This document shows positions 1 through 64,000 of a stretch of 64,000 nt of DNA, piece by piece. How positions within the stretch are numbered: the first letter of the stretch is position 1; the number at the start of each line of letters is the position of its first letter. The stretch lies in NCBI RefSeq assembly GCF_003019035.1, contig NZ_CP027447.1; one strand, given 5' to 3'. The notes beneath the pieces are model-generated. The model did not search any database, had not been told where the DNA came from, and saw only the letters and a program-made list of their open reading frames with translations. The DNA comes from Escherichia coli (GTDB taxonomy: Bacteria > Pseudomonadota > Gammaproteobacteria > Enterobacterales > Enterobacteriaceae). Both the position numbers and the translations under genes were made by a program.

Positions 1-741
1 TTTCGGCAGCGATTTGCCAATCATCGCAATGGCACCAATCGCCAGACTGTCGGTAAACGGTGTGGCGTTCAGCGCGCTGTACGCTTCAATGGCATGGGTT
101 AACGCATCAATGCCAGTCATCGCCGTGACATGCGACGGCACACCTTCGGTCAATGCGGCGTCGAGAATCGCCACATCCGGCATCAGCGAGGCATGGGCTA
201 ACACCTGCTTACGCCCGCTCACCGCATCGATAATCACCGTTACGTTGGTGGTTTCAGAGCCGGTTCCGGCGGTAGTCGGAATGGCAATCAACGGCAGGCG
301 CGATTGCAGAACGCTGGTTTCTGACATCTCTGCCAGCGTGCTATCCGGGTTCGTCACCAGCAACGCCACGGCTTTTGCTGCATCCAGCACCGAGCCGCCG
401 CCAAACGCAATCACCCCGTCACAGCCTGATTCACGCAACTGCGCCACGGCTGCACACACGTCGGTGATGCATGGTTCGCCCACCGGACATGGCCAGAGCG
501 TCATGGCGATACCTTTAACGGCCAGGCTACGTGTCAGCCCGGCGGTCATCCCTGCCTGATGCAAAAAGCTGTCTGCCATCACGAACAGATGTTTCAGCCC
601 ACGCGTTTGCGCTTGCTGCCCACAACTGCTCACCGCGCCCGGACCGCAAAGCGTCACCGGTGGAACGCTAAATGTTTTTACCCGTTGCAGATTCAGGGTA
701 TCGAACGCCTGAAAGAGCGCGGTCTGCAATTCATTTTGCAT
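1..741 (-). CDS. eutG: Ethanolamine utilization alcohol dehydrogenase EutG, partial (N-terminal part; rest lies beyond window start)
   Basis: Minus-strand ATG at 739-741 overlaps the eutJ stop (ATGCAAAATGA); N-terminus reads MQNE; no minus-strand stop is listed in the ORF track down to position 1; operon position after eutJ. Confidence 0.85.
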   Translation of the reverse strand, partial: MQNELQTALFQAFDTLNLQRVKTFSVPPVTLCGPGAVSSCGQQAQTRGLKHLFVMADSFLHQAGMTAGLTRSLAVKGIAMTLWPCPVGEPCITDVCAAVAQLRESGCDGVIAFGGGSVLDAAKAVALLVTNPDSTLAEMSETSVLQSRLPLIAIPTTAGTGSETTNVTVIIDAVSGRKQVLAHASLMPDVAILDAALTEGVPSHVTAMTGIDALTHAIEAYSALNATPFTDSLAIGAIAMIGKSLPK

Positions 742-1567
742 ATAGCCCCTCCGCTTTCTCTCGCCCGCTACTGGCGATCGCCAGCGGGGTCATAAACAAA
801 CTGTGCTGCGGTAAATGCACCTGTAACGCCGGAAATTGTTTGCGAAACAGTTCCGCCACGCCCGGTTGCATACAAGAGCCGCCCGCCAGCCATAAATCCG
901 TAATGCCCTGCCCTTCAATATGCCGGGCGACAATGTCCGCCATTTTTTCGTACACCGGTTTCACCGCGGGCCAAATCTCTTCACCGTGACCGCGCTTGTA
1001 CTGCTCTGCCTCTTCCAGCGAAATACGACGATTTCCGGCGAGAGTCAGAGAGATGTGATGTCCGCCGGTCGCTTCATCCGCCGAGTACGTCACCTTGCCC
1101 TTTTTCACGATGGCAATACCAGTAGTGCCACCGCCGATATCCACTACACCGGCGTTGTCCAGTTGCAGCAGATCCGCGACTGCGGTTGGCTCATCCAGTA
1201 CATGGCTCACTTCCAGTCCGGCAGATTCCAGCACGTTGATGGAAATACGCGGGTCCGTACCTGGAGGAAAAGAGGTCGCCGCATGGCTAAAACGGCGACC
1301 GAATTGCTGCTCGAGGGTGTCGAGATGGCGACGAACAATGGTGACCGCACCGAAGAAATCCCAGACGATGCCGTCGCGGACCACATCAGCCCAGTCGAGG
1401 CATACCGCCACCGGCTGACCGTCGCGGTCGACAACCATCGACACCACATCGCAGGTGCCCAGATCCACCCCCAGCCACAGCGGAGATTCCGTCGCGGCGG
1501 GCGTCTGGTTACACAGCGTTGCCGCCGTTTGCAGACGTGGGGTGAGCCATTGTTCGTCGTGCGCCAT
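731..1567 (-). CDS. eutJ: Ethanolamine utilization chaperone-like protein EutJ (actin/Hsp70 fold)
   Basis: 278-aa ORF with DLGT and DIGGGTTG ATPase-fold motifs; position between eutE and eutG. Confidence 0.93.
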   Translation of the reverse strand: MAHDEQWLTPRLQTAATLCNQTPAATESPLWLGVDLGTCDVVSMVVDRDGQPVAVCLDWADVVRDGIVWDFFGAVTIVRRHLDTLEQQFGRRFSHAATSFPPGTDPRISINVLESAGLEVSHVLDEPTAVADLLQLDNAGVVDIGGGTTGIAIVKKGKVTYSADEATGGHHISLTLAGNRRISLEEAEQYKRGHGEEIWPAVKPVYEKMADIVARHIEGQGITDLWLAGGSCMQPGVAELFRKQFPALQVHLPQHSLFMTPLAIASSGREKAEGLYAK

Positions 1568-1577
1568 CGGTTACTCC

Positions 1578-2981
1578 TTAAACAATGCGAAACGCATCGA
1601 CTAATACACAGCGACGCAGACGGACAAACGTCCGCGCGCTGGTTACCCCTTCACCGGTTGGCGTGGTGATGGTCATCGTGGTCCAGCCTTCCCCGCCCAG
1701 CCCCAGCCCGGCAATGCACGGTCCGTTCTTAACGAAAATGCTGGTATCAATGGCGTTCGCCATCTGGTTCATGTTTTCGATGTTGCGCGAGTGCATTGCC
1801 GCCGTGTGGTGGCAACCGCCTTCCAGTTTCACCGCCAGCGCAATGGCATCCGCCACGTTGGCGACGCGCACGACGGGCAGCACCGGCATCATCAGTTCAG
1901 TCACAGCAAACGGATGTTCTGCGGTGGTTTCTACAAACAGCAGTCGCGTTTGTTCCGGAACTTTAAGGCCGATTGCCGCCGCGATTTTCGCCGCATCGCG
2001 ACCAACCCAGTCACGGCTGACGGTGCCTTTTCCGCACTCGTCGATATTTTTCAGCAACACCGATTGCAGTTGCTGCGCCTGCTCTGCGGTCAGTTTCACC
2101 GCATGCTGGCCTTCCATCAGACGCATCAGTTCATCGGCTACGCTATCAACAACAATCAGTACCTTTTCGTCGGCACAAATGATGTTGTTATCGAAAGACG
2201 CGCCTTTGACGATGGACTGAGCAGCACGGGCGAGGTCGGCGGTTTCATCCACCACTACCGGCGGGTTGCCAGCGCCTGCGGCAATCAGACGTTTATTGGT
2301 GTGTTTACGCGCCGCTTCCACTACCGCTTCGCCGCCGGTCACCACCAGCAGGCCGATACCCGGGAACTTGAACAAACGTTGCGCGGTTTCGATATCCGGA
2401 TTGGCCACAGTAACCAGTAAGTTTTCCGGCCCGCCTGCGGCAACAATCGCCTGGTTGAGCAGCGTAATCGCCCGCTGGGAGACTTTTTTCGCCGCCGGAT
2501 GCGGGGCAAAAATGACGCTGTTGCCCGCGGCAATCAGGCTGATGGCGTTGTTAATTACGGTTGCCGCCGGGTTAGTGGAAGGCGTCACCGAAGCCACCAC
2601 GCCCCAGGGCGCGTTTTCAATCAGGGTCAGGCCGTTGTCACCGGTCAGCACCTGTGGTGAGAGGCACTCAACGCCTGGTGTGCCGCGCGCCTGAGCGACG
2701 TTTTTGGCAAATTTATCTTCAACGCGCCCCATGCCGGTTTCACTGACGGCAAGTTCCGCTAAATCTCTGGCGTGTTTTTCGCCTGCCTCACGAATGGCAG
2801 CAATGGCTAACTGGCGCATTGCCACGCTTTTTAACCCTTGCTGGGCGACTTTGGCTGCCGCAACGGCGTCATCCAGGGACGCGAAAACGCCCATCTCATG
2901 AACGGCGGCGGGCGGCGTGTCACTGCTTTGCATTTTCAGCAGTACCGCTTTCACCACCTGTTCAATATCCTGTTGATTCAT
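1578..2981 (-). CDS. eutE: Acetaldehyde dehydrogenase (acetylating) EutE
   Basis: 467-aa ORF, aldehyde dehydrogenase family; operon context. Confidence 0.94.
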   Translation of the reverse strand: MNQQDIEQVVKAVLLKMQSSDTPPAAVHEMGVFASLDDAVAAAKVAQQGLKSVAMRQLAIAAIREAGEKHARDLAELAVSETGMGRVEDKFAKNVAQARGTPGVECLSPQVLTGDNGLTLIENAPWGVVASVTPSTNPAATVINNAISLIAAGNSVIFAPHPAAKKVSQRAITLLNQAIVAAGGPENLLVTVANPDIETAQRLFKFPGIGLLVVTGGEAVVEAARKHTNKRLIAAGAGNPPVVVDETADLARAAQSIVKGASFDNNIICADEKVLIVVDSVADELMRLMEGQHAVKLTAEQAQQLQSVLLKNIDECGKGTVSRDWVGRDAAKIAAAIGLKVPEQTRLLFVETTAEHPFAVTELMMPVLPVVRVANVADAIALAVKLEGGCHHTAAMHSRNIENMNQMANAIDTSIFVKNGPCIAGLGLGGEGWTTMTITTPTGEGVTSARTFVRLRRCVLVDAFRIV

Positions 2982-2992
2982 GATGTTCTGCC

Positions 2993-3280
2993 TTATTTGT
3001 GGAAAATGACCTGACCGCCAGACACCACCTCATCGACGATGCCAATCACGCACAGATCGACCGGTGACGTTTCGCTTTTATGCGCCTGGCGGGCGGAACT
3101 GCCACTCACCAGCAACACCCACTCCCCGGTTCCCGCGCCAATATTGTCGATGGCGACGGCGCATTGCCCGTCAGGATTACCTTGTGGATCAATCATTTCC
3201 ACCATCAGCAATTTGTCATGCGCCAGTCCGTGATGGCGTACGGTACAAACAATTTGTCCAGTGACGACTGCCAGTTTCAT
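2993..3280 (-). CDS. eutN: Microcompartment vertex protein EutN
   Basis: 95-aa ORF, EutN/CcmL-like; operon context. Confidence 0.92.
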   Translation of the reverse strand: MKLAVVTGQIVCTVRHHGLAHDKLLMVEMIDPQGNPDGQCAVAIDNIGAGTGEWVLLVSGSSARQAHKSETSPVDLCVIGIVDEVVSGGQVIFHK

Positions 3281-3386
3281 ACCCGCCTCCGTGGCGTATT
3301 TCAGGTAAAAGCTCCCCCTACCCTCCGCAGAAGGTAAAATGAAAAAGGAGAGAGCGTGACGCCCGAATCGACGTCACACAGGGTGA

Positions 3387-3680
3387 TTACAGGTTGCTGC
3401 TATCGCCTTTCAGGCCGATCGGGAAGACTTCTTCCAGGTCGCCGTGCGGACGCGGGATAACGTGTACAGATACCAGCTCGCCGATACGCTGTGCCGCTGC
3501 GGCACCTGCATCGGTCGCGGCTTTACAGGCTGCAACATCACCACGAACCATGGCAGTACACAGGCCGCCGCCAATCTGCTTAACACCAACCAGCTTGACG
3601 CGCGCAGCTTTAACCATCGCGTCAGAAGCCTCAATCAGTGCAACCAGGCCCCGGGTTTCGATCATTCCTAATGCTTCCAT
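3387..3680 (-). CDS. eutM: Microcompartment shell protein EutM (BMC domain)
   Basis: BMC-domain sequence [11 protein letters not shown]...; start placed at the internal Met giving 97 aa (ORF track extends to 3722). Confidence 0.9.
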
Positions 3681-3718
3681 TGTGCTTTCCTCTTTATCAG
3701 GGTCCAGAACGGGACCGT

Positions 3719-4735
3719 TCATTCAACCAGTGTTTGTAAACTGCTTTCGCGGTTCACTTCTGTCTGACGCGGCACAGCTGCCACCAGCGCCAGTTCGATA
3801 ATTTCCTGCACGCTACAACCACGAGAGAGATCGTGCATCGGCGCGGCAAGTCCTTGTATCAATGGCCCGACGGCACGATATCCGCCAAGTCGTTGTGCGA
3901 TTTTGTAGCCAATATTTCCGGCTTCCAGCGACGGAAAAACCATCACATTGGCCTTGCCTTGTAGCGGGCTGGCAGGCGCTTTTTGCGCCGCCACTTCCGG
4001 CACGAAGGCGGCGTCAAACTGCAACTCGCCATCGACAACCAGCTTTGGTGCGCGCTCACGGACGATTTCTGTCGCCTGCTGCACGTTGGCAACGCAGGGG
4101 TGACGGGCACTACCGTTGCTGGAAAACGACAGCATCGCCACGCGCGGTTCTTCTCCGGTGATGGCGCGCCAGGTTTCGGCGCTGGCAAGCGCGATATCCG
4201 CCAACTGCGCCGCCGTCGGCTGTGGCACCACGCTGCAATCGGCAAAACCCAACGCCGGACCGCTGTACTGTGGCAGCATCAGGAAAATGGATGAGAGCGT
4301 TTTACAGCCTGGCTGCAAGCCAATAATGCGTAATCCGGCACGCAGCACATTCGCCGTGGAAGAGAGGTTGCCCGCGATACAGACATCCGCTTTACCGGCG
4401 CTGACCATTGCTGCGGCGAACATCAGCGGGTCGGTAAGTTTTTCCAGCGCATCCGGCGGCGTTTTTTCGCCCGCGCGGGCCAGCCAGCGATGAGCAAATT
4501 CTTCCCGCATTGCGAGGTTGCCATGCGGATCAATCACCTGTAGCCCGTCCATCGCCACGCCATGACTGAGCGCAAACTGACGAAGTTCAAACGGATTGGC
4601 GACCAGAATGGGCGTTGCCAGACCTTGTTGATGTAAATATTGCGCAGCTTTCAGCACACGTTGATCTAACGCATCCGGAAAAACTACTCTGGCGGGCGCT
4701 CGCAACGCCAGTTCACGACAACGTTTAATAATCAT
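3719..4735 (-). CDS. eutD: Phosphotransacetylase EutD
   Basis: 338-aa ORF, PTA family; operon context. Confidence 0.93.
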
Positions 4736-5535
4736 TGCGTTTCCCCCAGTCGTTGTTGGATCTGCTTCACCGTTAGCGGTTGTTTCGCTACGCTCAGGAT
4801 CATCATCACGTAAACCGTGCTCGAAAGGCGGTTCAGCGCCTGCAAAATGTCCGGGCGTAATACTTCAAAGCTGCGGGTGATAAAGACCTGCGCCGCTACG
4901 GTTTCGGTTTCCCGCACTTTGGTGCGTAGCAGATTTAGCAACGCCGCATCGCGCCCGTGGCTGGCTTCCGGCACCAGATGATCGTGGTCGAGATAACGCA
5001 GCGGCTGGTGAGAAAGCCGATGCAGATCTTCGTCAGAAAGCCCGACAATCGCTTGGCAGGCCAGCGGTTCCCCCAGCGCATCGGCACGCATAATGTTGCC
5101 AAGACGCGAACGGATATCCGCCAGCCACGGCTGCCACGGTTCCGCCAGTTCAATTTGCAGCCACACTGCCAGCGCAATGGTGCTGTCGAGAACCGCGCGA
5201 AAAGCCAGGCGCGGATCGCTTTTGGCAACCATTTTTTCCGCCGACAGGTGAGTCAGCGTATCCGGCTTTTTTGCCACCGGCTGGCGGCACAGTTCGCAGC
5301 ACGCCTGCGGATGTTCATCGCTACTGGTAAGCCCGTGAACGGGCTGCGGCTGCTGCTGTTCATCGTCAACAAACAGGCGGCCCTGCTCGTCAATAAACTT
5401 GATGCGCAGATGGCGGCTTTCCAGTAACTCCCGGGCAGAGGGCGTCAGGCGACTGTCCGCAGGGAGATGGATCTCTGCGCCTTCGCTGAGCGTATGGTTC
5501 GCTCTTAGCCATGCTTCGGTGATGAAATCTTTCAT
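4732..5535 (-). CDS. eutT: Ethanolamine utilization cobalamin adenosyltransferase EutT
   Basis: 267-aa ORF with Cys-rich motif (CCELC); operon context. Confidence 0.92.
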
Positions 5536-6233
5536 AGGGATTGCCAGTTAGCCGGCCAGGCGACATACAGGAATTTCACGCTGGATGTCGTACCAAATTC
5601 GATACTGGAGCCTTTCGGGATAAACATCACATCGCCCGCTTTGGCGATCATAGTTTCGCCTTCGTGGCGAACATGCAGCTCCCCTTCCAGCACCATGTCG
5701 ATTTCGTCGTAGTTCAGGGTCCACGGAAAGAAGGCGTTCTCCCACTGCATGAAACCAGCGGCCATACTGCTGCCGTCGTCTCCGGTCACGAGATCAGTCA
5801 AGCCTACGCAGTGCGGTTCCGCGCCATCGAAACGACCAAACTTGACGCTGCTGCCATCAATCACTTTGATGCCGCCTTTGCCGGTCACCGATTTGAAGCT
5901 CGGCTGCATTGCACCCTGCTCCAGTGACTGTTTTTCCTTCATCACTTTTTCCATCAGCTGCGCGACCAGGCTTTCGGTAAACTGGCCTTCCGGTAGCTGG
6001 GCGATGATGGTTTCGCGGATGCGCTGGCTTTCGGTTTTATCGGCTGGCACGCTGGCGGGAACGGACGTCGTTACCGCAGTCGATTCATCACATTCGGTGA
6101 TGGTAAAACCCAACAGATCCGCCACTTCACGGGCTTCCGGGGTAATAATGCTGGCGCGCAGAACCACGGACATTGCCTGTTCGCCGCGCGCGTGTGCTTC
6201 ACGAATATCATTCGCTGTGATGAGTTTTTTCAC
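5532..6233 (-). CDS. eutQ: Ethanolamine utilization protein EutQ (cupin, acetate kinase activity)
   Basis: 233-aa ORF; operon context. Confidence 0.92.
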   Translation of the reverse strand: MKKLITANDIREAHARGEQAMSVVLRASIITPEAREVADLLGFTITECDESTAVTTSVPASVPADKTESQRIRETIIAQLPEGQFTESLVAQLMEKVMKEKQSLEQGAMQPSFKSVTGKGGIKVIDGSSVKFGRFDGAEPHCVGLTDLVTGDDGSSMAAGFMQWENAFFPWTLNYDEIDMVLEGELHVRHEGETMIAKAGDVMFIPKGSSIEFGTTSSVKFLYVAWPANWQSL

Positions 6234-6687
6234 CTGCTTCCTCCTGTTTGGTGAGAGATGCCAGATAATCCACCAGTTGCTGCACGCTTTGCGGGTCGTG
6301 GCTGTTTAGCTCGAAAATCGGCTCTTCGAAGCCCGTCTCAAGCAATAACTTTCGCGTTGCGGCGACGTCAGCATCCGGCATGTCCGTTTTACTGATGACG
6401 GCGATTTGCCGTTTGCTGACGCCAATATCCAGCAACCCGGCAGGCAACCGACTTTCCGGGTCATTCGCGCCGTGGACATAGATCAGCATGTCCACATCCT
6501 GTAGCGTGGTAATTAAGGCGTGATACCAGCGGGGATGGCTGAAATATTCACCCGGCGTATCAATATCGCCCTTATCATTAAATTCCACGGCCTGTGTTTT
6601 TCTGGCGAGGGTATAATTCCCCTGCAACGCATTAAATAACGTTGTTTTTCCTGCCCCGACGGTACCCACAAACGCAATTCGTTTCAT
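6208..6687 (-). CDS. eutP: Ethanolamine utilization protein EutP (P-loop GTPase/acetate kinase)
   Basis: 159-aa ORF with Walker A GTVGAGKTT; operon context. Confidence 0.92.
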   Translation of the reverse strand: MKRIAFVGTVGAGKTTLFNALQGNYTLARKTQAVEFNDKGDIDTPGEYFSHPRWYHALITTLQDVDMLIYVHGANDPESRLPAGLLDIGVSKRQIAVISKTDMPDADVAATRKLLLETGFEEPIFELNSHDPQSVQQLVDYLASLTKQEEAGEKTHHSE

Positions 6688-6699
6688 GAATGCCTCGTA

Positions 6700-7035
6700 T
6701 TAACTTTTGGTCATTTCACAAAGCGTATAATTTAATAAGCGTCCTAAACCACTGACGGTTTGTGATAACGCTTCTTCTACTGCGCCCACCGAGCCATAAA
6801 TCACCAGCGCGCCGCTAAAACGGTCGAGAAAACCGATATGCACATCGGCGGCTTTCAACGCTAAATCACCGGCGATCATCGCCGTTTCTCCGGGAGTTAG
6901 CGTCATAATGCCGATTGCGCCCGCATCCGGAACGCCGATTTTCTTCGCCAGTTCCTCGCCGGGATGCGCGATGAGATGCGCCAGTGTGACCTGTTTACCG
7001 GGCACAAATTCCTGAATGATGCGTTCTTTATCCAT
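6700..7035 (-). CDS. eutS: Microcompartment shell protein EutS (permuted BMC domain)
   Basis: Start placed at [10 protein letters not shown] giving 111 aa (ORF track extends to 7107); first gene of the eut operon. Confidence 0.9.
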
Positions 7036-7400
7036 GAGTCGCCGCCTGTGAAAAACTTTCGTGTATCGTGACAATTTTTCGTCAGAGTAAATAACAAAAT
7101 TCGGCAAGCGCGTTTAAAAGGTGAGGTAGATCACTAAGAATGGAGAGATATTTTATGTTAAGAAAAAAAACATACATTGTATGAATATAAACGGGAACCA
7201 ATAAGTTTTGTTTATCATATGTACTACAACATCTTTTAATAATCCCTCGAATCACCCGACGTTGTATTTTTAATAATTAGCAGAATACATATTTAATGTA
7301 CTGTTGTATTCTGAAAAATATTATTATCTTCACCCCATTTAAAATACATCTTACGCGATGATTTTATTCAGGAAATAAATAAAATGGATGGATCCCTGGA
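7036..7400. promoter_or_regulatory. Divergent AT-rich control region: eut operon promoter (minus strand, upstream of eutS) and promoter/leader of the inserted glycosyltransferase gene (plus strand)
   Basis: Non-coding, very AT-rich stretch between divergent genes; the eut main promoter lies upstream of eutS in enterobacteria; exact -35/-10 elements not assigned. Confidence 0.5.
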
Positions 7401-8471
7401 ATGAAAATTCACTACCTTGTCACCACCCTCGAAGCGGGAGGCGCTGAATTTGCGATTCCTGATATTGTGACTACTCTGCAAGACCTTGGTCATGAGGTGA
7501 AAATTTATGTCTGTGAACCCCGCGATATGGGAGCAGCGCCTCGTCTGGAAGCCGCTGGATTATCCTGGTGTTTATTATCAAATCGGCGGCGTTCTGAACC
7601 CATGCTTGTAGCTGCTTATCTGGCAAAAATCATTCACGACAAACCCGATCTCATCTGGACTTCGTTAAGTTGGGGGACTCGTATTGGGCAATGGGTCGGC
7701 CGGCTTATGGGCATTCCTGTTATCAGTTTTAAACATAGCGCCAGCGTAAAACCAGCGACCTGGCGTATGCGCAACATGTCTCGTTTATGGATAGGAGATT
7801 CTGAAACCGTAGCTCAATACCTGCATGAAACCATGTTGATCCCGAAGCAACAAGTGCTGTGCTGGCCCTTTTTTCAGGCGAATCCGCAAGCTGCCCAAGC
7901 GCAAAACTGGGACGGGAAATCAGTTTTACAATTAGGCTCTGTTGGACGCCTGCATGAAGTTAAAAATTACGCTGGATTAATTACAGCACTCGCTTCGTTT
8001 GTAGATAAAAACCCGCAATTGCGCTCGCGAATCCGATTAACCATTCTCGGTGAAGGGCCTGAACAGGAAGCATTGCAAAAAACCATAACGCAACACGCGT
8101 TGGAGGATGTGGTTTGTTTAGCGGGTTTTTCTGCGGATGTCGAAAATTTTCTTGCCGGATTACATGTCTACATCCAGACCTCCCGCTACGAAGGGATGTG
8201 CCTCGCTGCACACGAAGCCATGAATGCAGGGCTTGCAATCATCACGACTCCTGTAGGCGAACTTAAAGAATCGGTAATAGATGGTCATACTGGATATACG
8301 CTTAATGGCGAGCTAACGCCAGCGCTGGAGGGTGTGCTTAACCGTATTTTAAGTGAACCCGAAGAATTAGAACGCTATGGGCAAAATGTGCGGCAGTATG
8401 TATTAGCGAAGTTCAGCCATGAAAATTTTGTCCAGTCTGCAATCAACATCGTCAATAGACTTATTCACTGA
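7401..8471 (+). CDS. GT-B fold glycosyltransferase (GT4-like), accessory gene
   Basis: 356-aa ORF; C-terminal retaining-GT signature (SRYEGMCLAAHEAMNAGLAIITTPVGELKESVIDGHTGY, an E-x7-E-like motif); no signal peptide; weak ribosome-binding site. Confidence 0.8.
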   Translation: MKIHYLVTTLEAGGAEFAIPDIVTTLQDLGHEVKIYVCEPRDMGAAPRLEAAGLSWCLLSNRRRSEPMLVAAYLAKIIHDKPDLIWTSLSWGTRIGQWVGRLMGIPVISFKHSASVKPATWRMRNMSRLWIGDSETVAQYLHETMLIPKQQVLCWPFFQANPQAAQAQNWDGKSVLQLGSVGRLHEVKNYAGLITALASFVDKNPQLRSRIRLTILGEGPEQEALQKTITQHALEDVVCLAGFSADVENFLAGLHVYIQTSRYEGMCLAAHEAMNAGLAIITTPVGELKESVIDGHTGYTLNGELTPALEGVLNRILSEPEELERYGQNVRQYVLAKFSHENFVQSAINIVNRLIH

Positions 8472-8484
8472 ACAAGGCAGAAAA

Positions 8485-9387
8485 ATGAATTGCTATACCA
8501 CCGATCTTTGGCAGATAGGCATTGTTCAGGCCCCCATACAGCACATTGTTGCTTCTGGCAGTTTGGATGGCTTCAGGATTAAATGGATTACCCCGGATAA
8601 ATCACTCACTTTTCTTGCCGATCCTTTCGGTCTGTGGAAAAAAGGGGTTCTCTATCTTTTCGCGGAATCCTACGATTATCGGACTCGTCGTGGCGATATT
8701 ATCGCTTATAAGCTCAATGCTGACCTGGACGTCATTGAGCAACGAACTGTGCTACAAGAACCCTGGCATCTTTCTTATCCTTTTGTGTTTGAAGCCGATA
8801 ACGAAATCTGGATGTTACCTGAAGGATATAAATCAGGTACGCTAACGTTGTACCGCGCTATAGAGTTTCCCTGGCGATGGGAAAAGGTGCCAGATTTTTC
8901 ATTCCCTTGCGCTGCCATTGATGCCACCCCCTTTTACGCACAAGGAAAATGGTGGATGTTTTATACTCCCCCACTACCAAAGGCAGCCAGGACGGATACG
9001 TTAATGCTCGCTCATGCCCCCCATTTTATGGGGCCATGGGAAAACGTCCTGCAAACTGCCGCGCACAGGAATAAAAGCGGCGCGCGTATGGGCGGAACAC
9101 CATTTGATCATGATGGGCAAATTTTCTTACCAACACAAGATTGCAGCCGAACCTACGGTGGCGCATTGCAGATGCTGACACTAGACCCACAACGTTTATT
9201 AACTCCAGAATTTGCTGCCTCTGTGCGCCTGGAAGTGCCTGCAAGTGCCGCGCCTTTTATTGCTGGCATGCATACGCTTTCTGGCGTTGGCGACGTAACA
9301 TTCATTGATGCCAAGCGACACCTTAAAGGTTCGCCTCAGCGATTATGGGTGGATTTGCAGCGGCGGATACAGAAGTGGATCAGCTAA
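8485..9387 (+). CDS. Uncharacterized protein, probable five-bladed beta-propeller glycoside hydrolase/phosphorylase-like (GH43/GH130-type fold, inferred)
   Basis: 301 aa from the ATG at 8485 (ORF track starts earlier at 8419); N-terminal blade-like motif FLADPFGLWKKGVLYLFAE with conserved Asp/Glu and many Trp/Tyr/Phe; no signal peptide; 13 nt after the glycosyltransferase stop. Confidence 0.65.
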   Translation: MNCYTTDLWQIGIVQAPIQHIVASGSLDGFRIKWITPDKSLTFLADPFGLWKKGVLYLFAESYDYRTRRGDIIAYKLNADLDVIEQRTVLQEPWHLSYPFVFEADNEIWMLPEGYKSGTLTLYRAIEFPWRWEKVPDFSFPCAAIDATPFYAQGKWWMFYTPPLPKAARTDTLMLAHAPHFMGPWENVLQTAAHRNKSGARMGGTPFDHDGQIFLPTQDCSRTYGGALQMLTLDPQRLLTPEFAASVRLEVPASAAPFIAGMHTLSGVGDVTFIDAKRHLKGSPQRLWVDLQRRIQKWIS

Positions 9388-9390
9388 ACC

Positions 9391-9416
9391 GCTTACCCTG
9401 AATATTCAGGGTAAGC
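9391..9416. terminator. Perfect 26-bp palindrome (GCTTACCCTGAATATTCAGGGTAAGC), likely bidirectional terminator between the convergent accessory gene and maeB
   Basis: Exact inverted repeat read directly from the sequence, between two converging stop codons; no strong U-tract. Confidence 0.5.
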
Positions 9417-9434
9417 GTGAGAGTTAAGAATGAA

Positions 9435-11714
9435 TTACAGCGGTTGGGTTTGCGCTTCAACCACAGCCAGCGCCACCATGTTGACGATACGACGTACCGA
9501 TGCGATCGGCGTTAACACGTGAACCGGTTTCGCCACGCCCATCAGCACCGGACCGACAGTCACACCTTCCGAGCTGGAAACGCGCAGTAAGTTGTAACTA
9601 ATGCGGGCAGCTTCCATGTTCGGCATCACCAGAATATTAGCGGAACCTTTCAAAGGGCTGTCCGGCATACGGTCGTTGCGAATCGCTTCCACCAGCGCTG
9701 CATCGCCGTGCATTTCACCATCAATCATCAGTTCTGGCGCACGTTCCCTGACCAGTTCCAGCGCCTGACGCATTTTGCTCGACGACGGGCAGTCAGAAGA
9801 ACCAAAGTTGGAGTGCGACAACAGAGCCACACGCGGTTCAATACCAAAACGACGAACAGTTTCTGCCGCCATCAAGGTGATCTCCGCCAGCTCTTCTGCA
9901 TCAGGCTCATCATTGACGTAGGTATCGGCAATAAAGGTGTTACCACTCGGCAACAGCAGCGCGTTCATTGCACCTGCGGTGTGAACGCCATCGCGATAAC
10001 CAAAGACATTTTTCACCACGCTAAAGTGTTCATGATAATCGCCCACCGTACCGCAAATCATTGCATCGGCTTCGCCACGCTGAACCATGATCGCGCCGAT
10101 CACTGTCGGGTTACTGATCAGCGCACGCTGCGCCTGCTCCTGAGTGACACCGCGACGCTTCATGATCTGGAAGTATTCGGTCCAGTACTCTTTAAAGCGC
10201 GGATCGGATTCGTTATTGACGATCTCAAAATCAACACCCGCTTTGATCTGCAAGCCCAGTTTCTGAATGCGCATTTCGATCACGTTCGGACGACCAATAA
10301 GAATCGGTTTCGCCAGTCCCAGCGTTACCAGTTCCTGAGTGGCATGCAGAACGCGCGCCTCTTCCCCTTCCGGCAGAACGACGCGCTTCGGCGCTTTGCG
10401 AGCCTGGGAGAAAATCGGCTTCATAAACAGGTTGGTTTTGTAAACGAACTCCGTCAGCTTGTCGATGTAGACGTCGAAATCAGCAATCGGACGCGTCGCC
10501 ACGCCAGACTCCATCGCCGCTTTCGCCACCGCTGGAGCGATCTTAACGATCAAGCGCGGATCAAACGGTTTTGGAATGATGTATTCCGGACCAAAGCTCA
10601 GATCCTGATCGCCATACGCTGAAGCCACCACTTCACTCTGTTCCGCATGGGCCAGTTCTGCAATCGCGCGTACTGCCGCCAGTTTCATCTCTTCGTTGAT
10701 GGCGGTTGCGCCAACGTCCAGCGCGCCACGGAAGATAAACGGGAAGCAAAGGACGTTGTTCACCTGGTTCGGGTAGTCGGAACGGCCGGTACAGATGATG
10801 GCATCCGGACGCACTTCTTTCGCCAGCGGCGGCAGAATTTCCGGTTCCGGATTCGCCAGCGCCAGGATCATTGGTGCCCGAGCCATTTTCTTCACCATTT
10901 CCTGGGTCAGCACTTTCGGGCCGGAACAACCCAGGAAAATATCCGCGCCTTCAATCACATCATCGAGGGTACGTTTGCCGTCATCCACCACCGCATATGC
11001 GGCTTTGGTTTCCGCCATATTTGGCTCACGGCCCTGATAGATAACGCCTTTTGAATCACAAACCACGATGTTATGTTTTTGCAGCCCCAGCGCCACCAGC
11101 AGGTTCATACAGGCGATTGCTGCTGCACCCGCGCCGGAAACCACCATCCGCACGTCGGAGATGTTTTTCTCCACCACGCGCAATCCGTTGAGGATGGCGG
11201 CAGTGCTGATAATTGCCGTGCCGTGCTGATCGTCGTGGAATACTGGAATATTCATCCGCTCGCGCAGTTTCTGTTCAATATAGAAACATTCTGGCGCTTT
11301 AATGTCTTCGAGGTTGATGCCGCCGAAGGTCGGTTCAAGCGCGGCGACGACTTCAATAAATTTGTCCGGGTCGAGTTCATCAACTTCAATGTCAAATACA
11401 TCAATCCCGGCGAATTTCTTAAACAGAACGCCCTTGCCTTCCATCACCGGTTTGCCTGCCAGCGCGCCAATGTTGCCTAACCCCAGCACCGCCGTACCGT
11501 TAGAGATCACCGCCACCAGGTTACCACGCGCGGTATATTTGTAGGCTTTTAACGGGTCTTTTTCGATTTCAAGACAAGGTGCGGCAACGCCTGGTGAGTA
11601 GGCCAGCGCCAGATCGCGCTGCGTTGCCAGAGGCTTGGTTGGAGAAACCTGGATTTTCCCTGGAACTGGAAATTCATGGAAATCAAGTGCACTTTGTTTT
11701 AACTGGTCATCCAT
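9435..11714 (-). CDS. maeB: NADP-dependent malic enzyme MaeB (malic enzyme domain fused to PTA-like domain)
   Basis: 759-aa ORF starting [28 protein letters not shown]. Confidence 0.96.
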
Positions 11715-12002
11715 TTGGTTGTTCCTTTCACGTAACGTTCACAAATAAAGTGTGTGGGCAACAGCCCCTGCCCACAACGTGGCGCACATTATTACCCTGC
11801 CGGAGTCTACAGACTTTGAGCAAGTCCAAACTCTCACCATTAATATAATGTTTTGGTAATAATCCTATAACACTGATGTTACCTGCTTAATCCAGCAATA
11901 CCATGCCTGTCTGCTATGCTTTTTTGATGCGTTTAGCGAAATTTCTCAGAAGTGTGAATTAACGCACTCATCTAACACTTTACTTTTCAAGGAGTATTTC
12001 CT

Positions 12003-12953
12003 ATGAACGAGTTAGACGGCATCAAACAGTTCACCACTGTCGTGGCAGACAGCGGCGATATTGAGTCCATTCGCCATTATCATCCCCAGGATGCCACCAC
12101 CAATCCTTCGCTGTTACTCAAGGCTGCCGGATTATCACAATATGAGCATTTAATAGACGATGCTATCGCCTGGGGTAAAAAAAATGGCAAGACCCAGGAA
12201 CAACAGGTGGTCGCTGCATGTGACAAACTGGCGGTCAATTTCGGTACTGAAATTCTCAAAATCGTACCCGGTCGCGTGTCAACAGAAGTTGATGCACGCC
12301 TCTCTTTTGATAAAGAAAAGAGTATTGAGAAGGCGCGCCATCTGGTGGACTTGTATCAGCAACAAGGCGTTGAGAAATCACGCATTTTGATCAAGCTGGC
12401 TTCAACCTGGGAAGGAATTCGCGCGGCAGAAGAGCTGGAAAAAGAAGGTATTAACTGCAACCTGACGCTGCTGTTTTCTTTTGCTCAGGCGCGGGCCTGT
12501 GCAGAAGCAGGCGTTTTTCTGATTTCGCCGTTTGTCGGGCGTATTTATGACTGGTATCAGGCGCGTAAGCCGATGGACCCGTATGTGGTGGAAGAAGATC
12601 CGGGCGTTAAGTCAGTGCGCAATATCTACGACTACTATAAGCAACACCACTACGAAACCATTGTAATGGGCGCGAGCTTCCGTCGCACCGAACAAATCCT
12701 CGCCTTAACCGGCTGCGACCGACTGACTATCGCACCGAATTTGCTGAAGGAGCTACAGGAAAAAGTTTCGCCAGTGGTACGTAAATTAATCCCATCTTCT
12801 CAGACGTTCCCACGCCCAGCTCCCATGAGCGAAGCGGAGTTCCGTTGGGAGCACAATCAGGATGCGATGGCGGTAGAAAAACTGTCTGAAGGCATTCGTC
12901 TATTCGCCGTTGATCAACGCAAACTGGAAGATCTTCTTGCCGCCAAACTATAA
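12003..12953 (+). CDS. talA: Transaldolase A
   Basis: 316-aa ORF, transaldolase family; followed by tktB as in K-12. Confidence 0.95.
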
Positions 12954-12972
12954 ACCAGCCACGGAGTGTTAT

Positions 12973-14976
12973 ATGTCCCGAAAAGACCTTGCCAATGCGA
13001 TTCGCGCACTCAGTATGGATGCGGTGCAAAAAGCCAATTCTGGTCATCCCGGCGCGCCGATGGGCATGGCCGATATTGCCGAAGTGCTGTGGAACGATTT
13101 TCTTAAACATAACCCTACCGACCCAACCTGGTATGATCGCGACCGCTTTATTCTTTCCAACGGTCACGCGTCGATGCTGCTCTACAGTTTGCTGCATCTG
13201 ACCGGTTACGACCTGCCGCTGGAAGAACTGAAGAACTTCCGTCAGTTGCATTCGAAAACCCCAGGCCACCCGGAAATCGGCTATACGCCTGGTGTTGAAA
13301 CCACCACCGGTCCACTTGGACAAGGTTTGGCGAACGCCGTCGGGCTGGCGATAGCAGAGCGTACGCTGGCGGCGCAGTTTAACCAGCCAGATCATGAAAT
13401 TGTCGATCACTTCACCTATGTGTTTATGGGCGACGGCTGCCTGATGGAAGGTATTTCCCACGAAGTCTGTTCGCTGGCGGGCACGCTGGGACTGGGCAAG
13501 CTGATTGGTTTTTACGATCACAACGGTATTTCCATCGACGGTGAAACCGAAGGCTGGTTTACCGACGATACAGCAAAACGTTTTGAAGCCTATCACTGGC
13601 ATGTGATCCACGAGATCGACGGTCACGATCCGCAGGCGGTGAAGGAAGCGATCCTTGAAGCGCAAAGCGTGAAAGATAAGCCGTCGCTGATTATCTGCCG
13701 TACGGTGATTGGCTTTGGTTCGCCGAATAAAGCAGGTAAGGAAGAGGCGCACGGCGCACCACTGGGGGAAGAAGAAGTGGCGCTGGCACGGCAAAAACTG
13801 GGCTGGCACCATCCGCCATTTGAGATCCCTAAAGAGATTTATCACGCCTGGGATGCCCGCGAAAAAGGCGAAAAAGCGCAGCAGAGCTGGAATGAGAAGT
13901 TTGCCGCCTATAAAAAGGCTCATCCGCAACTGGCAGAAGAGTTTACCCGTCGGATGAGCGGTGGTTTACCGAAGGACTGGGAGAAAACGACTCAGAAATA
14001 TATCAATGAGTTGCAGGCGAATCCGGCGAAAATCGCTACCCGTAAGGCTTCGCAAAATACGCTTAACGCTTACGGGCCTATGCTGCCTGAGTTGCTCGGC
14101 GGTTCGGCGGATCTGGCTCCCAGCAACCTGACCATCTGGAAAGGTTCTGTTTCGCTGAAGGAAGATCCGGCGGGCAACTACATTCACTACGGGGTGCGTG
14201 AATTTGGCATGACCGCTATCGCCAACGGCATTGCGCACCACGGCGGCTTTGTGCCGTATACCGCGACGTTCCTGATGTTTGTTGAATACGCCCGTAACGC
14301 CGCGCGGATGGCGGCACTGATGAAAGCGCGGCAGATTATGGTTTATACCCACGACTCAATTGGCCTGGGCGAAGATGGTCCTACGCACCAGGCTGTTGAG
14401 CAACTGGCCAGTCTGCGCTTAACGCCAAATTTCAGCACCTGGCGACCGTGCGATCAGGTGGAAGCAGCGGTGGGCTGGAAGCTGGCGGTTGAGCGCCACA
14501 ACGGACCGACGGCACTGATCCTCTCCAGGCAGAATCTGGCCCAGGTGGAACGTACGCCGGATCAGGTTAAAGAGATTGCTCGTGGCGGTTATGTACTGAA
14601 AGACAGCGGCGGTAAGCCAGATATTATTTTGATTGCCACCGGTTCAGAGATGGAAATCACCCTGCAAGCGGCAGAGAAATTAGCGGGAGAAGGTCGCAAT
14701 GTACGCGTAGTTTCCCTGCCCTCGACCGATATTTTCGACGCCCAGGATGAGGAATATCGGGAGTCGGTGTTGCCTTCAAATGTTTCTGCCCGCGTGGCAG
14801 TAGAAGCGGGTATTGCCGATTACTGGTACAAATATGTTGGTCTGAAAGGGGCAATTGTCGGGATGACAGGTTATGGGGAATCTGCTCCGGCGGATAAGCT
14901 GTTCCCGTTCTTTGGCTTTACCGCCGAGAATATTGTGGCAAAAGCGCATAAGGTACTGGGAGTGAAAGGTGCCTGA
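12973..14976 (+). CDS. tktB: Transketolase 2
   Basis: 667 aa from the ATG at 12973 preceded by GGAG; TPP-binding motifs ([12 protein letters not shown]). Confidence 0.95.
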
Positions 14977-14994
14977 TGGTGATCGCCGGATGCT

Positions 14995-15045
14995 GTATGT
15001 TCCCCTCACCCTAACCCTCTCCCCAGAGGGGCGAGGGGACGGTCC
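14995..15045. repeat. GC-rich imperfect inverted-repeat intergenic element downstream of tktB (possible terminator or REP-like repeat)
   Basis: CCCCTCACCCTAACCCTCTCCCCAGAGGGGCGAGGGGAC between convergent tktB and ypfG. Confidence 0.45.
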
Positions 15046-15078
15046 GTGCGCTTTTTAGGGGCGCATCTGGGATTTTGT

Positions 15079-16122
15079 TTAACGGGTGATCCACAACGTG
15101 GGCCAGGCGTCTGGCCCATGCCAGTTATCGCAGGTGGGTTCTGCGGCGTAACGCACCAGGCGAAAACGCTGACCGTCAAAGCGCCAACGCGCCTGAATGC
15201 CACAATCGCTTAATCCGCGCCCTTTCGCTAAGGTCACCAGTTCACGCGATTTCTCATCAAATGTTGCGTTCATCAGTTCCAGTTCATTCGTCTCCTGACC
15301 GTTGTTGAACGGCAAACGCAACCGAACCGGGCGCGAGGCTAGCGGCTTTTTACGCGACACAATCCATGCCAAATCAATGGTGTTATAGGCCCCTGCCTCA
15401 CAGCTAATCATCATCAGTGCTTTATCATCGGTCAGCGCAGTGACATTCACCTCACGACGTAACGGATCAAGCGAGCAGCGCAGACCATTCATCCGCCAGT
15501 TTCCATAATCCAGCAAATCGTTGCGTTCTTCGAGTGAGAGTGGCGTCGGCGTTGGGTTAACCACCGCGACCTCTTTCAGCGCAGGCGCAGGCGGTACGCT
15601 GAGCGGCGGTTCGTCCCCTTTCTTTATCCACGCGGTTTCACTGCCAACGCGCTTTTGCTGAGCATCAATAAACAACAACGCCGCTTTTAAGCCATTCAGA
15701 GAAATGGTCTGATTGCCATCGCGTAAGGTGATTGCCTTCCCTTCCTGAATCAGCTGCAAAAACGCGGTGATGGTTGCCGTATCATCGGTTACTAGTAACC
15801 ATGGTGAAATCCGCCACTTGTCACCACTTAACGCCAACGGCTCACCATCTAACAGCAGCCGTGGCGCTATCTCCCCTTCAGACGCATCCGGCGACTTCAA
15901 CCCGCCGCGCTCAATACGTAAAACGGCATCGGTATGCGCCCCGGCGCTGCGGCTCAGGGTCATCACCAGTCCATTATGATCGCCCGTATTGCGCGCTACA
16001 CAGAAATTTTGGTTATTACAGGTAACCTGCCAGTCGGAAAACGCCCGTTGCGCTGGTGCCGCCCACACCAAAGACGTCGGCAACAAAGCGAAAAAAAAGA
16101 GAAGGAAAATGCGATAGCGCAT
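15079..16122 (-). CDS. ypfG: DUF1176-family periplasmic protein YpfG
   Basis: 347-aa ORF with N-terminal signal peptide (MRYRIFLLFFFALLPTSLVWAAP); K-12 gene order. Confidence 0.88.
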   Translation of the reverse strand: MRYRIFLLFFFALLPTSLVWAAPAQRAFSDWQVTCNNQNFCVARNTGDHNGLVMTLSRSAGAHTDAVLRIERGGLKSPDASEGEIAPRLLLDGEPLALSGDKWRISPWLLVTDDTATITAFLQLIQEGKAITLRDGNQTISLNGLKAALLFIDAQQKRVGSETAWIKKGDEPPLSVPPAPALKEVAVVNPTPTPLSLEERNDLLDYGNWRMNGLRCSLDPLRREVNVTALTDDKALMMISCEAGAYNTIDLAWIVSRKKPLASRPVRLRLPFNNGQETNELELMNATFDEKSRELVTLAKGRGLSDCGIQARWRFDGQRFRLVRYAAEPTCDNWHGPDAWPTLWITR

Positions 16123-16247
16123 GGACGGTACGACCCCAGAAGTTCAAACAAACAGCACAAGTCGTATCTTCGTTGCGCAGGTAGCGCGGCTCAATCGGAT
16201 TTGTCGGATTGAGCCAATAATAAACAACGAAATATTATTGTTATTTT

Positions 16248-16823
16248 TCAGTCCATTAAATGTGACGTTTGCAAATAGTTAAGCAATAACACCGTCTTAC
16301 CGTCACGTATCTCGCCGGTTTTAATCATCTCCAGCGCCTGGCTGAACGGCAGCTCAAGCACTTCAATATCTTCATCTTCGACACCACCACCGGCGTTAGC
16401 GCGCTGGCTGTCACTGTATTCGGCGATAAAAAAGTGGATTAGCTCAGTCACACCGCCAGGCGACATATACAGTTCAAATAATTTGCGCACTTCGCCAACT
16501 TCATAGCCCGTCTCTTCAATCGCTTCTTTGCGAATGCACACTTCCGGTTCGTCGTTATCCAGCAGCCCGGCGCAGGTTTCAATCAGTTGCCCGCTTTCAT
16601 TGCCATTAACCCAGGTAGCGACGCGGAACTGACGAATCAGAACCACGGTCTTTTTCTTCGCGTTGTACAGGAGGATCGTCGCACCATTACCGCGATCGTA
16701 AACTTCACGTTTATGGCGGATAACTTCGCCATCTTTGCGCGTGAGATCGTAAGTAATGTTGTGCAGGGTGAAATAGTTATCGGAGAGAATTTTGTCTTTA
16801 ATGAGGGTGATTTGTTGCGTCAT
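16248..16823 (-). CDS. nudK: GDP-mannose pyrophosphatase NudK (Nudix hydrolase)
   Basis: 191 aa from MTQQITLIK; Nudix box (EETGYEV); ORF track extends upstream from a non-ATG codon. Confidence 0.9.
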
Positions 16824-16890
16824 ACCGACTCCACAGCGCGAAATGAACAATTATCTTACGCTGTGAAGTCGGGTTTGTCTGCGCAGGCTA

Positions 16891-18870
16891 TCAGTGAGAT
16901 TTGACTGATTTTACCCCCAGCCAGTCAATAATCCCCTGTGCCGCATGACGTCCTTCTGCCATTGCGGTAACCACCAGATCCGCACCACGCACGGCGTCAC
17001 CACCGGCGAAGATTTTCGGATTCGTGGTCTGATAACGGTACTGGCTTTCCACATCCGCGATGATGCGGCCCCATTTGTCTACCGTTACACCGTGCGACTC
17101 CAGCCACGGCATCCCGTGCGGATTGAAGCCAAACGCCATAATCACCGCGTCGGCTGGCATGACAAATTCACTGCCTTCCACCGGCACTGGACGCCGACGC
17201 CCCTGGGCATCCGGCTCGCCAAGACGCGTACGCAGGAAACGAATTCCGCAAACGTGACCTTGCTCATTCAGCTCAAGCGCCACCGGCTGGACGTTAAATT
17301 CGAAGTTGGCCCCCTCTTCGCGGGCGTTCTTCACCTCTTTCTTCGAGCCTGGCATGTTAGCTTCATCACGACGATAAGCGCAAGTGACGTTACTCGCGCC
17401 GTGGCGAAGCGCGGTACGCACACAGTCCATCGCGGTGTCGCCGCCGCCCAGTACCACGACGTTGAGTCCGGCGGTATTGATAAACGGCTCTTCCGGTAGC
17501 TCTTCGAGTCCCATCACCTGTTTAGTGTTGGCGATGAGGAACGGCAGGGCGTCATAAACGCCCGGCGCATCTTCATTGGGTAAACCCGCTTTCATGGAAC
17601 GGTAAGTGCCTACGCCAACGAAGACCGCGTCGTATTGTTCCAAAAGCGAATCCAAAGAGACATCTTTACCCACTTCACAATTGAGTTCGAAGTGAATCCC
17701 CATCGCGCTGAAGATTTCCCGACGGCGTGCCAGCAGGGATTTATCCAGTTTGAAAGAAGGAATGCCGAAAGTGAGCAAGCCACCGATTTCTGGATGGCGA
17801 TCGTACACCGTCACCGCCACGCCATTGCGGGTCAGAACATCCGCACAGGCCAGCCCTGCCGGACCCGCACCGATAATCGCCACTCGCTTGTCCACTTTGG
17901 TGACATGGCTTAAGTCAGGACGCCAACCTTTCGCCAACGCCTGATCTGAAATGTAGCGTTCAATGTTGCCGATAGTTACTGCGCCGTGCTCATCGCGAAT
18001 AGTACAGGCACCTTCACACAAACGGTCTTGCGGGCAAACGCGTCCGGTAATTTCCGGCAGGGTGTTGGTCTGGTGAGAAAGCTCGACGGCGGCGTCGATG
18101 TTTCCGGCTTTCACCAGTTCAATCCACTGCGGAATATGGTTATGCAGCGGGCAGGTCCATTCACAAACGCTGTGCTCGCCACACTTAAGGCAACGCGAGG
18201 CTTCCCGTTGTGCCTGATCGGCACGGAATGGCAGATAAATTTCATCAAAACCGGTTTTGCGCGCTTCAATCGCCAGTTTGTCCGGCTCGCCACGCGCGGG
18301 CGTTGCCTGCATTTGCTCGACTTTACTCATTACCGGCATTTCTTGTGCCGCGGTACTGGCATGCCACGGTTGATGTTCCTGACGTGCGGTGCGTAAGCGG
18401 CGGGATTTCGCCATGCCGGAGAGTGCGGCGTCAGTGACCAGTTGCAGCGCGTCCGCCGGGCAATTTTCGACACAGGCAGGACCGTTTTCGCGCCCTGCAC
18501 AAAGGTCGCATTTATGCGCCGTGGCTTTAACTTTGCCAGCCGCAACGGGTGTCAGGACGATTTGCATCGTACCAAATGGACAGGCCACCACGCAGGATTT
18601 ACAGCCAATACACTTTTGCTGATTGACCTGAATGCTGTCATCAACGTGGCTGATTGCGCCATTAGGGCAGCTACGGGCGCAGGGCGCATCTTCACAATGG
18701 TGACAGGTCACTGCACTACGTTGCTGCTGATGTTTGATAACCGTAATTCGGGGATGAAAATGGTGTTGGCTCAGGACATGTTGCTCATCATTGTGAGCCA
18801 TGACACAGGCGATTTCACAAGCATGACAACCCAGACATTGCTGACTGTTGGCCATAATAAAACGATTCAT
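16891..18870 (-). CDS. aegA: Fused Fe-S / NAD(P)H oxidoreductase AegA (GltD-like)
   Basis: 659-aa ORF with N-terminal Cys clusters (CxxCxxCxxxCP) and pyridine-nucleotide disulfide oxidoreductase domain. Confidence 0.93.
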   Translation of the reverse strand: MNRFIMANSQQCLGCHACEIACVMAHNDEQHVLSQHHFHPRITVIKHQQQRSAVTCHHCEDAPCARSCPNGAISHVDDSIQVNQQKCIGCKSCVVACPFGTMQIVLTPVAAGKVKATAHKCDLCAGRENGPACVENCPADALQLVTDAALSGMAKSRRLRTARQEHQPWHASTAAQEMPVMSKVEQMQATPARGEPDKLAIEARKTGFDEIYLPFRADQAQREASRCLKCGEHSVCEWTCPLHNHIPQWIELVKAGNIDAAVELSHQTNTLPEITGRVCPQDRLCEGACTIRDEHGAVTIGNIERYISDQALAKGWRPDLSHVTKVDKRVAIIGAGPAGLACADVLTRNGVAVTVYDRHPEIGGLLTFGIPSFKLDKSLLARRREIFSAMGIHFELNCEVGKDVSLDSLLEQYDAVFVGVGTYRSMKAGLPNEDAPGVYDALPFLIANTKQVMGLEELPEEPFINTAGLNVVVLGGGDTAMDCVRTALRHGASNVTCAYRRDEANMPGSKKEVKNAREEGANFEFNVQPVALELNEQGHVCGIRFLRTRLGEPDAQGRRRPVPVEGSEFVMPADAVIMAFGFNPHGMPWLESHGVTVDKWGRIIADVESQYRYQTTNPKIFAGGDAVRGADLVVTAMAEGRHAAQGIIDWLGVKSVKSH

Positions 18871-19075
18871 AACGACCTTCTTTTTTGGTTGTAAAAACCT
18901 TATTCTTTATATGAGTGTTGTTATTACCCGACTTACAGGGGAATCGGCAATGTTCATGTGCCCAGAATAAGTCACTATTTCGCTATAAACTGTGGCAGAT
19001 CAAATAATCCCATCACTGACTAAATTGCGTTTCAGCGAACTGGAACATTAATGATTTTTTGTGGAGAAGACGCGT

Positions 19076-20776
19076 GTGATTGTTAAACGACCCGTCTCGG
19101 CCAGTCTGGCCCGGGCCTTTTTTTACATTGTGCTGCTGTCGATTCTTTCCACGGGTATCGCTCTGCTAACGCTGGCGAGCAGTTTACGCGACGCTGAGGC
19201 TATCAATATTGCCGGATCGCTGCGTATGCAGAGTTACCGCCTGGGCTACGATTTGCAAAGTGGCAGTCCACAACTCAATGCACATCGCCAGTTATTTCAG
19301 CAGGCACTGCATTCACCGGTATTAACCAATCTCAACGTCTGGTATGTGCCAGAGGCAGTAAAAACCCGCTATGCGCATCTGAATGCCAACTGGCTGGAGA
19401 TGAATAATCGGCTCAGCAAGGGCGACTTGCCGTGGTATCAGGCCAATATTAATAATTATGTTAATCAGATAGACCTGTTCGTGCTGGCTTTACAGCACTA
19501 CGCTGAACGCAAAATGCTGCTGGTGGTGGCGATTTCCCTGGCTGGCGGCATCGGTATTTTCACGCTGGTCTTTTTTACTTTGCGCCGCATACGCCATCAG
19601 GTGGTTGCCCCGCTGAATCAGCTGGTTACCGCCAGTCAGCGTATTGAACACGGACAGTTCGACTCGCCGCCGCTGGATACCAGCCTGCCGAATGAGCTTG
19701 GCCTGCTTGCAAAAACCTTTAACCAGATGTCGAGCGAGCTGCATAAATTGTACCGTTCGCTGGAGGCGTCAGTAGAAGAAAAGACCCGCGACCTCCACGA
19801 GGCCAAGCGTCGTCTGGAGGTGTTGTATCAGTGTTCGCAGGCGCTAAACACCAGCCAGATTGATGTGCATTGTTTCCGCCATATTTTGCAGATTGTTCGC
19901 GACAATGAAGCGGCTGAATATCTGGAGTTAAATGTCGGTGACAACTGGCGGATTAGCGAAGGGAAACCAAACCCGGAATTGCCGATGCAGATTTTACCGG
20001 TGACAATGCAAGAGACGGTTTACGGCGAACTGCACTGGCAAAATAGTCACGTTTCATCATCAGAACCGCTGCTTAACAGTGTTTCGTCGATGCTGGGACG
20101 CGGTTTGTACTTTAATCAGGCGCAGAAGCATTTTCAGCAGTTATTGTTGATGGAAGAACGTGCGACCATCGCCCGCGAATTGCACGACTCGCTGGCTCAG
20201 GTACTTTCTTACTTACGTATCCAGTTGACGTTACTGAAGCGTTCGATACCGGAAGATAACGCCACCGCACAAAGTATCATGGCCGATTTCTCCCAGGCGC
20301 TGAATGATGCTTATCGGCAGTTACGCGAGCTGTTAACTACTTTCCGCCTGACGCTGCAGCAGGCGGATCTCCCCTCCGCGTTGAGGGAAATGCTGGATAC
20401 GTTACAAAATCAAACCAGCGCCAAACTGACCCTCGACTGCCGTCTGCCAACCCTGGCGCTGGATGCGCAAATGCAGGTGCATTTGTTGCAAATTATTCGC
20501 GAAGCGGTGCTGAATGCGATGAAGCACGCCAACGCCAGCGAAATCGCCGTTAGCTGCGTCACCGCGCCGGATGGCAATCACACAGTCTATATTCGCGACA
20601 ACGGGATTGGCATCGGTGAACCGAAAGAACCCGAAGGCCATTATGGTCTGAATATCATGCGCGAACGCGCGGAAAGATTGGGTGGGACGCTGACTTTTTC
20701 ACAACCTTCCGGCGGCGGCACGTTAGTGAGTATTAGCTTTCGCTCCGCGGAGGGTGAGGAAAGTCAGCTGATGTAA
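19076..20776 (+). CDS. narQ: Nitrate/nitrite sensor histidine kinase NarQ
   Basis: 566 aa from the GTG at 19076 (MIVKRPVSASLARAFF); HAMP and histidine kinase motifs (ARELHDSLAQ). Confidence 0.93.
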   Translation: MIVKRPVSASLARAFFYIVLLSILSTGIALLTLASSLRDAEAINIAGSLRMQSYRLGYDLQSGSPQLNAHRQLFQQALHSPVLTNLNVWYVPEAVKTRYAHLNANWLEMNNRLSKGDLPWYQANINNYVNQIDLFVLALQHYAERKMLLVVAISLAGGIGIFTLVFFTLRRIRHQVVAPLNQLVTASQRIEHGQFDSPPLDTSLPNELGLLAKTFNQMSSELHKLYRSLEASVEEKTRDLHEAKRRLEVLYQCSQALNTSQIDVHCFRHILQIVRDNEAAEYLELNVGDNWRISEGKPNPELPMQILPVTMQETVYGELHWQNSHVSSSEPLLNSVSSMLGRGLYFNQAQKHFQQLLLMEERATIARELHDSLAQVLSYLRIQLTLLKRSIPEDNATAQSIMADFSQALNDAYRQLRELLTTFRLTLQQADLPSALREMLDTLQNQTSAKLTLDCRLPTLALDAQMQVHLLQIIREAVLNAMKHANASEIAVSCVTAPDGNHTVYIRDNGIGIGEPKEPEGHYGLNIMRERAERLGGTLTFSQPSGGGTLVSISFRSAEGEESQLM

Positions 20777-20850
20777 TGCCTCTTATTGACCAAAGAATAG
20801 TGGCACTTAAGGTTCAGTATAAAAGGGCATGATAATTTACATTAACTCCT

Positions 20851-20868
20851 TTTTTTCTCCACGATTGG
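20851..20868 (+). promoter_or_regulatory. BaeR-box-like site upstream of acrD
   Basis: TTTTTCTCCACGATTGGC matches the BaeR consensus TTTTTCTCCATDATTGGC, as I recall it, at 17 of 18 positions; about 70 bp upstream of the acrD start. Confidence 0.55.
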
Positions 20869-20939
20869 CTCGTACCTTGCCGCTACAGTGAAGCAAGTCA
20901 TGCCTACAACGATACGCAGAAACACGAGGTCCTCTTTTA

Positions 20940-23900
20940 ATGGCGAATTTCTTTATTGATCGCCCCATTTTTGCCTGGGTGCTGGCAATCCTGTTGTGTC
21001 TGACAGGTACCCTGGCGATTTTTTCATTGCCCGTTGAACAATACCCCGATCTCGCGCCACCGAATGTGCGAGTGACCGCTAACTATCCCGGCGCATCGGC
21101 CCAGACGCTGGAAAACACCGTGACCCAGGTTATCGAGCAAAATATGACCGGCCTCGATAATCTGATGTATATGTCATCTCAGAGCAGCGGCACCGGTCAG
21201 GCATCTGTCACGTTAAGTTTTAAAGCAGGCACCGATCCGGACGAAGCCGTGCAGCAAGTACAAAACCAGCTACAATCAGCCATGCGAAAGTTACCGCAGG
21301 CGGTGCAAAATCAGGGCGTGACGGTGCGTAAAACCGGCGATACCAACATTCTGACCATTGCCTTCGTCTCTACCGATGGTTCGATGGATAAACAGGATAT
21401 TGCCGATTATGTTGCCAGTAATATTCAGGACCCGTTAAGCCGCGTGAATGGCGTCGGGGATATCGATGCCTATGGTTCGCAATATTCCATGCGTATCTGG
21501 CTGGACCCGGCGAAACTCAACAGTTTCCAGTTGACGGCTAAAGATGTCACCGATGCCATTGAATCACAGAACGCGCAGATTGCGGTTGGGCAACTTGGTG
21601 GTACGCCTTCCGTCGATAAGCAGGCGCTCAACGCCACCATTAACGCCCAGTCACTGCTGCAAACACCAGAACAGTTCCGCGATATCACCTTGCGGGTGAA
21701 TCAGGACGGCTCAGAGGTAAGGCTGGGCGATGTCGCCACCGTCGAAATGGGGGCGGAAAAATACGATTATCTTAGCCGCTTCAATGGTAAGCCAGCCTCC
21801 GGGCTGGGGGTAAAACTGGCCTCCGGCGCGAACGAAATGGCGACAGCGGAGCTGGTGCTCAATCGTCTCGACGAGCTGGCGCAGTATTTCCCGCACGGAC
21901 TGGAATACAAGGTGGCGTATGAAACCACCTCGTTTGTTAAAGCCTCCATTGAAGACGTGGTGAAAACGCTGCTGGAAGCTATCGCTCTGGTTTTCCTCGT
22001 TATGTATCTGTTCCTGCAAAACTTCCGCGCCACGCTGATACCCACTATCGCCGTGCCGGTGGTGTTGATGGGAACCTTCTCCGTACTTTATGCCTTCGGT
22101 TACAGCGTCAACACCTTAACCATGTTCGCGATGGTGCTGGCGATCGGTCTGCTGGTGGATGATGCCATCGTGGTGGTGGAAAACGTCGAACGTATTATGA
22201 GTGAGGAAGGACTCACTCCTCGCGAAGCCACACGTAAATCGATGGGGCAGATCCAGGGGGCACTGGTCGGGATTGCGATGGTGCTTTCGGCGGTATTTGT
22301 ACCAATGGCCTTCTTCGGCGGCACCACCGGTGCCATCTATCGCCAGTTCTCTATTACCATTGTTGCAGCGATGGTGCTGTCAGTACTGGTAGCGATGATC
22401 CTCACTCCGGCTCTGTGTGCCACGCTACTTAAGCCACTGAAAAAAGGTGAGCATCACGGGCAAAAAGGCTTTTTTGCCTGGTTTAACCAGATGTTTAACC
22501 GCAACGCCGAACGCTACGAAAAAGGGGTGGCGAAAATTCTCCACCGTAGCCTGCGCTGGATTGTGATTTATGTCCTGCTGCTTGGCGGCATGGTGTTCCT
22601 GTTCCTGCGTTTGCCGACGTCGTTCTTGCCACTTGAAGACCGTGGCATGTTTACTACCTCGGTACAGTTGCCCAGCGGTTCAACCCAACAACAGACCCTG
22701 AAAGTCGTTGAGCAAATCGAGAAATACTACTTCACCCATGAAAAAGACAACATCATGTCGGTGTTTGCCACTGTTGGTTCTGGCCCTGGGGGTAACGGGC
22801 AAAACGTGGCGAGAATGTTTATCCGCCTGAAAGACTGGAGCGAACGCGACAGTAAGACCGGCACCTCGTTTGCCATTATCGAGCGTGCAACGAAGGCGTT
22901 TAACAAGATTAAAGAAGCTCGCGTTATCGCCAGCAGCCCGCCAGCAATTAGCGGTCTTGGTAGTTCTGCAGGTTTTGATATGGAGTTGCAGGACCACGCT
23001 GGAGCGGGTCACGATGCGCTGATGGCAGCACGTAACCAGTTGCTGGCGCTGGCGGCGGAAAACCCGGAGCTAACCCGTGTGCGCCATAACGGCCTCGACG
23101 ACAGTCCGCAGTTGCAGATTGATATCGACCAGCGTAAAGCTCAGGCGCTGGGCGTTGCTATCGACGATATTAACGACACACTGCAAACCGCCTGGGGTTC
23201 GAGCTATGTGAATGACTTTATGGATCGCGGTCGCGTGAAGAAAGTCTATGTGCAGGCAGCTGCGCCGTATCGCATGCTGCCAGATGACATCAATCTCTGG
23301 TATGTCCGAAATAAAGATGGCGGCATGGTGCCCTTCTCTGCTTTCGCGACCTCACGCTGGGAGACAGGCTCGCCGCGTCTGGAACGCTATAACGGATATT
23401 CTGCGGTTGAGATTGTTGGGGAAGCCGCACCAGGAGTCAGTACCGGTACGGCGATGGATATTATGGAATCGTTAGTGAAGCAGTTGCCAAACGGCTTTGG
23501 TCTGGAGTGGACGGCGATGTCGTATCAGGAGCGGCTTTCCGGCGCGCAGGCTCCGGCGCTGTACGCCATTTCCTTGCTGGTGGTATTCCTGTGTCTTGCG
23601 GCGTTGTATGAAAGCTGGTCGGTGCCGTTCTCGGTAATGCTGGTCGTGCCGCTGGGGGTTATCGGCGCGCTGCTGGCAACCTGGATGCGCGGGCTGGAAA
23701 ACGACGTTTACTTCCAGGTGGGCCTGTTAACGGTCATTGGTTTATCGGCGAAAAACGCCATCCTGATCGTCGAGTTTGCTAACGAGATGAACCAAAAAGG
23801 CCACGACCTGTTTGAAGCGACGCTCCACGCCTGCCGTCAGCGTTTACGCCCGATTCTGATGACTTCGCTGGCATTTATCTTCGGCGTATTGCCAATGGCA

Positions 23901-24053
23901 ACCAGCACGGGTGCCGGTTCCGGTGGTCAGCATGCGGTGGGTACTGGCGTAATGGGCGGGATGATTTCGGCCACTATTCTGGCTATTTACTTCGTGCCGC
24001 TGTTCTTTGTGCTGGTGCGCCGCCGCTTCCCGCTGAAGCCGCGCCCGGAATAA
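20940..24053 (+). CDS. acrD: RND aminoglycoside/multidrug efflux pump AcrD
   Basis: 1037-aa ORF, AcrB/AcrD RND family; K-12 position after narQ. Confidence 0.95.
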
Positions 24054-24060
24054 GCAATAA

Positions 24061-24095
24061 AAAAGGCGACATGCTAATGTGTCGCCTTTTTCAAT
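24061..24095. terminator. Rho-independent bidirectional terminator (acrD on plus, ypfM on minus)
   Basis: Hairpin GGCGACA...TGTCGCC flanked by an A-run upstream and a T-run downstream. Confidence 0.7.
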
Positions 24096-24151
24096 TTTCC
24101 GATTAAGAACCTGCTCAGCGGGTTCTTGCTGTTTGTACTTTGTCTCAGGAA

Positions 24152-24211
24152 TTACTTACGAAGCATAACTTCGATAAAGTCTTTCCAGTTCCCCAGTTCA
24201 CGTTCAATCAT
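24152..24211 (-). CDS. ypfM: Small protein YpfM (19 aa)
   Basis: Minus-strand ORF MIERELGNWKDFIEVMLRK with AGAGAGG ribosome-binding site; below the ORF-track size cutoff; recalled from K-12 annotation. Confidence 0.7.
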   Translation of the reverse strand: MIERELGNWKDFIEVMLRK

Positions 24212-24573
24212 AACAACCTCTCTTATAATTATGGGTATTCTACGGAAACAATATACCGTGGTGAAGCTAATTTACTCGATTGCTGCGATGACTACCTCCG
24301 GGGGACAAACCTTATGTAAATACTATGGTCCTGCGGTGATAATTTGTATGTGATACACAGCAACATTTCGAGATATTCATACGGCATCTAATACTGATTT
24401 AATTCTGGTTAAAATACAGACAGATAACAAGATGAATATTCTTAATGTTTACGTTAAAAATGTTTAATGTTATTTAATAGTTGTTAATTTGAATACTTCG
24501 ATAATGTTATATTTCCTGATAATCATTTGCAGGCAAAATGTTTTCACCCTTAAATGAGTATTTATTCTCATAA

Positions 24574-24948
<375 letters not shown>

Positions 24949-24951
24949 TCT

Positions 24952-26079
24952 ATGTCGTGCCCGGTTATTGAGCTGACACAACAGCTTATTCGCCGCCCTT
25001 CCCTGAGTCCTGATGACGCAGGATGCCAGGCTTTGTTGATTGAACGTTTGCAGGCGATCGGTTTTACCGTTGAACGCATGGACTTTGCCGATACGCAGAA
25101 TTTTTGGGCATGGCGTGGGCAGGGTGAAACGTTAGCCTTTGCCGGGCATACCGACGTGGTGCCGCCTGGCGACGCCGACCGTTGGATCAATCCGCCGTTT
25201 GAACCCACCATTCGTGACGGCATGTTATTCGGGCGCGGTGCGGCAGATATGAAAGGCTCGCTGGCGGCGATGGTGGTAGCGGCAGAACGTTTTGTCGCAC
25301 AACATCCCAACCATACGGGGCGACTGGCATTTCTGATCACCTCTGATGAAGAAGCCAGTGCCCACAACGGTACGGTAAAAGTCGTCGAGGCGTTAATGGC
25401 ACGTAATGAGCGTCTCGATTACTGCCTGGTCGGCGAACCGTCGAGTATCGAAGTGGTAGGTGATGTGGTGAAAAATGGTCGTCGCGGATCATTAACCTGC
25501 AACCTTACCATTCATGGCGTTCAGGGGCATGTTGCCTACCCGCATCTGGCTGACAATCCGGTACATCGCGCAGCACCTTTCCTTAATGAATTAGTGGCTA
25601 TTGAGTGGGATCAGGGCAATGAATTTTTCCCGGCGACCAGTATGCAGATTGCCAATATTCAGGCGGGAACGGGCAGTAACAACGTTATTCCGGGTGAACT
25701 GTTTGTGCAGTTTAACTTCCGCTTCAGCACCGAACTGACTGATGAGATGATCAAAGCGCAGGTACTTGCCCTGCTTGAAAAACATCAACTGCGCTATACG
25801 GTGGATTGGTGGCTTTCCGGGCAGCCATTTTTGACCGCACGCGGTAAACTGGTGGATGCGGTCGTTAACGCGGTTGAGCACTATAATGAAATTAAACCGC
25901 AGCTACTGACCACAGGCGGAACGTCCGACGGGCGCTTTATTGCCCGCATGGGGGCGCAGGTGGTGGAACTCGGGCCGGTCAATGCCACTATTCATAAAAT
26001 TAATGAATGTGTGAACGCTGCCGACCTGCAGCTACTTGCCCGTATGTATCAACGTATCATGGAACAGCTCGTCGCGTGA
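24952..26079 (+). CDS. dapE: Succinyl-diaminopimelate desuccinylase DapE
   Basis: 375-aa ORF, M20 peptidase family. Confidence 0.95.
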
Positions 26080-26106
26080 TGAGTGGTTCCGCAAGAGGAA
26101 ATAAGC

Positions 26107-26307
26107 ATGGACTGGCTGGCTAAATATTGGTGGATTCTGGTGATTGTCTTTTTGGTAGGCGTCCTGCTGAACGTGATTAAAGATCTCAAGCGCGTCGACC
26201 ATAAGAAATTTCTCGCCAACAAGCCGGAGCTTCCCCCGCATCGTGATTTCAACGATAAGTGGGACGATGACGACGACTGGCCGAAAAAGGATCAACCGAA
26301 GAAGTAA
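26107..26307 (+). CDS. ypfN: Small membrane protein YpfN (UPF0370)
   Basis: 66 aa from [14 protein letters not shown] with AAGAGGAA ribosome-binding site; single transmembrane helix. Confidence 0.88.
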
Positions 26308-26312
26308 GCTAA

Positions 26313-26378
26313 GTGGCCGGATAAGGCGTTAACGCCGCATCCGGCCATGATGCCTGATACAGTCTTATCAGACCTACC
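26313..26378. repeat. REP/BIME palindromic repeat elements
   Basis: GCCGGATAAGGCGTTAACGCCGCATCCGGC followed by a second REP-like GCCTGATACAGTCTTATCAGACCTAC. Confidence 0.8.
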
Positions 26379-26387
26379 CGGCTATTA

Positions 26388-27086
26388 TTACATCATTTCA
26401 ATCACATCATCATCGCCAGGCTTACCGCCGCTTAGCGCTTCGTCGAAATAATGTTTCGGAATGGTATAACGCAAGTGATCCAGAGCAAATTGCATACTGC
26501 GATTGTCGATCGCATGGCCTAAATCCTCCACGATATCCAGCGTCACGTCACCACCGGCACTGATTAACGCTTCCTGCGCCGCAACCGCATGCGCCAGATC
26601 GATAACCGGATCTTCACCGCCATGAATCAGGTGAATTGTCGTGGCTGTAGACGCAGTTTCCGGCAGGCTCGCATACCGTCCGTTAAAGGCAATGACGCGT
26701 GAGGCAAGGCCCGGTTCGGCTTTAATGCTCTCCAGCGCCATAATCGCGCCTTGAGAGAAACCGATTAGCGCCGTGGCGTTAGCCCCTACTCCGCTCTGTT
26801 TCTGCCAGTAGCGCACCGTTTCAATAAACGTCGGCATGATGGCATCCACACGCGCCTGGCGATTATCTTCCGTAATACCCTGCACCGAAAACCACTGACG
26901 CCCCGCCGGATTACCGCTCGGCTCCGCGCCTCCGACACTCACCACCAGCGCATCAGGAAATAGCGGCGCAAACCAGCTGCCTATTTCCCCCATTGCCACC
27001 GGGTTATCCCCGACACCGTGGAAAAGCAGTAACAACTGTTGCGCAGGTTTATCCGGGCTTTGAACAACAAAATGGTCATGTTTCAT
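26388..27086 (-). CDS. ypfH: Esterase YpfH (alpha/beta hydrolase)
   Basis: 232 aa from MKHDHFVV; GFSQG serine-hydrolase motif. Confidence 0.9.
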   Translation of the reverse strand: MKHDHFVVQSPDKPAQQLLLLFHGVGDNPVAMGEIGSWFAPLFPDALVVSVGGAEPSGNPAGRQWFSVQGITEDNRQARVDAIMPTFIETVRYWQKQSGVGANATALIGFSQGAIMALESIKAEPGLASRVIAFNGRYASLPETASTATTIHLIHGGEDPVIDLAHAVAAQEALISAGGDVTLDIVEDLGHAIDNRSMQFALDHLRYTIPKHYFDEALSGGKPGDDDVIEMM

Positions 27087-27159
27087 GGCGAACTCCTTAA
27101 CTGATGTCATTAATTTTACGCCGCTGACTCACAATGACCATGGGAGAAAATTGAAGGAG

Positions 27160-29175
27160 TCAGTGAAAAAATTGCCATTGCGTTATGCGATCGCGCAAAC
27201 GCTCAGTGCGAACATCATCAAGTGCGTATAGCGCCTGCGCGGCCTCTTCCCGCTGACGGACCAGTAACAGCTTACGGCCTGAAAGTTTAAGTGTGGTACA
27301 TAACTGCGCGTCACTGGCGTTTTTCTGTAAACGCCCACGCAGCGCCGGTAATGCCATTTCGCTGGTTTGTAACAGACGCATTAAGCAACCTAACGACGTT
27401 AATAGCGGACGATGAGCGAAAGCAAAACCGGCCAGTTCAAGCCAGTCGTCGTCAGAAAGGACGGCATCATTTAGTGGATCAACAGGGAGCGTTTCGCCAT
27501 TCCACTTTGCGAGAGCTTGCGCATCGCGACGTAAACGGTAATGCTCACGTTCAGCCAGCTGTTTACCCGCATCACTCATCGGTAACAGCGCCATCGCCGT
27601 ATAGCAACCGCTGCTGGCTTCACGATGATTACCCATTCGCACCAGCACAAAACCGCAGCGTTGCCAGAAACGCCATAATTCCCCGGTGTAACCAAAACTC
27701 ACCGAAAGATAGTCGAGGTCATGCGTATATTGCAAAGCACCAGCAATCAGTTGCTGACCTGTGCCTTCCCGCTGACGAGCCGGATGAACTGCTATCCGGC
27801 TAACCCGCCGTCCACGCAATGTCGCCGCCAGTGGATTGCTGCCGTGCGCCGCCAGCGACTGGGCCACCAGATTACCCCGCGGGCGACGAAAACCTGCCCA
27901 TACCGCCTGACTGAGTTCTTGAGATAATCCGCCCTCATCCACCAGCCACAGCGCCCCGGCAATCGCGTTTTCGCCAGCCGCCTGTAAAAAATGTTGCCCT
28001 GGTGCATCCATCATGCGGCGTAAATCCAGCGGCGAAGTCCGGTAGTGCGCACCAGACAATAATTGATAAACCTTTAACGGCGTTTGTGGCTCGCTTCGCC
28101 ATAACGTCTGTTCAAATGCGGAAATGACGATATTGCCTTGTGGTGTGTGGGTGAAGTTTTCATCGTCAAAAACCAGTGCCTCACTAACCATTTTTTCCAG
28201 CGGGCATCCCTGTGCCCAGCGGATCGGCTGTTGCAGTTCAAAACGGTGTAAATGCGGAAAGCGAGCGCAAAATTTCAGCAAAAAACCACGTCCCGTGCCT
28301 TCGTAGCCCTGCACCGTAGTGGTTAACAACGTTCGAGGAAAACGCGATACCAGTTGATGCAACAACGGCGCAGGTATGGCTGCGGCTTCATCGACCACCA
28401 GCCAGTCGGCTTGCTCATCGCTGGCTAACAAGGCATCCGGCGCAATAAAGCGAAACTTCTCGCCCGCAAATTGTGCCAGTACATACGTTGCCGCTTTTGC
28501 GGGCGCGGTGACAATCGTACTACCCGCAATACGAGAAATGAGTTGCCCTGCCAGCGCCGATTTACCGCGCCCACGCGCAGCCGTTACCACCGCCACGCCC
28601 AATGGCATGGTCAGTAGCTGCTGTAAGAGTTGCTGTTGTTCTGGCTGTGGTGCGCCGGTCGCGGGGTGCCAGTCAGTACGGGGAGTAAAATGCGCCAACG
28701 TGAACGGCTGGTTCTGCCGCCAGAGGATAGCGTCGTTATTCGCCGTAAGTACGCGTTTGAGATGCTGGACAAAATGCGGCGTCGCAATAGGGTCAGGGCA
28801 ATCACTCCAGCGCAGCGAGTCGGCATCAGGTTGGTTTTCCCACTCTTCCCATACAGGGAGTAACAACACCAGCCAGCTTCCCGCTTTCAACGTTCCGCTA
28901 AGTGCCGCAAAGGCAGCGGCATCAAAGCCGTGGCGGGCGTCGAATACCGCATGCCGGAACTCGCGCCCAAGTAAAGTTTGTAGCGCCGAGGGAGAACAGT
29001 GGTTTTCAGCATCTGGCTGCGGCGAAATCCACAGCCAGTCGCCAGGTAAGGCATCACGCAACTTAAGCGCATGATCAAAACACCAACCCTCTTCCCCGCT
29101 CAACACCAGCAAGCGGCGGATCCCTTCACGTTTCATTTGCGCTGTTAATGTGTGAAGCGCAGTCAGTTCAGCCAT
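27160..29175 (-). CDS. tmcA: tRNA(Met) cytidine acetyltransferase TmcA
   Basis: 671-aa ORF with Walker A (ARGRGKS) and GNAT domain. Confidence 0.93.
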   Translation of the reverse strand: MAELTALHTLTAQMKREGIRRLLVLSGEEGWCFDHALKLRDALPGDWLWISPQPDAENHCSPSALQTLLGREFRHAVFDARHGFDAAAFAALSGTLKAGSWLVLLLPVWEEWENQPDADSLRWSDCPDPIATPHFVQHLKRVLTANNDAILWRQNQPFTLAHFTPRTDWHPATGAPQPEQQQLLQQLLTMPLGVAVVTAARGRGKSALAGQLISRIAGSTIVTAPAKAATYVLAQFAGEKFRFIAPDALLASDEQADWLVVDEAAAIPAPLLHQLVSRFPRTLLTTTVQGYEGTGRGFLLKFCARFPHLHRFELQQPIRWAQGCPLEKMVSEALVFDDENFTHTPQGNIVISAFEQTLWRSEPQTPLKVYQLLSGAHYRTSPLDLRRMMDAPGQHFLQAAGENAIAGALWLVDEGGLSQELSQAVWAGFRRPRGNLVAQSLAAHGSNPLAATLRGRRVSRIAVHPARQREGTGQQLIAGALQYTHDLDYLSVSFGYTGELWRFWQRCGFVLVRMGNHREASSGCYTAMALLPMSDAGKQLAEREHYRLRRDAQALAKWNGETLPVDPLNDAVLSDDDWLELAGFAFAHRPLLTSLGCLMRLLQTSEMALPALRGRLQKNASDAQLCTTLKLSGRKLLLVRQREEAAQALYALDDVRTERLRDRITQWQFFH

Positions 29176-29189
29176 CCCTGCCCCGGAAG

Positions 29190-30053
29190 TTAAATGCTTT
29201 TACCAAAAGTATTGCATTGTGCCGGATCGCCGCTGTCGAAACCACGTTTAAACCAGCTGTAGCGTTGCTGAGAAGTGCCATGAGTGAAACTGTCTGGTAC
29301 TACTCGCCCCTGACTTTGCTGTTGTAAACGGTCATCGCCGATGGCCTGCGCCGCGTTCAGCGCCTCTTCCAGATCGCCGGTTTCCAGAACACCTTGCTGC
29401 TGCATACTATGCCCCCAGACACCGGCAAAACAGTCGGCCTGGAGTTCCATACGCACAGATAAGCGGTTCACTTCCGCCTGCGTCGCGTTTTCTTGCAGTT
29501 GACGAACTTTCGGCTCGATGCCTAACAGTTTCTGCACATGATGACCGACTTCATGGGCGATAACGTACCCCTGGGCAAAATCGCCATCCGCGCCAAGTTT
29601 GTCTTTCATGTCATCATAGAAGGAGAGATCGATATAAACCGTGCCATCCGCCGGGCAATAGAACGGTCCCATAATGGATTGGCCCGCCCCGCAGCCGGTG
29701 CGCGTCATTCCACGGTACATGACCAGCTTCGGTTGCTGATAGGTTTTACCCATCTTCTCGAATTGCTGTCCCCAGGTGTCTTCCGTGGTTGCCAGAATCA
29801 CCGAAGTGAATTTTGCGGCTTCGTCTTCATTAGGACTAATTGACCGTGTTGATTGCTGTTGGGAAACCGGCTGTCCGGTCATCAACCCGGTTAAATCAAC
29901 GCCATAGTAGCCTGCAACCAGCACGACTATCAGTAAAATCAGCCCGCCTTTACCGCTTGGCAGGCGAAAACCTGGACCGCCCATTGACGGACCACCAGAG
30001 CTGTTGCGCCTGTCTTCAACATTGTCACTTTCACGTCGCCCTTGCCAACGCAT
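29190..30053 (-). CDS. ypfJ: Putative neutral zinc metallopeptidase YpfJ
   Basis: 287-aa ORF with HEVGHH zinc-binding motif and N-terminal transmembrane segment. Confidence 0.9.
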
Positions 30054-30220
30054 AGATACCTCAACAATATATTCATTATAGAAATGATCGTAGGTGGTTC
30101 AGAGGAAGATTACCACAGGAAAGCGGGATGAAATGGCGGAGGAATGAGCGTTCAATGCACATCTTCCGAGAGCGGTTGTCTTGCCGTGCCAGCTGCACGG
30201 CAAGATGATGAACAGAAAAA

Positions 30221-30934
30221 TCAGTCCAGCTGTACACCCAGGCGGCGGGCGACGGCTTCATAGGCCTCGATCAGGCCACCGAGGCTCTGGCGGAAACGGT
30301 CTTTGTCCATTTTCTCCAGCGTTTCTTTGTCCCACAAGCGGCTGCCGTCCGGGGAGAACTCATCGCCCAGTACCACTTCACCTTTGTACAGACCAAACTC
30401 CAGCTTGAAGTCGACCAGAATGAGACCAGCATCATCGAACAGTTTTTTCAGCACGTCGTTCGCTTTGTAGGTCAGCTCTTTCATGCGTGCCAGGTTCTCT
30501 TTGCTTACCCAGCCAAAGGTTTCGCAGTAAGATTCGTTGACCATCGGATCGTGCATGGCGTCGTTTTTCAGGAACAGATCGAACAGCGGCGGGTTCAGCT
30601 CAATACCTTCTTCGATTCCAAGACGTTTCACCAGAGAGCCAGCAGCACGGTTACGCACGACACACTCAACCGGCACCATATCCAGCTTTTTCACCAGACA
30701 TTCGGTATCGGAGAGCAGACGCTCCATTTGAGTCGGGATACCCGCTTCAGCCAGTTTGCTCATAATGAAGTAGTTGAACTTGTTGTTCACCATACCTTTG
30801 CGATCAAACTGCTCAATGCGCGCGCCATCCCCTGCTGACGTATCATTGCGGAATTCGAGCACCAACAGGTCCGGGTTTTCCGTGCTGTATACGGTTTTCG
30901 CTTTACCACGATACAACTCAGCTTGCTTTTGCAT
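30221..30934 (-). CDS. purC: SAICAR synthetase PurC
   Basis: 237 aa from [18 protein letters not shown]. Confidence 0.95.
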
Positions 30935-30984
30935 CTTTATCACTCCTGGGTGTGAATTAACGTTTTAAAATCTATTGCTGTCTG

Positions 30985-31035
30985 GTGTGCCGGATGTTTT
31001 GTCGGATGCGGCAAGAACGCCTTATCCGACCTACG
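30985..31035. repeat. REP-like palindromic repeat in the purC-bamC intergenic region
   Basis: GCCGGATG...GTCGGATGCGGCAAGAACGCCTTATCCGACCTAC. Confidence 0.6.
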
Positions 31036-31087
31036 TCCGACAAACAAATTTCGTGCGAATTACCGCTAAAATCGCATTTTTCTGCCG

Positions 31088-31103
31088 ACGCACACGTTTG
31101 CGT
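31088..31103. promoter_or_regulatory. PurR-box-like operator in purC upstream region
   Basis: ACGCACACGTTTGCGT, a near-palindromic match to the PurR operator consensus (ACGCAAACGTTTGCGT-type). Confidence 0.6.
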
Positions 31104-31146
31104 ATCATATCAGAAAAAAGGGCCGGATGACTCCAGCCCTGTATTT

Positions 31147-32181
31147 TTACTTGCTAAACGCAGCCTGGAAGACAGCTACCAGCGCGTCATTCTGACTCTG
31201 AGTCAGAGTATGACCTTTCGGATCGATGAACTGTAGGCTGCTGCGGTTATCTAAATCGCCAACCTGCAGTTTATAGTCACCGGATGCCAGGCCTGGATCG
31301 CTCGCGCCCAGTTCCTGCCAGTCGCTGTCAGACAGCGGCTTGTAAGTTACGGCCATGTTACCCTGCGAACGGGTGCTGTCGGTCACTTTCATGCCCACTT
31401 TTTCCAGCGCCGCTGGCAGACGTTGCCAAACCACATTGAACGGCCCGCGTACGACCAGCATCGGTAAACCGGTGTCATCAGCTGCACTTTGTACGTCCAT
31501 AGTGGTGGAGGCACGATTTTGCGCAGCGTTCGCGGCGTCAGTGGCAGATTTATCCAGACCGGCGGAAATAACGTTCATCATCTCCGTGCTGTAACGCTGC
31601 ATGGAAGCCGCGTCTGCAACCGGTTTGCCCGCCTGTTCCAGGTTCAGCAGTTTAACCGTAACCGCCTGCTGATAACCCTGCGGCTTAACAGAGATTTGAT
31701 AACGACCACGATACTGCTCGTCTTCGTCCAGACGGTTCCATTGTACCCAATCGGTGGTCAGTGTCTGACCAGCATCATCACGTTGGGTGATGGTGTAGTT
31801 TTTCGCCTGCAGCACGCTAACCACCTGCGGCCACAGAGTATTGCCACGACCATTTTCCACCAGCAATGAAGCGGTATCGCCCGTGAACTGGGTACGCGCG
31901 CCAGAAACCAGTGCCAGCGGCTGGGCTGGTGGACGAATGTCCAGCGCCTTACCGACAGCACCACTACCGTTGGTCACCGGGATTGCATAATCACCGGAGG
32001 TCACCGGCAAAATCATTCCAGCCGGGGCATGAAGCTCCGCAAGCGGTGCCGCTTCCAGGTAGGCTTCATCACCACTGACCTGACGCTTATAGCGTGAGTC
32101 AGAACTACAGGCAGCGAGTAATAAAACAAACGAAACACCCGCAACCTTTGCCAGGCGCGACTTTTGAACAGAGTAAGCCAT
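31147..32181 (-). CDS. bamC: Outer membrane protein assembly factor BamC (lipoprotein)
   Basis: 344 aa; lipobox LLAAC after signal peptide. Confidence 0.93.
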
Positions 32182-32197
32182 CAAATCTCCCTAAACT

Positions 32198-33076
32198 TTA
32201 CAGCAAACCGGCATGCTTAAGCGCCGCTCTGACCGTCTCACGACCACTGTCGGTGATAGGTGTCATTGGCAGGCGCAGCGTATCGGTCGCCACAAGACCC
32301 AGTTCCTTACATGCCCATTTCACCGGGATTGGATTGGGTTCGACAAATAGTTTGTTGTGTAATGGCATCAGACGCTGATTAATAACGCGTGCCTCGGCAA
32401 AATGCCCTTCTGCTGCCAGTTTGCACATCTGGGCCATATCACGCGCTGCGACGTTAGCCGTAACGGAAATAACCCCATGACCGCCTAATTGCATGAAGTC
32501 CAGCGCGCTCGCATCATCGCCGCTCAGCAGAACAAAATCATCTGAAACCAGCTCTTTGATCTGGTTTACACGCGTTAAGTTCCCTGTTGCCTCTTTGATT
32601 CCGATAATATTTTTTACTTTCGCCAGACGGCCCACCGTTTCCGGGAGCAGATCGCAGCCAGTACGGGACGGCACATTATACAGAATTTGCGGCAGGTCAG
32701 TATGTTCAGCGATGGCTTTGAAATGCTGATACAAACCTTCTTGCGACGGACGATTGTAGTAAGGGGTTACCGTCAGGCAGCCGACGATACCGCTGTCATT
32801 GAAGCGCTGCGTCAGGCTAATGGCTTCCGCAGTAGCGTTAGCACCGGTCCCGGCAATCACCGGAATGCGCCCGTCAGCCAGCTCCAGCGTCATCATCACC
32901 ACATCAGCATGTTCGTCATGATTTAAGGTAGCGGACTCGCCAGTGGTGCCAACAGAAACGATCGCCGAAGTACCGCTGGCGACATGATAATCAATCAGTT
33001 TTTTCAAGCTAGCCCGACAGACATTACCTTTTTCATCCATCGGAGTAACAATCGCGACAATACTTCCCGTGAACAT
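32198..33076 (-). CDS. dapA: 4-hydroxy-tetrahydrodipicolinate synthase DapA
   Basis: 292 aa from [19 protein letters not shown]. Confidence 0.95.
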
Positions 33077-33221
33077 GGGCCATCCTCTGTGCAAACAAGT
33101 GTCTCAATGGTACGTTTGGTATGGCATTAAAAGCAAGCAGACAGAACCGTTCTGATTGTTGTATGCATGTTTTTTTTATGCTTTCCTTAAGAACAACTCA
33201 CCCCTTGAAGGAATAACCAGT

Positions 33222-33794
33222 TTGACACTGTCATCGCAACATTATCTGGTGATCACTGCGTTGGGTGCCGATCGCCCTGGAATAGTGAACACCATCACCC
33301 GTCATGTCAGTAGTTGCGGCTGTAATATTGAAGACAGTCGCCTGGCGATGCTGGGAGAAGAGTTCACGTTTATCATGCTGCTTTCCGGTTCATGGAATGC
33401 CATTACTCTGATTGAATCAACGTTACCGTTGAAAGGTGCCGAACTGGATCTTTTAATCGTGATGAAGCGCACGACGGCGCGTCCGCGTCCGCCAATGCCA
33501 GCATCTGTCTGGGTTCAGGTCGATGTGGCAGACTCCCCGCATTTAATTGAACGCTTCACAGCACTTTTCGACGCGCATCATATGAACATTGCGGAGCTGG
33601 TGTCGCGCACGCAACCTGCTGAAAATGAACGGGCTGCGCAGTTGCATATTCAGATAACTGCCCACAGCCCCGCATCTGCGGACGCAGCAAATATTGAGCA
33701 AGCGTTCAAAGCCCTATGTACAGAACTCAATGCACAAGGCAGTATTAACGTCGTCAATTATTCCCAACATGATGAACAGGATGGAGTTAAGTAA
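33222..33794 (+). CDS. gcvR: Glycine cleavage system transcriptional repressor GcvR
   Basis: 190 aa from a TTG start (LTLSSQHYLVITALGADRPGIV), ACT domains; start choice follows recalled K-12 annotation. Confidence 0.85.
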   Translation: MTLSSQHYLVITALGADRPGIVNTITRHVSSCGCNIEDSRLAMLGEEFTFIMLLSGSWNAITLIESTLPLKGAELDLLIVMKRTTARPRPPMPASVWVQVDVADSPHLIERFTALFDAHHMNIAELVSRTQPAENERAAQLHIQITAHSPASADAANIEQAFKALCTELNAQGSINVVNYSQHDEQDGVK

Positions 33795-34264
33795 TGAATC
33801 CACTGAAAGCCGGTGATATCGCACCGAAATTTAGCTTGCCGGATCAAGACGGAGAACAAGTTAATTTGACCGACTTCCAGGGACAGCGTGTTCTGGTTTA
33901 TTTCTACCCGAAAGCCATGACCCCCGGCTGTACCGTACAGGCCTGCGGCTTACGCGATAACATGGATGAGTTGAAAAAAGCGGGCGTTGATGTGCTGGGT
34001 ATCAGCACCGATAAACCCGAAAAACTCTCCCGTTTTGCGGAAAAAGAGCTGCTTAACTTTACGCTCCTGTCTGATGAGGACCACCAGGTGTGCGAACAAT
34101 TCGGCGTCTGGGGTGAAAAGTCCTTCATGGGCAAAACCTACGATGGTATTCATCGCATCAGCTTCCTGATTGACGCTGATGGCAAAATCGAACATGTTTT
34201 TGACGATTTCAAAACCAGCAATCACCACGACGTTGTGCTGAACTGGCTGAAAGAACACGCCTGA
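33794..34264 (+). CDS. bcp: Thiol peroxidase Bcp (peroxiredoxin)
   Basis: 156-aa ORF with peroxiredoxin active site (PGCT); start overlaps gcvR stop. Confidence 0.94.
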   Translation: MNPLKAGDIAPKFSLPDQDGEQVNLTDFQGQRVLVYFYPKAMTPGCTVQACGLRDNMDELKKAGVDVLGISTDKPEKLSRFAEKELLNFTLLSDEDHQVCEQFGVWGEKSFMGKTYDGIHRISFLIDADGKIEHVFDDFKTSNHHDVVLNWLKEHA

Positions 34265-34377
34265 TTACTTTGCTCCATTCCGTGCTGGCTGCGCTTGCGG
34301 TCAGCACACCTCACTTCTCGTGATCAAGATCACATTCTCGCTTTCCCCTGCGACACGGGTGTCGAATCCATTTATTG

Positions 34378-34413
34378 CTGAACGTTAATGACCATCATTT
34401 TTGTACCGTTCAG
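34378..34413. promoter_or_regulatory. Candidate upstream activator site for hyf (inverted repeat CTGAACGT ... CCGTTCAG)
   Basis: Inverted repeat about 50-80 bp upstream of the sigma-54 element; a second palindrome CGACACGGGTGTCG lies at about 34349-34362; assignment to HyfR/FhlA is inference. Confidence 0.35.
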
Positions 34414-34459
34414 AATCCAGTTAACACATAAATTATTGAATATATTAAATTAATCAGAC

Positions 34460-34475
34460 TGGCATCCTTTATGCA
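34460..34475 (+). promoter_or_regulatory. Sigma-54 (-24/-12) promoter of the hyf operon
   Basis: TGGCATCCTTTATGCA: GG and GC dinucleotides 12 nt apart, matching the TGGCAC-N5-TTGCA consensus; about 42 bp upstream of the hyfA ATG; consistent with sigma-54 activator HyfR in the operon. Confidence 0.65.
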
Positions 34476-34516
34476 ATATGAAATGCAATGTTTCATATCA
34501 TTTTCAAGGAGCCGAC

Positions 34517-35134
34517 ATGAACCGCTTTGTGGTGGCCGAACCACTGTGGTGTACAGGATGTAATACCTGTCTCGCTGCCTGTTCGGACGTGCATAAAACG
34601 CAAGGTTTACAGCAACACCCGCGCCTGGCCCTGGCGAAGACGTCAACACTCACTGCCCCTGTCGTGTGTCATCACTGTGAGGAAGCCCCTTGCCTGCAGG
34701 TCTGCCCGGTCAATGCCATCTCCCAGAGGGACGATGCGATCCAACTCAACGAAAGCCTCTGTATTGGCTGCAAGCTTTGCGCCGTGGTCTGCCCATTTGG
34801 CGCAATCAGCGCTTCAGGAAGCCGTCCGGTGAATGCCCCTGCGCAATATGTTTTTCAGGCTGAGGGCTCACTCAAAGACGGCGAAGAAAACGCGCCAACC
34901 CAACATGCTTTGCTGCGCTGGGAACCGGGTGTCCAGACCGTCGCGGTGAAATGCGACCTGTGTGATTTCTTGCCAGAAGGTCCGGCCTGCGTTCGCGCTT
35001 GTCCGAATCAGGCGTTACGGCTGATCACCGACGATAGCCTGCAACGTCAGATGAAAGAAAAACAGCGCCTTGCCGCAAGCTGGTTTGCCAATGGCGGGGA
35101 GGATCCCCTTTCCCTCACTCAGGAGCAACGCTAA
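34517..35134 (+). CDS. hyfA: Hydrogenase-4 component A (4Fe-4S ferredoxin-type)
   Basis: 205 aa from MNRFVVAEP with AAGGAG ribosome-binding site; multiple CxxCxxCxxxCP motifs. Confidence 0.93.
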   Translation: MNRFVVAEPLWCTGCNTCLAACSDVHKTQGLQQHPRLALAKTSTLTAPVVCHHCEEAPCLQVCPVNAISQRDDAIQLNESLCIGCKLCAVVCPFGAISASGSRPVNAPAQYVFQAEGSLKDGEENAPTQHALLRWEPGVQTVAVKCDLCDFLPEGPACVRACPNQALRLITDDSLQRQMKEKQRLAASWFANGGEDPLSLTQEQR

Positions 35135-37152
35135 TGGATGCCCTGCAATTATTAACCTGGTCGCTGATCCTCTATCTGTTTGCCAGTCTGGCTTCGCTAT
35201 TTTTACTCGGTCTGGACAGATTGGCTATTAAGCTTTCCGGCATCACATCGCTGGTGGGCGGCGTGATTGGCATCATCAGCGGAATTACGCAATTACATGC
35301 AGGCGTAACTTTAGCCGCCCGTTTTGCCACACCTTTTGAATTTGCCGATTTAACCCTGCGAATGGATAGCCTCTCGGCATTTATGGTGCTGGTTATCTCC
35401 TTGCTGGTGGTGGTTTGTTCGCTCTATTCATTGACTTATATGCGCGAATACGAGGGTAAAGGCGCGGCGGCGATGGGCTTCTTTATGAATCTTTTCATCG
35501 CATCGATGGTTGCCCTGCTGGTGATGGATAACGCTTTTTGGTTCATCGTGCTGTTTGAAATGATGTCGCTGTCTTCCTGGTTTCTGGTCATTGCCAGGCA
35601 GGATAAAACGTCGATCAACGCTGGCATGCTCTACTTTTTTATCGCCCACGCCGGATCGGTGCTGATTATGATCGCCTTCTTGCTGATGGGGCGCGAAAGC
35701 GGCAGCCTCGATTTTGCCAGTTTCCGCACGCATTCACTTTCTCCGGGGCTGGCGTCGGCGGTGTTCCTGCTGGCCTTCTTCGGTTTTGGCGCGAAAGCCG
35801 GGATGATGCCGTTGCACAGCTGGTTGCCGCGCGCTCACCCTGCCGCACCATCGCACGCTTCGGCGTTGATGTCTGGCGTAATGGTCAAAATCGGTATTTT
35901 CGGCATCCTTAAAGTAGCGATGGATCTGCTGGCGCAAACGGGTTTGCCGCTGTGGTGGGGCATTCTGGTGATGGCGATCGGCGCAATCTCCGCGCTCCTG
36001 GGCGTGCTGTATGCGCTGGCGGAACAGGATATCAAACGGCTGCTGGCCTGGAGTACCGTCGAAAACGTCGGCATTATTTTGCTGGCGGTCGGTGTGGCGA
36101 TGGTCGGTCTGTCACTGCACGACCCGCTGCTCACCGTTGTTGGACTGCTCGGCGCGCTGTTTCATCTGCTCAACCATGCGCTGTTCAAAGGGCTGCTGTT
36201 TCTCGGCGCGGGTGCGATTATTTCGCGTTTGCATACCCACGACATGGAAAAAATGGGGGCACTGGCGAAACGTATGCCGTGGACAGCCGCAGCATGCCTG
36301 ATTGGTTGCCTCGCGATATCAGCCATTCCTCCGCTGAATGGTTTTATCAGCGAATGGTACACCTGGCAGTCGCTGTTCTCACTAAGTCGTGTGGAAGCCG
36401 TAGCGCTACAACTTGCGGGTCCTATTGCTATGGTGATGCTGGCAGTCACTGGTGGGCTGGCAGTAATGTGCTTCGTCAAAATGTACGGCATTACTTTCTG
36501 TGGTGCGCCGCGCAGTACACACGCTGAAGAGGCACAGGACGTGCCAAATACGATGATCGTCGCCATGCTACTGCTCGCGGCACTCTGCGTATTCATTGCG
36601 CTTAGTGCCAGTTGGCTGGCACCGAAGATAATGCACATTGCCCATGCGTTTACCAATACCCCTCCCGTCACTGTCGCCAGCGGAATAGCACTTGTACCCG
36701 GCACGTTTCATACACGGGTCACTCCCTCATTACTGTTGCTGTTACTACTGGCGATGCCTTTGCTGCCTGGCCTTTACTGGCTGTGGTGTCGTTCGCGCCG
36801 CGCAGCGTTTCGTCGCACAGGAGATGCCTGGGCATGCGGCTACGGCTGGGATAATGCGATGGCCCCGTCAGGCAATGGCGTGATGCAGCCGCTGCGTGTG
36901 GTCTTTTGTGCGCTATTTCGTCTACGACAACAGCTCGACCCTACGCTGAGGCTGAACAAAAGTCTTGCGCACGTCACCGCCAGGGCTCAGAGCACAGAAC
37001 CCTTCTGGGATGAGCGGGTGATCCACCCCATCGTGAGCGCCACCCAACGGCTGGCCAAAGAAATACAGCATCTGCAAAGCGGCGACTTTCGTCTCTATTG
37101 CCTGTATGTGGTCGCCGCACTGGTTGTGCTGCTAATCGCTATTGCCGTCTAA
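35134..37152 (+). CDS. hyfB: Hydrogenase-4 component B (NuoL/MrpA-like antiporter subunit)
   Basis: 672-aa polytopic membrane ORF. Confidence 0.93.
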   Translation: MDALQLLTWSLILYLFASLASLFLLGLDRLAIKLSGITSLVGGVIGIISGITQLHAGVTLAARFATPFEFADLTLRMDSLSAFMVLVISLLVVVCSLYSLTYMREYEGKGAAAMGFFMNLFIASMVALLVMDNAFWFIVLFEMMSLSSWFLVIARQDKTSINAGMLYFFIAHAGSVLIMIAFLLMGRESGSLDFASFRTHSLSPGLASAVFLLAFFGFGAKAGMMPLHSWLPRAHPAAPSHASALMSGVMVKIGIFGILKVAMDLLAQTGLPLWWGILVMAIGAISALLGVLYALAEQDIKRLLAWSTVENVGIILLAVGVAMVGLSLHDPLLTVVGLLGALFHLLNHALFKGLLFLGAGAIISRLHTHDMEKMGALAKRMPWTAAACLIGCLAISAIPPLNGFISEWYTWQSLFSLSRVEAVALQLAGPIAMVMLAVTGGLAVMCFVKMYGITFCGAPRSTHAEEAQDVPNTMIVAMLLLAALCVFIALSASWLAPKIMHIAHAFTNTPPVTVASGIALVPGTFHTRVTPSLLLLLLLAMPLLPGLYWLWCRSRRAAFRRTGDAWACGYGWDNAMAPSGNGVMQPLRVVFCALFRLRQQLDPTLRLNKSLAHVTARAQSTEPFWDERVIHPIVSATQRLAKEIQHLQSGDFRLYCLYVVAALVVLLIAIAV

Positions 37153-37162
37153 GGAAATCACC

Positions 37163-38110
37163 ATGAGACAAACTCTTTGCGACGGATATCTGGTCATTTT
37201 TGCGTTAGCACAGGCCGTGATTCTGCTGGTGCTAACCCCGCTTTTTACGGGGATTTCCCGGCAGATACGCGCGCGAATGCACTCCCGTCGCGGACCGGGG
37301 ATCTGGCAGGATTATCGCGATATCCACAAACTGTTTAAACGCCAGGAAGTTGCGCCGACATCTTCAGGTCTGATGTTCCGCCTGATGCCGTGGGTATTAA
37401 TCAGCAGCATGCTGGTGCTGGCGATGGCCCTGCCACTATTTATTACCGTTTCCCCTTTTGCGGGCGGCGGCGATCTGATCACCCTTATCTATCTTCTTGC
37501 CCTGTTTCGTTTTTTCTTTGCTCTTTCCGGGCTGGATACCGGAAGCCCGTTTGCGGGAGTCGGTGCCAGTCGCGAGTTGACGCTCGGCATTCTGGTCGAA
37601 CCCATGCTCATTCTCTCACTGCTGGTATTGGCGCTGATAGCGGATTCCACGCATATCGAGATGATCAGCAAGACGCTGGCGACGGGCTGGAACTCGCCGC
37701 TAACCACCGTACTGGCGTTACTGGCCTGTGGTTTTGCCTGCTTCATTGAGATGGGAAAAATTCCCTTTGATGTTGCTGAAGCAGAACAGGAATTACAGGA
37801 AGGCCCGCTGACCGAATATTCCGGTGCCGGGCTGGCGCTGGCGAAGTTGGGGCTGGGGCTGAAACAGGTCGTGATGGCATCACTGTTTGTGGCCCTGTTT
37901 CTGCCCTTTGGGCGCGCGCAAGAGCTTTCTCTCACCTGCCTGCTGACTTCACTTGTCGTTACGCTGCTCAAGGTTTTGCTGATTTTTGTTCTGGCCTCTA
38001 TCGCAGAAAACACGCGGGCACGCGGGCGTTTTTTACTCATTCACCATGTGACCTGGCTTGGCTTCAGCCTTGCTGCGCTTGCCTGGGTCTTCTGGTTAAC
38101 CGGTCTGTAA
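37163..38110 (+). CDS. hyfC: Hydrogenase-4 component C (NuoH-like membrane subunit)
   Basis: 315 aa from MRQTLCDGYLVIFALAQ. Confidence 0.92.
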   Translation: MRQTLCDGYLVIFALAQAVILLVLTPLFTGISRQIRARMHSRRGPGIWQDYRDIHKLFKRQEVAPTSSGLMFRLMPWVLISSMLVLAMALPLFITVSPFAGGGDLITLIYLLALFRFFFALSGLDTGSPFAGVGASRELTLGILVEPMLILSLLVLALIADSTHIEMISKTLATGWNSPLTTVLALLACGFACFIEMGKIPFDVAEAEQELQEGPLTEYSGAGLALAKLGLGLKQVVMASLFVALFLPFGRAQELSLTCLLTSLVVTLLKVLLIFVLASIAENTRARGRFLLIHHVTWLGFSLAALAWVFWLTGL

Positions 38111-38126
38111 GGAGCACTGACGGAAT

Positions 38127-39566
38127 ATGGAAAATCTTGCTCTGACGACGTTATTGCTGCCTTTTATCGGCGCACTGGTCGTTTCGTTTTCGCCACAACG
38201 TCGGGCCGCCGAATGGGGGATTTTGTTCGCCGCGCTGACCACGCTGTGCATGTTGTCGCTGATCTCCGCGTTTTATCAGGCCGATAAAGTTGCCGTCACG
38301 TTGACGTTGGTCCACGTGGGGGATGTGGCGTTGTTTGGCCTGGTCATTGATCGCGTGAGTACGCTGATTCTGTTTGTGGTGGTGTTCCTCGGTTTGCTGG
38401 TCACGATCTACTCCACGGGTTATCTGACGGATAAAAATCGCGAACACCCGCATAACGGCACGAATCGTTATTACGCATTTTTGCTGGTTTTTATCGGCGC
38501 GATGGCGGGACTGGTACTCTCCTCGACGCTGCTCGGTCAGTTGTTGTTTTTTGAAATTACGGGCGGCTGCTCCTGGGCGTTGATCAGTTATTACCAGAGC
38601 GATAAAGCGCAGCGTTCAGCACTAAAAGCGTTACTTATCACTCATATCGGTTCGCTGGGGTTGTATCTTGCCGCCGCCACGCTGTTTTTGCAGACCGGAA
38701 CGTTTGCGCTTAGCGCGATGAGCGAGTTACACGGCGACGCACGTTATCTGGTTTATGGCGGCATCCTGTTTGCCGCGTGGGGGAAATCGGCCCAGCTACC
38801 GATGCAAGCGTGGCTACCGGATGCAATGGAAGCGCCAACACCGATCAGCGCCTATCTCCACGCCGCATCGATGGTGAAAGTGGGCGTTTACATTTTTGCC
38901 CGTGCCATTATCGACGGCGGCAATATCCCGCATGTGATTGGCGGCGTTGGCATGGTTATGGCACTGGTCACCATTCTTTACGGCTTCCTGATGTATTTGC
39001 CACAGCAGGATATGAAGCGGTTGCTGGCCTGGTCGACCATCACTCAACTTGGCTGGATGTTTTTCGGCTTGTCGCTCTCCATCTTCGGCTCGCGGCTGGC
39101 GCTGGAGGGCAGCATCGCCTACATCGTCAACCACGCGTTCGCTAAAAGCCTATTTTTCCTTGTAGCAGGTGCGCTGAGTTACAGCTGCGGCACGCGCTTG
39201 TTGCCGCGTCTGCGTGGCGTATTGCACACCCTGCCGTTGCCAGGCGTGGGTTTCTGCGTAGCCGCGCTGGCGATTACCGGCGTACCGCCGTTCAACGGCT
39301 TCTTCAGTAAATTCCCGCTGTTTGCCGCCGGTTTTGCGTTGTCAGTGGAGTACTGGATCCTGCTGCCCGCCATGATTCTGCTGATGATTGAATCGGTCGC
39401 CAGTTTCGCCTGGTTTATTCGCTGGTTTGGTCGCGTCGTGCCTGGCAAACCGAGCGAGGCCGTCGCCGATGCCGCACCGCTGCCAGGATCAATGCGCCTG
39501 GTGTTGATTGTACTGATTGTGATGTCGCTGATTTCCAGCGTAATCGCCGCGACCTGGTTGCAGTAA
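38127..39566 (+). CDS. hyfD: Hydrogenase-4 component D (NuoM/N-like antiporter subunit)
   Basis: 479-aa membrane ORF. Confidence 0.92.
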   Translation: MENLALTTLLLPFIGALVVSFSPQRRAAEWGILFAALTTLCMLSLISAFYQADKVAVTLTLVHVGDVALFGLVIDRVSTLILFVVVFLGLLVTIYSTGYLTDKNREHPHNGTNRYYAFLLVFIGAMAGLVLSSTLLGQLLFFEITGGCSWALISYYQSDKAQRSALKALLITHIGSLGLYLAAATLFLQTGTFALSAMSELHGDARYLVYGGILFAAWGKSAQLPMQAWLPDAMEAPTPISAYLHAASMVKVGVYIFARAIIDGGNIPHVIGGVGMVMALVTILYGFLMYLPQQDMKRLLAWSTITQLGWMFFGLSLSIFGSRLALEGSIAYIVNHAFAKSLFFLVAGALSYSCGTRLLPRLRGVLHTLPLPGVGFCVAALAITGVPPFNGFFSKFPLFAAGFALSVEYWILLPAMILLMIESVASFAWFIRWFGRVVPGKPSEAVADAAPLPGSMRLVLIVLIVMSLISSVIAATWLQ

Positions 39567-39577
39567 GGAGATGATGA

Positions 39578-40228
39578 ATGACCGGTTCTATGATCGTAAA
39601 TAATCTGGCGGGACTGATGATGCTGACATCGCTGTTTGTGATTAGCGTCAAAAGCTATCGCCTGTCATGCGGATTTTACGCCTGCCAGTCGCTGGTGCTG
39701 GTGTCTATTTTCGCCACCCTCTCGTGCCTGTTCGTCGCAGAGCAACTGCTGATCTGGTCCGCCAGCGCCTTTATCACCAAAGTGCTGCTGGTACCGTTAA
39801 TCATGATTTACGCTGCACGAAATATTCCCCAGAACATCCCGGAAAAAGCGTTATTCGGTCCGGCAATGATGGCATTGCTCGCGGCATTAATTGTCCTGCT
39901 TTGCGCATTTGTCGTTCAGCCCGTGAAGCTACCGATGGCTACCGGGCTGAAACCGGCGCTGGCGGTGGCGTTAGGTCATTTTCTGCTTGGCCTGCTGTGC
40001 ATTGTCAGCCAGCGCAATATCCTGCGGCAAATTTTTGGTTACTGCCTGATGGAAAACGGCTCCCATCTGGTGCTGGCGCTTCTTGCCTGGCGTGCACCGG
40101 AACTGGTGGAAATTGGTATCGCTACCGACGCCATCTTCGCCGTCATTGTGATGGTGTTACTGGCAAGAAAAATATGGCGTACCCACGGCACGCTGGACGT
40201 GAACAACTTGACCGCGCTGAAGGGATAA
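39578..40228 (+). CDS. hyfE: Hydrogenase-4 component E (membrane subunit)
   Basis: 216-aa membrane ORF. Confidence 0.92.
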
Positions 40229-40232
40229 TGAG

Positions 40233-41813
40233 ATGAGTTATTCTGTGATGTTCGCTTTACTCCTGCTCACGCCGCTGCTTTTTTCGCTGCTCTGTTTTGC
40301 CTGCCGGAAACGGGGGCACTCTGCGACTTGCGCGGTGACAGTATTACATAGCTTAGGGATCACACTGCTGCTGATTCTGACACTGTGGGTGGTCCAAACT
40401 GCCGCTGATGCGGGAGAAATATTCGCTGCGGGACTGTGGCTTCATATTGATGGTCTGGGCGGTTTGTTCCTCGCCATTCTTGGTGTGATTGGCTTTCTCA
40501 CCGGTGTTTACTCGATTGGCTACATGCGTCATGAAGTGGCACACGGCGAGCTTTCACCCGTTACGCTATGCGATTACTACGGTTTCTTCCATCTGTTTTT
40601 GTTCACCATGCTGCTGGTTGTTACCAGCAATAACCTGATTGTGATGTGGGCGGCGATCGAAGCCACCACCTTAAGCTCGGCGTTTCTGGTAGGCATTTAC
40701 GGTCAGCGTTCATCGCTGGAAGCTGCATGGAAGTACATCATTATTTGTACTGTTGGTGTCGCTTTTGGTCTGTTCGGTACCGTGCTGGTATACGCCAACG
40801 CCGCCAGCGTTATGCCGCAGGCAGAAATGGCGATATTCTGGAGCGAGGTTCTTAAGCAATCGTCCTTGCTTGACCCAACATTAATGCTGTTGGCCTTTGT
40901 GTTTGTGCTAATTGGCTTTGGCACCAAAACCGGGCTATTTCCCATGCACGCCTGGCTGCCGGATGCTCACAGTGAAGCGCCGAGTCCGGTCAGCGCCCTG
41001 CTCTCCGCCGTATTGCTGAACTGCGCGCTGTTGGTGCTGATTCGCTATTACATCATTATTTGCCAGGCCATCGGCAGCGATTTCCCCAACCGGTTGTTGC
41101 TCATCTTCGGCATGTTGTCGGTTGCCGTGGCGGCATTTTTCATTCTGGTACAGCGGGACATTAAGCGTCTGCTGGCGTACTCCAGCGTGGAGAACATGGG
41201 ACTGGTCGCGGTGGCGCTAGGCATTGGCGGGCCGCTGGGAATTTTTGCCGCGCTGCTGCACACCTTAAACCACAGTCTGGCAAAAACGCTGCTGTTCTGC
41301 GGTTCCGGCAATGTACTGCTCAAGTACGGCACGCGCGATCTCAACGTCGTCTGCGGAATGCTCAAAATCATGCCATTTACCGCCGTGCTGTTTGGCGGCG
41401 GTGCGCTGGCGCTGGCCGGGATGCCGCCCTTCAACATTTTTCTTAGCGAATTTATGACCGTTACCGCAGGGCTGGCGCGTAATCATCTGCTGCTTATCGT
41501 CCTGCTGTTATTGCTGTTAACGCTGGTGCTGGCGGGCCTGGTACGGATGGCTGCGCGGGTGTTAATGGCGAAACCGCCGCAGGCCGTTAACCGGGGTGAA
41601 CTTGGCTGGTTGACCACCTCGCCAATGGTGATTCTGCTGGTCATGATGCTGGCGATGGGAACGCATATTCCACAACCTGTCATCAGGATCCTGGCAGGCG
41701 CTTCCACTATAGTCCTCTCAGGGACGCACGACCTGCCTGCACAACGTAGCACCTGGCATGATTTTTTGCCTTCAGGCACCGCATCTGTTTCGGAGAAACA
41801 CAGTGAACGTTAA
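40233..41813 (+). CDS. hyfF: Hydrogenase-4 component F (NuoM/N-like antiporter subunit)
   Basis: 526-aa membrane ORF. Confidence 0.92.
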
Positions 41814-43518
41814 TTCATCGTCAAATCGTGGCGAAGCGATTCTCGCCGCCCTGAAAACGCAGTTCCCCGGCGCGGTGCTGGATGAAGAGCGACAAACGCC
41901 TGAACAGGTCACCATTACGGTGAAAATCAATCTGCTGCCTGACGTTGTACATTATCTTTATTATCAACATGATGGCTGGCTTCCGGTCCTGTTTGGCAAC
42001 GACGAGCGGACACTTAATGGTCATTACGCGGTTTATTATGCCCTTTCAATGGAAGGGGCCGAAAAATGCTGGATCGTGGTGAAGGCACTGGTCGATGCCG
42101 ACAGTCGGGAGTTTCCGTCAGTCACACCGCGCGTCCCTGCCGCGGTCTGGGGCGAGCGAGAAATTCGCGATATGTACGGGCTGATTCCGGTTGGCCTGCC
42201 GGATCAGCGTCGGCTGGTGTTGCCCGATGACTGGCCGGAAGATATGCATCCGCTGCGCAAAGACGCGATGGATTATCGACTGCGCCCAGAACCGACGACT
42301 GATACCGAAACGTATCCGTTTATCAACGAGGGCAACAGCGATGCGCGGGTGATCCCTGTCGGCCCGCTGCATATCACCTCCGATGAACCAGGTCACTTCC
42401 GCTTGTTTGTGGATGGCGAGCAAATTGTCGATGCTGATTACCGCCTGTTTTATGTCCATCGCGGCATGGAGAAACTGGCAGAAACGCGGATGGGCTACAA
42501 CGAAGTGACCTTCTTGTCGGACCGCGTGTGTGGGATTTGCGGTTTTGCCCACAGTGTGGCCTATACCAACTCGGTTGAAAATGCACTGGGGATTGAGGTG
42601 CCGCAACGAGCGCATACTATTCGCTCGATTCTGCTGGAAGTCGAACGGCTGCATAGTCATTTGCTCAACCTTGGCCTCTCCTGCCATTTTGTTGGTTTTG
42701 ATACCGGCTTTATGCAATTTTTCCGCGTGCGGGAAAAGTCGATGACGATGGCGGAATTGCTGACCGGGTCGCGTAAAACCTACGGTCTGAATCTGATTGG
42801 TGGTGTTCGCCGCGATATTCTCAAAGAGCAACGTCTGCAAACGCTGAAACTGGTGCGCGAGATGCGCGCCGACGTGTCGGAGCTGGTAGAGATGCTGCTT
42901 GCCACGCCGAATATGGAACAACGCACTCAGGGCATTGGCATTCTCGACCGACAAATCGCCCGTGATTATAGCCCCGTAGGGCCGCTGATCCGCGGCAGTG
43001 GTTTTGCCCGTGATTTGCGCTTTGATCACCCCTACGCCGACTACGGCAATATTCCCAAAACGCTGTTTACCTTTACCGGCGGCGATGTCTTCTCCCGCGT
43101 GATGGTCCGTGTCAAAGAGACGTTTGATTCGCTGGCAATGCTGGAATTTGCCCTCGACAACATGCCGGATACCCCACTGCTGACCGAAGGCTTTAGCTAT
43201 AAACCTCACGCATTCGCGCTGGGCTTTGTTGAAGCGCCACGCGGTGAAGACGTGCACTGGAGCATGCTCGGTGATAACCAAAAATTGTTCCGCTGGCGCT
43301 GTCGTGCCGCCACCTACGCCAACTGGCCAGTGCTGCGTTACATGCTGCGCGGCAATACCGTTTCTGACGCACCGCTGATTATCGGTAGCCTTGATCCCTG
43401 CTACTCCTGTACCGACCGTGTGACGCTGGTTGATGTGCGCAAGCGCCAGTCAAAAACCGTGCCGTATAAAGAGATCGAACGCTACGGCATTGATCGTAAC
43501 CGTTCGCCGCTGAAGTAA
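41803..43518 (+). CDS. hyfG: Hydrogenase-4 large [NiFe] subunit HyfG
   Basis: Start tentatively placed at GTG 41803 (preceded by GGAG), overlapping the hyfF end; N-terminal and C-terminal Ni-binding Cys motifs ([19 protein letters not shown]); exact start uncertain (ORF track opens at 41758). Confidence 0.85.
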
Positions 43519-43527
43519 GGACAGAAA

Positions 43528-44073
43528 ATGCTGAAGTTACTGAAAACTATTATGCGCGCCGGAACCGCGACGGTGAAATATCCCTTCGCGCCACTGGAGG
43601 TCAGCCCAGGCTTTCGCGGGAAACCGGACCTGATGCCCAGCCAATGTATTGCCTGCGGTGCCTGCGCCTGTGCTTGTCCGGCAAATGCGCTGACTATCCA
43701 GACCGACGACCAGCAAAATACGCGCACCTGGCAGCTCTATCTGGGGCGTTGTATTTACTGCGGACGTTGTGAAGAAGTGTGCCCGACCAGAGCCATTCAG
43801 CTTACCAATAACTTTGAACTGACCGTCACCAATAAAGCCGATCTCTATACCCGCGCGACGTTCCATCTACAACGTTGCAGCCGTTGCGAACGCCCGTTTG
43901 CCCCGAAAAAAACCGTCGCACTGGCTGCAGAACTGTTGGCACAGCAACAAAATGCACCACAAAACCGCGAAATGTTACGGGCGCAAGCGAGCGTCTGCCC
44001 GGAATGCAAACAACGCGCGACGCTGATCAACGACGACACAGATGAACCGCTGGTGGCTAAGGAGCAGCTATGA
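43528..44073 (+). CDS. hyfH: Hydrogenase-4 component H (2x[4Fe-4S] ferredoxin-like)
   Basis: 181-aa ORF with two CxxCxxCxxxCP motifs. Confidence 0.93.
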
Positions 44074-44828
44074 GTCCAGTGCTTACGCAACATGTCAGCC
44101 AGCCCATAACGCTGGACGAGCAAACGCAAAAGATGAAGCAGCATTTGCTACAGGATATCCGTCGCTCGGCTTACGTTTATCGCGTCGATTGCGGCGGCTG
44201 CAACGCCTGCGAAATCGAAATTTTTGCCGCCATCACACCCGTATTCGACGCAGAACGTTTTGGCATTAAGGTTGTTTCATCACCGCGTCACGCCGATATT
44301 TTGTTATTTACTGGCGCAGTCACCCGGGCGATGCGTATGCCTGCACTTCGGGCATATGAGTCTGCCCCCGATCATAAAATCTGTGTTTCCTACGGCGCGT
44401 GCGGTGTCGGCGGCGGTATTTTCCACGATCTTTACAGCGTCTGGGGCGGCAGCGACACCATTGTCCCCATTGATGTTTGGATCCCCGGCTGCCCGCCAAC
44501 ACCGGCCGCCACCATTCACGGTTTCGCCGTGGCGCTCGGTTTGCTGCAACAGAAGATTCACGCGGTGGATTATCGCGATCCCACCGGGGTGACCATGCAA
44601 CCGCTGTGGCCGCAGATCCCGCCATCACAGCGTATCGCCATTGAGCGAGAAGCGAGGCGGCTGGCGGGCTATCGTCAAGGGCGAGAAATTTGCGATCGGC
44701 TCCTGCGCCATTTAAGCGACGATCCTACAGGAAATCGGGTTAACACCTGGTTGCGCGAAGCTGACGATCCACGTCTCAATAGTATCGTTCAGCAACTCTT
44801 TCGCGTTCTCCGGGGGTTACATGGCTGA
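44070..44828 (+). CDS. hyfI: Hydrogenase-4 small subunit HyfI (NuoB-like)
   Basis: 252-aa ORF; conserved Cys ([12 protein letters not shown]). Confidence 0.93.
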
Positions 44829-45234
44829 GGCGTGCGGGGAAATTGTTTTCTGGACGCTGCGAAAAAAGTTTGTCGCCAGTAGCGACGAGATGCCGGAACA
44901 CAGCTCCCAGGTAATGTATTACTCGCTGGCTATCGGCCATCACGTTGGCGTGATTGATTGTCTGAATGTCGCCTTCCGCTGCCCACTGACGGAATACGAA
45001 GATTGGCTTGCACAGGTCGAAGTGGAGCAAGCCCGACGTAAGATGCTGGGGGTGATGACTTTTGGTGAGATTGTTATTGACGCCAGCCACACCGCCCTGT
45101 TGACCCGGGCATTCGCGCCACTGGCGGATGACGCGACGTCGGCGTGGCAGGCGCGTAGCATTCAATTCATTCATCTGTTGGATGAAATTGTGCAGGAACC
45201 GGTCATCTATCTGATGGCCAGAAAAATTGCGTGA
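44821..45234 (+). CDS. hyfJ: Hydrogenase-4 component J (HycH-like maturation factor)
   Basis: 137-aa ORF; operon position. Confidence 0.9.
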
Positions 45235-45263
45235 GAAGGATTTCTCATTAATAAGGACTGTTG

Positions 45264-47276
45264 ATGGCTATGTCAGACGAGGCGATGTTTGCCCCGCCGC
45301 AAGGAATAACAATTGAAGCGGTAAACGGAATGCTCGCGGAGCGGTTAGCACAGAAACACGGCAAGGCGTCTTTATTACGCGCCTTCATCCCGCTGCCGCC
45401 GCCGTTCAGCCCGGTACAACTTATTGAACTGCATGTTCTCAAAAGCAACTTCTATTACCGCTACCATGATGATGGCAGCGATGTGACGGCAACAACAGAG
45501 TATCAGGGTGAGATGGTCGATTATTCGCGCCACGCCGTCCTTCTCGGCAGTAGTGGAATGGCGGAGCTACGCTTTATTCGCACCCACGGCAGTCGTTTTA
45601 CTCCCCAGGATTGCACACTGTTTAACTGGCTGGCACACATAATCACTCCGGTTCTGCAATCATGGCTCAATGATGAAGAACAGCAGGTGGCGCTGCGTTT
45701 GCTGGAGAAAGATCGCGATCATCATCGGGTACTGGTGGATATCACTAATGCAGTGTTGTCACATCTTGATCTCGACGATCTGATCGCTGACGTCGCTCGT
45801 GAGATCCATCATTTTTTCGGTCTGGCTTCAGTCAGTATGGTACTGGGCGATCATCGAAAGAACGAGAAGTTCAGCCTGTGGTGCAGCGATCTTTCTGCCT
45901 CACATTGTGCGTGTCTGCCACGCAATATGGCTGGCGACAGTGTATTGCTGACACAAACGCTACAAACCCGACAACCGACCTTGACGCACCGTGCAGACGA
46001 TCTGTTTCTCTGGCAACGCGACCCGTTATTACACTTACTTGCATCTAACGGCTGCGAATCTGCGCTCCTTATACCGCTCACCTTTGGCAACCATACACCG
46101 GGTGCATTGTTGCTGGCGCATACCTCTTCCACTCTCTTTAGTGAGGAAAACTGCCAGCTACTACAACATATTGCCGATCGCATCGCTATTGCCGTTGGCA
46201 ATGCCGATGCCTGGCGCAGCATGACCGATTTGCAGGAAAGCTTGCAGCAAGAAAACCACCAGCTTAGCGAGCAGCTCCTTTCGAATCTGGGCGTCGGTGA
46301 CATTATCTATCAAAGCCAGGCAATGGAAGACCTGCTCCAGCAGGTAGATATTGTGGCGAAGAGCGACAGTACGGTGTTGATTTGTGGTGAAACCGGAACC
46401 GGCAAAGAGGTGATCGCCAGAGCGATCCATCAACTTAGCCCACGACGCGACAAGCCACTGGTCAAAATCAACTGCGCTGCCATCCCCGCCAGTCTTCTGG
46501 AAAGTGAGTTATTCGGTCATGACAAAGGGGCATTTACTGGTGCGATTAATACCCATCGTGGTCGTTTTGAAATTGCCGATGGCGGCACGTTGTTTCTCGA
46601 TGAAATTGGCGATCTGCCGTTAGAACTTCAGCCTAAACTGCTGCGCGTATTGCAGGAACGGGAGATTGAGCGTCTCGGCGGGAGTAGAACGATCCCGGTA
46701 AATGTCAGAGTCATTGCCGCCACCAACCGTGATTTGTGGCAAATGGTTGAAGATCGCCAGTTTCGCAGCGATCTCTTTTATCGCCTGAATGTCTTCCCAC
46801 TGGAACTGCCGCCACTGCGCGACCGTCCGGAAGATATCCCTCTTTTAGCAAAGCATTTCACGCAAAAAATGGCGCGCCATATGAATCGCGCAATTGACGC
46901 CATCCCGACCGAGGCGCTACGCCAGTTGATGTCGTGGGACTGGCCGGGCAACGTGCGCGAGCTGGAAAACGTGATTGAGCGAGCGGTACTACTGACTCGC
47001 GGTAACAGTCTGAATTTACATCTTAATGTCCGACAAAGCCGTTTACTGCCGACGCTAAATGAAGATTCAGCACTTCGCAGTTCAATGGCGCAGTTGCTGC
47101 ACCCGACGACGCCAGAGAATGACGAAGAAGAACGTCAGCGCATTGTTCAGGTATTGCGAGAAACCAATGGCATTGTTGCCGGGCCCCGTGGCGCGGCGAC
47201 GCGATTAGGGATGAAGCGCACCACGCTGCTGTCACGAATGCAGCGTCTGGGGATCTCGGTTCGCGAGGTGTTGTAA
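45264..47276 (+). CDS. hyfR: Sigma-54-dependent transcriptional activator HyfR (formate-sensing, FhlA-like)
   Basis: 670 aa from MAMSDEAMF; AAA+ sigma-54 interaction domain ([14 protein letters not shown]) and C-terminal HTH. Confidence 0.93.
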
Positions 47277-47297
47277 TCTGCTTTTGCAGGAGTATTC

Positions 47298-48146
47298 ATG
47301 AGAAACAAACTCTCTTTCGACTTGCAGTTGAGCGCCAGAAAAGCGGCAATCGCTGAACGGATTGCCGCCCATAAAATTGCCCGCAGCAAAGTGTCGGTCT
47401 TTTTAATGGCGATGTCCGCAGGCGTGTTTATGGCGATCGGATTTACTTTTTACCTTACCGTTATCGCCGATGCCCCGTCTTCACAGGCATTAACCCATCT
47501 GGTGGGAGGCCTTTGCTTTACGCTCGGCTTTATTTTGCTGGCGGTTTGCGGCACCAGCCTGTTCACCTCGTCGGTAATGACGGTGATGGCAAAAAGTCGG
47601 GGCGTTATTAGCTGGCGAACATGGCTGATTAATGCACTTCTGGTGGCCTGCGGTAATCTGGCAGGTATTGCCTGTTTCAGTTTGTTAATTTGGTTTTCCG
47701 GGCTGGTGATGAGTGAAAACGCGATGTGGGGAGTCGCGGTTTTACACTGCGCCGAGGGCAAAATGCATCATACATTTACTGAATCAGTCAGCCTCGGCAT
47801 TATGTGCAATCTGATGGTTTGTCTGGCGCTGTGGATGAGTTATTGCGGACGTTCGTTATGCGACAAAATCGTCGCCATGATTTTGCCCATCACCCTGTTT
47901 GTCGCCAGTGGTTTTGAGCACTGTATCGCCAATTTGTTTGTGATTCCGTTCGCCATTGCCATTCGCCATTTCGCCCCTACCTCCTTCTGGCAACTGGCGC
48001 ACAGTAGCGCAGACCATTTTCCGGCACTGACGGTCAGCCATTTTATTACCGCCAATCTGCTCCCGGTGATGCTGGGTAATATTATCGGCGGTGCAGTGCT
48101 GGTGAGTATTTGTTATCGGGCTATTTATTTACGTCAGGAACCCTAA
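47298..48146 (+). CDS. focB: Formate channel FocB (FNT family)
   Basis: 282-aa membrane ORF, formate/nitrite transporter family; downstream of hyfR. Confidence 0.92.
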   Translation: MRNKLSFDLQLSARKAAIAERIAAHKIARSKVSVFLMAMSAGVFMAIGFTFYLTVIADAPSSQALTHLVGGLCFTLGFILLAVCGTSLFTSSVMTVMAKSRGVISWRTWLINALLVACGNLAGIACFSLLIWFSGLVMSENAMWGVAVLHCAEGKMHHTFTESVSLGIMCNLMVCLALWMSYCGRSLCDKIVAMILPITLFVASGFEHCIANLFVIPFAIAIRHFAPTSFWQLAHSSADHFPALTVSHFITANLLPVMLGNIIGGAVLVSICYRAIYLRQEP

Positions 48147-48183
48147 AAAATCAGCCCGGCGAAACAGTTCGTCGGGCTGAAGA

Positions 48184-49245
48184 TTATTCTTGCGCTATTT
48201 GCCCATCGGGCCAGGCGTGAATCACGGCTTTGATCAGCGTCGCCAACGGAATGGCGAAGAATACGCCCCAGAATCCCCACAAACCACCGAAGATCACTAC
48301 TGATAAAATAATGACCAGCGGATGCAGGTTAACCGCTTCGGAGAACAACACCGGCACTAGCAGGTTGCCGTCCAGCGCCTGAATAATCAGATACACCGCG
48401 AAGCAGCTCCAGAATTCCGTGCCAGCACCAAACTGGAATAGCGCCACGCCAATCACCGGAATGGTCACCACAAATGCGCCAATGTACGGAATAAGAACCG
48501 AGAAGCCGACCAGCACCGCCAGCAGCAGCGAATAGTTCAGCCCGAAGAGTAAGAACCCCAGCCAGGTGGCGATCCCCACCACGATCATCTCCAGCACTTT
48601 GCCGCGGATATAGTTGGTGATTTGTTGATTCATCTCCTTCCACACCTGTCCTGCCAGCCCACGGTTACGCGGCAGCACCCGACGAACGGCGTTCAGCATC
48701 TGCTCTTTGTCTTTCAGCAGGAAGAAGACCATCAATGGTACCAGCACCAGATAGACGGCTATGGTCAGCAAACCGACCAGCGAGGCGAGGGAAATTTTCA
48801 CCACCGAATCGCCCATGGTCAGCATCCGACTGCGCATATTTTCGGCCATTGCATCAATAATGCCCGCGTCCATTAACGCCGGATAGCGGCGCGGCAACGT
48901 GGCGGCAAAGTCAGAAAGCTTATTGAGCATCCCCGGCATATCGCGGATTAAGTAGATGCCCTGTTGCCAGGCGATAGGCAGTACCACGAACGCCATCAGT
49001 AGCAATATACCGACGAAAACCACCAATACAATCGACGTCGCCCAGCGGCGGGAGCAGCCAATAGATTGCAGGCGCACGGTTGGCCATTCCAGCAAATAGG
49101 CCAGCACAATAGCCACCAGCAACGGAGCAAGCAGGCCACTAAAGAAAAAGATAATGCCAAATCCGGCAACTAAAATAACCAGCAAGGCAATCGCTTCCGG
49201 GTCGCTAAAACGGCGGCGATACCATTGCATCAACATTTCGAGCAT
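48184..49245 (-). CDS. perM: AI-2E family inner membrane permease PerM (YfgO)
   Basis: 353-aa polytopic membrane ORF. Confidence 0.88.
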   Translation of the reverse strand: MLEMLMQWYRRRFSDPEAIALLVILVAGFGIIFFFSGLLAPLLVAIVLAYLLEWPTVRLQSIGCSRRWATSIVLVVFVGILLLMAFVVLPIAWQQGIYLIRDMPGMLNKLSDFAATLPRRYPALMDAGIIDAMAENMRSRMLTMGDSVVKISLASLVGLLTIAVYLVLVPLMVFFLLKDKEQMLNAVRRVLPRNRGLAGQVWKEMNQQITNYIRGKVLEMIVVGIATWLGFLLFGLNYSLLLAVLVGFSVLIPYIGAFVVTIPVIGVALFQFGAGTEFWSCFAVYLIIQALDGNLLVPVLFSEAVNLHPLVIILSVVIFGGLWGFWGVFFAIPLATLIKAVIHAWPDGQIAQE

Positions 49246-49457
49246 AAAGACCTTCCCTGAACCTCAAGAGCGGGATTGCGATCCGCAATTGTATCGAAAT
49301 GTCACAAAAAAGACTTCGCTTTTTATGACGGATTCAGGAAACTGAAAAGTCATTTGAGTGGGCTAATCTTCGCCGTTACACTCAAAGGCGGCGCGGTGGG
49401 AACGATATTTCACAGTATCGGTCAAATGACTATCTTCAGAAATACAGGATAGAGGTT

Positions 49458-50921
49458 ATGTTCAGGCAGTTGAAAAAAAACCTGGTTGCAACCCTCATTG
49501 CTGCTATGACCATTGGTCAGGTAGCCCCGGCGTTTGCCGACAGCGCAGACACCTTGCCGGATATGGGAACCTCCGCAGGAAGCACGCTTTCCATTGGCCA
49601 GGAAATGCAGATGGGCGACTATTATGTCCGCCAGCTACGCGGCAGCGCGCCGTTAATTAATGACCCGCTGTTAACGCAATATATTAATTCGCTGGGGATG
49701 CGTCTGGTTTCGCATGCCAATTCGGTTAAGACACCGTTTCATTTCTTTCTGATCAACAACGACGAAATTAACGCCTTTGCTTTCTTTGGCGGCAACGTGG
49801 TGCTGCACTCTGCCCTGTTCCGTTATTCCGATAACGAAAGTCAACTGGCTTCAGTTATGGCGCACGAAATCTCCCACGTCACCCAACGTCACCTGGCGCG
49901 AGCGATGGAAGATCAGCAGCGCAGCGCGCCGCTGACCTGGGTCGGCGCGTTAGGTTCTATTTTACTGGCGATGGCCAGTCCGCAGGCGGGGATGGCGGCG
50001 CTGACCGGTACACTGGCGGGAACGCGCCAGGGGATGATCAGTTTCACCCAGCAAAATGAACAGGAAGCGGACCGCATTGGTATTCAGGTGCTGCAACGCT
50101 CGGGATTCGATCCGCAGGCGATGCCGACCTTCCTCGAAAAATTACTCGATCAGGCGCGTTACTCCTCGCGCCCACCAGAAATTCTGCTCACTCACCCACT
50201 ACCGGAAAGCCGTCTGGCTGATGCCCGTAACCGTGCCAATCAGATGCGCCCGATGGTGGTGCAATCGTCAGAAGATTTCTATCTGGCAAAAGTGCGCACA
50301 CTGGGGATGTATAATTCCGGACGTAACCAGCTCACCAGTGATTTGCTGGATGAATGGGCGAAAGGAAACGTTCGTCAGCAACGAGCGGCGCAATATGGTC
50401 GTGCTCTACAGGCGATGGAAGCCAATAAATACGATGAGGCGCGTAAAACGCTGCAACCGTTACTGGCGGCAGAACCTGGTAACGCATGGTATCTCGATCT
50501 GGCTACCGATATCGATCTTGGGCAAAACAAAGCCAATGAGGCAATCAATCGCCTGAAAAATGCCCGTGATTTGCGCACCAATCCGGTGTTGCAGCTCAAC
50601 CTGGCGAACGCTTATCTGCAAGGCGGTCAACCACAAGAAGCGGCCAATATTCTGAATCGCTACACTTTTAATAATAAAGATGACAGCAACGGCTGGGATT
50701 TACTGGCACAGGCGGAAGCCGCGCTAAATAACCGCGATCAGGAACTGGCTGCGCGAGCAGAAGGTTATGCGCTCGCCGGGCGACTCGATCAGGCCATTTC
50801 CTTGTTGAGTAGCGCCAGTTCGCAGGTGAAATTAGGCAGCCTGCAACAAGCGCGTTACGATGCGCGCATCGACCAGTTGCGCCAGCTGCAGGAACGCTTT
50901 AAGCCTTATACCAAGATGTAA
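49458..50921 (+). CDS. bepA: Beta-barrel assembly-enhancing protease BepA (M48 metalloprotease with TPR)
   Basis: 487-aa ORF with signal peptide and HEISH zinc motif. Confidence 0.93.
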
Positions 50922-50941
50922 TTCGCATTAAAGGAAGAACA

Positions 50942-51301
50942 ATGACCAAACAGGTAAAAATCTACCATAACCCACGCTGTTCAAAGAGCCGGGAAACGCT
51001 GAACCTGCTGAAAGAAAACGGCGTGGAGCCAGAAGTGGTGCTCTACCTTCAGACACCCGCCGATGCGGCAACGCTGCGTGATTTGCTGAAAATGCTGGGA
51101 ATGAATAGCGCTCGTGAATTGATGCGCCAGAAAGAGGATCTTTATAAAGAACTGAACCTGGCTGACAGTTCGCTTAGCGAAGGGGCGCTGATTCAGGCAA
51201 TGGTGGATAATCCAAAGCTAATGGAGCGCCCGATTGTGGTCGCGAATGGCAAAGCGCGGATTGGTCGTCCACCGGAGCAGGTACTGGAAATCGTGGGTTA
51301 A
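50942..51301 (+). CDS. yfgD: ArsC-family protein YfgD
   Basis: 119-aa ORF MTKQVKIYHNPRCSKSRETL (ArsC/Spx fold). Confidence 0.9.
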   Translation: MTKQVKIYHNPRCSKSRETLNLLKENGVEPEVVLYLQTPADAATLRDLLKMLGMNSARELMRQKEDLYKELNLADSSLSEGALIQAMVDNPKLMERPIVVANGKARIGRPPEQVLEIVG

Positions 51302-51330
51302 GAAGTGCTCCATCGCTAGTTGAAGCACAT

Positions 51331-51365
51331 TGCCGGATGCGACGCTTGCCGCGTCTTATCCGGCC
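51331..51365. repeat. REP palindromic repeat
   Basis: TGCCGGATGCGACGCTTGCCGCGTCTTATCCGGCC between convergent yfgD and hda. Confidence 0.8.
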
Positions 51366-51406
51366 GACGAATACTATGGGTGCATTTCCGACAATAAACG
51401 TCTTGT

Positions 51407-52108
51407 CTACAACTTCAGAATTTCTTTCACAAACGGAATGGTCAGCTTACGTTGCGCGGTAATCGACGCACGATCCAACTGATCCAGCGTCATAAATAAC
51501 GTGCGCATTTCTCTGTCGAGCCGCTTCAGCAAGAAACGCCCCACATCTTCCGGCAGTTCAAAACCACGCAAACGAGCGCGTAACTGTAGCGCCTGCAACT
51601 TATCTTCATCAGAAAGTGGCTGCAATTTGTAGATCTGCCCCCAGTCGAGACGCGACGCGAGATCCGGTAATCCCAGATTCAACTGCCGCGGTGGACGATC
51701 GCCGGTGATCAACAACCGTGTTTTACCCGATTCCAGAATTCGATTGTAGAGATCGAAAATCGCCATCTCCCACAACTCATCGCCTGCAATACACTCAATG
51801 TTGTCGATACAGACCAGCGACAAATGCTCCATACCGTCGAGCACTTCCGGAACAAACCAGGTGCGTTTATCCAGCGGGACATAACCCACCGCATCGCCAC
51901 GCTGTGACAATTCCGCGCAAGCCGCGTGCAGCAGATGGCTGCGCCCCGCGCCTTCGCGTGCCCAGAGATAGATGTAACCGCTATGTTCCTGACGCAGCAC
52001 GTTTTGCAGCGCGGCCAGTAAAGAGGAGTTATCCCCCGGCCAGAAACTTGCAAAGGTTTCGTCGTCAGGAAGATAAAGTGGCAAAGAGAGCTGTGCCGGT
52101 GTGTTCAG
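51407..52108 (-). CDS. hda: DnaA-inactivating (RIDA) protein Hda
   Basis: AAA+ DnaA-like ORF; coordinates give the 233-aa form from a CUG codon (LNTPAQ...), as recalled for K-12; the ORF track extends to 52153 (248 aa). Confidence 0.85.
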
Positions 52109-52202
52109 AGATACCTCAACCAGGATTTCACAAAATCGCGAGAAGTTTACCACAGAATCCCATGATGTTTGAACCGGGCAGCAACACTGCCCGGTCGGTA
52201 CA

Positions 52203-53492
52203 TTATTTGTCTGTTATATCCGCGTCTTCTGCGTCCAGCACCACTTCTTCAGGGCGCAGCATACTAATCAGTTTGAAGATCAAACTTAAGCCGATACCGA
52301 CGATGGTCGCCAGCGCCATACCTTTCAGCTCCGCCGCGCCAATGTTTACCTTCGCGCCACTGACGCCGATGATCAAAATAACGGAAGTCAGGATCAGGTT
52401 CTGTGCTTTGTTGTAATCCACTTTCGATTCGATCAACACACGAATACCGGAAGCACCGATGACACCGTAAAGCAGCAGCGAAACGCCGCCCATCACCGGC
52501 AATGGAATCATCTGGATAGCAGCAGCCAGTTTACCGACGCAGGAAAGCAGGATAGCGAAAATCGCCGCCCCGCCGATAACCCAGGTACTGTAAACACGGG
52601 TGATCGCCATCACGCCAATGTTTTCTCCGTAAGTGGTGTTTGGCGTGGAGCCAAAGAAGCCGGAGATCACGGTCGACAAGCCGTTAGCAAACATCGAACG
52701 GTGCAGACCTGGATCGCGCAGCAGATCTTTTTTGACGATATTAGCCGTTACCACCAGGTGCCCTACGTGTTCGGCAATAACCACTAACGCCGCTGGCAGA
52801 ATAGTCAGAATGGCAAACCACTCGAAGCGCGGCGTATAGAGAGTTGGCAGCGCAAACCAGTGAGCATTAATAATCGGCGTGGTATCGACAATTCCCATTG
52901 CGAAAGAGAGCGCGTAGCCCACCAGCACGCCAATTAAAATCGGGATAATTGCCAGGAAACCACGAAACAGCACGGAACCTAAAACCGTGACCGCCAGGGT
53001 GGTAATAGAGATGATGATGGTTTTGGAGTCTGGCGTTTGCCCTTCAGCCGGGAGTAAACCTGCCATACCGGCAGCTACGCCCGCCAGCTCCAGACCGATG
53101 ACGGCAACGATTGCGCCCATTGCCGCAGGTGGAAACAGCACGTCCAGCCAGCCGGTCCCCGCTTTCTTCACGATAAAAGAAACCAGGCAGAACAGCACGC
53201 CGCACATAATAAAGCCGCCCAGCGCGACTTCATACCCTAACGGCAACAGTAACAATACCGGTGAAATAAAGGCAAAGCTGGAACCAAGATAAGCCGGGAT
53301 TTTCCCTTTACAGATGAAGAGATACAGCAGCGTTCCTATACCGTTAAATAACAGTACAGTCGCCGGGTTAATATGAAATAAGACGGGCACCAGGACGGTT
53401 GCACCAAACATAGCGAACAAATGTTGCAAACTAAGCGGGATTGTCTGTAAAAGTGGCGGTCTTTCACTCACCCCGATAGCACGGCGCGTCAT
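52203..53492 (-). CDS. uraA: Uracil:proton symporter UraA
   Basis: 429 aa from [16 protein letters not shown]; NCS2 family. Confidence 0.94.
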
Positions 53493-53532
53493 AGTATTAT
53501 CCTCTGTATTATGTGTTATAGGCGCTTTACTC

Positions 53533-53560
53533 AAAAAAAAGCCGACTCTTAAAGTCGGCT
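53533..53560 (-). terminator. Intercistronic hairpin with U-tract between upp and uraA (terminator/attenuator-like)
   Basis: Minus strand reads AGCCGACTTTAAGAGTCGGC followed by TTTTTTTT; lies between the upp stop and the uraA start. Confidence 0.55.
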
Positions 53561-53577
53561 TTAATTATTTTTATTCT

Positions 53578-54204
53578 TTATTTCGTACCAAAGATTTTGT
53601 CACCGGCATCGCCGAGGCCCGGAATAATGTATCCGTGCTCGTTCAGTCCCTGGTCAATCGATGCAGTATACAGTTCGACGTCCGGGTGCGCTTTTTCCAG
53701 CGCAGCGATACCTTCTGGCGCAGCTACCAGCACCAGAACTTTGATGCTGCTGCAGCCCGCTTTTTTCAGCAGGTCGATGGTCGCGATAACGGAACCACCG
53801 GTTGCCAGCATTGGGTCAACGATCAGCGCCATACGCTCATCGATGTTAGAAACCAGTTTCTGGAAGTACGGTACCGGCTCCAGCGTTTCTTCATTACGGT
53901 ACATACCGACGACGCTGATACGCGCGCTCGGAACGTTTTCCAGCACACCGTCCATCATCCCAAGACCCGCACGCAGAATTGGCACAACGGTAATTTTCTT
54001 ACCTTTGATCTGATCGATTTCTACCGGGCCGTTCCAGCCTTCGATAGTGACTTTTTCCGTTTCGAGGTCGGCGGTCGCTTCGTAAGTCAGCAGGCTACCC
54101 ACTTCGGAAGCGAGTTCGCGAAAGCGCTTGGTGCTGATATCTTGCTCACGCATCAGTCCCAGCTTGTGTTTGACGAGTGGGTGTTTGACTTCCACGATCT
54201 TCAT
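53578..54204 (-). CDS. upp: Uracil phosphoribosyltransferase Upp
   Basis: 208 aa from [20 protein letters not shown]. Confidence 0.95.
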
Positions 54205-54230
54205 ACTCTTTCTCCTTTGAGGGGCAGCCA

Positions 54231-54290
54231 CAAAAAAAATCGACGGATTATACCTCCTTTCTTCAAGGCGGCAATATTATTTTCGTTGAC
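54231..54290 (-). promoter_or_regulatory. upp promoter with T8 initially transcribed tract (UTP-sensitive reiterative transcription)
   Basis: Minus strand reads TATAAT-CCGTC-GATTTTTTTTG; perfect -10 hexamer at 54247-54252 and the GATTTTTTTTG start region described for upp. Confidence 0.7.
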
Positions 54291-54449
54291 TTTAGTCAAA
54301 ATGATAACGGTTTGAGATAAAGTTATTTTGTATTCAAATGGTTATGGAAGAAGATTATTCCATCCGAAAACGATCCTTTGCCCTGGTACAAGTATTCTTT
54401 TGCCGCGCGCCTGGGGAAAAGACGTGCAAAAAGGTTGTGTAAAGCAGTC

Positions 54450-54465
54450 TCGCAAACGTTTGCTT
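54450..54465 (+). promoter_or_regulatory. PurR operator in purMN promoter
   Basis: TCGCAAACGTTTGCTT matches the PurR box consensus; about 65 bp upstream of the purM start. Confidence 0.7.
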
Positions 54466-54510
54466 TCCCTGTTAGAATTGCGCCGAATTTTATTTTTCTA
54501 CCGCAAGTAA

Positions 54511-55565
<1,055 letters not shown>

Positions 55566-55566
<1 letters not shown>

Positions 55567-56204
55567 TGAATATTGTGGTGCTTATTTCCGGCAACGGAAG
55601 TAATTTGCAGGCAATTATTGACGCCTGCAAAACCAATAAAATTAAAGGCACCGTACGGGCAGTTTTCAGCAATAAGGCCGACGCGTTCGGCCTTGAACGC
55701 GCCCGCCAGGCGGGTATTGCAACGCATACGCTCATCGCCAGCGCGTTTGACAGTCGTGAAGCCTATGACCGGGAGTTGATTCATGAAATCGACATGTACG
55801 CACCCGATGTGGTCGTGCTGGCTGGTTTTATGCGCATTCTCAGCCCGGCGTTTGTCTCCCACTATGCCGGGCGTTTGCTGAACATTCACCCTTCTCTGCT
55901 GCCGAAATATCCCGGATTACACACCCATCGTCAGGCGCTGGAAAATGGCGATGAGGAGCACGGTACATCGGTGCATTTCGTCACCGATGAACTGGACGGT
56001 GGCCCGGTTATTTTACAGGCGAAAGTCCCGGTATTTGCTGGTGATACGGAAGATGACATCACCGCCCGCGTGCAAACCCAGGAACACGCTATTTATCCAC
56101 TGGTGATTAGCTGGTTTGCCGATGGTCGTCTGAAAATGCACGAAAACGCCGCGTGGCTGGATGGTCAACGTCTGCCGCCGCAGGGCTACGCTGCCGACGA
56201 GTAA
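55566..56204 (+). CDS. purN: Phosphoribosylglycinamide formyltransferase PurN
   Basis: 212-aa ORF MNIVVLISGNGSNLQAI. Confidence 0.95.
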
Positions 56205-56217
56205 TGCCCCCGTAGTT

Positions 56218-56246
56218 AAAGCGCCAGCTCTGCCGCTGGCGTTTTT
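56218..56246 (+). terminator. Rho-independent terminator after purN
   Basis: Hairpin CGCCAGC-loop-GCTGGCG followed by TTTTT. Confidence 0.7.
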
Positions 56247-56375
56247 CAATTCACCTGTAAATCGCAAGCTCCAGCAGTTTTTTTCCCCCTTTTCTGGCAT
56301 AGTTGGACATCTGCCAATATTGCTCGCCATAATATCCAGGCAGTGTCCCGTGAATAAAACGGAGTAAAAGTGGTA

Positions 56376-59988
<3,613 letters not shown>

Positions 59989-59994
59989 TGCTTT

Positions 59995-60021
59995 GCGGGC
60001 CGACGAGAAATGTCGGCCCGC
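59995..60021. terminator. Bidirectional hairpin terminator between convergent ppx and pdeF
   Basis: Perfect 10-bp stem GCGGGCCGAC / GTCGGCCCGC with 7-nt loop. Confidence 0.6.
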
Positions 60022-60026
60022 ATTAT

Positions 60027-62270
60027 TCAGGCACTTTCGCGAATGGGTTCGATTTCATTCAGCGTATCAATTAACGGTTGCGGCTTACCAATAAGATAAC
60101 CCTGCATATAATCGATCCCCAAAGAGAACACCGCCTCGCGGATCTCTTCGTTTTCAACGTACTCTGCCACTACCCGCATTTTCTTCATTCGCGCCAGGTG
60201 GCAAATCGACGCCACTATCTGATAATCCAGACTATTTGACACAATATTGCGGATAAAACTGCCGTCAATTTTAAGCAAATCGGCATTCACATTTTTAAGC
60301 CGCGCATAGCTGGCATAGCCGGTGCCGAAATCATCAATCGCAATCTGGCAGCCTAATTCCTGAAGATGCTGCAAGGTGATTTGCGCCTGCTTAACATTTG
60401 TCAGAGCATTACTTTCGGTGACTTCAAAAATAAGTTGCCACGCTTCAATTTGATATTTAGCCAGCAGCTGACTGACTTCAACGGGAAAACGAGCCTGACA
60501 TACCGAGGTTGGCGACAGATTAATCGCAAAACGGTGAGCGGGCATCTTCGCTCTGTTTTCAGCCATAAATTGCAGCGTATGCTCAATGACCCACATGTCG
60601 ATACTCGACGATAAACCAAATTCGTGCGCGACCGGCAAGAAGCTGTCGGGGCTGATCAGTTCATCATTCTCACCTTTCATGCGCAGAAGAATTTCATGGT
60701 AAACATCACCACGCATACCGGTAATCGGCTGGGCCATCAGGAAAAAATGGTTGTGTTCCAGCGCCTGCTGTAGCCGATTCATCATCGCGACTTTATCTTT
60801 CAATTCGCGTTGCAAATACATTGCCCCGCGACGCTGCATATTTTCCGGGGCGTTGGTCACGATGGAAAGCTCGGCGACCGTATTTAGCTCTCCCAGCAGC
60901 AGGTAGATATGATTCACTGGCGAGCGCACATAGCAGTAACTGACGCCAATCTGCGGTTGCATCGGCATTCCATCCCAAAAGAAACGAAATTGCTTGAGAT
61001 GGCTATCCAGTTCGGTAATGCGCTCCTGGTGCGATTCTGTATTCAGTCGCAGCGCGAGATCGTTACCCGAAAGCTGATAAACATCTTCACCCGGTTCCAG
61101 CAAGGGTGACAGCCAGTGAGAAAGTTTTTGCTTGTATTGAATCCGTAGCATGATGCCATAGTTCTTAACCAGCATTTCCATTCCAGGGATGCGTAAATAA
61201 CAAAGCGCAGACCAGGGGGCATCACGCAACGCGCGATTCAGGGCGCGAACATTTGGCAGATGAACCACCGGGTCCACATACGCAAGCCGCTGAATGCGTC
61301 TGACTACCGCTCGCTGACGGGTTGCCAGTACAGCCATATAATTGACAATAAAAGAGAATACCAGATAACTGGAGGAGGTTATGGTCAGCTGCGTGGTATA
61401 GCCAGGATAAATGGGAATGTAATTTTGATAGCTGTGGATGCTGATCATCAACACGACCGCCCAGAGCAATGAAATCAGCTTATAACCATAGCGCATCGCT
61501 CCCCACATCATCAGGGGCAGCAATAATGACAAGGTATAGTTGGTGCTAAAAATTGTGCTTTTTTCATTTAACGGCATGCATAACAGCAACAACAACGCAC
61601 CTAATGCCAGTAGCCAGAGCGCGAACTCTTTTTTGGTGACTTTGACATCAACCTGCTGTTTTAATTGCGAATAATAGCTGCGTAAATAACACGGATTTCG
61701 CACCACTCGAATGATGAAGTAGCACAGCGGGACACCGATCAGATTACCCACCAGTAAGGCCTGATAATTGATTAATGTCCCGAGGTTAAAAGGCATGACG
61801 CCGACCAGATTTTCTCTACTCGCCAGTAATCCTACAAACGCAGCAAACTGGAAAAGTATCAGAAACAGCGTTGCAGGAAACACAATCTGCCAGAATATAC
61901 GCTGGGAAATTAAACGGGTATCACCATGTGAAACGTTGTTACGCCGGGGAGTAAAGACCCTGTAACCGCCCCAACAGAGAATGATAATGATAATAAAATT
62001 AGCCGTTAATGAGAGCGTTTCGTAAAAACCCAGCTCTGCATATTTGCGGACAAAAATCCCTAAGGCGATCCCTGGCAATGCCGCCCAGCTGAAAAACATC
62101 ATCATGCTGATCATCAGTGCCAGAGGCAGATAAAAGAGAAAAACCTCACCGGAAGAAATATGCGCGAAAGTATTGATGTGGCCGAAAATGGGCAAGATTA
62201 AAGAAGGCAGGAACAGCGGAAGCCCCCACCATTTATCACGTATTTTTATATAAGTTGCATTCAGTTTCAT
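60027..62270 (-). CDS. pdeF: c-di-GMP phosphodiesterase PdeF (YfgF; membrane MASE1, degenerate GGDEF, EAL)
   Basis: 747-aa ORF with N-terminal membrane domain and C-terminal EAL domain. Confidence 0.92.
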   Translation of the reverse strand: MKLNATYIKIRDKWWGLPLFLPSLILPIFGHINTFAHISSGEVFLFYLPLALMISMMMFFSWAALPGIALGIFVRKYAELGFYETLSLTANFIIIIILCWGGYRVFTPRRNNVSHGDTRLISQRIFWQIVFPATLFLILFQFAAFVGLLASRENLVGVMPFNLGTLINYQALLVGNLIGVPLCYFIIRVVRNPCYLRSYYSQLKQQVDVKVTKKEFALWLLALGALLLLLCMPLNEKSTIFSTNYTLSLLLPLMMWGAMRYGYKLISLLWAVVLMISIHSYQNYIPIYPGYTTQLTITSSSYLVFSFIVNYMAVLATRQRAVVRRIQRLAYVDPVVHLPNVRALNRALRDAPWSALCYLRIPGMEMLVKNYGIMLRIQYKQKLSHWLSPLLEPGEDVYQLSGNDLALRLNTESHQERITELDSHLKQFRFFWDGMPMQPQIGVSYCYVRSPVNHIYLLLGELNTVAELSIVTNAPENMQRRGAMYLQRELKDKVAMMNRLQQALEHNHFFLMAQPITGMRGDVYHEILLRMKGENDELISPDSFLPVAHEFGLSSSIDMWVIEHTLQFMAENRAKMPAHRFAINLSPTSVCQARFPVEVSQLLAKYQIEAWQLIFEVTESNALTNVKQAQITLQHLQELGCQIAIDDFGTGYASYARLKNVNADLLKIDGSFIRNIVSNSLDYQIVASICHLARMKKMRVVAEYVENEEIREAVFSLGIDYMQGYLIGKPQPLIDTLNEIEPIRESA

Positions 62271-62621
62271 AGATGCTCAGCAGAATCCCCCACATCCTGA
62301 AGGAGGTGTATTCAGACAGGCATCCCACCTGACTTCGAATGATGATTATTCATCACTATAGAGAGCATTGATTCTAAGTGTCATATGAAAGTTCCAATTG
62401 ATATATATCAAACAAAATAACCCTGATTAATGAATTATTACGTTTATCATGTTAATTCATCATTATTACATCATCATTGTAAATAATTAAATTAACTTCC
62501 ATAACATTAAAATATGTATCCACTGACGCTTTTTTACATAACGAAGAATTGACCATTTTGTCCTGTTGTGCCTTAATGTAAGTACCGTCCACAGCGTGGG
62601 ACATACTTCAAGGAACCTTTT

Positions 62622-62813
62622 GTGAGTCAGGCAACCAGTATGCGAAAACGACACCGATTTAACAGTCGCATGACCCGTATCGTACTGCTCATCAGCTTTA
62701 TCTTCTTCTTTGGCCGTTTTATCTACTCGTCCGTCGGTGCATGGCAGCACCATCAGAGCAAAAAAGAAGCTCAGCAATCCACACTCTCCGTCGAATCACC
62801 GGTACAACGTTAG
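62622..62813 (+). CDS. yfgG: Small membrane protein YfgG
   Basis: 63-aa ORF MSQATSMRKRHRFNSRMTRIVLLISFIFFF; probable GTG start. Confidence 0.8.
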   Translation: MSQATSMRKRHRFNSRMTRIVLLISFIFFFGRFIYSSVGAWQHHQSKKEAQQSTLSVESPVQR

Positions 62814-63123
62814 CGGTTACCTTCTCCACTTTCACAGAACATAACGGCACCTCGCTGTCGGATGCTTTTGCTCTTTGGGATTATCAAAGCGGCAGATATT
62901 CTTTCATCTTAAATTTTACGTCTTTGTCCTGACTGATGTTTATCCTGTTTGGCTGCGAAATAAATATAAAATTAATACATATGTTTTAATGATGTATTTT
63001 TATAAATTATTTTCCACATGAATTTTAATAAATTTAATCTATTCCTTTATACGCAATACATTTACTTTCCTCTTTTGATGATCTTAAATGTCTTATTTTT
63101 CGTAATGTGTATAACAAGGAATA

Positions 63124-63642
63124 GTGATGAAATTTAAAAAATGTCTTCTGCCTGTGGCAATGTTAGCGTCATTCACTCTGGCAGGATGCCAGTCAAATGC
63201 TGATGATCATGCCGCCGATGTTTATCAAACCGATCAACTGAATACCAAACAAGAAACTAAAACCGTTAATATTATTTCCATTCTTCCCGCAAAAGTTGCC
63301 GTAGACAACTCCCAAAATAAACGAAACGCACAAGCCTTCGGCGCGCTTATTGGTGCAGTCGCTGGCGGTGTAATCGGCCACAACGTGGGGTCTGGCAGCA
63401 ATTCCGGAACGACGGCAGGTGCAGTTGGCGGCGGAGCTGTTGGCGCGGCAGCGGGTTCTATGGTGAATGATAAAACCTTAGTGGAAGGTGTTTCTCTAAC
63501 GTATAAGGAAGGCACCAAAGTGTATACCTCCACCCAGGTGGGTAAAGAGTGCCAGTTTACGACAGGTTTAGCCGTTGTTATTACCACGACGTATAACGAA
63601 ACGCGTATTCAGCCAAATACCAAATGTCCTGAAAAGAGCTAA
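63124..63642 (+). CDS. yfgH: Outer membrane lipoprotein YfgH (glycine-zipper)
   Basis: 172-aa ORF with lipobox LAGC and Gly-rich zipper (GALIGAVAGGVIGHNVG). Confidence 0.9.
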   Translation: MMKFKKCLLPVAMLASFTLAGCQSNADDHAADVYQTDQLNTKQETKTVNIISILPAKVAVDNSQNKRNAQAFGALIGAVAGGVIGHNVGSGSNSGTTAGAVGGGAVGAAAGSMVNDKTLVEGVSLTYKEGTKVYTSTQVGKECQFTTGLAVVITTTYNETRIQPNTKCPEKS

Positions 63643-63657
63643 TAATCAGGAGGAGTC

Positions 63658-64000
63658 ATGAAGAAAGTTTTTCTTTGCGCCATCTTAGCCTCCTTAAGCT
63701 ATCCGGCTATCGCCTCATCATTGCAGGATCAACTCTCTGCTGTCGCAGAAGCGGAACAGCAAGGTAAAAATGAAGAGCAAAGGCAGCATGACGAATGGGT
63801 CGCGGAGCGCAACAGGGAAATCCAGCAAGAGAAGCAACGTCGCGCAAACGCCCAGGCCGCCGCTAACAAAAGAGCGGCAACGGCAGCGGCAAATAAGAAA
63901 GCTCGTCAGGATAAACTGGACGCCGAAGCCTCTGCGGACAAAAAACGCGATCAAAGTTATGAAGATGAGCTACGCAGCTTAGAGATTCAGAAACAAAAAC
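63658..64000 (+). CDS. yfgI: Periplasmic protein YfgI, partial (N-terminal part; continues beyond window end)
   Basis: ATG at 63658 preceded by AGGAGT; MKKVFLCAILASLSYPAIASSLQDQ signal peptide; open to the window end so absent from the ORF track. Confidence 0.8.
   Translation, partial: MKKVFLCAILASLSYPAIASSLQDQLSAVAEAEQQGKNEEQRQHDEWVAERNREIQQEKQRRANAQAAANKRAATAAANKKARQDKLDAEASADKKRDQSYEDELRSLEIQKQK

Follow-up and report, generated by a model that had tools for sequence, protein, structure and literature searches.

The spacer between narQ and acrD on the Escherichia coli chromosome carries a BaeR box that is very probably the operator through which BaeR directly activates the acrD promoter. 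This BaeR operator of acrD is genuine and was already described about twenty years ago, and confirming a known site adds nothing new. The modest addition made here is a cross-species footprint, which points to selection on two CTCC half-sites, a TTTACA block and a -10 hexamer and not on the 3' GGC of the published box. It also sharpens the disagreement between the direct BaeR binding reported at acrD and a negative ChIP-exo result at the same gene.

The whole stretch of DNA analyzed (64 kb, hereafter the window) derives from the E. coli chromosome, and its positions 20600-21100 are 100% identical to the genomes of strains IAI39 and CE10. This identity to annotated RefSeq genomes allowed the flanking genes to be assigned as narQ and acrD, and both the list of open reading frames and the RefSeq annotation of IAI39 place the end of narQ at 20776 and the acrD ATG at 20940. 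Positions 20777-20939, the range given in the original prediction, are thus exactly the narQ-acrD spacer by annotation. Of 5426 complete E. coli genomes, 5424 contain the spacer region. The longest open reading frame of narQ begins with a GTG at 19061, and the RefSeq start lies 15 nt downstream at 19076. The following features of the locus are referred to throughout:

19076-20776, plus strand: narQ, nitrate/nitrite sensor kinase, the upstream neighbour outside the module (RefSeq annotation mapped to the window).
20777-20939, no strand: narQ-acrD intergenic spacer of 163 bp, on which the open reading frame list and the annotation of the identical IAI39 sequence concur.
20831-20841, plus strand: conserved upstream block GATAATTTACA, a candidate co-activator site (possibly for CpxR), with columns 74-100% conserved among 31 sequences.
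20845-20850, plus strand: putative promoter-distal half-site ACTCCT, which reads TCTCCT in most species and lies outside the published 18-mer.
20852-20869, plus strand: published 18-mer BaeR box TTTTTCTCCACGATTGGC, matching the consensus at 17 of 18 positions.
20854-20863, plus strand: evolutionarily conserved 10-mer core TTTCTCCACG, found with at most one mismatch at 30 of 31 orthologous loci, always upstream of acrD.
20856-20861, plus strand: putative promoter-proximal half-site TCTCCA, inside the core and similar to the CTCCAT repeats of the DzrR footprint.
20884-20889, plus strand: putative -10 hexamer TACAGT, at a fixed distance of 30 nt from the core start in orthologues.
20940-24053, plus strand: acrD, RND multidrug and aminoglycoside efflux permease of 1037 aa and the regulated gene (open reading frame; WP_001273136.1 in the identical IAI39 record).

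The 64-kb window contains a single copy of the box TTTTTCTCCACGATTGGC. This copy is on the same strand as acrD, begins 75 nt past the narQ stop codon and is separated from the acrD ATG by 70 nt. Its sequence had been predicted correctly but placed at 20851-20868, one base to the left of its actual position, because the run of T is seven bases long (20850-20856). The consensus TTTTTCTCCATDATTGGC, on which the prediction relied, is indeed the published BaeR motif (Nishino 2005, as quoted in PMC3915751 and PMC3799227). The claimed match at 17 of 18 positions was borne out as well, the sole difference from the consensus being a C in place of T at position 11 (20862), and this score is partly circular because the acrD site is among those that define the consensus. 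With up to three mismatches to TTTTTCTCCATDATTGGC allowed, the acrD box was the only site in the window. In K-12, the acrD box is identical to that of the window, the mdtA box reads TTTTTCTCCCTTATTGGC and the spy box TTTTTCTCCATAATTGGC, and the region upstream of ycaC, the fourth reported BaeR site, contained no match to the 18-mer within three mismatches. Three sites, those of mdtA, spy and acrD, are thus what the consensus is built on, and it is essentially their alignment; the degenerate D at position 12 is filled by A, T and G in spy, mdtA and acrD, respectively. The non-circular part of the evidence is that these promoters, otherwise unrelated, have 15 of the 18 positions in common, with the similarity stopping at the box edges. 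All three carry TTTTTCTCC..[ATG]ATTGGC, oriented alike with respect to their genes.

Orthologues were searched for with the AcrD N-terminus as query in one genome per species, which yielded about 31 orthologous loci (78-99% identity, from Escherichia to Budvicia and Edwardsiella) and also about 48 loci of AcrB-like paralogues. With at most one mismatch, the core TTTCTCCACG appeared exactly once in the 400-nt region preceding acrD at 30 of the 31 orthologous loci, from Escherichia to Hafnia and Edwardsiella, against a background of 0.012-0.024 occurrences per 400 nt in the remaining fetched DNA. The only orthologue without the core under these settings was that of Budvicia diplopodorum (acrD 78% identical), for which loss or relocation of the site, or a different regulation of acrD, may be the reason. 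In an ungapped alignment anchored on the core the flanks were scrambled, and what survived was the block GATAATTTACA.T.TCTCCT..tTTTCTCCACG.TT followed by about 17 variable bases and TA.AGT. Information content, computed with one sequence per genus (19 genera), averaged 1.92 bits in the core, 1.66 in the upstream TCTCCT, 1.59 in TAnAGT and 1.43 in GATAATTTACA, as against 0.30 bits in the 3' GGC of the published box and 0.21-0.37 bits in the flanks. This GGC (20867-20869) is common to the mdtA, spy and acrD boxes of E. coli and is not conserved upstream of acrD outside this species; in the E. albertii acrD box TTAGT replaces TTGGC. It may make a contact that is specific to Escherichia, or the box may work without it.

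Within E. coli, the 60-nt block at 20830-20889 was exact in 5335 of 5386 matching records, compared with 1423 of 4964 records for the adjacent 60 nt of spacer, a further 3530 records there being at 90-95% identity. Between the window and K-12 we counted five differences in the spacer, none of them inside the conserved module. Only 11 of the 31 orthologous loci showed a narQ-like gene within the 2.5 kb preceding acrD, and the element therefore belongs to acrD and not to narQ. Judged from these comparisons, the element shows strong purifying selection and stays with acrD.

The footprint further indicates that the functional unit is wider than the published 18-mer. BaeR is a regulator of the OmpR/PhoB family, and such regulators bind tandem direct repeats as head-to-tail dimers. 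Consistent with a dimer of this kind, two direct-repeat half-sites in helical phase were found and both are conserved: in the window and in 27 of 30 orthologues, the distance from the core CTCC to the CT[CT]C upstream of it is exactly 11 bp. Downstream, a -10-like hexamer starts 30 nt from the core start, with T at its first and A at its second position in 30 of 30 orthologues (TAAAGT in 11, TACAGT in 9, TAGAGT in 5, TAAGGT in 3 and other variants in 2). Counted from TACAGT, the -35 position reads ACGATT (20861-20866), which is no recognizable -35 hexamer, and the half-site TCTCCA reaches into this position. A scan of 20650-21050 with the sigma-70 consensus found no promoter, which is what one would expect if the promoter depends on an activator and lacks a -35 hexamer. 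Taken together, the conserved pair of CTCC half-sites at 11-bp spacing, the empty sigma-70 scan and ACGATT at -35 point to an activator-dependent promoter.

Upstream of the half-sites, the block GATAATTTACA has one GTAAA, on its bottom strand (20836-20840). The block could be a CpxR site, but the tandem CpxR box GTAAA-N5-GTAAA had no match within two mismatches in 20777-20939. A Fur-box reading of the GATAAT in this block was rejected, as only 10 of 19 positions agreed by hand check. A similar TTTCATAAT is located just upstream of the CTCC repeats of mdtA.

No mapped acrD transcription start or promoter was found in the literature. The supplements of Kim 2012 list an acrD start of three reads only, 624 nt upstream of the ATG and inside narQ, and the Cappable-seq supplement has no entry near the expected acrD start coordinates. 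The weak start of Kim et al. 2012 corresponds to window position ~20316 (K-12 U00096.2 position 2584993). Some read-through from narQ into acrD is possible because of this three-read start and because no terminator-like hairpin follows narQ (none in the scan of 20650-21050).

The assignment of acrD to the BaeSR response, which had been proposed from the box, is supported by the reported binding site, membership in the core regulon, RNA-seq of a baeR deletion and the phylogenetic footprint. Four BaeR binding sites have been reported in E. coli, that of acrD among them (PMC2731931), and the core Bae regulon is small, comprising spy, mdtA and acrD (PMC3160322, PMC4107485). Expression of acrD rises upon BaeR overexpression or baeS mutation (PMC3160322, PMC4107485, PMC10904727), and phosphorylated BaeR is needed for its direct regulation, as stated in the summary of Hirakawa 2005 in PMC10052836. 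In RNA-seq under 5% ethanol, deletion of baeR lowered acrD by log2 -2.91 (~7.5-fold, p 2e-39), and in unstimulated cells acrD was unchanged (log2 -0.20; PMC7657598 supplements). BaeR also shifts an Erwinia amylovora fragment upstream of acrD that carries the homologous element, the gel shift appearing as a smear. This shift fits the position of the core in other Erwinia species, where it lies ~156 nt upstream of acrD.

Direct activation by BaeR has to be weighed against the possibility that BaeR controls acrD only indirectly, the module being bound by another factor, such as CpxR or a regulator with BaeR-dependent levels, or being simply core promoter DNA. The main argument for this comes from BaeR ChIP-exo in K-12 under 5% ethanol, in which no peak was called upstream of acrD, yet the gene was BaeR-dependent in the same experiment; the authors considered acrD to be indirectly regulated, and the gene is outside their BaeR iModulon (PMC7657598). 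Moreover, acrD was reduced in a cpxR deletion (log2 -1.87; PMC7657598 supplements), and the conserved TTTACA block, with its bottom-strand GTAAA, adjoins the box. However, the 21 peaks called in total include the mdtA and spy regions (PMC7657598), and the mdtA peak (2153931-2153967) spans the whole sister box (2153945-2153962). The box type is thereby validated in vivo, but acrD itself is left unconfirmed. With no more than 21 peaks in the run, BaeR binding at acrD could plausibly have been missed if the site is weaker or depends on a partner. A CpxR-centred reading also conflicts with PMC2731931, in which CpxR is reported to enhance BaeR-dependent induction of acrD, its effect strictly needs BaeR (citing Hirakawa 2005) and CpxR overexpression alone gives no induction. 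Further points against purely indirect control are the direct binding at acrD reported, at second hand, in PMC2731931 and PMC10052836, the shift of the orthologous Erwinia fragment by BaeR, and a spacer that lacks the canonical CpxR tandem box at the threshold given above. We consider indirect control unlikely.

Two further readings deny the element a role as a promoter operator, and both are far less probable. That the conserved sequence is instead a 3' element or terminator of narQ, a small RNA or part of a 43-aa open reading frame on the minus strand (20837-20968) seems highly improbable. This ATG-initiated frame does overlap the box, and the element lies close behind the narQ stop codon. 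Nevertheless, the scan for terminator-like hairpins was empty, as was an Rfam scan of the spacer at E<=1, and the conservation takes the form of short blocks with variable spacers between them, which is not codon-like. The 43-aa frame was rejected because stop codons break it in Enterobacter and Pluralibacter, and a link to narQ was rejected because the element persists without narQ next to it, namely in the 20 orthologous loci with no narQ-like gene found upstream. To a functionless chance resemblance we give practically no weight. T-rich intergenic DNA does yield partial matches, with 0.26 expected per shuffled window at up to three mismatches, but at no more than one mismatch the expectation falls to 0.00 (100 shuffles), and arithmetic with uniform composition gives ~3e-4 matches per window. 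Chance was refuted by the conservation data, that is, by a core retained in 30 of 31 orthologues over a background of 0.01-0.02 per 400 nt and by a block that is near-invariant in 5335 E. coli records beside a variable spacer.

Under direct activation by BaeR, envelope stress (indole, Zn/Cu, tungstate, ethanol or flavonoids) would activate the sensor kinase BaeS, which would then phosphorylate BaeR. A head-to-tail dimer of phosphorylated BaeR would be expected to occupy ACTCCT (20845-20850) and TCTCCA (20856-20861), whose CTCC motifs are 11 bp apart. If TACAGT (20884-20889) is the -10 hexamer, transcription would start near 20896 and the tandem BaeR site would be centred near -41. From there, standing in place of the missing -35 (ACGATT), it could recruit RNA polymerase in a class-II-type manner, much as PhoB does, and the block GATAATTTACA would offer a candidate site for the reported enhancement by CpxR. 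The additional AcrD, together with AcrA and TolC, would export aminoglycosides, anionic beta-lactams, bile salts, metals and enterobactin.

The pho boxes of PhoB are tandem direct repeats with ~11-bp phasing that replace a missing -35 beside a recognizable -10 and thereby mediate class-II activation. The acrD module would resemble them in having a tandem site with the same approximate phasing in place of the -35, although its half-site sequence is unrelated to that of the pho box; the class-II geometry at acrD, together with its start site and -10 hexamer, is one that we infer from conservation only. Among the BaeR targets, both mdtABCD-baeSR and spy have, like acrD, a second CTCC upstream of the box in helical phase (at 10 bp in mdtA, 11 bp in acrD and 22 bp in spy). 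The mdtA box is also similar to that of acrD in its closeness to the start codon (53 nt and 70 nt before the ATG, respectively), whereas the spy box is much further out at 138 nt. In contrast to acrD, the mdtA and spy regions have ChIP-exo peaks.

A related arrangement is found in the DzrR box of the desAB operons of Dickeya and Burkholderia, where the DNase I footprint CGGTTCTCCATCATATCTCCATATT comprises two CTCCAT direct repeats 11 bp apart (PMC10052836). These CTCCA(T) repeats compare with CTCCT and CTCCA at the same distance upstream of acrD, and in both cases the site lies upstream of an RND efflux operon, is associated with an OmpR-family response regulator and takes part in an envelope-stress response. 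On the other hand, DzrR, though related to BaeR, is a different regulator, with AdeR as its best-characterized homologue, and acts without phosphorylation according to the authors (PMC10052836); the pump under its control and the taxa concerned are also different.

More tentatively, and with a chance of being right that we would put slightly short of being wrong, the published 18-mer may misdescribe the operator. The selected unit would then span about 37 bp (20830-20866), made up of the TTTACA block and two CTCC half-sites 11 bp apart in place of the -35, with an invariant 30-nt spacing to TAnAGT, all conserved across Enterobacterales, and the 3' TTGGC would be dispensable or Escherichia-specific. 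Stable occupancy of acrD by BaeR would need a partner, for example RNA polymerase itself, or CpxR acting through the TTTACA block, and regulation would not be indirect. If this is true, the negative ChIP-exo result at acrD would reflect partner-dependent occupancy and not indirect regulation.

Induction of acrD through BaeSR adds to tolerance of aminoglycosides, anionic beta-lactams, bile salts, metals and tungstate. Mutations in baeS in E. coli and Enterobacter raise both acrD expression and the temocillin MIC (PMC10904727), and knowing the operator helps to read promoter and baeS variants in clinical genomes. A structural variant of the spacer was observed in E. coli DETEC-E480 (NZ_CP116181.1), in which a transposition unit of the ISEcp1 family is inserted in the narQ-acrD spacer. 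Its cargo is of a plasmid type and consists of the ISEcp1 transposase, finO, an ANR-family regulator and a truncated thermonuclease. From 20836 onward, directly ahead of the TTTACA block, the sequence is again homologous to the window, and the BaeR module and the -10 hexamer are thus kept. ISEcp1 elements can provide outward-facing promoters, and acrD may therefore be expressed differently in DETEC-E480.

Follow-up and report, generated by a model that had tools for sequence, protein, structure and literature searches.

Candidate activator site and conserved 16-bp block in the control region of the sigma-54 promoter of the Escherichia coli hydrogenase-4 (hyf) operon

At sigma-54 promoters such as glnAp2 with NtrC, or nifH with NifA and IHF, an AAA+ activator binds a UAS at about -100 to -140, and IHF bends the DNA between this UAS and the -24/-12 element. 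The promoter discussed here shares this type of architecture, but differs from these systems in the member of the activator family and in the recognition sequence. The closest described system is the same locus in E. coli K-12, PhyfA. Transcription from K-12 PhyfA reportedly starts 30 bp upstream of hyfA, and hyf expression is said to depend on sigma-54 (rpoN) and on FhlA; two studies are said to have described rpoN- and activator-dependent expression. Plasmid-borne hyfR reportedly leads to roughly 1000-fold induction, HyfR is said to shift the hyf promoter region in gels, and optimal HyfR-driven expression of a hyf-lacZ fusion reportedly needs cAMP-CRP. As far as we know, the reported binding data for HyfR at hyf consist of a gel shift with the complete promoter fragment, and we know of no published footprint that would tell which bases are contacted there by FhlA or HyfR.

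Among the other members of the formate regulon, the FhlA-dependent sigma-54 promoters of fdhF and hydN carry upstream an exact match to the pattern CGWCA-N4-TGWCG (CGTCAAAACTGACG in fdhF and CGTCACTAGTGTCG in hydN), located 85 nt (fdhF) and 75 nt (hydN) from the sigma-54 box, compared with 109 nt in hyf. The hyf palindrome differs from these two in having a G-rich centre and A/T-swapped half-sites, and the hyf region contains, unlike fdhF and hydN, a CRP site and a conserved 16-bp block in addition. The FhlA-responsive UAS in the hyc-hyp intergenic region has clustered CGACA/TGTCG half-sites, one of its sequences, CGACATCAT, resembles the hyf block, but it lacks the 5-4-5 palindrome and its half-sites are spaced differently from those of hyf. 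HyfR reportedly does not activate hyc. The hyf/FHL-2 loci of Proteus, Providencia, Morganella, Dickeya and Pectobacterium have a sigma-54 box, one or two CGWCA-N4-TGWCG sites 64-101 nt upstream of it, and an IHF-like site whose offset is constant, whereas the CRP palindrome and the 16-bp block are absent and the genomic context is different. The hyf operon of P. mirabilis is FhlA- and RpoN-dependent and has two predicted FhlA sites. In Atlantibacter hermannii (L056:8663-9103) a nikR-like gene takes the place of bcp in front of the hyf operon; the CRP palindrome and the 16-bp block are missing, and the palindrome is kept 108-109 nt upstream of the box.

The DNA analysed here (the window) is a 64,000-nucleotide stretch of an E. 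coli genome, and the proposed control elements fall in the 252-nt spacer between bcp and hyfA (Table 1). The gene order is bcp upstream and hyfA to focB downstream, with hyfB and focB confirmed by NCBIfam and RefSeq annotation. The statement in the initial annotation that the operon encodes its own sigma-54 activator was correct. The best NCBIfam match of HyfR is the FhlA model, with a score under the cut-off of that model. Over their whole length HyfR and FhlA share 51% identity; the C-terminal helix-turn-helix is almost the same in the two proteins, which have the sequence KRTTLLSRM(Q/K)RLGI in common. Between positions 34200 and 34600 the sequence identity of the window is 100% with strain FDAARGOS_497 and 98% with K-12-like strains. 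The spacer differs from that of K-12 by eight substitutions in 252 nt, none of which falls within any of the elements; no difference is seen in the -24/-12 16-mer or in any element upstream of it, and what remains is strain-level polymorphism only, including the base 5' of TGGCA, which is C in the window and A in K-12. In FDAARGOS_497 a group II intron (ltrA) splits a ypfJ-like zinc metallopeptidase gene (L060:7148-10354); the ypfJ ORF of the window (287 aa, 29190-30053) is intact and does not have this intron, so that the window must derive from another strain.

Table 1. Features of the bcp-hyfA spacer and of the genes discussed, with positions in the window
Feature	Position	Strand	Location relative to start	Remarks
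bcp	33794-34264			Gene 5' of the spacer; NCBIfam and RefSeq annotation
bcp-hyfA spacer	34265-34516			252 nt
Imperfect hairpin GTGCTGGCTGC/GCGGTCAGCAC	34282-34307			G+C-rich, directly 3' of bcp, no T-tract
CRP site CGTGATCAAGATCACA	34319-34334		centre ~-160	Outside the interval of the initial annotation
Palindrome 1 (UAS1) CGACACGGGTGTCG	34351-34364		centre ~-129	Candidate FhlA/HyfR enhancer; arms 6+6 nt
Palindrome 2 CTGAACGTTA/TACCGTTCAG	34378-34413			Arms 34378-34387 and 34404-34413, 10 nt, 90% complementary; core CTGAACG 34378-34384, CGTTCAG 34407-34413
16-bp block TGACCATCAYTTTTGT	34389-34404		centre ~-90	Inside the spacer of palindrome 2
IHF-like site ATTCAATAATTTA	34429-34441	-	centre ~-51	One mismatch to consensus WATCAANNNNTTR; predicted
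Sigma-54 -24/-12 element TGGCATCCTTTATGCA	34460-34475	+		GG 34461-34462, GC 34473-34474, canonical spacing
Inverted repeat ATATGAAA/TTTCATAT	34476-34498		-11 to +12	Perfect 8-nt arms, straddling the -12 region and +1
Transcription start	34486-34487	+	+1	GC at 34473-34474 taken as -13/-12 gives 34486
Shine-Dalgarno AAGGAG of hyfA	34506-34511	+		Read from sequence; GGAGCC invariant in the Escherichia/Citrobacter/Kosakonia alignment
hyfA (hydrogenase 4 subunit A)	34517-35134	+		ATG at 34517; RefSeq annotation of matching E. coli genomes, translation
hyfR (sigma-54-dependent activator within the operon)	45264-47276	+		Annotated HyfR

The sigma-54 box with correct GG/GC spacing, which the initial annotation had placed at 34460-34475, is there exactly, and begins 57 nt before the hyfA ATG in the same orientation. 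Judged from sequence alone the box is suggestive but not decisive, because with the Barrios matrix (186 sites) it ranks only 9th, with 12.1 bits, among the roughly 128,000 positions of the window; of the higher-scoring matches that were checked against gene coordinates, most are intragenic. The loose pattern TGGCAYN5WTGCW was found once in the 64-kb window, against an expectation of 0.58. By the Barrios matrix, the intragenic plus-strand matches at 38948-38963, 45688-45703 and 47086-47101 outscore the true box of hyfA. One higher-scoring intragenic match is located within hyfR, some 200 nt before focB; the K-12 sigma-54 ChIP-seq tables list no intragenic hyf site.

The promoter is established by experiments published for the identical sequence. 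The 16-mer of the box is the same in the window and in K-12, from which the sigma-54 binding data come: the K-12 motif ATGGCATCCTTTATGCA is the sigma-54 ChIP-seq site OS23 (Bonocora et al. 2015), which has a fold-above-threshold score of 16 and is flagged as experimentally confirmed in EcoCyc, with a predicted start 31 nt before hyfA. In gSELEX with the RpoN holoenzyme the hyfA site was the strongest peak in the genome. The TGGCA..TGC bases of the box are invariant in the related genera of the spacer alignment. Since the K-12 16-mer is a confirmed sigma-54 site, PhyfA is an already established promoter, and its recognition in the window is a rediscovery, with nothing new in the promoter itself. 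The rule of Bonocora et al., 19 nt past the motif centre, puts the start 31 nt before hyfA, at 34486. Published data argue against a start elsewhere and against rpoN-independent expression of hyfA. As the start has reportedly been mapped and rpoN dependence is said to have been found, the checks proposed by the initial annotation have already been done.

The perfect 8-nt inverted repeat that overlaps the start is within chance (0.23 expected); the alignment shows no conservation of this repeat in other genera, and in O157 the outermost base pair is disrupted. An RNA hairpin was ruled out for it, because the left arm lies upstream of the transcription start. In the leader of hyfA the sequence AAYGTTT at about +2 to +8 (34487-34494) is kept across Escherichia, Citrobacter and Kosakonia, with A223, A224, G226 and T227-229 as invariant alignment columns. 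At the other end of the spacer, the hairpin directly following bcp was not called by a terminator scan of 34100-34700, and two of the substitutions between K-12 and the window fall in or beside its right arm. The same scan, which covered sigma-70 promoters and terminators, made no calls at all in 34100-34700, and an Rfam search returned nothing meaningful.

The initial annotation proposed two upstream inverted repeats as activator-binding sites, and this enhancer proposal turned out to be half right: palindrome 1 is supported, palindrome 2 is not. Palindrome 1 had been located at about 34349-34362; the repeat is real, but its true position, 34351-34364, differs from this by 2 nt. It fits the pattern CGWCA-N4-TGWCG, which we derived from homologous hyfA promoters and then found at fdhF and hydN, and it is the sole exact match in the 64-kb window (0.27 expected). 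We fetched 45 loci encoding HyfA relatives, and obtained 29 promoters, that of the window included, with a sigma-54 box not more than 130 nt from the start codon. With at most one mismatch the pattern was present upstream of the box in 29 of 29 promoters, compared with an estimated chance expectation of about 0.014 per locus. The distance from the start of the palindrome to the T of TGGCA is 107-109 nt in Escherichia, Citrobacter, Kosakonia and Atlantibacter (109 nt in the window), about 100 nt in Sodalis, Dickeya and Pectobacterium, and 64-77 nt in Providencia and Morganella. In the first four genera the spacing is thus fixed even though the flanks have diverged. In the spacers of E. coli, Citrobacter and Kosakonia CGACAC..TG.CG is invariant, while the mean column identity is 72%; the arms do not vary among seven E. 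coli strains, one of which has a changed base in the N4 centre. The position of the palindrome falls in the range expected of an FhlA-type UAS, about 60-140 bp upstream of the sigma-54 promoter of a formate-regulon operon.

This comparative evidence, the occurrence in all 29 promoters together with the match to fdhF and hydN, makes palindrome 1 (UAS1) the best candidate for the FhlA/HyfR enhancer. The recognition consensus of FhlA/HyfR is loose, as the half-sites of the hyc-hyp UAS are spaced differently. HyfR and FhlA probably share UAS1, because their recognition helices are near-identical, a similarity that fits the known cross-activation.

The CRP site lies upstream of the interval 34340-34516, in which the initial annotation had looked for control elements. 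That interval does contain the promoter and the palindromes, but by starting at 34340 it excludes the CRP site, and the IHF-like site inside it was missed. Binding of CRP has been observed on the identical 16-mer: in ETEC H10407 it is the motif beneath the ChIP-seq peak of CRP that lies 5' of hyfA. The gene also appears in a list of CRP targets as one that was already known and has been confirmed by SELEX. The sequence cGTGATCAAGATCACA has 9 of the 10 bases of the TGTGA-N6-TCACA consensus, and the spacer alignment shows the TGTGA-N6-TCACA palindrome to be kept in Citrobacter and Kosakonia. The same palindrome has been predicted elsewhere as an FNR site; it was unbound in vivo in an FNR ChIP-seq study, and we reject an active FNR site at this position for the conditions of that study.

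Between UAS1 and the promoter, in a stretch with 23-25% G+C, lies the IHF-like site. A match to the IHF consensus with at most one mismatch was found in 24 of the 29 loci, whereas shuffled sequences gave an expectation of 5.4. In 23 of these 24 loci the element is on the same strand, with its start 30-31 nt from the box on the upstream side or, in a second group, 41-43 nt from it; three Citrobacter loci have a perfect consensus. An IHF ChIP-chip signal at a site upstream of hyfA is noted in the supplement of Myers 2013. On the basis of this comparison we regard 34429-34441 as a predicted IHF site.

It must be considered whether palindrome 1 is a chance repeat and the true activator site lies elsewhere, for example in the palindrome TGATCAAGATCACA. 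Inverted repeats with perfect 6-nt arms are indeed frequent by chance: the 252-nt spacer contains nine of them, against 3.0 expected from dinucleotide shuffles (shuffle fraction 0.03), which were used for all inverted-repeat counts in the spacer, and UAS1, viewed simply as an inverted repeat, does not exceed chance. The published 13-site FhlA matrix (TGTCRAWRATGACA) gives UAS1 a weak score of 4.8 bits, which puts it at about the 600th place among the positions of the window; this matrix disfavours C at position 1 and a G-rich centre, both of which occur in UAS1. The best match to the matrix in the spacer is 34321-34334 with 10.2 bits. This match, however, is the CRP site bound in vivo, and for this reason TGATCAAGATCACA was not accepted as an FhlA site in spite of its top score. 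Palindrome 1, on the other hand, has kept both its sequence and its position from genus to genus, and it agrees with the palindromes of fdhF and hydN, which makes the chance-repeat explanation highly unlikely. We judged the elements to be real because of conservation and published binding data, not because of chance counts. A second alternative is the model of the initial annotation, in which both inverted repeats bind HyfR/FhlA. Palindrome 2 is present as had been described, and can be extended to 10-nt arms with a single mismatch. It is invariant in seven E. coli strains, and its centre lies about 38 bp further downstream than that of palindrome 1, which would be a reasonable distance between tandem enhancers. 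The invariance within E. coli means little, since hardly any position in this part of the spacer varies. The arms are not co-conserved in Citrobacter and Kosakonia: C. amalonaticus has the left arm CTGAACG without a complementary right arm, and in the alignment neither arm is present in the other Citrobacter and the Kosakonia loci. The arms do not match the CGWCA/TGWCG half-sites, and the repeat is within chance, both when counted by perfect 7-nt arms (3 vs. 0.74 expected, shuffle fraction 0.08) and by 10-nt arms with one mismatch (1 vs. 0.44 expected, shuffle fraction 0.23). Binding of the activators to both repeats is therefore unlikely in our opinion; palindrome 2 is E. coli-specific, and is probably not a functional element in itself.

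What is conserved in this part of the spacer is the 16-bp block located between the arms of palindrome 2. Apart from one Y position it is identical in E. coli, in four Citrobacter and in two Kosakonia loci, it begins 70-72 nt upstream of the box in each of these loci, it is invariant among the E. coli strains sampled, and it is the best-conserved stretch of the entire spacer. The block is limited to the bcp-hyf type of locus; Kosakonia has the synteny bcp-hyfA..J-hyfR. Neither the window nor the loci searched contained further exact copies, only matches with three mismatches, which are at chance level. We take the block to be a real element, which could be either a second contact for the activator or the site of another factor. 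A tentative interpretation of the first kind is that the block is a promoter-proximal FhlA/HyfR contact (UAS2), and the enhancer would consist of UAS1 and the block together. This would agree with the high conservation of the block and with its location 37-38 bp downstream of UAS1, as homologues from other genera often have a pair of sites separated by 33-38 bp. The block contains TGACC, one mismatch from a TGACG half-site, its GAC(C)ATCAT sequence is similar both to CGACATCAT of the hyc UAS and to a GACATCG next to the palindrome of hydN, and in Atlantibacter the corresponding position is occupied by CGACATC. On the other hand, the block is not palindromic and has no conserved partner half-site, the FhlA motif leaves the invariance of ATCAYTTTTGT unexplained, the block is not among the 12 best matches to the FhlA matrix in the spacer, and it is confined to bcp-hyf loci. 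A further interpretation, somewhat doubtful at present, is that the block is a distinct, undescribed cis-element of bcp-linked, hyfR-containing hyf operons, which may serve as a site through which the promoter responds to HyfR and not to FhlA alone, or as the operator of another regulator. To our knowledge none of the consensus sequences of Fur, FNR, ArcA, NtrC, IscR type 2, ModE, NarL and IHF, when compared by eye, fits the conserved positions. In E. coli the agreement with the Fur consensus is 14 of 19 positions, the matching flank not being conserved. There may also be an additional sigma-70 promoter in the spacer, as Shimada et al. 2014 found an RpoD-holoenzyme SELEX peak between bcp and hyfA and proposed the hexamer pair ATGACC, 17 nt, CAGAAT (34388-34393 and 34411-34416), whose sequence is identical in the window; such a promoter would be made up of the block and the right arm of palindrome 2. 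If such a promoter accounted for the conservation of this region and led to sigma-54-independent hyf transcription, the hexamers should be conserved. In fact no other genus has kept the -10 hexamer, and it is the supposed spacer of the promoter that is invariant, the reverse of the prediction; the hexamers are weak, and our promoter scan of 34100-34700 was empty. Expression of hyf is, moreover, reportedly sigma-54-dependent. We thus consider sigma-54-independent transcription from these hexamers improbable.

Many E. coli strains do not have the operon. In about 21% of the complete E. coli genomes (1127 of 5424) the match to the spacer is limited to its first ~49-54 nt and hyf is absent; in strain MCJCHV-1 yfgO follows bcp directly. 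The hyf-less allele (L054:1501-1640) contains a diverged remnant of about 47 nt corresponding to 34335-34385 (1 of 1000 shuffles scored as high), in which a decayed palindrome 1, GCAACACTCGTTTAAAA, can be recognised. The remnant joins yfgO at a short repeat, GCTGAACGT (34376-34384) vs. GCTGAAGAT (~48175), when the regions 34311-34387 and 48147-48190 are compared. The GCTGAA repeat present where hyf has been deleted falls on the left arm of palindrome 2, and the short repeat shared at the join thus places the junction of a 13.8-kb hyf deletion in this arm.

Taken together, we interpret the interval, with a probability of about 85% that includes the mechanism outlined below, as the region that controls PhyfA, the previously described sigma-54 promoter of hyfABCDEFGHIJR-focB (hydrogenase-4). 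RNA polymerase with sigma-54 would bind the -24/-12 element as a closed complex, and initiation would take place at 34486/34487. Formation of the open complex would need an enhancer-binding ATPase of the FhlA family, either FhlA or the operon's own HyfR, and this activator is predicted to bind at UAS1. The A+T-rich IHF-like site would be the place where a bend in the DNA brings the activator to the polymerase, and cAMP-CRP bound further upstream would modulate expression. The putative layout is therefore CRP at about -160, the UAS at about -129, the 16-bp block at about -90, IHF at about -51, the -24/-12 element, and a 30-nt leader with AAGGAG.

The value that this analysis adds to what was known of hyf control is modest and mostly positional: it nominates 34351-34364 over palindrome 2 as the activator site, it places the IHF site and it draws attention to an invariant block, which is the only item of any novelty. 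These positions provide sharper targets for mutagenesis, both for the question why hydrogenase-4 is silent in E. coli and for attempts to switch it on for hydrogen production.

Follow-up and report, generated by a model that had tools for sequence, protein, structure and literature searches.

The hyfG gene of Escherichia coli very probably starts at a GTG codon overlapping the end of hyfF, in a junction conserved across related genera where translational coupling is plausible

The window studied here, a stretch of 64,000 nucleotides of Escherichia coli DNA, contains the hyf operon for hydrogenase 4, also called formate hydrogenlyase-2 (FHL-2), whose 12 genes (hyfABCDEFGHIJR-focB) occupy positions 34517-48146 according to the annotation of the identical strain SCU-301. 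A 1 kb stretch of the window, when searched, proved 100% identical to the SCU-301 chromosome and ~98% identical to K-12-type strains. The gene hyfF (40233..41813, + strand; ORF list and PGAP annotation of SCU-301) encodes the antiporter-like membrane subunit F of hydrogenase 4, a protein of 526 aa that matches the NCBIfam model NF005041 ('hydrogenase 4 subunit F') from end to end (residues 1-526 on model positions 1-526, 1175 bits), and its sequence ends in a TAA stop codon at 41811-41813 (+ strand). It is followed on the same strand by hyfG (41803..43518), which encodes the large catalytic subunit of the [NiFe] hydrogenase 4, a NuoC-NuoD-like fusion of 571 aa. The start codon of hyfG is taken to be the GTG at 41803..41805 (+ strand), in frame with the long HyfG ORF and 8 nt ahead of the hyfF stop codon. 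With this start the two genes overlap by 11 nt (41803..41813, + strand), hyfG being read in the +1 frame relative to hyfF, and a Shine-Dalgarno core, GGAG, lies within the hyfF coding sequence at 41792..41795 (+ strand), separated from the GTG by a spacer of 7 nt. The nearest ATG codons in this frame are one 15 codons 5' of the GTG (41758..41760, + strand), which opens a 586-aa ORF (41758..43518) in the ORF list, and the next in-frame ATG on the 3' side, which corresponds to Met-83 of the protein sequence.

Of the 12 genes of the operon, hyfG alone lacks an ATG start. Taken in order, the junctions between the genes measure -1, +10, +16, +11, +4, -11, +9, -4, -8, +29 and +21 nt. The GTG start is an ordinary feature that is already annotated and published, and is therefore not new: PGAP places the start of hyfG at GTG 41803 in all 11 E. 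coli records that we inspected (SCU-301 and 10 others of different lineages), and Finney et al. 2019 give GUG as the initiation codon of E. coli hyfG (PMC7384014). What we add to this knowledge is modest, namely that every junction examined has the GTG together with its ribosome-binding site, and that no other gene of the operon departs from ATG. Still, work that involves cloning, tagging or over-expression of hydrogenase 4 depends on a correct start, and the junction can be put forward as a site at which the translation of two subunits of a large membrane complex may be coupled.

With the 586-aa ORF as query, HyfG contains PF00329 (residues 54-170), PF00374 (235-303) and PF00346 (312-478 and a second stretch), that is, a NuoC-like domain fused to a NuoD-like / NiFe large-subunit domain, the fusion by which group 4a enzymes (HyfG/HycE type) are recognized. 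The gene order, with the antiporter-like hyfD, hyfE and hyfF ahead of hyfG and hyfH and hyfI behind it, is likewise the group 4a FHL-2 context. HyfG matches HycE of PDB 7z0s with E = 2e-292, and carries both CxxC motifs that ligate the NiFe site (RxCGxCxxxH type and DPCYSCTDR) as well as a tail of 32 residues after the Arg; a C-terminal assembly peptide of 32 residues is described in PMC7654741.

The ribosome-binding sites separate the candidate start codons well. At GTG 41803 the predicted duplex with the anti-Shine-Dalgarno sequence at the 3' end of the 16S rRNA reaches -6.6 kcal/mol, the other 11 genes of the operon lying between -5.1 and -9.3 kcal/mol, and a comparable site is present in all 12. 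Such a site is not commonplace: GGAG is found 5-9 nt upstream of 1.3% of the 1,916 GTG triplets in the window, and a duplex of -6.6 kcal/mol or lower at 4% of them. The initial annotation had stated that no in-frame ATG occurs close to the conserved N-terminus of HyfG; this is incorrect, as the ATG at 41758, which is the first coordinate of that very annotation, lies 15 codons upstream and opens the 586-aa ORF, although the oversight leaves the conclusion on the GTG start unchanged. Were hyfG to start at this ATG, its product would have 586 aa and the first 15 residues would be coded in a 56-nt overlap with hyfF. In its favour, the ATG opens the longest ORF, is of the codon type that initiates most efficiently and is shared by the 7 E. 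coli genomes compared, and some homologues have N-terminal tails of up to about 20 residues ahead of the first conserved helix. However, the ATG lacks a ribosome-binding site (-1.5 kcal/mol), PGAP never chose it in the records inspected, and its conservation within E. coli is explained by the coding of hyfF, in which C-AT-G-AT specifies the His-Asp of a conserved W-x-D-F. This ATG is very probably unused.

Comparison with other genera weighs in the same direction. A scan of genome contigs for HyfF retrieved 8 loci, including four from Citrobacter and those of Klebsiella indica, Phytobacter ursingii, Brenneria and Superficieibacter; in the last of these hyfF is degraded and no hyfG follows it. 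Four more distant junctions were added from metagenome contigs through exact-protein look-ups, so that the set comprises 12 hyfF-hyfG junctions (E. coli, four Citrobacter, Klebsiella indica, Phytobacter, Brenneria and four metagenome contigs). In 12/12 of them a GGAG(A) is followed after 7-8 nt by a GTG, which in Brenneria and in locus L020 adjoins an in-frame ATG (a GTGATG tandem). GGAGA is invariant in the 8/8 species that were aligned and is found in 4/4 metagenome junctions; in the eight-species alignment, GGAGA and GTGA stand out as invariant blocks from a region that is otherwise 63% identical. The position of ATG 41758, on the other hand, is not an ATG in any other genus, and in four taxa (loci L004, L005, L007 and L008) a stop codon interrupts the hyfG frame 11-17 codons 5' of the start.

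The pattern of substitutions upstream of the GTG points to a single coding frame. Between 41713 and 41791, variable columns fall on hyfF codon positions 1, 2 and 3 in 12/26, 10/26 and 20/26 cases, respectively, and hyfF position 3 corresponds to position 2 of the hyfG frame. This peak indicates that only hyfF is under coding constraint in this stretch, and the phase near ATG 41758 fits hyfF only. At the protein level, neither the alignment with HycE nor a protein search, for which the N-terminal 200 residues of the 586-aa ORF served as query and which yielded mostly truncated fragments, aligned any homologue to the first ~12 residues of the 15-residue extension that the ATG would add. Taking all this together, we regard initiation at 41758 as highly improbable.

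We also considered that a programmed frameshift might produce a HyfF-HyfG fusion, an idea prompted by the fact that the hyfG frame is open from 41713 and contains a run of six T at 41761-41766. This was ruled out: the T run is not conserved, a -1 slip would enter the third frame rather than that of hyfG, and in other taxa stops close the hyfG frame upstream.

A start downstream of the GTG fares no better. Residues 2-9 of HyfG are poorly conserved (the first 8-9 residues show little conservation overall), and this would be compatible with an N-terminus whose first 24 residues are never made, translation starting for instance at the in-frame GTG 41875 (Val-25). But this GTG lacks a ribosome-binding site (-1.7 kcal/mol), ATG, GTG and TTG are all absent from the stretch that separates it from 41803, and a start at 41875 would drop a 14-residue segment that matches HycE residues 7-20 and is conserved in all orthologues. 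We find such a start barely credible.

The N-terminus of HyfG was also placed by alignment with its relatives, the check that the initial annotation had proposed. HycE residue 4 pairs with HyfG residue 7 (PDB 7z0s), so that the GTG-initiated protein is 3 residues longer than HycE at its N-terminus, and the GTG is conserved in the other genera. Among the NCBIfam models, no HyfG-specific one reached its cut-off, so that model coordinates do not fix the N-terminus. On the 3' side of the overlap, variable columns are spread nearly evenly over the codon positions (9, 7 and 9), so that conservation of the peptide alone is no proof that translation starts exactly at GTG 41803. Together, PGAP, the orthologous loci, the HycE N-terminus and PMC7384014 support the start that the initial annotation had favoured, a GTG at 41803 with GGAG 7 nt ahead, and the sequence confirms its coordinates for the 11-nt overlap; the uncertainty that it attached to the true start was overstated, as comparison settles the matter as far as comparison of sequences can.

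Variation within the species contributes little to this question. The junction shows no differences among 7 E. coli genomes between -70 and +28 nt around the hyfG start, and within-species variation is for that reason uninformative about the start. When five diverse E. coli genomes were compared over +/-600 nt, only 2 differences were seen between -107 and +29 of the hyfG start, located 71 and 73 nt upstream, against one difference per about 40-60 nt in the rest of the surrounding 1.2 kb. The low variation at about 41696-41831 of the window may reflect dual coding combined with constraint on the initiation region, or chance, given the small sample. The hyf operon is poorly expressed in laboratory strains.

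The length of the overlap varies across the 12 junctions. It is of 4 nt (GTGA) in L005, L007, L018 and L019, and of 8 or 11 nt in Brenneria, while in L017 the genes are separated by a 1-nt gap. In three Citrobacter loci and in K. indica the overlap reaches 23 nt, the TGA reading being lost and HyfF running to a TAA within hyfG. Compared with Citrobacter, K. indica and Phytobacter, E. coli is missing 12 nt (TTATTCAGACAG) at 41807/41808, in the context GTGAA[TTATTCAGACAG]CGTTAAT, a loss that takes 4 residues from each protein, at the C-terminus of HyfF and at the N-terminus of HyfG, and brings the overlap down from 23 nt to 11. Judged from these alignments, the tight junction is conserved and its 11-nt form is specific to E. 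coli. What is kept is proximity, as the hyfF stop and the hyfG start lie 1-23 nt apart in 11/12 junctions; only L020 departs from this, and there an assembly error may have misplaced the end called for the upstream gene.

We consider it very probable, from the comparison of these sequences, that hyfG starts at GTG 41803 with GGAG 41792-41795 as its ribosome-binding site. A ribosome ending hyfF at 41813 would terminate on top of the hyfG initiation region, and at least partial coupling to the translation of hyfF would be the most likely mechanism. Coupling could follow from termination and reinitiation, from the melting of weak local structure by the upstream ribosome, or from both, and some independent initiation driven by the Shine-Dalgarno sequence might coexist with it; the weaker GUG codon may in addition play a role in setting HyfG levels. 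That coupling is the dominant mode for hyfG is plausible, with chances that we judge roughly even. Precedents exist in the literature on overlapping genes. Huber et al. 2019 measured strong termination-reinitiation coupling at hyfH/hyfI in E. coli, that is, within the same operon (PMC6728339). In Huber et al. 2023, long overlaps are more often in the phase of -8, -11 and -14 nt, subunits of one complex are over-represented among coupled pairs, and distances from -8 to +10 nt are taken as predictive of reinitiation (PMC10666635). At -11 nt, E. coli hyfF/hyfG falls just beyond this range, yet in the favoured phase.

In a partition-function fold of the region from -99 to +30 around the start (window 41704-41832), predicted pairing among the 11 internal hyf junctions peaks at the hyfG initiation region, where its mean is 0.67 and its value at the start codon 0.92, so that the start codon would be mostly base-paired. 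Short hairpins are predicted over the ribosome-binding site (GUUUC-GGA-GAAAC) and over the start (GUGAA/UUCAU). However, the fold is no more stable than that of shuffled sequence (z = -0.47), and the hairpins predicted at the hyfG start are not conserved in Citrobacter, which leaves only a faint sign of pairing above the average.

A different reading accepts GTG 41803 as the start but holds that initiation there is independent of hyfF, the overlap being a by-product of genome compaction and of the lineage-specific 12-nt deletion. The ribosome-binding site of hyfG has a normal strength for the operon, as good as those of the genes that do not overlap, and initiation could for this reason be wholly independent. 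The overlap length is variable (4, 8/11, 11 and 23 nt, and one 1-nt gap), the RNA structure is, as just described, neither unusually stable nor conserved, and bioBF, one of the five overlapping pairs of E. coli in Huber et al., is not coupled (PMC6728339). Nevertheless, stop and start stay within 1-23 nt of each other in all junctions but L020, pairs this close are usually coupled, especially when they encode subunits of one complex (PMC10666635, PMC6728339), hyfH/hyfI is strongly coupled, and the start codon of hyfG is predicted to be mostly paired. Independent initiation is the chief alternative to coupling, though one to which we give less than an even chance.

Returning to a start at GTG 41803 with translation at least partly coupled to hyfF, one can go a step further and propose, tentatively and with somewhat less than an even chance of being right, that a GUG start placed atop the hyfF stop is a selected arrangement rather than the accident of one genome, as it is kept in all 12 junctions. 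It would tie synthesis of the soluble catalytic subunit to the completion of the last subunit of the membrane arm, while the weak codon would cap its level. A GUG start has likewise been stated for hyfG of P. atrosepticum. If the proposal is correct, changing GUG to AUG or uncoupling the two genes would disturb the stoichiometry or the assembly of formate hydrogenlyase-2.

A difference between the window and K-12 lies inside hyfG, and we rate it as more interesting and more valuable than the start codon. Alignment with the K-12-type strain ER1821R reveals a 48-nt segment (42958..43005, + strand) that is kept here and deleted in K-12-type alleles. The segment is flanked by a 10-nt direct repeat, GCCCGTGATT, at 42958-42967 and 43006-43015, and the K-12 allele has cleanly lost 48 nt between the two copies, and with them 16 residues. 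These residues include a VGPxxRxSG motif, which aligns to IARDFSNVGPMVRASGHARD of HycE and to VGPTARGSG of P. furiosus MbhL, and the segment is kept in 7/7 orthologues from other genera; with it, PF00346 scores 170.6 bits, and without it, 129.6 bits. The motif that is missing from K-12 and from about half of the hyf-positive E. coli is therefore one conserved from HycE to the archaeal Mbh.

Both alleles are frequent. In a collection of 5,426 complete E. coli genomes, the hyf region is missing in about a fifth, and the hyfF-hyfG region was matched in 4,294; the segment is present in 2,179 genomes and the exact K-12 deletion junction in 2,113, which together account for 4,292/4,294. Five deletion alleles share one common haplotype around and 3' of the deletion while their 5' parts differ, and this suggests a single origin of the deletion followed by recombination. 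In the genomes of E. coli E2865, UTME-10 and 2010C_5028, hyfI (small subunit), from position 2377 of the locus onward, is annotated as a frameshifted pseudogene. Frameshifted hyfI occurs in 3/5 of the deletion-allele genomes compared and in 3/4 of those that were additionally fetched, which fits the idea that the operon is decaying where the hyfG deletion is carried. In E. coli ET565, hyfF is a pseudogene that is interrupted by an internal stop and falls 117 nt short of its length in the other records.

Repeated attempts to activate the hydrogenase 4 of K-12 have failed, according to Finney et al. 2020 (PMC7654741), where replacing the hyf promoter in K-12 and swapping the C-terminal peptide of HyfG yielded no Hyd-4 hydrogen. 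The searched text of that paper does not mention the hyfG deletion, and in the searchable literature we found no paper linking hyfG to a 16-residue or 48-bp deletion, although an earlier notice, for instance in the original description of 1997, is possible. K-12-type hyfG may be a natural null, and strains like that of the window may encode a functional hydrogenase 4. If so, the 16-codon deletion would be a simple explanation for the fact that hydrogenase 4 of K-12 has never been activated.

Set against the systems known best, the junction described here is very nearly that of K-12, where hyfG (b2487; RefSeq, PMC7384014) has the same GTG start, the same GGAG and the same 11-nt overlap with hyfF. 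Over 120 nt the K-12-type junction and that of the window differ by a single base, located 71 nt ahead of the hyfG start, and the shorter K-12 protein (555 aa versus 571 aa in the window) is due to the internal 48-nt deletion, far from the start. The paralogue hycE, of hydrogenase 3 in formate hydrogenlyase-1 (7z0s/7z0t), encodes a protein that aligns with HyfG over nearly its full length and shares its NuoC-NuoD fusion, its NiFe-binding cysteine motifs and its 32-residue C-terminal peptide, but that begins, as seen in the alignment above, 3 residues later. Its gene starts with ATG and follows hycD and not an antiporter-like gene of the hyfF kind. The closest parallel for the arrangement itself is hyfH/hyfI, which shares with hyfF/hyfG the operon, the co-directional orientation, the overlap of stop and start, a ribosome-binding site that lies inside the upstream gene, and products that belong as subunits to a single complex. 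The two pairs differ in that hyfH/hyfI has a 4-nt ATGA overlap, an ATG start and coupling that has been measured, whereas hyfF/hyfG overlaps by 11 nt and starts with GTG.

Follow-up and report, generated by a model that had tools for sequence, protein, structure and literature searches.

Translation of Escherichia coli hda very probably starts at a conserved CTG codon, with the upstream GTG lying in the probable hda promoter

Where does translation of hda begin? The question arises in a window of 64,000 nucleotides (the whole stretch of DNA that was analysed) from Escherichia coli contig NZ_CP027447.1, assembly GCF_003019035.1. The longest version of the hda open reading frame (ORF) in this window, at 51407..52153 on the minus strand, encodes 248 aa from a GTG start, and codon 16 of this ORF is a CTG, the L that precedes NTPAQ. 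The original prediction placed the start at this CUG, giving a protein of 233 aa, and expected automated annotation to misplace it. Its coordinates, both lengths and the codon identities agreed with the ORF listing and the sequence. The literature, the curated annotation, the orthologues and a transcription start site (TSS) located 3' of the GTG all support the CUG start. It can be said with high confidence that hda translation starts at this CTG with a GAGGT Shine-Dalgarno sequence, and that the 248-aa ORF is accidental. The coordinates of the features discussed below are collected in Table 1.

Table 1. Features at and around the hda start, in window coordinates
Feature	Position	Strand	Basis or remark
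uraA (uracil permease), upstream neighbour	52203..53492	-	RefSeq annotation mapped to the window
Hairpin ACCGGGCAG-TGTTG-CTGCCCGGT	52173..52195	-	follows the uraA stop; terminator/attenuator of the upp-uraA transcript
Candidate weak -35, TTCAAA	52168..52173	-	18 nt upstream of the -10 hexamer; putative, read from the sequence; only TTC conserved across species
GTG, former start of the 248-aa ORF	52151..52153	-	almost certainly not the start; overlaps the TG of the extended -10
Extended -10, TG-n-TAAACT	52144..52152	-	hexamer 52149..52144, TG 52152..52151; putative promoter role, from position and conservation
5' untranslated leader of the hda-specific mRNA	52109..52137	-	29 nt; from the published TSS at 52137
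Shine-Dalgarno sequence GAGGT	52113..52117	-	4 nt upstream of the CTG; 98-100% conserved at -9..-5 in 80 species
hda initiation codon CTG	52106..52108	-	very probable; EcoGene 3.0, in its statement on the hda start; CTG in 80/80 and 6/6 loci
hda coding sequence	51407..52108	-	233 codons plus stop; RefSeq annotation coordinates match exactly
Beta-clamp-binding motif QLSLPL, codons 6-11	52076..52093	-	seen in the translation; matches Kim 2017

The gene in the window is hda, which encodes the DnaA inactivator of the RIDA pathway. The 233-aa product scored 474.8 bits against the NCBIfam Hda equivalog NF005982 (cut-off 268), a profile of 235 positions of which positions 3-235 align to the 233-aa E. 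coli form. It scored 281.7 bits against TIGR03420 (cut-off 194.8), a profile that begins at Q6, and Pfam PF00308 and PF22688 (Hda_lid) are on record for the protein cluster. Residues 1-233 are identical to residues 21-253 of chain E in PDB 5x06, the Hda-clamp crystal, in which the Hda chain consists of a 20-residue tag followed by MNTPAQ. The Hda-family motif QL[S/P]LPL was found as QLSLPL at residues 6-11 of this form; the crystal paper numbers the residues 1-233 and gives the clamp-binding motif as 6-QLSLPL-11 (Kim 2017). The AAA+ Box VII arginine finger was also found in the translation, where residue 153 is R within ASRLDW, and Arg153 is the residue named as the arginine finger in the same study (Kim 2017). 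Hda is an AAA+ protein that, on the DNA-loaded beta clamp, triggers ATP hydrolysis by DnaA (regulatory inactivation of DnaA, RIDA), and this clamp-dependent stimulation of DnaA-ATP hydrolysis is established in the literature for the identical K-12 protein.

In the window, hda is preceded on the same strand by uraA, while arsC/yfgD and bepA lie on the other strand. E. coli K-12 hda (b2496, NP_416991.2, UniProt HDA_ECOLI) shares with the window the 233-aa protein (WP_001307333.1), the gene order upp-uraA-hda / arsC(yfgD)-bepA and identical nucleotides around the start, and no relevant difference from K-12 hda was found. The window strain itself differs from K-12; a 911-nt query matched a chicken isolate at 100% and most genomes at 95-99%. 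All but one of 5426 complete E. coli genomes (5425) contain the hda locus; the hda region found no match in the remaining genome, and a single match lay on a plasmid record. In strain 2013C-4282 (NZ_CP027579.1), hda is annotated as a frameshifted pseudogene of 701 nt. Such cases of absence or pseudogene annotation could reflect assembly error or genuine loss of hda with suppressors. A REP-like palindromic element was also observed in the arsC-hda spacer (51302..51365); on either strand it matches Rfam naRNA4 weakly, at 32 and 27 bits, which is below the gathering score of 59.5. In many E. coli genomes the alignment covers just 96% of the 911-nt query, and the 37 arsC-proximal bases that are missing overlap this element. 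Because many genomes lose those 37 bases, the arsC-hda spacer may be variable at the REP-like element.

The CTG start of hda is not new, having been known since 2008 and being part of the reference annotation; what the species comparison and the transcript data contribute is confirmation and a few annotation-level details. In its statement on the hda start, EcoGene 3.0 gives CTG and credits Su'etsugu et al. (2008, J Biol Chem 283:36118), and it is through this second-hand citation that the experimental basis is known here. Chodavarapu et al. termed the upstream GUG "originally annotated". In the K-12 MG1655 annotation, hda is complement(2618075..2618776), 702 nt, protein NP_416991.2, with a CTG start. 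Eight further RefSeq E. coli records, chosen to span the range of identities, agree, so that nine of nine place the hda start at this CTG; seven of the eight carry WP_001307333.1 (702 nt) and one is flagged as a frameshifted pseudogene. A literature search for ribosome-profiling papers that mention hda together with CTG found none.

The alignment with Hda orthologues proposed as a check in the original prediction was carried out using one genome per species, covering 80 Enterobacteriaceae loci with 92-100% protein identity. The codon aligned to the E. coli start was CTG in all 80 species representatives, and also in six of six loci from other Enterobacterales families (Yersinia, Hafnia, Erwinia, Dickeya, Photorhabdus and the P0118 locus). 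Among these 86 loci the start was never TTG, GTG or ATG, while ordinary Leu codons of the same gene turn over freely. Within the 80 Enterobacteriaceae genes, only 2 of 162 conserved non-Met/Trp columns were invariant at the nucleotide level. Because none of the 30 conserved internal Leu columns keeps a single codon, the CTG does not behave as an ordinary Leu codon, and its identity is kept beyond what the amino acid needs. The Shine-Dalgarno sequence stands at a functional spacing from the CUG, and GAGGT was also found in all six loci from the other families.

The sequences flanking this conserved core behave differently. Upstream of about -12 the species differ, 1-nt indels are seen and in-frame stops come as near as 5-7 codons, and 46 of the 80 species have no in-frame ATG, GTG or TTG between the upstream stop and the CTG. 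Downstream, the first canonical start in the 80 species is codon 9 or later, inside or past the clamp motif, and initiation there would truncate or delete the motif. Outside Enterobacterales, comparison was made with Caulobacter HdaA and with the Shewanella amazonensis Hda (PDB 3bos). Four outgroup Hda genes (50-64% identity) were sampled, which start at GTG, GTG, TTG and ATG, none at CTG, and which have different neighbours. The CTG start thus appears to be confined to Enterobacterales.

The uraA-hda spacer contains four conserved blocks, namely the hairpin, TGTGnTAAACT, CGnTTTT and GAGGT-N4-CTG. Of the 86 loci, 85 have the pattern TGn followed by TA[N][A/G][N]T at a distance of 33-39 nt from the CTG. 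When TGnTAAACT is read as an extended -10, transcription is predicted to start at about window position 52137. An operon consisting of hda alone (b2496) is recorded in SMRT-Cappable-seq Supplementary Data 2, its TSS being at 2618805 on the reverse strand. This K-12 position corresponds to window 52137, a G and the 7th nucleotide after the TAAACT hexamer, the K-12 sequence being identical and the offset checked. A DnaA box was considered as another reading of the TGTGnTAAA block (the reverse complement of TTATNCACA) and judged less likely, since two core positions mismatch. The extended -10 is preferred because of these two mismatches and because the TSS lies at the canonical distance from TAAACT.

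In the RpoD genomic SELEX paper the upp-uraA promoter is the only one given for this locus, and a scan of 51950..52450 against sigma-70 and terminator consensus sequences called no promoter and no terminator. The scan missed the hda promoter because 8 of 12 hexamer matches plus the extended -10 TG fall below its threshold, and it missed the hairpin because the hairpin has no T-run. Both elements were recovered from conservation and from the published TSS and transcription termination site (TTS) data. A structural switch at the Shine-Dalgarno sequence and CTG was rejected, since RNA folding gave no significant structure around them (z = -1.6 for the intergenic region and z = +1.1 for the true leader); an Rfam search of the leader gave no match at E <= 1. 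Two out-of-frame mini-ORFs were observed in the E. coli leader on the minus strand: a TTG-TGA "start-stop" at 52128..52133, and an 8-codon ORF from GTG at 52105..52131, with a TGA that shares bases with the CTG start (cTGA). In the 85 loci for which a leader was predicted, there are 17 start-stop pairs. These mini-ORFs are probably due to chance.

The transcript data bear directly on the upstream GTG. This codon lies 14-16 nt upstream of the hda TSS, and as it is 5' of that site it is missing from the hda-specific mRNA. No in-frame ATG, GTG or TTG was found within the 29-nt E. coli leader, which leaves the hda-specific mRNA of the window with no usable canonical in-frame start upstream of the CTG. 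A longer transcript must also be considered. The hairpin after the uraA stop has a perfect stem of at least 6 bp in 78 of 86 loci, with stem sequences that differ through compensating changes. SMRT-Cappable-seq Supplementary Data 1 gives a TTS at 2618838 for the upp-uraA transcript from the TSS at 2620909, classed as a "novel TTS", which corresponds to window 52170, 3 nt past the hairpin. In the same data set, 95 of 260 reads continue past the hairpin in one of the two conditions, against 8 of 214 reads in the second, and a transcript spanning upp-uraA-hda is included. Because such read-through transcripts exist, the GTG is present on some mRNAs.

It could be proposed from this that both starts are used, with the CTG as the main start and a minor extended isoform made from read-through transcripts, and with a 241-aa protein made in Salmonella and Citrobacter from an ATG at -8. 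The substantial read-through in one of the two conditions would fit such an arrangement, as would the in-frame ATG 8 codons upstream of the CTG in Salmonella and Citrobacter, which lies in the predicted leader and for which a 241-aa Salmonella model exists. However, the equivalent GTG at -8 in the window is out of frame, the GTG at -15 lacks a ribosome-binding site, the species comparison shows conservation of neither extension, and an extended isoform is reported in none of the literature retrieved. The use of both starts is therefore considered very unlikely.

Initiation at the GTG at 52153 itself, with the 248-aa form as the native protein as originally annotated, is less probable still, and hardly credible. 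It gives the longest ORF, it is carried on the read-through transcripts, and the 248-aa sequence is found on at least 1000 contigs and serves as the cluster representative among ab initio gene calls. Against it, no Shine-Dalgarno sequence precedes the GTG, which falls within the extended -10. The 15-codon extension is not conserved as protein, and the frame from GTG to CTG is broken in most other species by 1-nt indels or by stops, the latter at -5 to -15. The 248-aa form would also move the clamp motif to residue 21, a position that is very rare among 137 full-length representatives of the wider Hda family, in which the motif usually starts at residue 2-8 and most often at 4. Both the literature and the curated annotation reject the GTG. 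Finally, a start at the first canonical downstream codon, the TTG at codon 9, which would give a 225-aa protein (MPLYLPDD...) like the models for Serratia symbiotica and [Pantoea] beijingensis, can be dismissed as next to impossible, since this codon, though a canonical start, has no suitably placed Shine-Dalgarno sequence, behaves like an ordinary Leu codon (TTG in 42 of 80 species, CTG in 37 and TTA in 1), would cost half of the clamp-binding motif, and is contradicted by the conservation of residues 1-8 and by their presence in the crystal structure.

The expectation that automated annotation would misplace the start was borne out in part. It did not hold for the nine RefSeq E. coli records checked, all of which are right, but over-extended forms do circulate elsewhere. 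The exact 248-aa sequence, with GenBank and UniRef entries, is the output of Logan/ENA ab initio gene calls, and the Hda models of relatives have 225, 235, 238, 241 and 243 aa. The 235-aa models of Yersinia, Hafnia, Erwinia and Dickeya start at the GTG of the GAGGTG Shine-Dalgarno sequence (locus position ~401-410), two codons upstream of the conserved CTG, and the conserved "EV" of over-extended protein models is GAGGT read in frame. Judged from the sequences, the 235-aa models and the 235-position NF005982 profile are probably two codons too long, the profile apparently having been modelled on 235-aa forms. Of the 85 predicted leaders, 30 hold an in-frame canonical codon, those of Salmonella and Citrobacter among them. 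In ten Salmonella and Citrobacter loci this is an ATG 24 nt upstream of the CTG without a Shine-Dalgarno sequence. It lies 6 nt from the predicted 5' end of the leader, matches the 241-aa Salmonella models, and would make a near-leaderless start. The neighbouring uraA is another case of a longest ORF overshooting the accepted start: its longest ORF (52203..53534, minus strand) encodes 443 aa from TTG, whereas RefSeq gives 429 aa from an ATG at 53492. The pattern GAGGT-N4-CTG provides a simple rule to correct Enterobacterales hda models, a practical value limited to annotation hygiene.

With initiation at the CTG as the preferred reading, the arrangement of the locus is best explained as follows. 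Most hda transcription would come from the gene's own promoter, a weak one of the extended -10 type, and the GAGGT would direct initiation at the CTG, decoded as fMet. The product would be the 233-aa protein, with the clamp-binding motif close to its N-terminus at residues 6-11. The GTG at 52153 would then be part of the extended -10 (TGTGgTAAACT) of this promoter, and the 248-aa ORF would be an accident of a frame that stays open backwards through the leader into the promoter. Such a GTG would appear only on upp-uraA-hda read-through transcripts, where no ribosome-binding site precedes it.

Other E. coli genes also start at unusual codons. Both infC and pcnB start at AUU, and the AUU start of infC underlies the autoregulation of IF3. 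With these two genes and yfjD, hda shares a near-cognate start codon combined with a normal Shine-Dalgarno sequence and weak initiation. We know of no regulatory loop for hda like that of infC. The yfjD gene has a CTG start like hda, and EcoGene reports it as the second confirmed CTG start. In E. coli reporters, Hecht et al. found initiation from CUG to be about 1-2% of that from AUG. That CTG is kept so strictly throughout the order suggests that a weak start is selected for, which would hold Hda at a low dosage. That the CTG is actively maintained as a weak start across Enterobacterales, fixing a low Hda dose that is possibly sensitive to IF3 or translation initiation, is put forward tentatively and may well prove wrong.

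For E. coli itself, the start question was settled in 2008 and the reference annotations are right, so nothing changes there. The position of the N-terminus nevertheless has consequences, since the clamp-binding motif must be near it, and tagged or extended Hda constructs are used in vitro. Because Hda sets the speed at which DnaA is inactivated, its precise N-terminus and its dose are both important. If the CTG is indeed maintained as a weak start, it would couple RIDA capacity to growth physiology.

What the first reader, a model, noticed from the sequence alone, without database searches (positions are those of the whole stretch)
53533..53560. Terminator-like hairpin inside the upp-uraA operon
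A strong hairpin followed by eight U residues lies between upp and uraA, which I recall as being co-transcribed. This implies partial termination or attenuation that sets the uraA:upp expression ratio.
Basis: partly seen in the sequence, partly recalled or inferred. Interest (0 to 1): 0.25.

Follow-up and report, generated by a model that had tools for sequence, protein, structure and literature searches.

The report
Leaky terminator between upp and uraA
The hairpin followed by eight U's between the E. coli uracil-salvage gene upp and the uracil-permease gene uraA is a real, already mapped, partly leaky transcription terminator, so it is ordinary in kind, although its sequence is unusually frozen across all enterobacteria.

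Summary
On the minus strand at window 53562..53533 the RNA reads AAAGCCGACUU-UAA-GAGUCGGCUUU followed by a U8 run. It lies in the 85-nt spacer between upp (54204..53578) and uraA (53492..52203).

This spacer is 100% identical to E. coli K-12 MG1655, so published maps apply. RNAtag-seq/Term-seq re-analysis (TRS, PMC10687069) places a reproducible 3' end in or just after the U-run. Full-length SMRT-Cappable-seq reads (PMC6131387) show upp-only RNAs ending at the last U, and upp-uraA RNAs from the same start site. That dataset lists no uraA-only start.

It is already documented in genome-wide data.

New here:
- All 81 Enterobacterales loci examined carry the same stem (GCCGAC/GUCGGC) plus U8-G.
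- Stem identity is 98%, against 52% at four-fold degenerate sites of upp.
- The loop varies, and every stem change preserves pairing in the sense RNA.
- In the four loci sampled outside the order, upp ends in an unrelated terminator and uraA is not downstream.

I found no conserved antiterminator, internal promoter or Rfam family. Termination efficiency remains unquantified. Interest is low.

The parts
54231..54252 (-). upp promoter -10 box (TATAAT, 54252..54247), TSS (54241) and initially transcribed GATTTTTTTTG (54241..54231)
   Evidence: Promoter scan. SMRT-Cappable-seq TSS 2620909 = window 54241. GATTTTTTTTG is quoted as the upp-uraA reiterative-transcription site in bioRxiv 10.1101/732214.
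53578..54204 (-). upp coding sequence (uracil phosphoribosyltransferase), stop codon TAA at 53580..53578
   Evidence: ORF list. NCBIfam NF001097/TIGR01091 above cut-off. RefSeq annotation of the MG1655 locus.
53538..53562 (-). Terminator hairpin: 11-pair stem AAAGCCGACUU / GAGUCGGCUUU with loop UAA. The conserved G+C core is 53559..53554 with 53546..53541.
   Evidence: Conserved in all 79 Enterobacterales loci with a spacer, plus 2 Morganellaceae loci. 97.3% of cells paired.
53532..53540 (-). U8 tract (53540..53533) plus the invariant following G (53532)
   Evidence: 98.6% pairwise identity over 79 loci.
53528..53539 (-). Experimentally mapped RNA 3' ends: MG1655 2620196-2620207, with peaks at 2620198/2620200/2620202 and the SMRT-Cappable-seq TTS at 2620201
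   Evidence: TRS supplementary data. SMRT-Cappable-seq Supplementary Data 1. Coordinate offset 2,566,668 and 85/85 spacer identity.
53493..53531 (-). Read-through leader of uraA: a poorly conserved A/C-rich spacer with the Shine-Dalgarno GAGG at 53504..53501
   Evidence: The alignment of 64 spacers shows only U8-G and the SD region conserved, with no conserved -10 box.
52203..53492 (-). uraA coding sequence (uracil:H+ symporter)
   Evidence: NCBIfam NF007995, 814 bits. RefSeq annotation.
52165..52195 (-). Distal end of the operon: hairpin ACCGGGCAG-UGUUG-CUGCCCGGU (52195..52173) followed by UCAAACAU with no U-tract. 3' ends are mapped at 52166..52170.
   Evidence: TRS primary 3' end of uraA at 2618834 and SMRT-Cappable-seq TTS 2618838.

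Best explanation
The element is a canonical intrinsic (Rho-independent) terminator at the 3' end of upp that works incompletely. RNA polymerase starting at the single upp promoter (window 54241) transcribes upp. Some polymerases release the RNA in or just after the U8 tract, giving a 709-nt upp-only mRNA. The rest read through and transcribe uraA, and many continue past the weak uraA-distal hairpin into hda. No separate uraA promoter is detectable, so the terminator acts as a fixed valve: it holds uraA (membrane permease) mRNA at a set fraction of upp (soluble enzyme) mRNA, while both stay under the UTP-sensitive upp promoter. Shown: the structure, the mapped 3' ends, both transcript classes from one TSS, and very strong purifying selection on the stem and U-run of the sense-strand RNA. 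Inferred: that the 3' ends arise by termination rather than trimming, that the valve sets the protein ratio, and that selection on that ratio is what froze the sequence.
For: Structure and statistics. Gene identities. Spacer identical to MG1655. 3' termini at 2620196-2620207(-) in three TRS analyses, with R = 0.92-1.0 and adjusted p down to 1e-116, class 'Alternative primary in TU' for upp. SMRT-Cappable-seq shows reads TSS 2620909 to TTS 2620201 (upp only, Rich) and TSS 2620909 to TTS 2618838 (upp-uraA, M9 and Rich). Its operon table lists b2498, b2498|b2497 and b2498|b2497|b2496, all from that TSS, and no uraA-only start. No Rho-dependent region is listed at this site in the bicyclomycin data of Adams et al.. 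Conservation: upp is followed by uraA in 79 of 79 Enterobacterales loci with enough flank, and each spacer has exactly one GCCGAC..GUCGGC + U-run. Pairwise identity is 0.98 for the stem and 0.986 for U8+G, against 0.52 at four-fold sites of upp, with 26 different loops. All 8 one-sided stem changes give G.U in the sense RNA (they would be C.A in the antisense RNA), there are 2 compensatory double changes, and no pair is broken in the 7 core pairs. The same element is present in Xenorhabdus and Providencia, whereas Vibrio, Shewanella, Aeromonas and Pasteurella have a different upp terminator and no uraA downstream. The uraA-distal hairpin in the same loci varies and is replaced outside Enterobacteriaceae.
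Against: The curated Term-seq tables of Adams et al. 2021 (three conditions) contain no 3' end at upp or uraA. SMRT-Cappable-seq did not call the upp TTS in M9. In Rich medium only 24 reads end there while about 154 pass. That library depletes RNAs under 1 kb, so this is a lower bound on termination, but efficiency in vivo could be modest despite the textbook sequence. None of the data separates true termination from 3' trimming back to the hairpin. I could not obtain protein or mRNA ratios for upp and uraA.
Confidence: 0.85

Rival explanations
1. Regulated attenuator. Read-through of the hairpin would be modulated by pyrimidine supply, for example as in the rph-pyrE intercistronic attenuator, where a ribosome finishing the upstream ORF close behind a UTP-starved polymerase blocks hairpin formation. 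uraA would then rise more than upp when UTP is low.
For: The site is intercistronic, between two pyrimidine-salvage genes. The upp stop codon lies only 5-13 nt before the G+C core in 32 of 79 loci and in Xenorhabdus and Providencia. The upp-only TTS was called in Rich but not in M9 medium. The extreme conservation of stem, U8 and the following G exceeds that of the neighbouring uraA-distal terminator.
Against: In E. coli and 38 other loci the core starts 17-19 nt after the stop. From general knowledge of ribosome footprints, that is beyond the reach of a terminating ribosome. The RNA upstream of the hairpin is A-rich rather than U-rich, so there is no obvious UTP-sensitive pause region. No conserved alternative structure exists: predicted partners of the 5' arm are 3-4 bp helices at inconsistent positions (-66, -22, -8 ...), and the terminator is 1-11 kcal/mol more stable in 17 genera. 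No Rfam family matches. The Rich versus M9 difference rests on a calling threshold in a size-selected library.
Confidence: 0.1
2. Processing barrier. The operon would be transcribed as one RNA, and the 3' ends at the hairpin would arise by endonucleolytic cleavage downstream followed by 3'-exonuclease trimming back to a protective stem-loop. This would stabilise the upp segment, as REP-type stabilisers do.
For: RNAtag-seq, Term-seq and long-read 3' ends cannot distinguish termination from trimming. Many full-length upp-uraA molecules exist.
Against: A stabiliser does not need a U-tract, yet U8 is 98.6% conserved. The 3' ends fall at U7-U8 and up to 3-5 nt beyond, as is typical of intrinsic termination. 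The element is single-copy per genome and not a repeat family.
Confidence: 0.05
3. Full stop plus separate promoter. The hairpin would terminate essentially all upp transcripts, and uraA would be expressed mainly from its own promoter in or around the spacer.
For: A weak sigma-70-like match, TTGGTA-16-AATAAT (53591..53564), overlaps the end of upp. TTG directly follows the U-run in all loci. Several genera have 150-500 nt between the hairpin and uraA, which could hold a promoter.
Against: The promoter scan found no more matches than shuffles did (6 against 7.0). SMRT-Cappable-seq lists no uraA-only TSS, although a uraA-only RNA of 1.3 kb or more would pass the size selection, and about 140 reads from the upp TSS reach the uraA end. 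No -10-like block is conserved between the U-run and the SD.
Confidence: 0.04

Closest known systems
Canonical intrinsic (Rho-independent) terminators of E. coli
   Same: A G+C-rich stem of 8-11 bp, a short loop, an uninterrupted U-tract directly after the stem, an upstream A-tract that can pair with the first U's, and RNA 3' ends in or just after the U-tract.
   Different: Nothing structural. It lies inside an annotated operon rather than at its end, and its sequence is far more conserved across the order than the neighbouring uraA-distal terminator.
Operon-internal partial terminators that create sub-operons. Examples are prs-dauA and dapA-bamC in Yan et al. 2018, and, from memory, rplL-rpoB and rpsU-dnaG.
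   Same: It lies between co-transcribed genes, terminated and read-through RNAs share one TSS, and the downstream gene depends on read-through.
   Different: No targeted study, efficiency measurement or condition dependence is available for upp-uraA. It appears only as a row in genome-wide tables.
rph-pyrE intercistronic attenuator of E. coli (UTP-sensitive, translation-coupled; described from memory)
   Same: A terminator in the spacer between an upstream ORF and a pyrimidine-metabolism gene. In many genera the upstream stop codon lies 5-9 nt from the stem.
   Different: In E. coli the stop codon is 18 nt from the core. There is no U-rich pause region upstream and no evidence of pyrimidine-dependent read-through. 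The known UTP sensing of this operon is at the promoter.
PyrR-dependent attenuator between pyrR and pyrP in Bacillus (Rfam PyrR binding site; gene order from memory)
   Same: The gene order: a phosphoribosyltransferase-type gene, then a terminator, then a uracil permease of the same NCS2 family.
   Different: There is no PyrR-binding-site match in Rfam scans and no antiterminator. E. coli Upp showed no specific RNA binding in iCLIP or SELEX. The CCAGAGAG loop seen in Pantoea is clade-specific and absent elsewhere.

Membership tests
Intrinsic (Rho-independent) terminator | Stable G+C-rich stem-loop in the nascent RNA | tested here: met
   11-pair stem with 6 G-C pairs, -15.2 kcal/mol, z = -3.9. 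97.3% of cells paired across 42 distinct sequences.
Intrinsic (Rho-independent) terminator | Uninterrupted U-rich tract starting within 0-2 nt of the stem | tested here: met
   Eight consecutive U's directly after GUCGGC. The same U8 is present in nearly all of 79 loci.
Intrinsic (Rho-independent) terminator | RNA 3' ends in vivo map to the U-tract, on the strand of the upstream gene | tested here: met
   Published 3' ends at MG1655 2620196-2620207(-) and TTS 2620201, equal to window 53528-53539. The spacer is identical to MG1655.
Intrinsic (Rho-independent) terminator | Factor-independent release by purified RNA polymerase in vitro | not testable with these tools
   This needs in vitro transcription. 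Indirect evidence only: no Rho-dependent region is listed here in the Adams et al. supplement.
Operon-internal partial terminator (sub-operon valve) | Terminated and read-through transcripts share one transcription start | tested here: met
   SMRT-Cappable-seq rows 2620201-2620909 (b2498) and 2618838-2620909 (b2498|b2497).
Operon-internal partial terminator (sub-operon valve) | The downstream gene has no promoter of its own | tested here: met
   No uraA-only TSS in the operon table. No conserved -10 block in 64 aligned spacers. This is absence of evidence under two growth conditions only.
Operon-internal partial terminator (sub-operon valve) | A measured drop in expression across the site | tested here: inconclusive
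   Read counts of 24 ending and about 154 passing are biased by the 1-kb size selection. The TRS R statistic is not an efficiency.
Translation-coupled UTP-sensitive attenuator (pyrE/pyrBI type) | The stop codon of the upstream ORF lies within ribosome reach of the hairpin | tested here: not met
   18 nt to the core (15 nt to the extended stem) in this window, and 17-19 nt in 39 of 79 loci. It is met (5-13 nt) in 32 of 79 loci.
Translation-coupled UTP-sensitive attenuator (pyrE/pyrBI type) | U-rich pause region upstream of the terminator, and pyrimidine-dependent read-through | tested here: not met
   The upstream RNA is A-rich (AAAUAAAGAAUAAAAAUAAUUAAAG). Pyrimidine dependence is not testable here.
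Riboswitch or antiterminator-type attenuator | A conserved alternative structure that sequesters one arm of the terminator, or a match to a curated RNA family | tested here: not met
   Inconsistent 3-4 bp partners, with the terminator favoured by 1-11 kcal/mol. No Rfam hit reaches gathering score; the best is 28 bits against a 55-bit threshold.
REP-type mRNA stabiliser or repeated palindrome | A multi-copy family in the genome, with no U-tract needed | tested here: not met
   One place per genome in 5362 E. coli genomes. U8 is conserved.
Hfq-bound 3'UTR-derived sRNA | Recovered with Hfq or in sRNA-target chimeras | tested here: inconclusive
   No upp or uraA entry in the held Hfq CLASH supplements.

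The most novel reading that the evidence does not exclude
The upp terminator may be more than a fixed leak. It could be a tuned, possibly modulated valve whose exact sequence (AGCCGAC-loop-GUCGGC-U8-G) has been frozen across the whole order Enterobacterales. The reason would be that read-through is adjusted, for example by UTP-dependent elongation kinetics at the U8 tract, by the ribosome terminating 5-18 nt upstream, or by a terminator-binding factor. That would give uraA a second, post-initiation layer of pyrimidine control on top of reiterative transcription at the promoter.
Probability: 0.1. Interest if true: 0.45.

Novelty: already known. Interest (0 to 1): 0.2.

Why it matters
This is a clean natural example of how a bacterial operon expresses a soluble enzyme and its partner membrane transporter at different levels from one promoter. 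The one non-trivial addition is evolutionary. The terminator is more conserved than the coding DNA around it, but only in the lineage where uraA sits behind it. That is what selection on a precise read-through level, rather than on termination as such, would produce. Operon-internal terminators could then be recognised by sequence freezing instead of covariation. The practical relevance is modest: uraA and upp determine 5-fluorouracil uptake and activation in enterobacteria.

Tried and rejected
1. Rfam. Only sub-threshold generic hairpin-plus-U hits were found (STnc240 at 28 bits against a 55-bit threshold), and nothing in five Pantoea/Mixta loci.

2. PyrR-like or Upp autoregulation. This was prompted by a CCAGAGAG loop in Pantoea. 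It is rejected because the loop is clade-specific, Rfam gives no PyrR match, and iCLIP/SELEX of E. coli Upp showed no specific RNA binding.

3. Conserved antiterminator. Nascent-RNA folds in 17 genera give inconsistent 3-4 bp partners.

4. Internal uraA promoter. The 9/12 promoter-like match at 53591..53564 is no better than chance, is not conserved, and has no matching TSS.

5. DNA palindrome or antisense function. The wobble-only substitutions fit the sense RNA only.

6. Repeat family. The element is single-copy per genome. The only other GCCGAC..GTCGGC in the window is the unrelated ppx terminator.

7. Hfq link. There is nothing in the Hfq CLASH tables.

8. Literature dead ends. The original upp and uraA papers, the Turnbough review, Li et al. 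2014, SEnd-seq and Rend-seq papers are not held. The Dar & Sorek, Conway, Choe and Grünberger supplements are not held as text. Adams et al. list no 3' end here.

9. Searching the literature for the hairpin sequence found only two unrelated papers, which I did not open.

Full report
WHAT IS THERE

The window is E. coli. It is not K-12: about 98.5% identical to MG1655 over this region. Window coordinate + 2,566,668 gives the NC_000913.3 coordinate.

- upp and uraA lie on the minus strand: upp at 54204..53578 and uraA at 53492..52203.
- NCBIfam equivalog models identify them as uracil phosphoribosyltransferase (303 bits) and uracil permease (814 bits).
- The 85-nt spacer reads, as RNA: UAA-AGAAUAAAAAUAAUU-AAAGCCGACUU-UAA-GAGUCGGCUUU-UUUUU-GAGUAAAGCGCCUAUAACACAUAAUACAGAGGAUAAUACU-AUG.
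- The hairpin has 11 pairs, folds at -15.2 kcal/mol and has z = -3.9. Eight consecutive U's follow the G+C core.
- A strict composite search (perfect stem of at least 8 bp, then at least 8 T) finds this site only, and nothing in 100 dinucleotide shuffles of the window.

EXPERIMENTAL EVIDENCE ALREADY IN THE LITERATURE

The spacer is 85/85 identical to MG1655. The exact 42-mer around the hairpin is present once in 5343 of 5426 complete E. coli genomes, so MG1655 maps transfer directly.

TRS (Nat Commun 2023, PMC10687069):
- It lists a 3' terminus on the minus strand at 2620196-2620207 in three analyses. Peaks are at 2620198, 2620200 and 2620202, R is 0.92-1.0, and adjusted p goes down to 1e-116.
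- The site is annotated 'Alternative primary in TU' for upp, meaning a 3' end after a gene that is not last in its operon.
- The supplement prints the same hairpin at -15.2 kcal/mol with an 8/8 U tail.
- These positions are window 53528-53539, in or just after the U-run.

SMRT-Cappable-seq (Nat Commun 2018, PMC6131387), which sequences whole primary transcripts:
- In Rich medium, reads from TSS 2620909 (window 54241) end at 2620201 (window 53533, the last U) and cover upp only.
- In both M9 and Rich medium, reads from the same TSS end at 2618838 and cover upp plus uraA.
- Its operon table has b2498, b2498|b2497 ('same' as RegulonDB) and b2498|b2497|b2496, all from that TSS, and no uraA-only start.

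Counts in Rich medium are 24 reads ending at the hairpin and, by my reading, 154 passing. The two count columns look swapped in that sheet, because 139 reads from this TSS reach the uraA end; this is my inference. The library was size-selected for 1 kb or more, so the 709-nt upp-only RNA is under-counted. The numbers are only a lower bound on termination.

Against this, the curated Term-seq tables of Adams et al. 2021 contain no 3' end at upp or uraA. Their bicyclomycin table lists no Rho-dependent region here either.

COMPARATIVE EVIDENCE (NEW HERE)

A genome scan with Upp returned 80 loci across Enterobacterales, including Escherichia, Citrobacter, Enterobacter, Kosakonia, Yersinia, Serratia, Pantoea, Erwinia, Dickeya, Brenneria, Hafnia, Edwardsiella and Rahnella.

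- In all 79 loci with enough flank, uraA follows upp.
- Each spacer contains exactly one copy of [A/G]CCG[A/G]C-N4-10-GUCGG[C/U] followed by a U-run, which is U8 in nearly every case.
- Mean pairwise identity is 0.98 for the 12 core stem bases and 0.986 for U8+G. It is 0.52 at four-fold degenerate sites of upp and 0.84 for the upp coding DNA as a whole. The loop has 26 variants.
- On a 42-sequence alignment, 97.3% of cells pair. The 8 one-sided changes are all A-U or G-C to G.U in the sense RNA; they would be C.A mismatches in the antisense RNA or merely an imperfect DNA palindrome. Two pairs show compensatory double changes (G-C to A-U in Erwinia persicina, U-A to C-G in L072). No pair is broken among the seven core pairs.

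Selection therefore acts on the hairpin of the upp-uraA mRNA itself.

As a control, the hairpin after uraA in the same loci varies in sequence and is replaced by unrelated hairpins in Yersinia, Pantoea, Dickeya and others.

Two Morganellaceae loci (Xenorhabdus, Providencia) have the same element followed by uraA. In Vibrio harveyi, Shewanella, Aeromonas veronii and Pasteurella atlantica, upp is followed by a different hairpin plus U-run, and uraA is not downstream.

upp therefore carries its own terminator in every lineage sampled. The terminator sequence is frozen only where uraA lies behind it.

MECHANISM

The best-supported account is a leaky intrinsic terminator. One promoter makes two RNA classes, and uraA is made only by polymerases that read through. 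That promoter's initially transcribed GAUUUUUUUUG is the known UTP-sensitive reiterative-transcription site.

Downstream of the U-run, only the following G and the Shine-Dalgarno region are conserved. There is no -10-like block.

I infer that the freezing reflects stabilising selection on the read-through level: strengthening or weakening the hairpin would change permease dosage. This is an inference and is untested.

ALTERNATIVES

- Regulated, pyrE-like translation-coupled attenuation is attractive because the stop codon lies 5-13 nt from the core in 32 of 79 loci. In E. coli and 38 other loci the distance is 17-19 nt, and the upstream RNA is A-rich rather than U-rich. No conserved alternative pairing exists.
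- Trimming to a protective hairpin cannot be excluded from sequencing data alone, but it does not explain the conserved U8.
- A separate uraA promoter is not supported.
- Rfam gives nothing above threshold.
- Upp shows no specific RNA binding.
- The Hfq CLASH tables have no entry for these genes.

COMPARISON WITH WHAT IS KNOWN, AND VERDICT

The element meets every testable criterion of an intrinsic terminator and of an operon-internal partial terminator. The exceptions are the measured drop in expression across the site, which the available counts left inconclusive, and in vitro release, which cannot be tested with these tools. It fails the testable criteria of pyrE-type, riboswitch-type and PyrR-type attenuators.

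From memory, Andersen et al. (J Bacteriol 1995) showed uraA to be the second gene of a bicistronic operon with upp, and Tu and Turnbough (J Bacteriol 1997) described the promoter mechanism. Neither paper is in the held library.

The deep sequence freezing is a small additional observation.

Interest: 0.2.

Noticed in passing
window 54231-54252 (-): The upp promoter's initially transcribed region GATTTTTTTTG (the UTP-sensitive reiterative-transcription site) has the same T8-then-G as the terminator tail (GGC-T8-G). The SMRT-Cappable-seq TSS 2620909 maps exactly to its first G (54241). The resemblance is probably coincidental.
   Followed up: partly
window 52165-52195 (-): The hairpin after uraA (ACCGGGCAG..CUGCCCGGU) has no U-tract. 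In M9 medium, 95 of 142 long reads that reach it pass through, and Yan et al. list a 'novel' upp-uraA-hda transcript. Part of hda (a regulator of replication initiation) transcription may therefore come from the pyrimidine-regulated upp promoter.
   Followed up: partly
window 59999-60017 (+): A second GCCGAC..GTCGGC palindrome lies inside the hairpin GCGGGCCGAC-gagaaat-GTCGGCCCGC, a few bases after a stop codon. Its position matches the 3' end that TRS assigns to ppx (2626693 = window 60025). The shared 6-bp core with the upp terminator looks like chance, although only 0.01 matches were expected.
   Followed up: partly
L057, L064, L067 (Yersinia), L062, L069 (Pantoea): between the upp stop and the hairpin: An insertion of about 130-145 nt shares blocks such as GTACGCTCCGGTTTCT..GCGCTGTCCGTG..CAAA.TGCCTG between Yersinia and Pantoea. 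It separates upp from the conserved hairpin, which stays 29-57 nt from uraA (154 nt in L062). There are no ERIC-like words, and no Rfam hit in L062. It could be a mobile repeat or an unannotated RNA.
   Followed up: partly
L070 (Brenneria roseae) spacer, 533 nt: A tandem array of about five units, each of roughly 90 nt and each containing a hairpin plus T7 (AAAAACGCCTTTGGCGTTTTTTTATGA), lies between the conserved upp hairpin and uraA. The result is a stack of terminator-like elements in front of the permease gene.
   Followed up: no
L025, L045, L048, L051, L056, L061 (Kosakonia and relatives), between the U-run and the uraA SD: An extra G+C-rich stem-loop (e.g. CUGCCCGCCG..GGACGGGGAG) lies in the uraA leader. 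It is absent from E. coli. Its function is unknown.
   Followed up: no
L049, L053, L044, L055, L068, L078, L074: Unrelated insertions of 140-230 nt lie between the conserved hairpin and uraA. These spacers are long enough to carry a lineage-specific uraA promoter, which would uncouple uraA from read-through in those species.
   Followed up: no
window 53564-53591 (-): A sigma-70-like match TTGGTA-16-AATAAT at the end of upp would start transcripts inside the 5' arm of the hairpin, so they would escape termination. It scores 9/12, no better than shuffles. It has no matching TSS in SMRT-Cappable-seq and lies in the A-rich segment specific to the E. coli clade.
   Followed up: yes
L084-L087 (Vibrio, Shewanella, Aeromonas, Pasteurella): purM-purN lie divergently upstream of upp in the Shewanella and Aeromonas loci as in E. 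coli (purN is also called upstream in Vibrio harveyi; Pasteurella has rplM-rpsI there instead), and hda is nearby in Aeromonas. uraA is missing from the position downstream of upp in all four, so uraA appears to have been placed behind an existing upp terminator in the Enterobacterales lineage.
   Followed up: partly

Follow-up and report, generated by a model that had tools for sequence, protein, structure and literature searches.

AT-rich blocks flanking yfgG in Escherichia coli: a conserved divergent promoter region and the probable 5′ flank of a yfgHI insertion

The two AT-rich blocks that flank the small gene yfgG in Escherichia coli are probably ordinary transcription-control DNA with different histories: the upstream block would be an ancestral divergent control region, and the downstream block the 5′ flank of an insertion that carries yfgH and yfgI. 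The upstream divergent control region is kept across Enterobacteriaceae, and published promoters, together with published data on Nac, H-NS, σS, and PgrR, make this block a known, multiply bound divergent promoter region. Both blocks lie near the end of the 64,000-nucleotide stretch of DNA that was analyzed, which we refer to as the window, where open reading frames (ORFs) and RefSeq annotations identify the E. coli ppx-pdeF(yfgF)-yfgG-yfgH-yfgI region (Table 1). An earlier note on this DNA had described gaps of about 350 and 310 bp around a 63-codon yfgG, with pdeF divergent, and the ORFs and RefSeq annotations agree with it on each of these points. The product of yfgG is a 63-aa membrane protein implicated in nickel and cobalt tolerance (PMC6338753), and its family is DUF2633. 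A 1.2-kb query around the gaps matched 5424 of 5426 complete E. coli genomes at 95 to 100% identity. For comparison across genera, we used 37 YfgG-encoding loci from across Enterobacteriaceae, in which the flanking genes were located and the pdeF-yfgG gaps aligned. Window coordinates equal MG1655 (U00096.3) coordinates minus 2,566,668, and 1,977 was added to coordinates that papers give on U00096.2, with a possible error of 1 nt.

Table 1. Features of the ppx-yfgI region in window coordinates. Identities were measured against the window; L004 and L006 are E. coli clades, and L003 and L005 are E. albertii / Escherichia sp.
Feature	Position	Strand	Details
ppx	58447-59988	+	ORF list
pdeF	60027-62270	-	ORF list, RefSeq; ATG at 62270
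Upstream gap	62271-62621		351 bp; pdeF to yfgG
pdeF 5′ leader	62271-62363	-	~93 nt, from inferred start ~62363 to ATG 62270
Hairpin C, CCUCC...GGGGG	62306-62287	-	loop holds second GGA, 62297-62295
Hairpin A, CAGG-UGGGAUG-CCUG	62331-62317	-	loop holds first GGA, 62325-62323
Alternative σ70-type pdeF promoter, ATGACA-18-TATAGT	62355-62384	-	promoter scan
pdeF -10, TAGAAT	62371-62376	-	at -13 to -8 from inferred start; class II FNR promoter
FNR box, TTGATATATATCAA	62398-62411		perfect fit to TTGAT-N4-ATCAA consensus; sequence, PMC3718329
AT-rich inter-promoter spacer	62412-62548		GC ~23%; length near-constant across genera
ATAACATTAAAATAT	62501-62515		fits ATA-N9-TAT; within second conserved island
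TTTTTTACAT	62530-62539		conserved island in gap alignment
yfgG -35, TTGACC	62549-62554	+	within invariant ATTGACC
yfgG extended -10, TGc-CTTAAT	62569-62577	+	within invariant TGTGCCTTAAT (TGn + CTTAAT)
yfgG start site, A	62584	+	7 nt past -10
yfgG	62622-62813	+	GTG start (conserved), 63 codons
Downstream gap	62814-63123		310 bp; yfgG to yfgH
Weak terminator-like hairpin and T-rich tail	62845-62875	+	after yfgG; retained with base changes in E. albertii
Downstream AT core	62900-63055		GC ~24%, minimum 14%; fastest-evolving segment of locus; identity 76-79% (L004, L006), 45-47% and effectively unalignable (L003, L005)
Conserved yfgH-proximal island	63056-63126	+	from the identities
Last 70 bp before yfgH			identity 97-99% (L004, L006), 74-75% (L003, L005)
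Candidate yfgH promoter, TTTACT-17-TTAAAT	63061-63066, 63084-63089	+	predicted only, conserved
yfgH ribosome-binding site, AAGGAA	63116-63121	+	
yfgH	63124/63127-63642	+	ORF list
yfgI	from 63659		ORF list
Flanking coding sequence			identity 92-96% (L004, L006), 75-98% (L003, L005)

The AT-richness of both gaps is real and not a matter of chance. Their GC content is 34% upstream and 30% downstream, compared with 52.4% for the window, in which 100-bp segments have a mean GC of 0.524 and a standard deviation of 0.068. The lowest 100-bp value is 0.18 in the upstream gap and 0.14 in the downstream gap, the latter being the lowest in the entire 64 kb, over 5 standard deviations under the mean. GC drops under 30% in just six blocks of the window, including the two beside yfgG; the other four, also at 100-bp resolution, are found at 7088-7415, 24339-24636, 34359-34522, and 54258-54375. 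Compared with the window average, TpA steps are three times as frequent in the gaps, and A/T tracts are enriched, most strongly downstream. The description of the gaps as strongly AT-rich holds for their cores, at about 62340-62540 and 62900-63120, each with 24% GC over ~200 bp, but not for their margins (62271-62340, 62541-62621, and 62814-62899), where GC is an ordinary 44 to 50%. Both cores are AT tracts of at least 100 bp lying well under the genome GC, as is looked for in H-NS regions.

On its pdeF side, the upstream gap contains a promoter known from the literature. The yfgF promoter is class II and FNR-dependent, with TTGAT--ATCAA at -41.5 and the -10 element TAGAAT (Lacey et al. 2010, as cited in PMC3718329), and the pdeF start site and the dependence of transcription on FNR and anaerobiosis are likewise taken from literature cited in that paper. 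The FNR box is present in 34 of the 35 upstream gaps, window included, at 118 to 144 bp from the pdeF ATG. Its center at 62404.5 puts the inferred pdeF +1 at ~62363, with the box at -41.5, and TA-AAT of the -10 element is kept across genera in the gap alignment. The promoter scan also returned an alternative σ70-type promoter for pdeF, with hexamers and spacing identical to those that RpoD genomic SELEX assigns to yfgF (PMC3946193). Set against other class II FNR promoters, the pdeF promoter is that published promoter and shows no difference; what we add to it is how widely it is conserved and how constant its distance to the divergent yfgG promoter is. An IS5 insertion, at -104/-245, has been reported in a gallium-evolved line (PMC6928379), and the IS5 target CTAA corresponds to 62374-62377, overlapping the pdeF -10 element.

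On the opposite strand, the yfgG promoter is also documented. RpoD genomic SELEX gives TTGACC-17-CTTAAT for yfgG (PMC3946193), and σS ChIP-seq identified a peak with a validated yfgG start site at 2627275 (PMC4447067). The peak converts to 62409-62708 and the start site to 62584, possibly off by 1 nt, so that both hexamers, the 17-bp spacing, and the mapped start of a σ70/σS promoter are all in place. The -35 and extended -10 elements are near-invariant across genera, and the gap alignment shows that the yfgG leader and ribosome-binding site are conserved as well. The earlier note had considered these gaps the probable site of the promoters of a c-di-GMP phosphodiesterase and an envelope lipoprotein. 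The upstream gap does hold the pdeF promoter (literature cited in PMC3718329) and the yfgG promoter (PMC3946193; PMC4447067), both conserved across genera, but not that of yfgH, which would instead lie in the downstream gap.

The spacer between the two promoters includes partly conserved AT-rich islands at ~62436-62455 and ~62478-62544 in the gap alignment. Within the second island, ATAACATTAAAATAT fits ATA-N9-TAT, which we take to be a form of the Nac site. The Klebsiella and Kluyvera counterpart of this sequence is a perfect 16-bp palindrome, AACATTAATTAATGTT, and the palindrome is centered at ~-76 from the yfgG start site. ChIP-seq placed an intergenic Nac peak at 2627183 (old coordinates), and yfgG was up 138-fold on Nac induction (PMC5217608). 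The peak converts to 62492 in the window, with the conserved palindrome 16 bp away, and we consider the palindrome at 62501-62515 to be a probable site for Nac or another LysR-type activator. A PgrR SELEX match also falls in the yfgF/yfgG spacer (PMC5934670).

In vitro genomic SELEX marked an H-NS site in this spacer, and the same RpoD study lists the yfgF/yfgG spacer among its type-A spacers with H-NS, with both promoters and the H-NS mark (PMC3946193). The high-affinity H-NS motif TCGATAAATT, allowing up to 2 mismatches, gave 66 matches compared with 57 expected, which is no enrichment. The upstream block resembles type-A H-NS spacers and H-NS-silenced regions in its AT-rich core and in having received IS5 and IS1 insertions. 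It differs from other H-NS-bound regions in that it is ancestral and length-constrained and not foreign DNA, and its H-NS mark was obtained in vitro. The IS1 insertion is that of the E. albertii type strain NBRC 107761 (L003:1-269), where IS1 replaces the AT-rich spacer, with its end 9 bp upstream of the yfgG -35 element; the contig stops within IS1. The proposal that the blocks are bound by nucleoid proteins is supported upstream by the genomic SELEX site for H-NS (PMC3946193), whereas downstream it is base composition that points to such binding.

A simpler reading of the AT-rich cores is that they are functionless, mutation-biased filler between functional elements, with the downstream core being an insertion scar. 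The absence of enrichment for any specific motif fits this reading, but the dimensions of the upstream spacer do not. In 27 of 33 lineages, 149 to 151 bp separate the FNR box from the yfgG -35 element, the whole pdeF-yfgG gap is ~350 bp in most genera, and the GC content of the inter-promoter spacer stays low across genera (median 28%) though much of its sequence varies. The retention of this spacing and of low GC while the sequence varies argues for constraint, and both the length and the composition of the upstream spacer seem to be constrained, which would be atypical of filler DNA, although the flanks of the compared loci offer no similar gap as a yardstick. In vitro binding of H-NS, Nac, and RNA polymerase has also been reported in the upstream spacer. 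Taken with the downstream evidence described below, we regard functionless filler as improbable. The constant FNR-box-to-(-35) distance (62398-62554) suggests a constraint on spacing or on helical phase.

A spacing of 149 to 151 bp across about ten genera, despite variable sequence, would also be compatible with one nucleoprotein complex linking the two genes. We raise this only tentatively, as part of a combined proposal that we think rather unlikely: such a complex, for example an H-NS or Nac bridge or a loop, would couple pdeF and yfgG, and the pdeF leader would in addition receive a CsrA input that has not been described before.

The second part of this proposal comes from the pdeF 5′ leader, which is conserved across genera in ~30 enterobacterial lineages, with a conserved island at 62271-62330 in the conservation profile and alignments. 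The leader contains two GGA motifs ~28 nt apart, in the loops of hairpins A and C. The first GGA is found in nearly all sequences, with G15 and A16 invariant and G14 at 90% or more, the exceptions being K. indica and Siccibacter. Most sequences have the second, which lies in the loop of a hairpin in ~19 of 33 minimum-energy folds. CsrA-bound leaders carry GGA motifs in short hairpin loops, as a rule two for each target. The pdeF leader is alike in having two GGA motifs, each in a small hairpin loop, and their distance falls in the 10- to 63-nt range expected between CsrA sites. The second GGA site in E. coli, UUCAGGAUGU, resembles what we take to be the CsrA SELEX consensus. The leader differs from CsrA targets in that neither GGA overlaps the ribosome-binding site: repression by CsrA usually involves a site over the ribosome-binding site or start codon, and here the nearest GGA is ~25 nt before the AUG.

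Support from covariation for the two hairpins is modest. Some compensatory changes occur in the stems of Franconibacter helveticus (CCTC/GAGG), a soil MAG, L026 (AGCC/GGCT), and an E. coli clade (CCTT/AAGG). The pair counts exceed the controls modestly, with 76 to 78% of cells paired compared with 28 to 62% when partners are slid, and the covariation score was reached by 4 to 6 of 500 shuffles, a level that is possible without structure. The fold of the whole leader is no more stable than its shuffles (z = -0.28). A covariance model built from the leader (R1) has the pdeF leader as its sole match in the window, at 78 bits. Many minimum-energy folds also include a long-range helix that pairs GGAUGC of the leader with GCAUCU directly before the AUG; we do not claim this helix because the changes in Superficieibacter, Enterobacter sp. 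CC120223-11 (L025), and the soil MAG (L026) are non-compensatory. The supplements consulted from an E. coli CsrA CLIP-seq study contain no entry for pdeF/yfgF, a gene whose anaerobic expression may have left it unsampled there, and we found no published link between CsrA and pdeF. The architecture of the leader resembles CsrA sites, and we treat it as a lead and not as a finding.

The gaps had been described as having no ORFs. The ORF list does contain mechanical ORFs of 27 to 50 aa in them, and one of these, at 62452-62604 on the minus strand, is annotated by PGAP as the hypothetical protein WP_000017552.1 in many E. coli RefSeq genomes, though not in MG1655; what stands of the description is that none of the gap ORFs is conserved and none matches Pfam. 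The small ORFs of the downstream gap are disrupted even between Escherichia clades. If the 50-aa ORF encoded a real protein, its frame should be kept in orthologous loci. It is unbroken in three Escherichia genomes, which together with the RefSeq annotations speaks for a gene, but none of the non-Escherichia genera retains the start codon, and in all of them stops or frameshifts interrupt the frame. With the missing MG1655 annotation and the lack of a Pfam match, this makes a genuine 50-aa protein extremely improbable. The DNA beneath the ORF is preserved because the ORF runs antisense over the conserved yfgG promoter. Given this position and the loss of the frame outside Escherichia, the PGAP entry is probably a false gene call.

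The downstream gap has a different history from the upstream gap. Of the 37 loci compared, only those of Escherichia and C. amalonaticus contain yfgH-yfgI; in the other loci yfgG is followed by guaA at 65 to 370 bp or by other cargo. The yfgG-guaA gap of Citrobacter, Enterobacter sp., and Franconibacter ends in a strong bidirectional terminator, AAAAAACCCTCTG...CAGAGGGTTTT, and the same terminator is found after yfgI in E. coli (L001:3596-3694 compared with L008:2687-2812). The position of the terminator after yfgI in E. coli indicates that yfgHI and the AT-rich block were inserted between yfgG and the ancestral terminator. Because yfgG and guaA share the terminator in other genera and E. coli has it behind yfgI, the yfgG-guaA interval appears to be a variable cargo site in which inserts differ by genus.

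Within the downstream gap, the AT core contains no conserved ORF, RNA, or repeat, and it has acquired indels between Escherichia species. A search for repeats and tandem repeats yielded nothing more than short chance matches in AT-rich sequence and, at 62962-62999, an imperfect palindrome, which is not conserved outside E. coli. The core diverges faster than all of the DNA around it, as filler or an insertion scar would. However, E. albertii and C. amalonaticus retain the low GC of the downstream block (29 to 31%) despite the sequence being unalignable, which counts against filler here as well. We therefore return to transcription-control DNA as the preferred reading, under which the downstream AT core is most likely an H-NS-type silencing or insulating spacer. 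As in the xenogeneic silencing by H-NS of AT-rich flanks of acquired genes, the downstream block adjoins an insertion of two genes confined to few lineages, has 76% AT, and changes rapidly, and relatives of YfgH are carried by small plasmids as well. The block departs from that system in that yfgH and yfgI are not very AT-rich (GC 47 to 50%), and the presence of H-NS is inferred from composition. A weak FlhDC SELEX peak maps to ~62943 (PMC9962212). The S. Typhi orthologues of yfgHI are regulated by SdiA, while an E. coli fusion is not.

The identities recover toward yfgH (Table 1), and the conserved island next to the gene holds a candidate promoter and a ribosome-binding site. The promoter scan did not call this candidate because its -10 element, TTAAAT, does not have the canonical A at position 2. 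A promoter in the yfgG/yfgH spacer is absent from the RpoD SELEX list (PMC3946193), and the supplements of that study have no entries for the genes of this locus. The ATG at 63127 is better spaced to the ribosome-binding site than the annotated GTG at 63124, and the presence of GTA at the GTG position in C. amalonaticus, which leaves that species no start other than the ATG, makes the ATG the likelier start. The true start of yfgH is thus probably the ATG at 63127.

Small RNAs had also been suggested for these spacers. Long non-coding spacers can hide small RNAs, and the downstream gap does contain a weak hairpin with a T-run at 62845-62875 and minus-strand promoter-like hexamers at 62942-62913 and 62907-62880. 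However, an Rfam scan of 59800-64000 at E-values up to 10 returned only chance matches to eukaryotic and archaeal families, promoter-like sites in the gaps number 4 compared with 4.7 expected in shuffles, and they form no promoter-terminator pair. A terminator scan of the gaps found none besides the weak one after yfgG, and the segment 62800-62950 folds no better than its shuffles (z = -0.40). In addition, no segment is less conserved than the downstream core, which differs by indels between Escherichia species, and promoter and activator sites account for what is conserved in the upstream spacer. Neither block thus combines a promoter and terminator of its own with conserved sequence or structure, and we consider it very unlikely that one or both encode an unannotated small regulatory RNA; this part of the earlier description found no support.

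The product of yfgH, beyond its glycine-zipper 2TM domain, has a sub-threshold Pfam match to the complement-resistance lipoprotein TraT at residues 61-157 (window 63307-63597), with E = 2e-6 and 28 bits against a cut-off of 31. Homologues of YfgH with ~76% identity are found on ~196 plasmid records from E. coli and Salmonella, the records listed being ~7.5 kb. In one plasmid, pYLMB10c (NZ_CP073991.1, L040:3956-4519; ColRNAI-type replicon), the gene adjoins a phosphoethanolamine transferase gene and IS1; the IS1 end is directly upstream of the YfgH homologue, with no counterpart of the AT-rich block.

Together, these elements suggest how the region could function. Leftward, FNR bound at 62398-62411 would activate the class II pdeF promoter, through its TAGAAT -10 element, in anaerobiosis. 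Rightward, the σ70/σS extended -10 promoter (TTGACC-17-TGc-CTTAAT) would start yfgG at 62584 and would be boosted from upstream sites, chiefly the Nac-type palindrome at ~-76. The AT-rich DNA between the promoters would carry these upstream sites, and H-NS binding there would damp both promoters. The yfgH-yfgI pair would have entered between yfgG and the old terminator of yfgG/guaA, with the downstream gap as its 5′ flank. Constraint in that gap would apply only to the last ~70 bp, with the yfgH promoter and ribosome-binding site, while the AT core drifts freely.

The main parts of this picture, namely the FNR promoter of pdeF, the σ70/σS promoter of yfgG, and the binding of Nac and H-NS, are already published, and in that respect the analysis matters little. 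Its modest new points are the constant interval from the FNR box to the -35 element of yfgG and the two conserved GGA motifs in hairpins of the pdeF leader. The insertion of yfgHI with its AT-rich flank would have parted yfgG from its ancestral terminator, which bears on how YfgH, a lipoprotein that has only lately come under study, is expressed. Leads for c-di-GMP regulation come from the constant spacing and from the pdeF leader with its GGA motifs; if the resemblance of the leader to CsrA sites proves true, there would be a CsrA input to pdeF, an anaerobic c-di-GMP phosphodiesterase.
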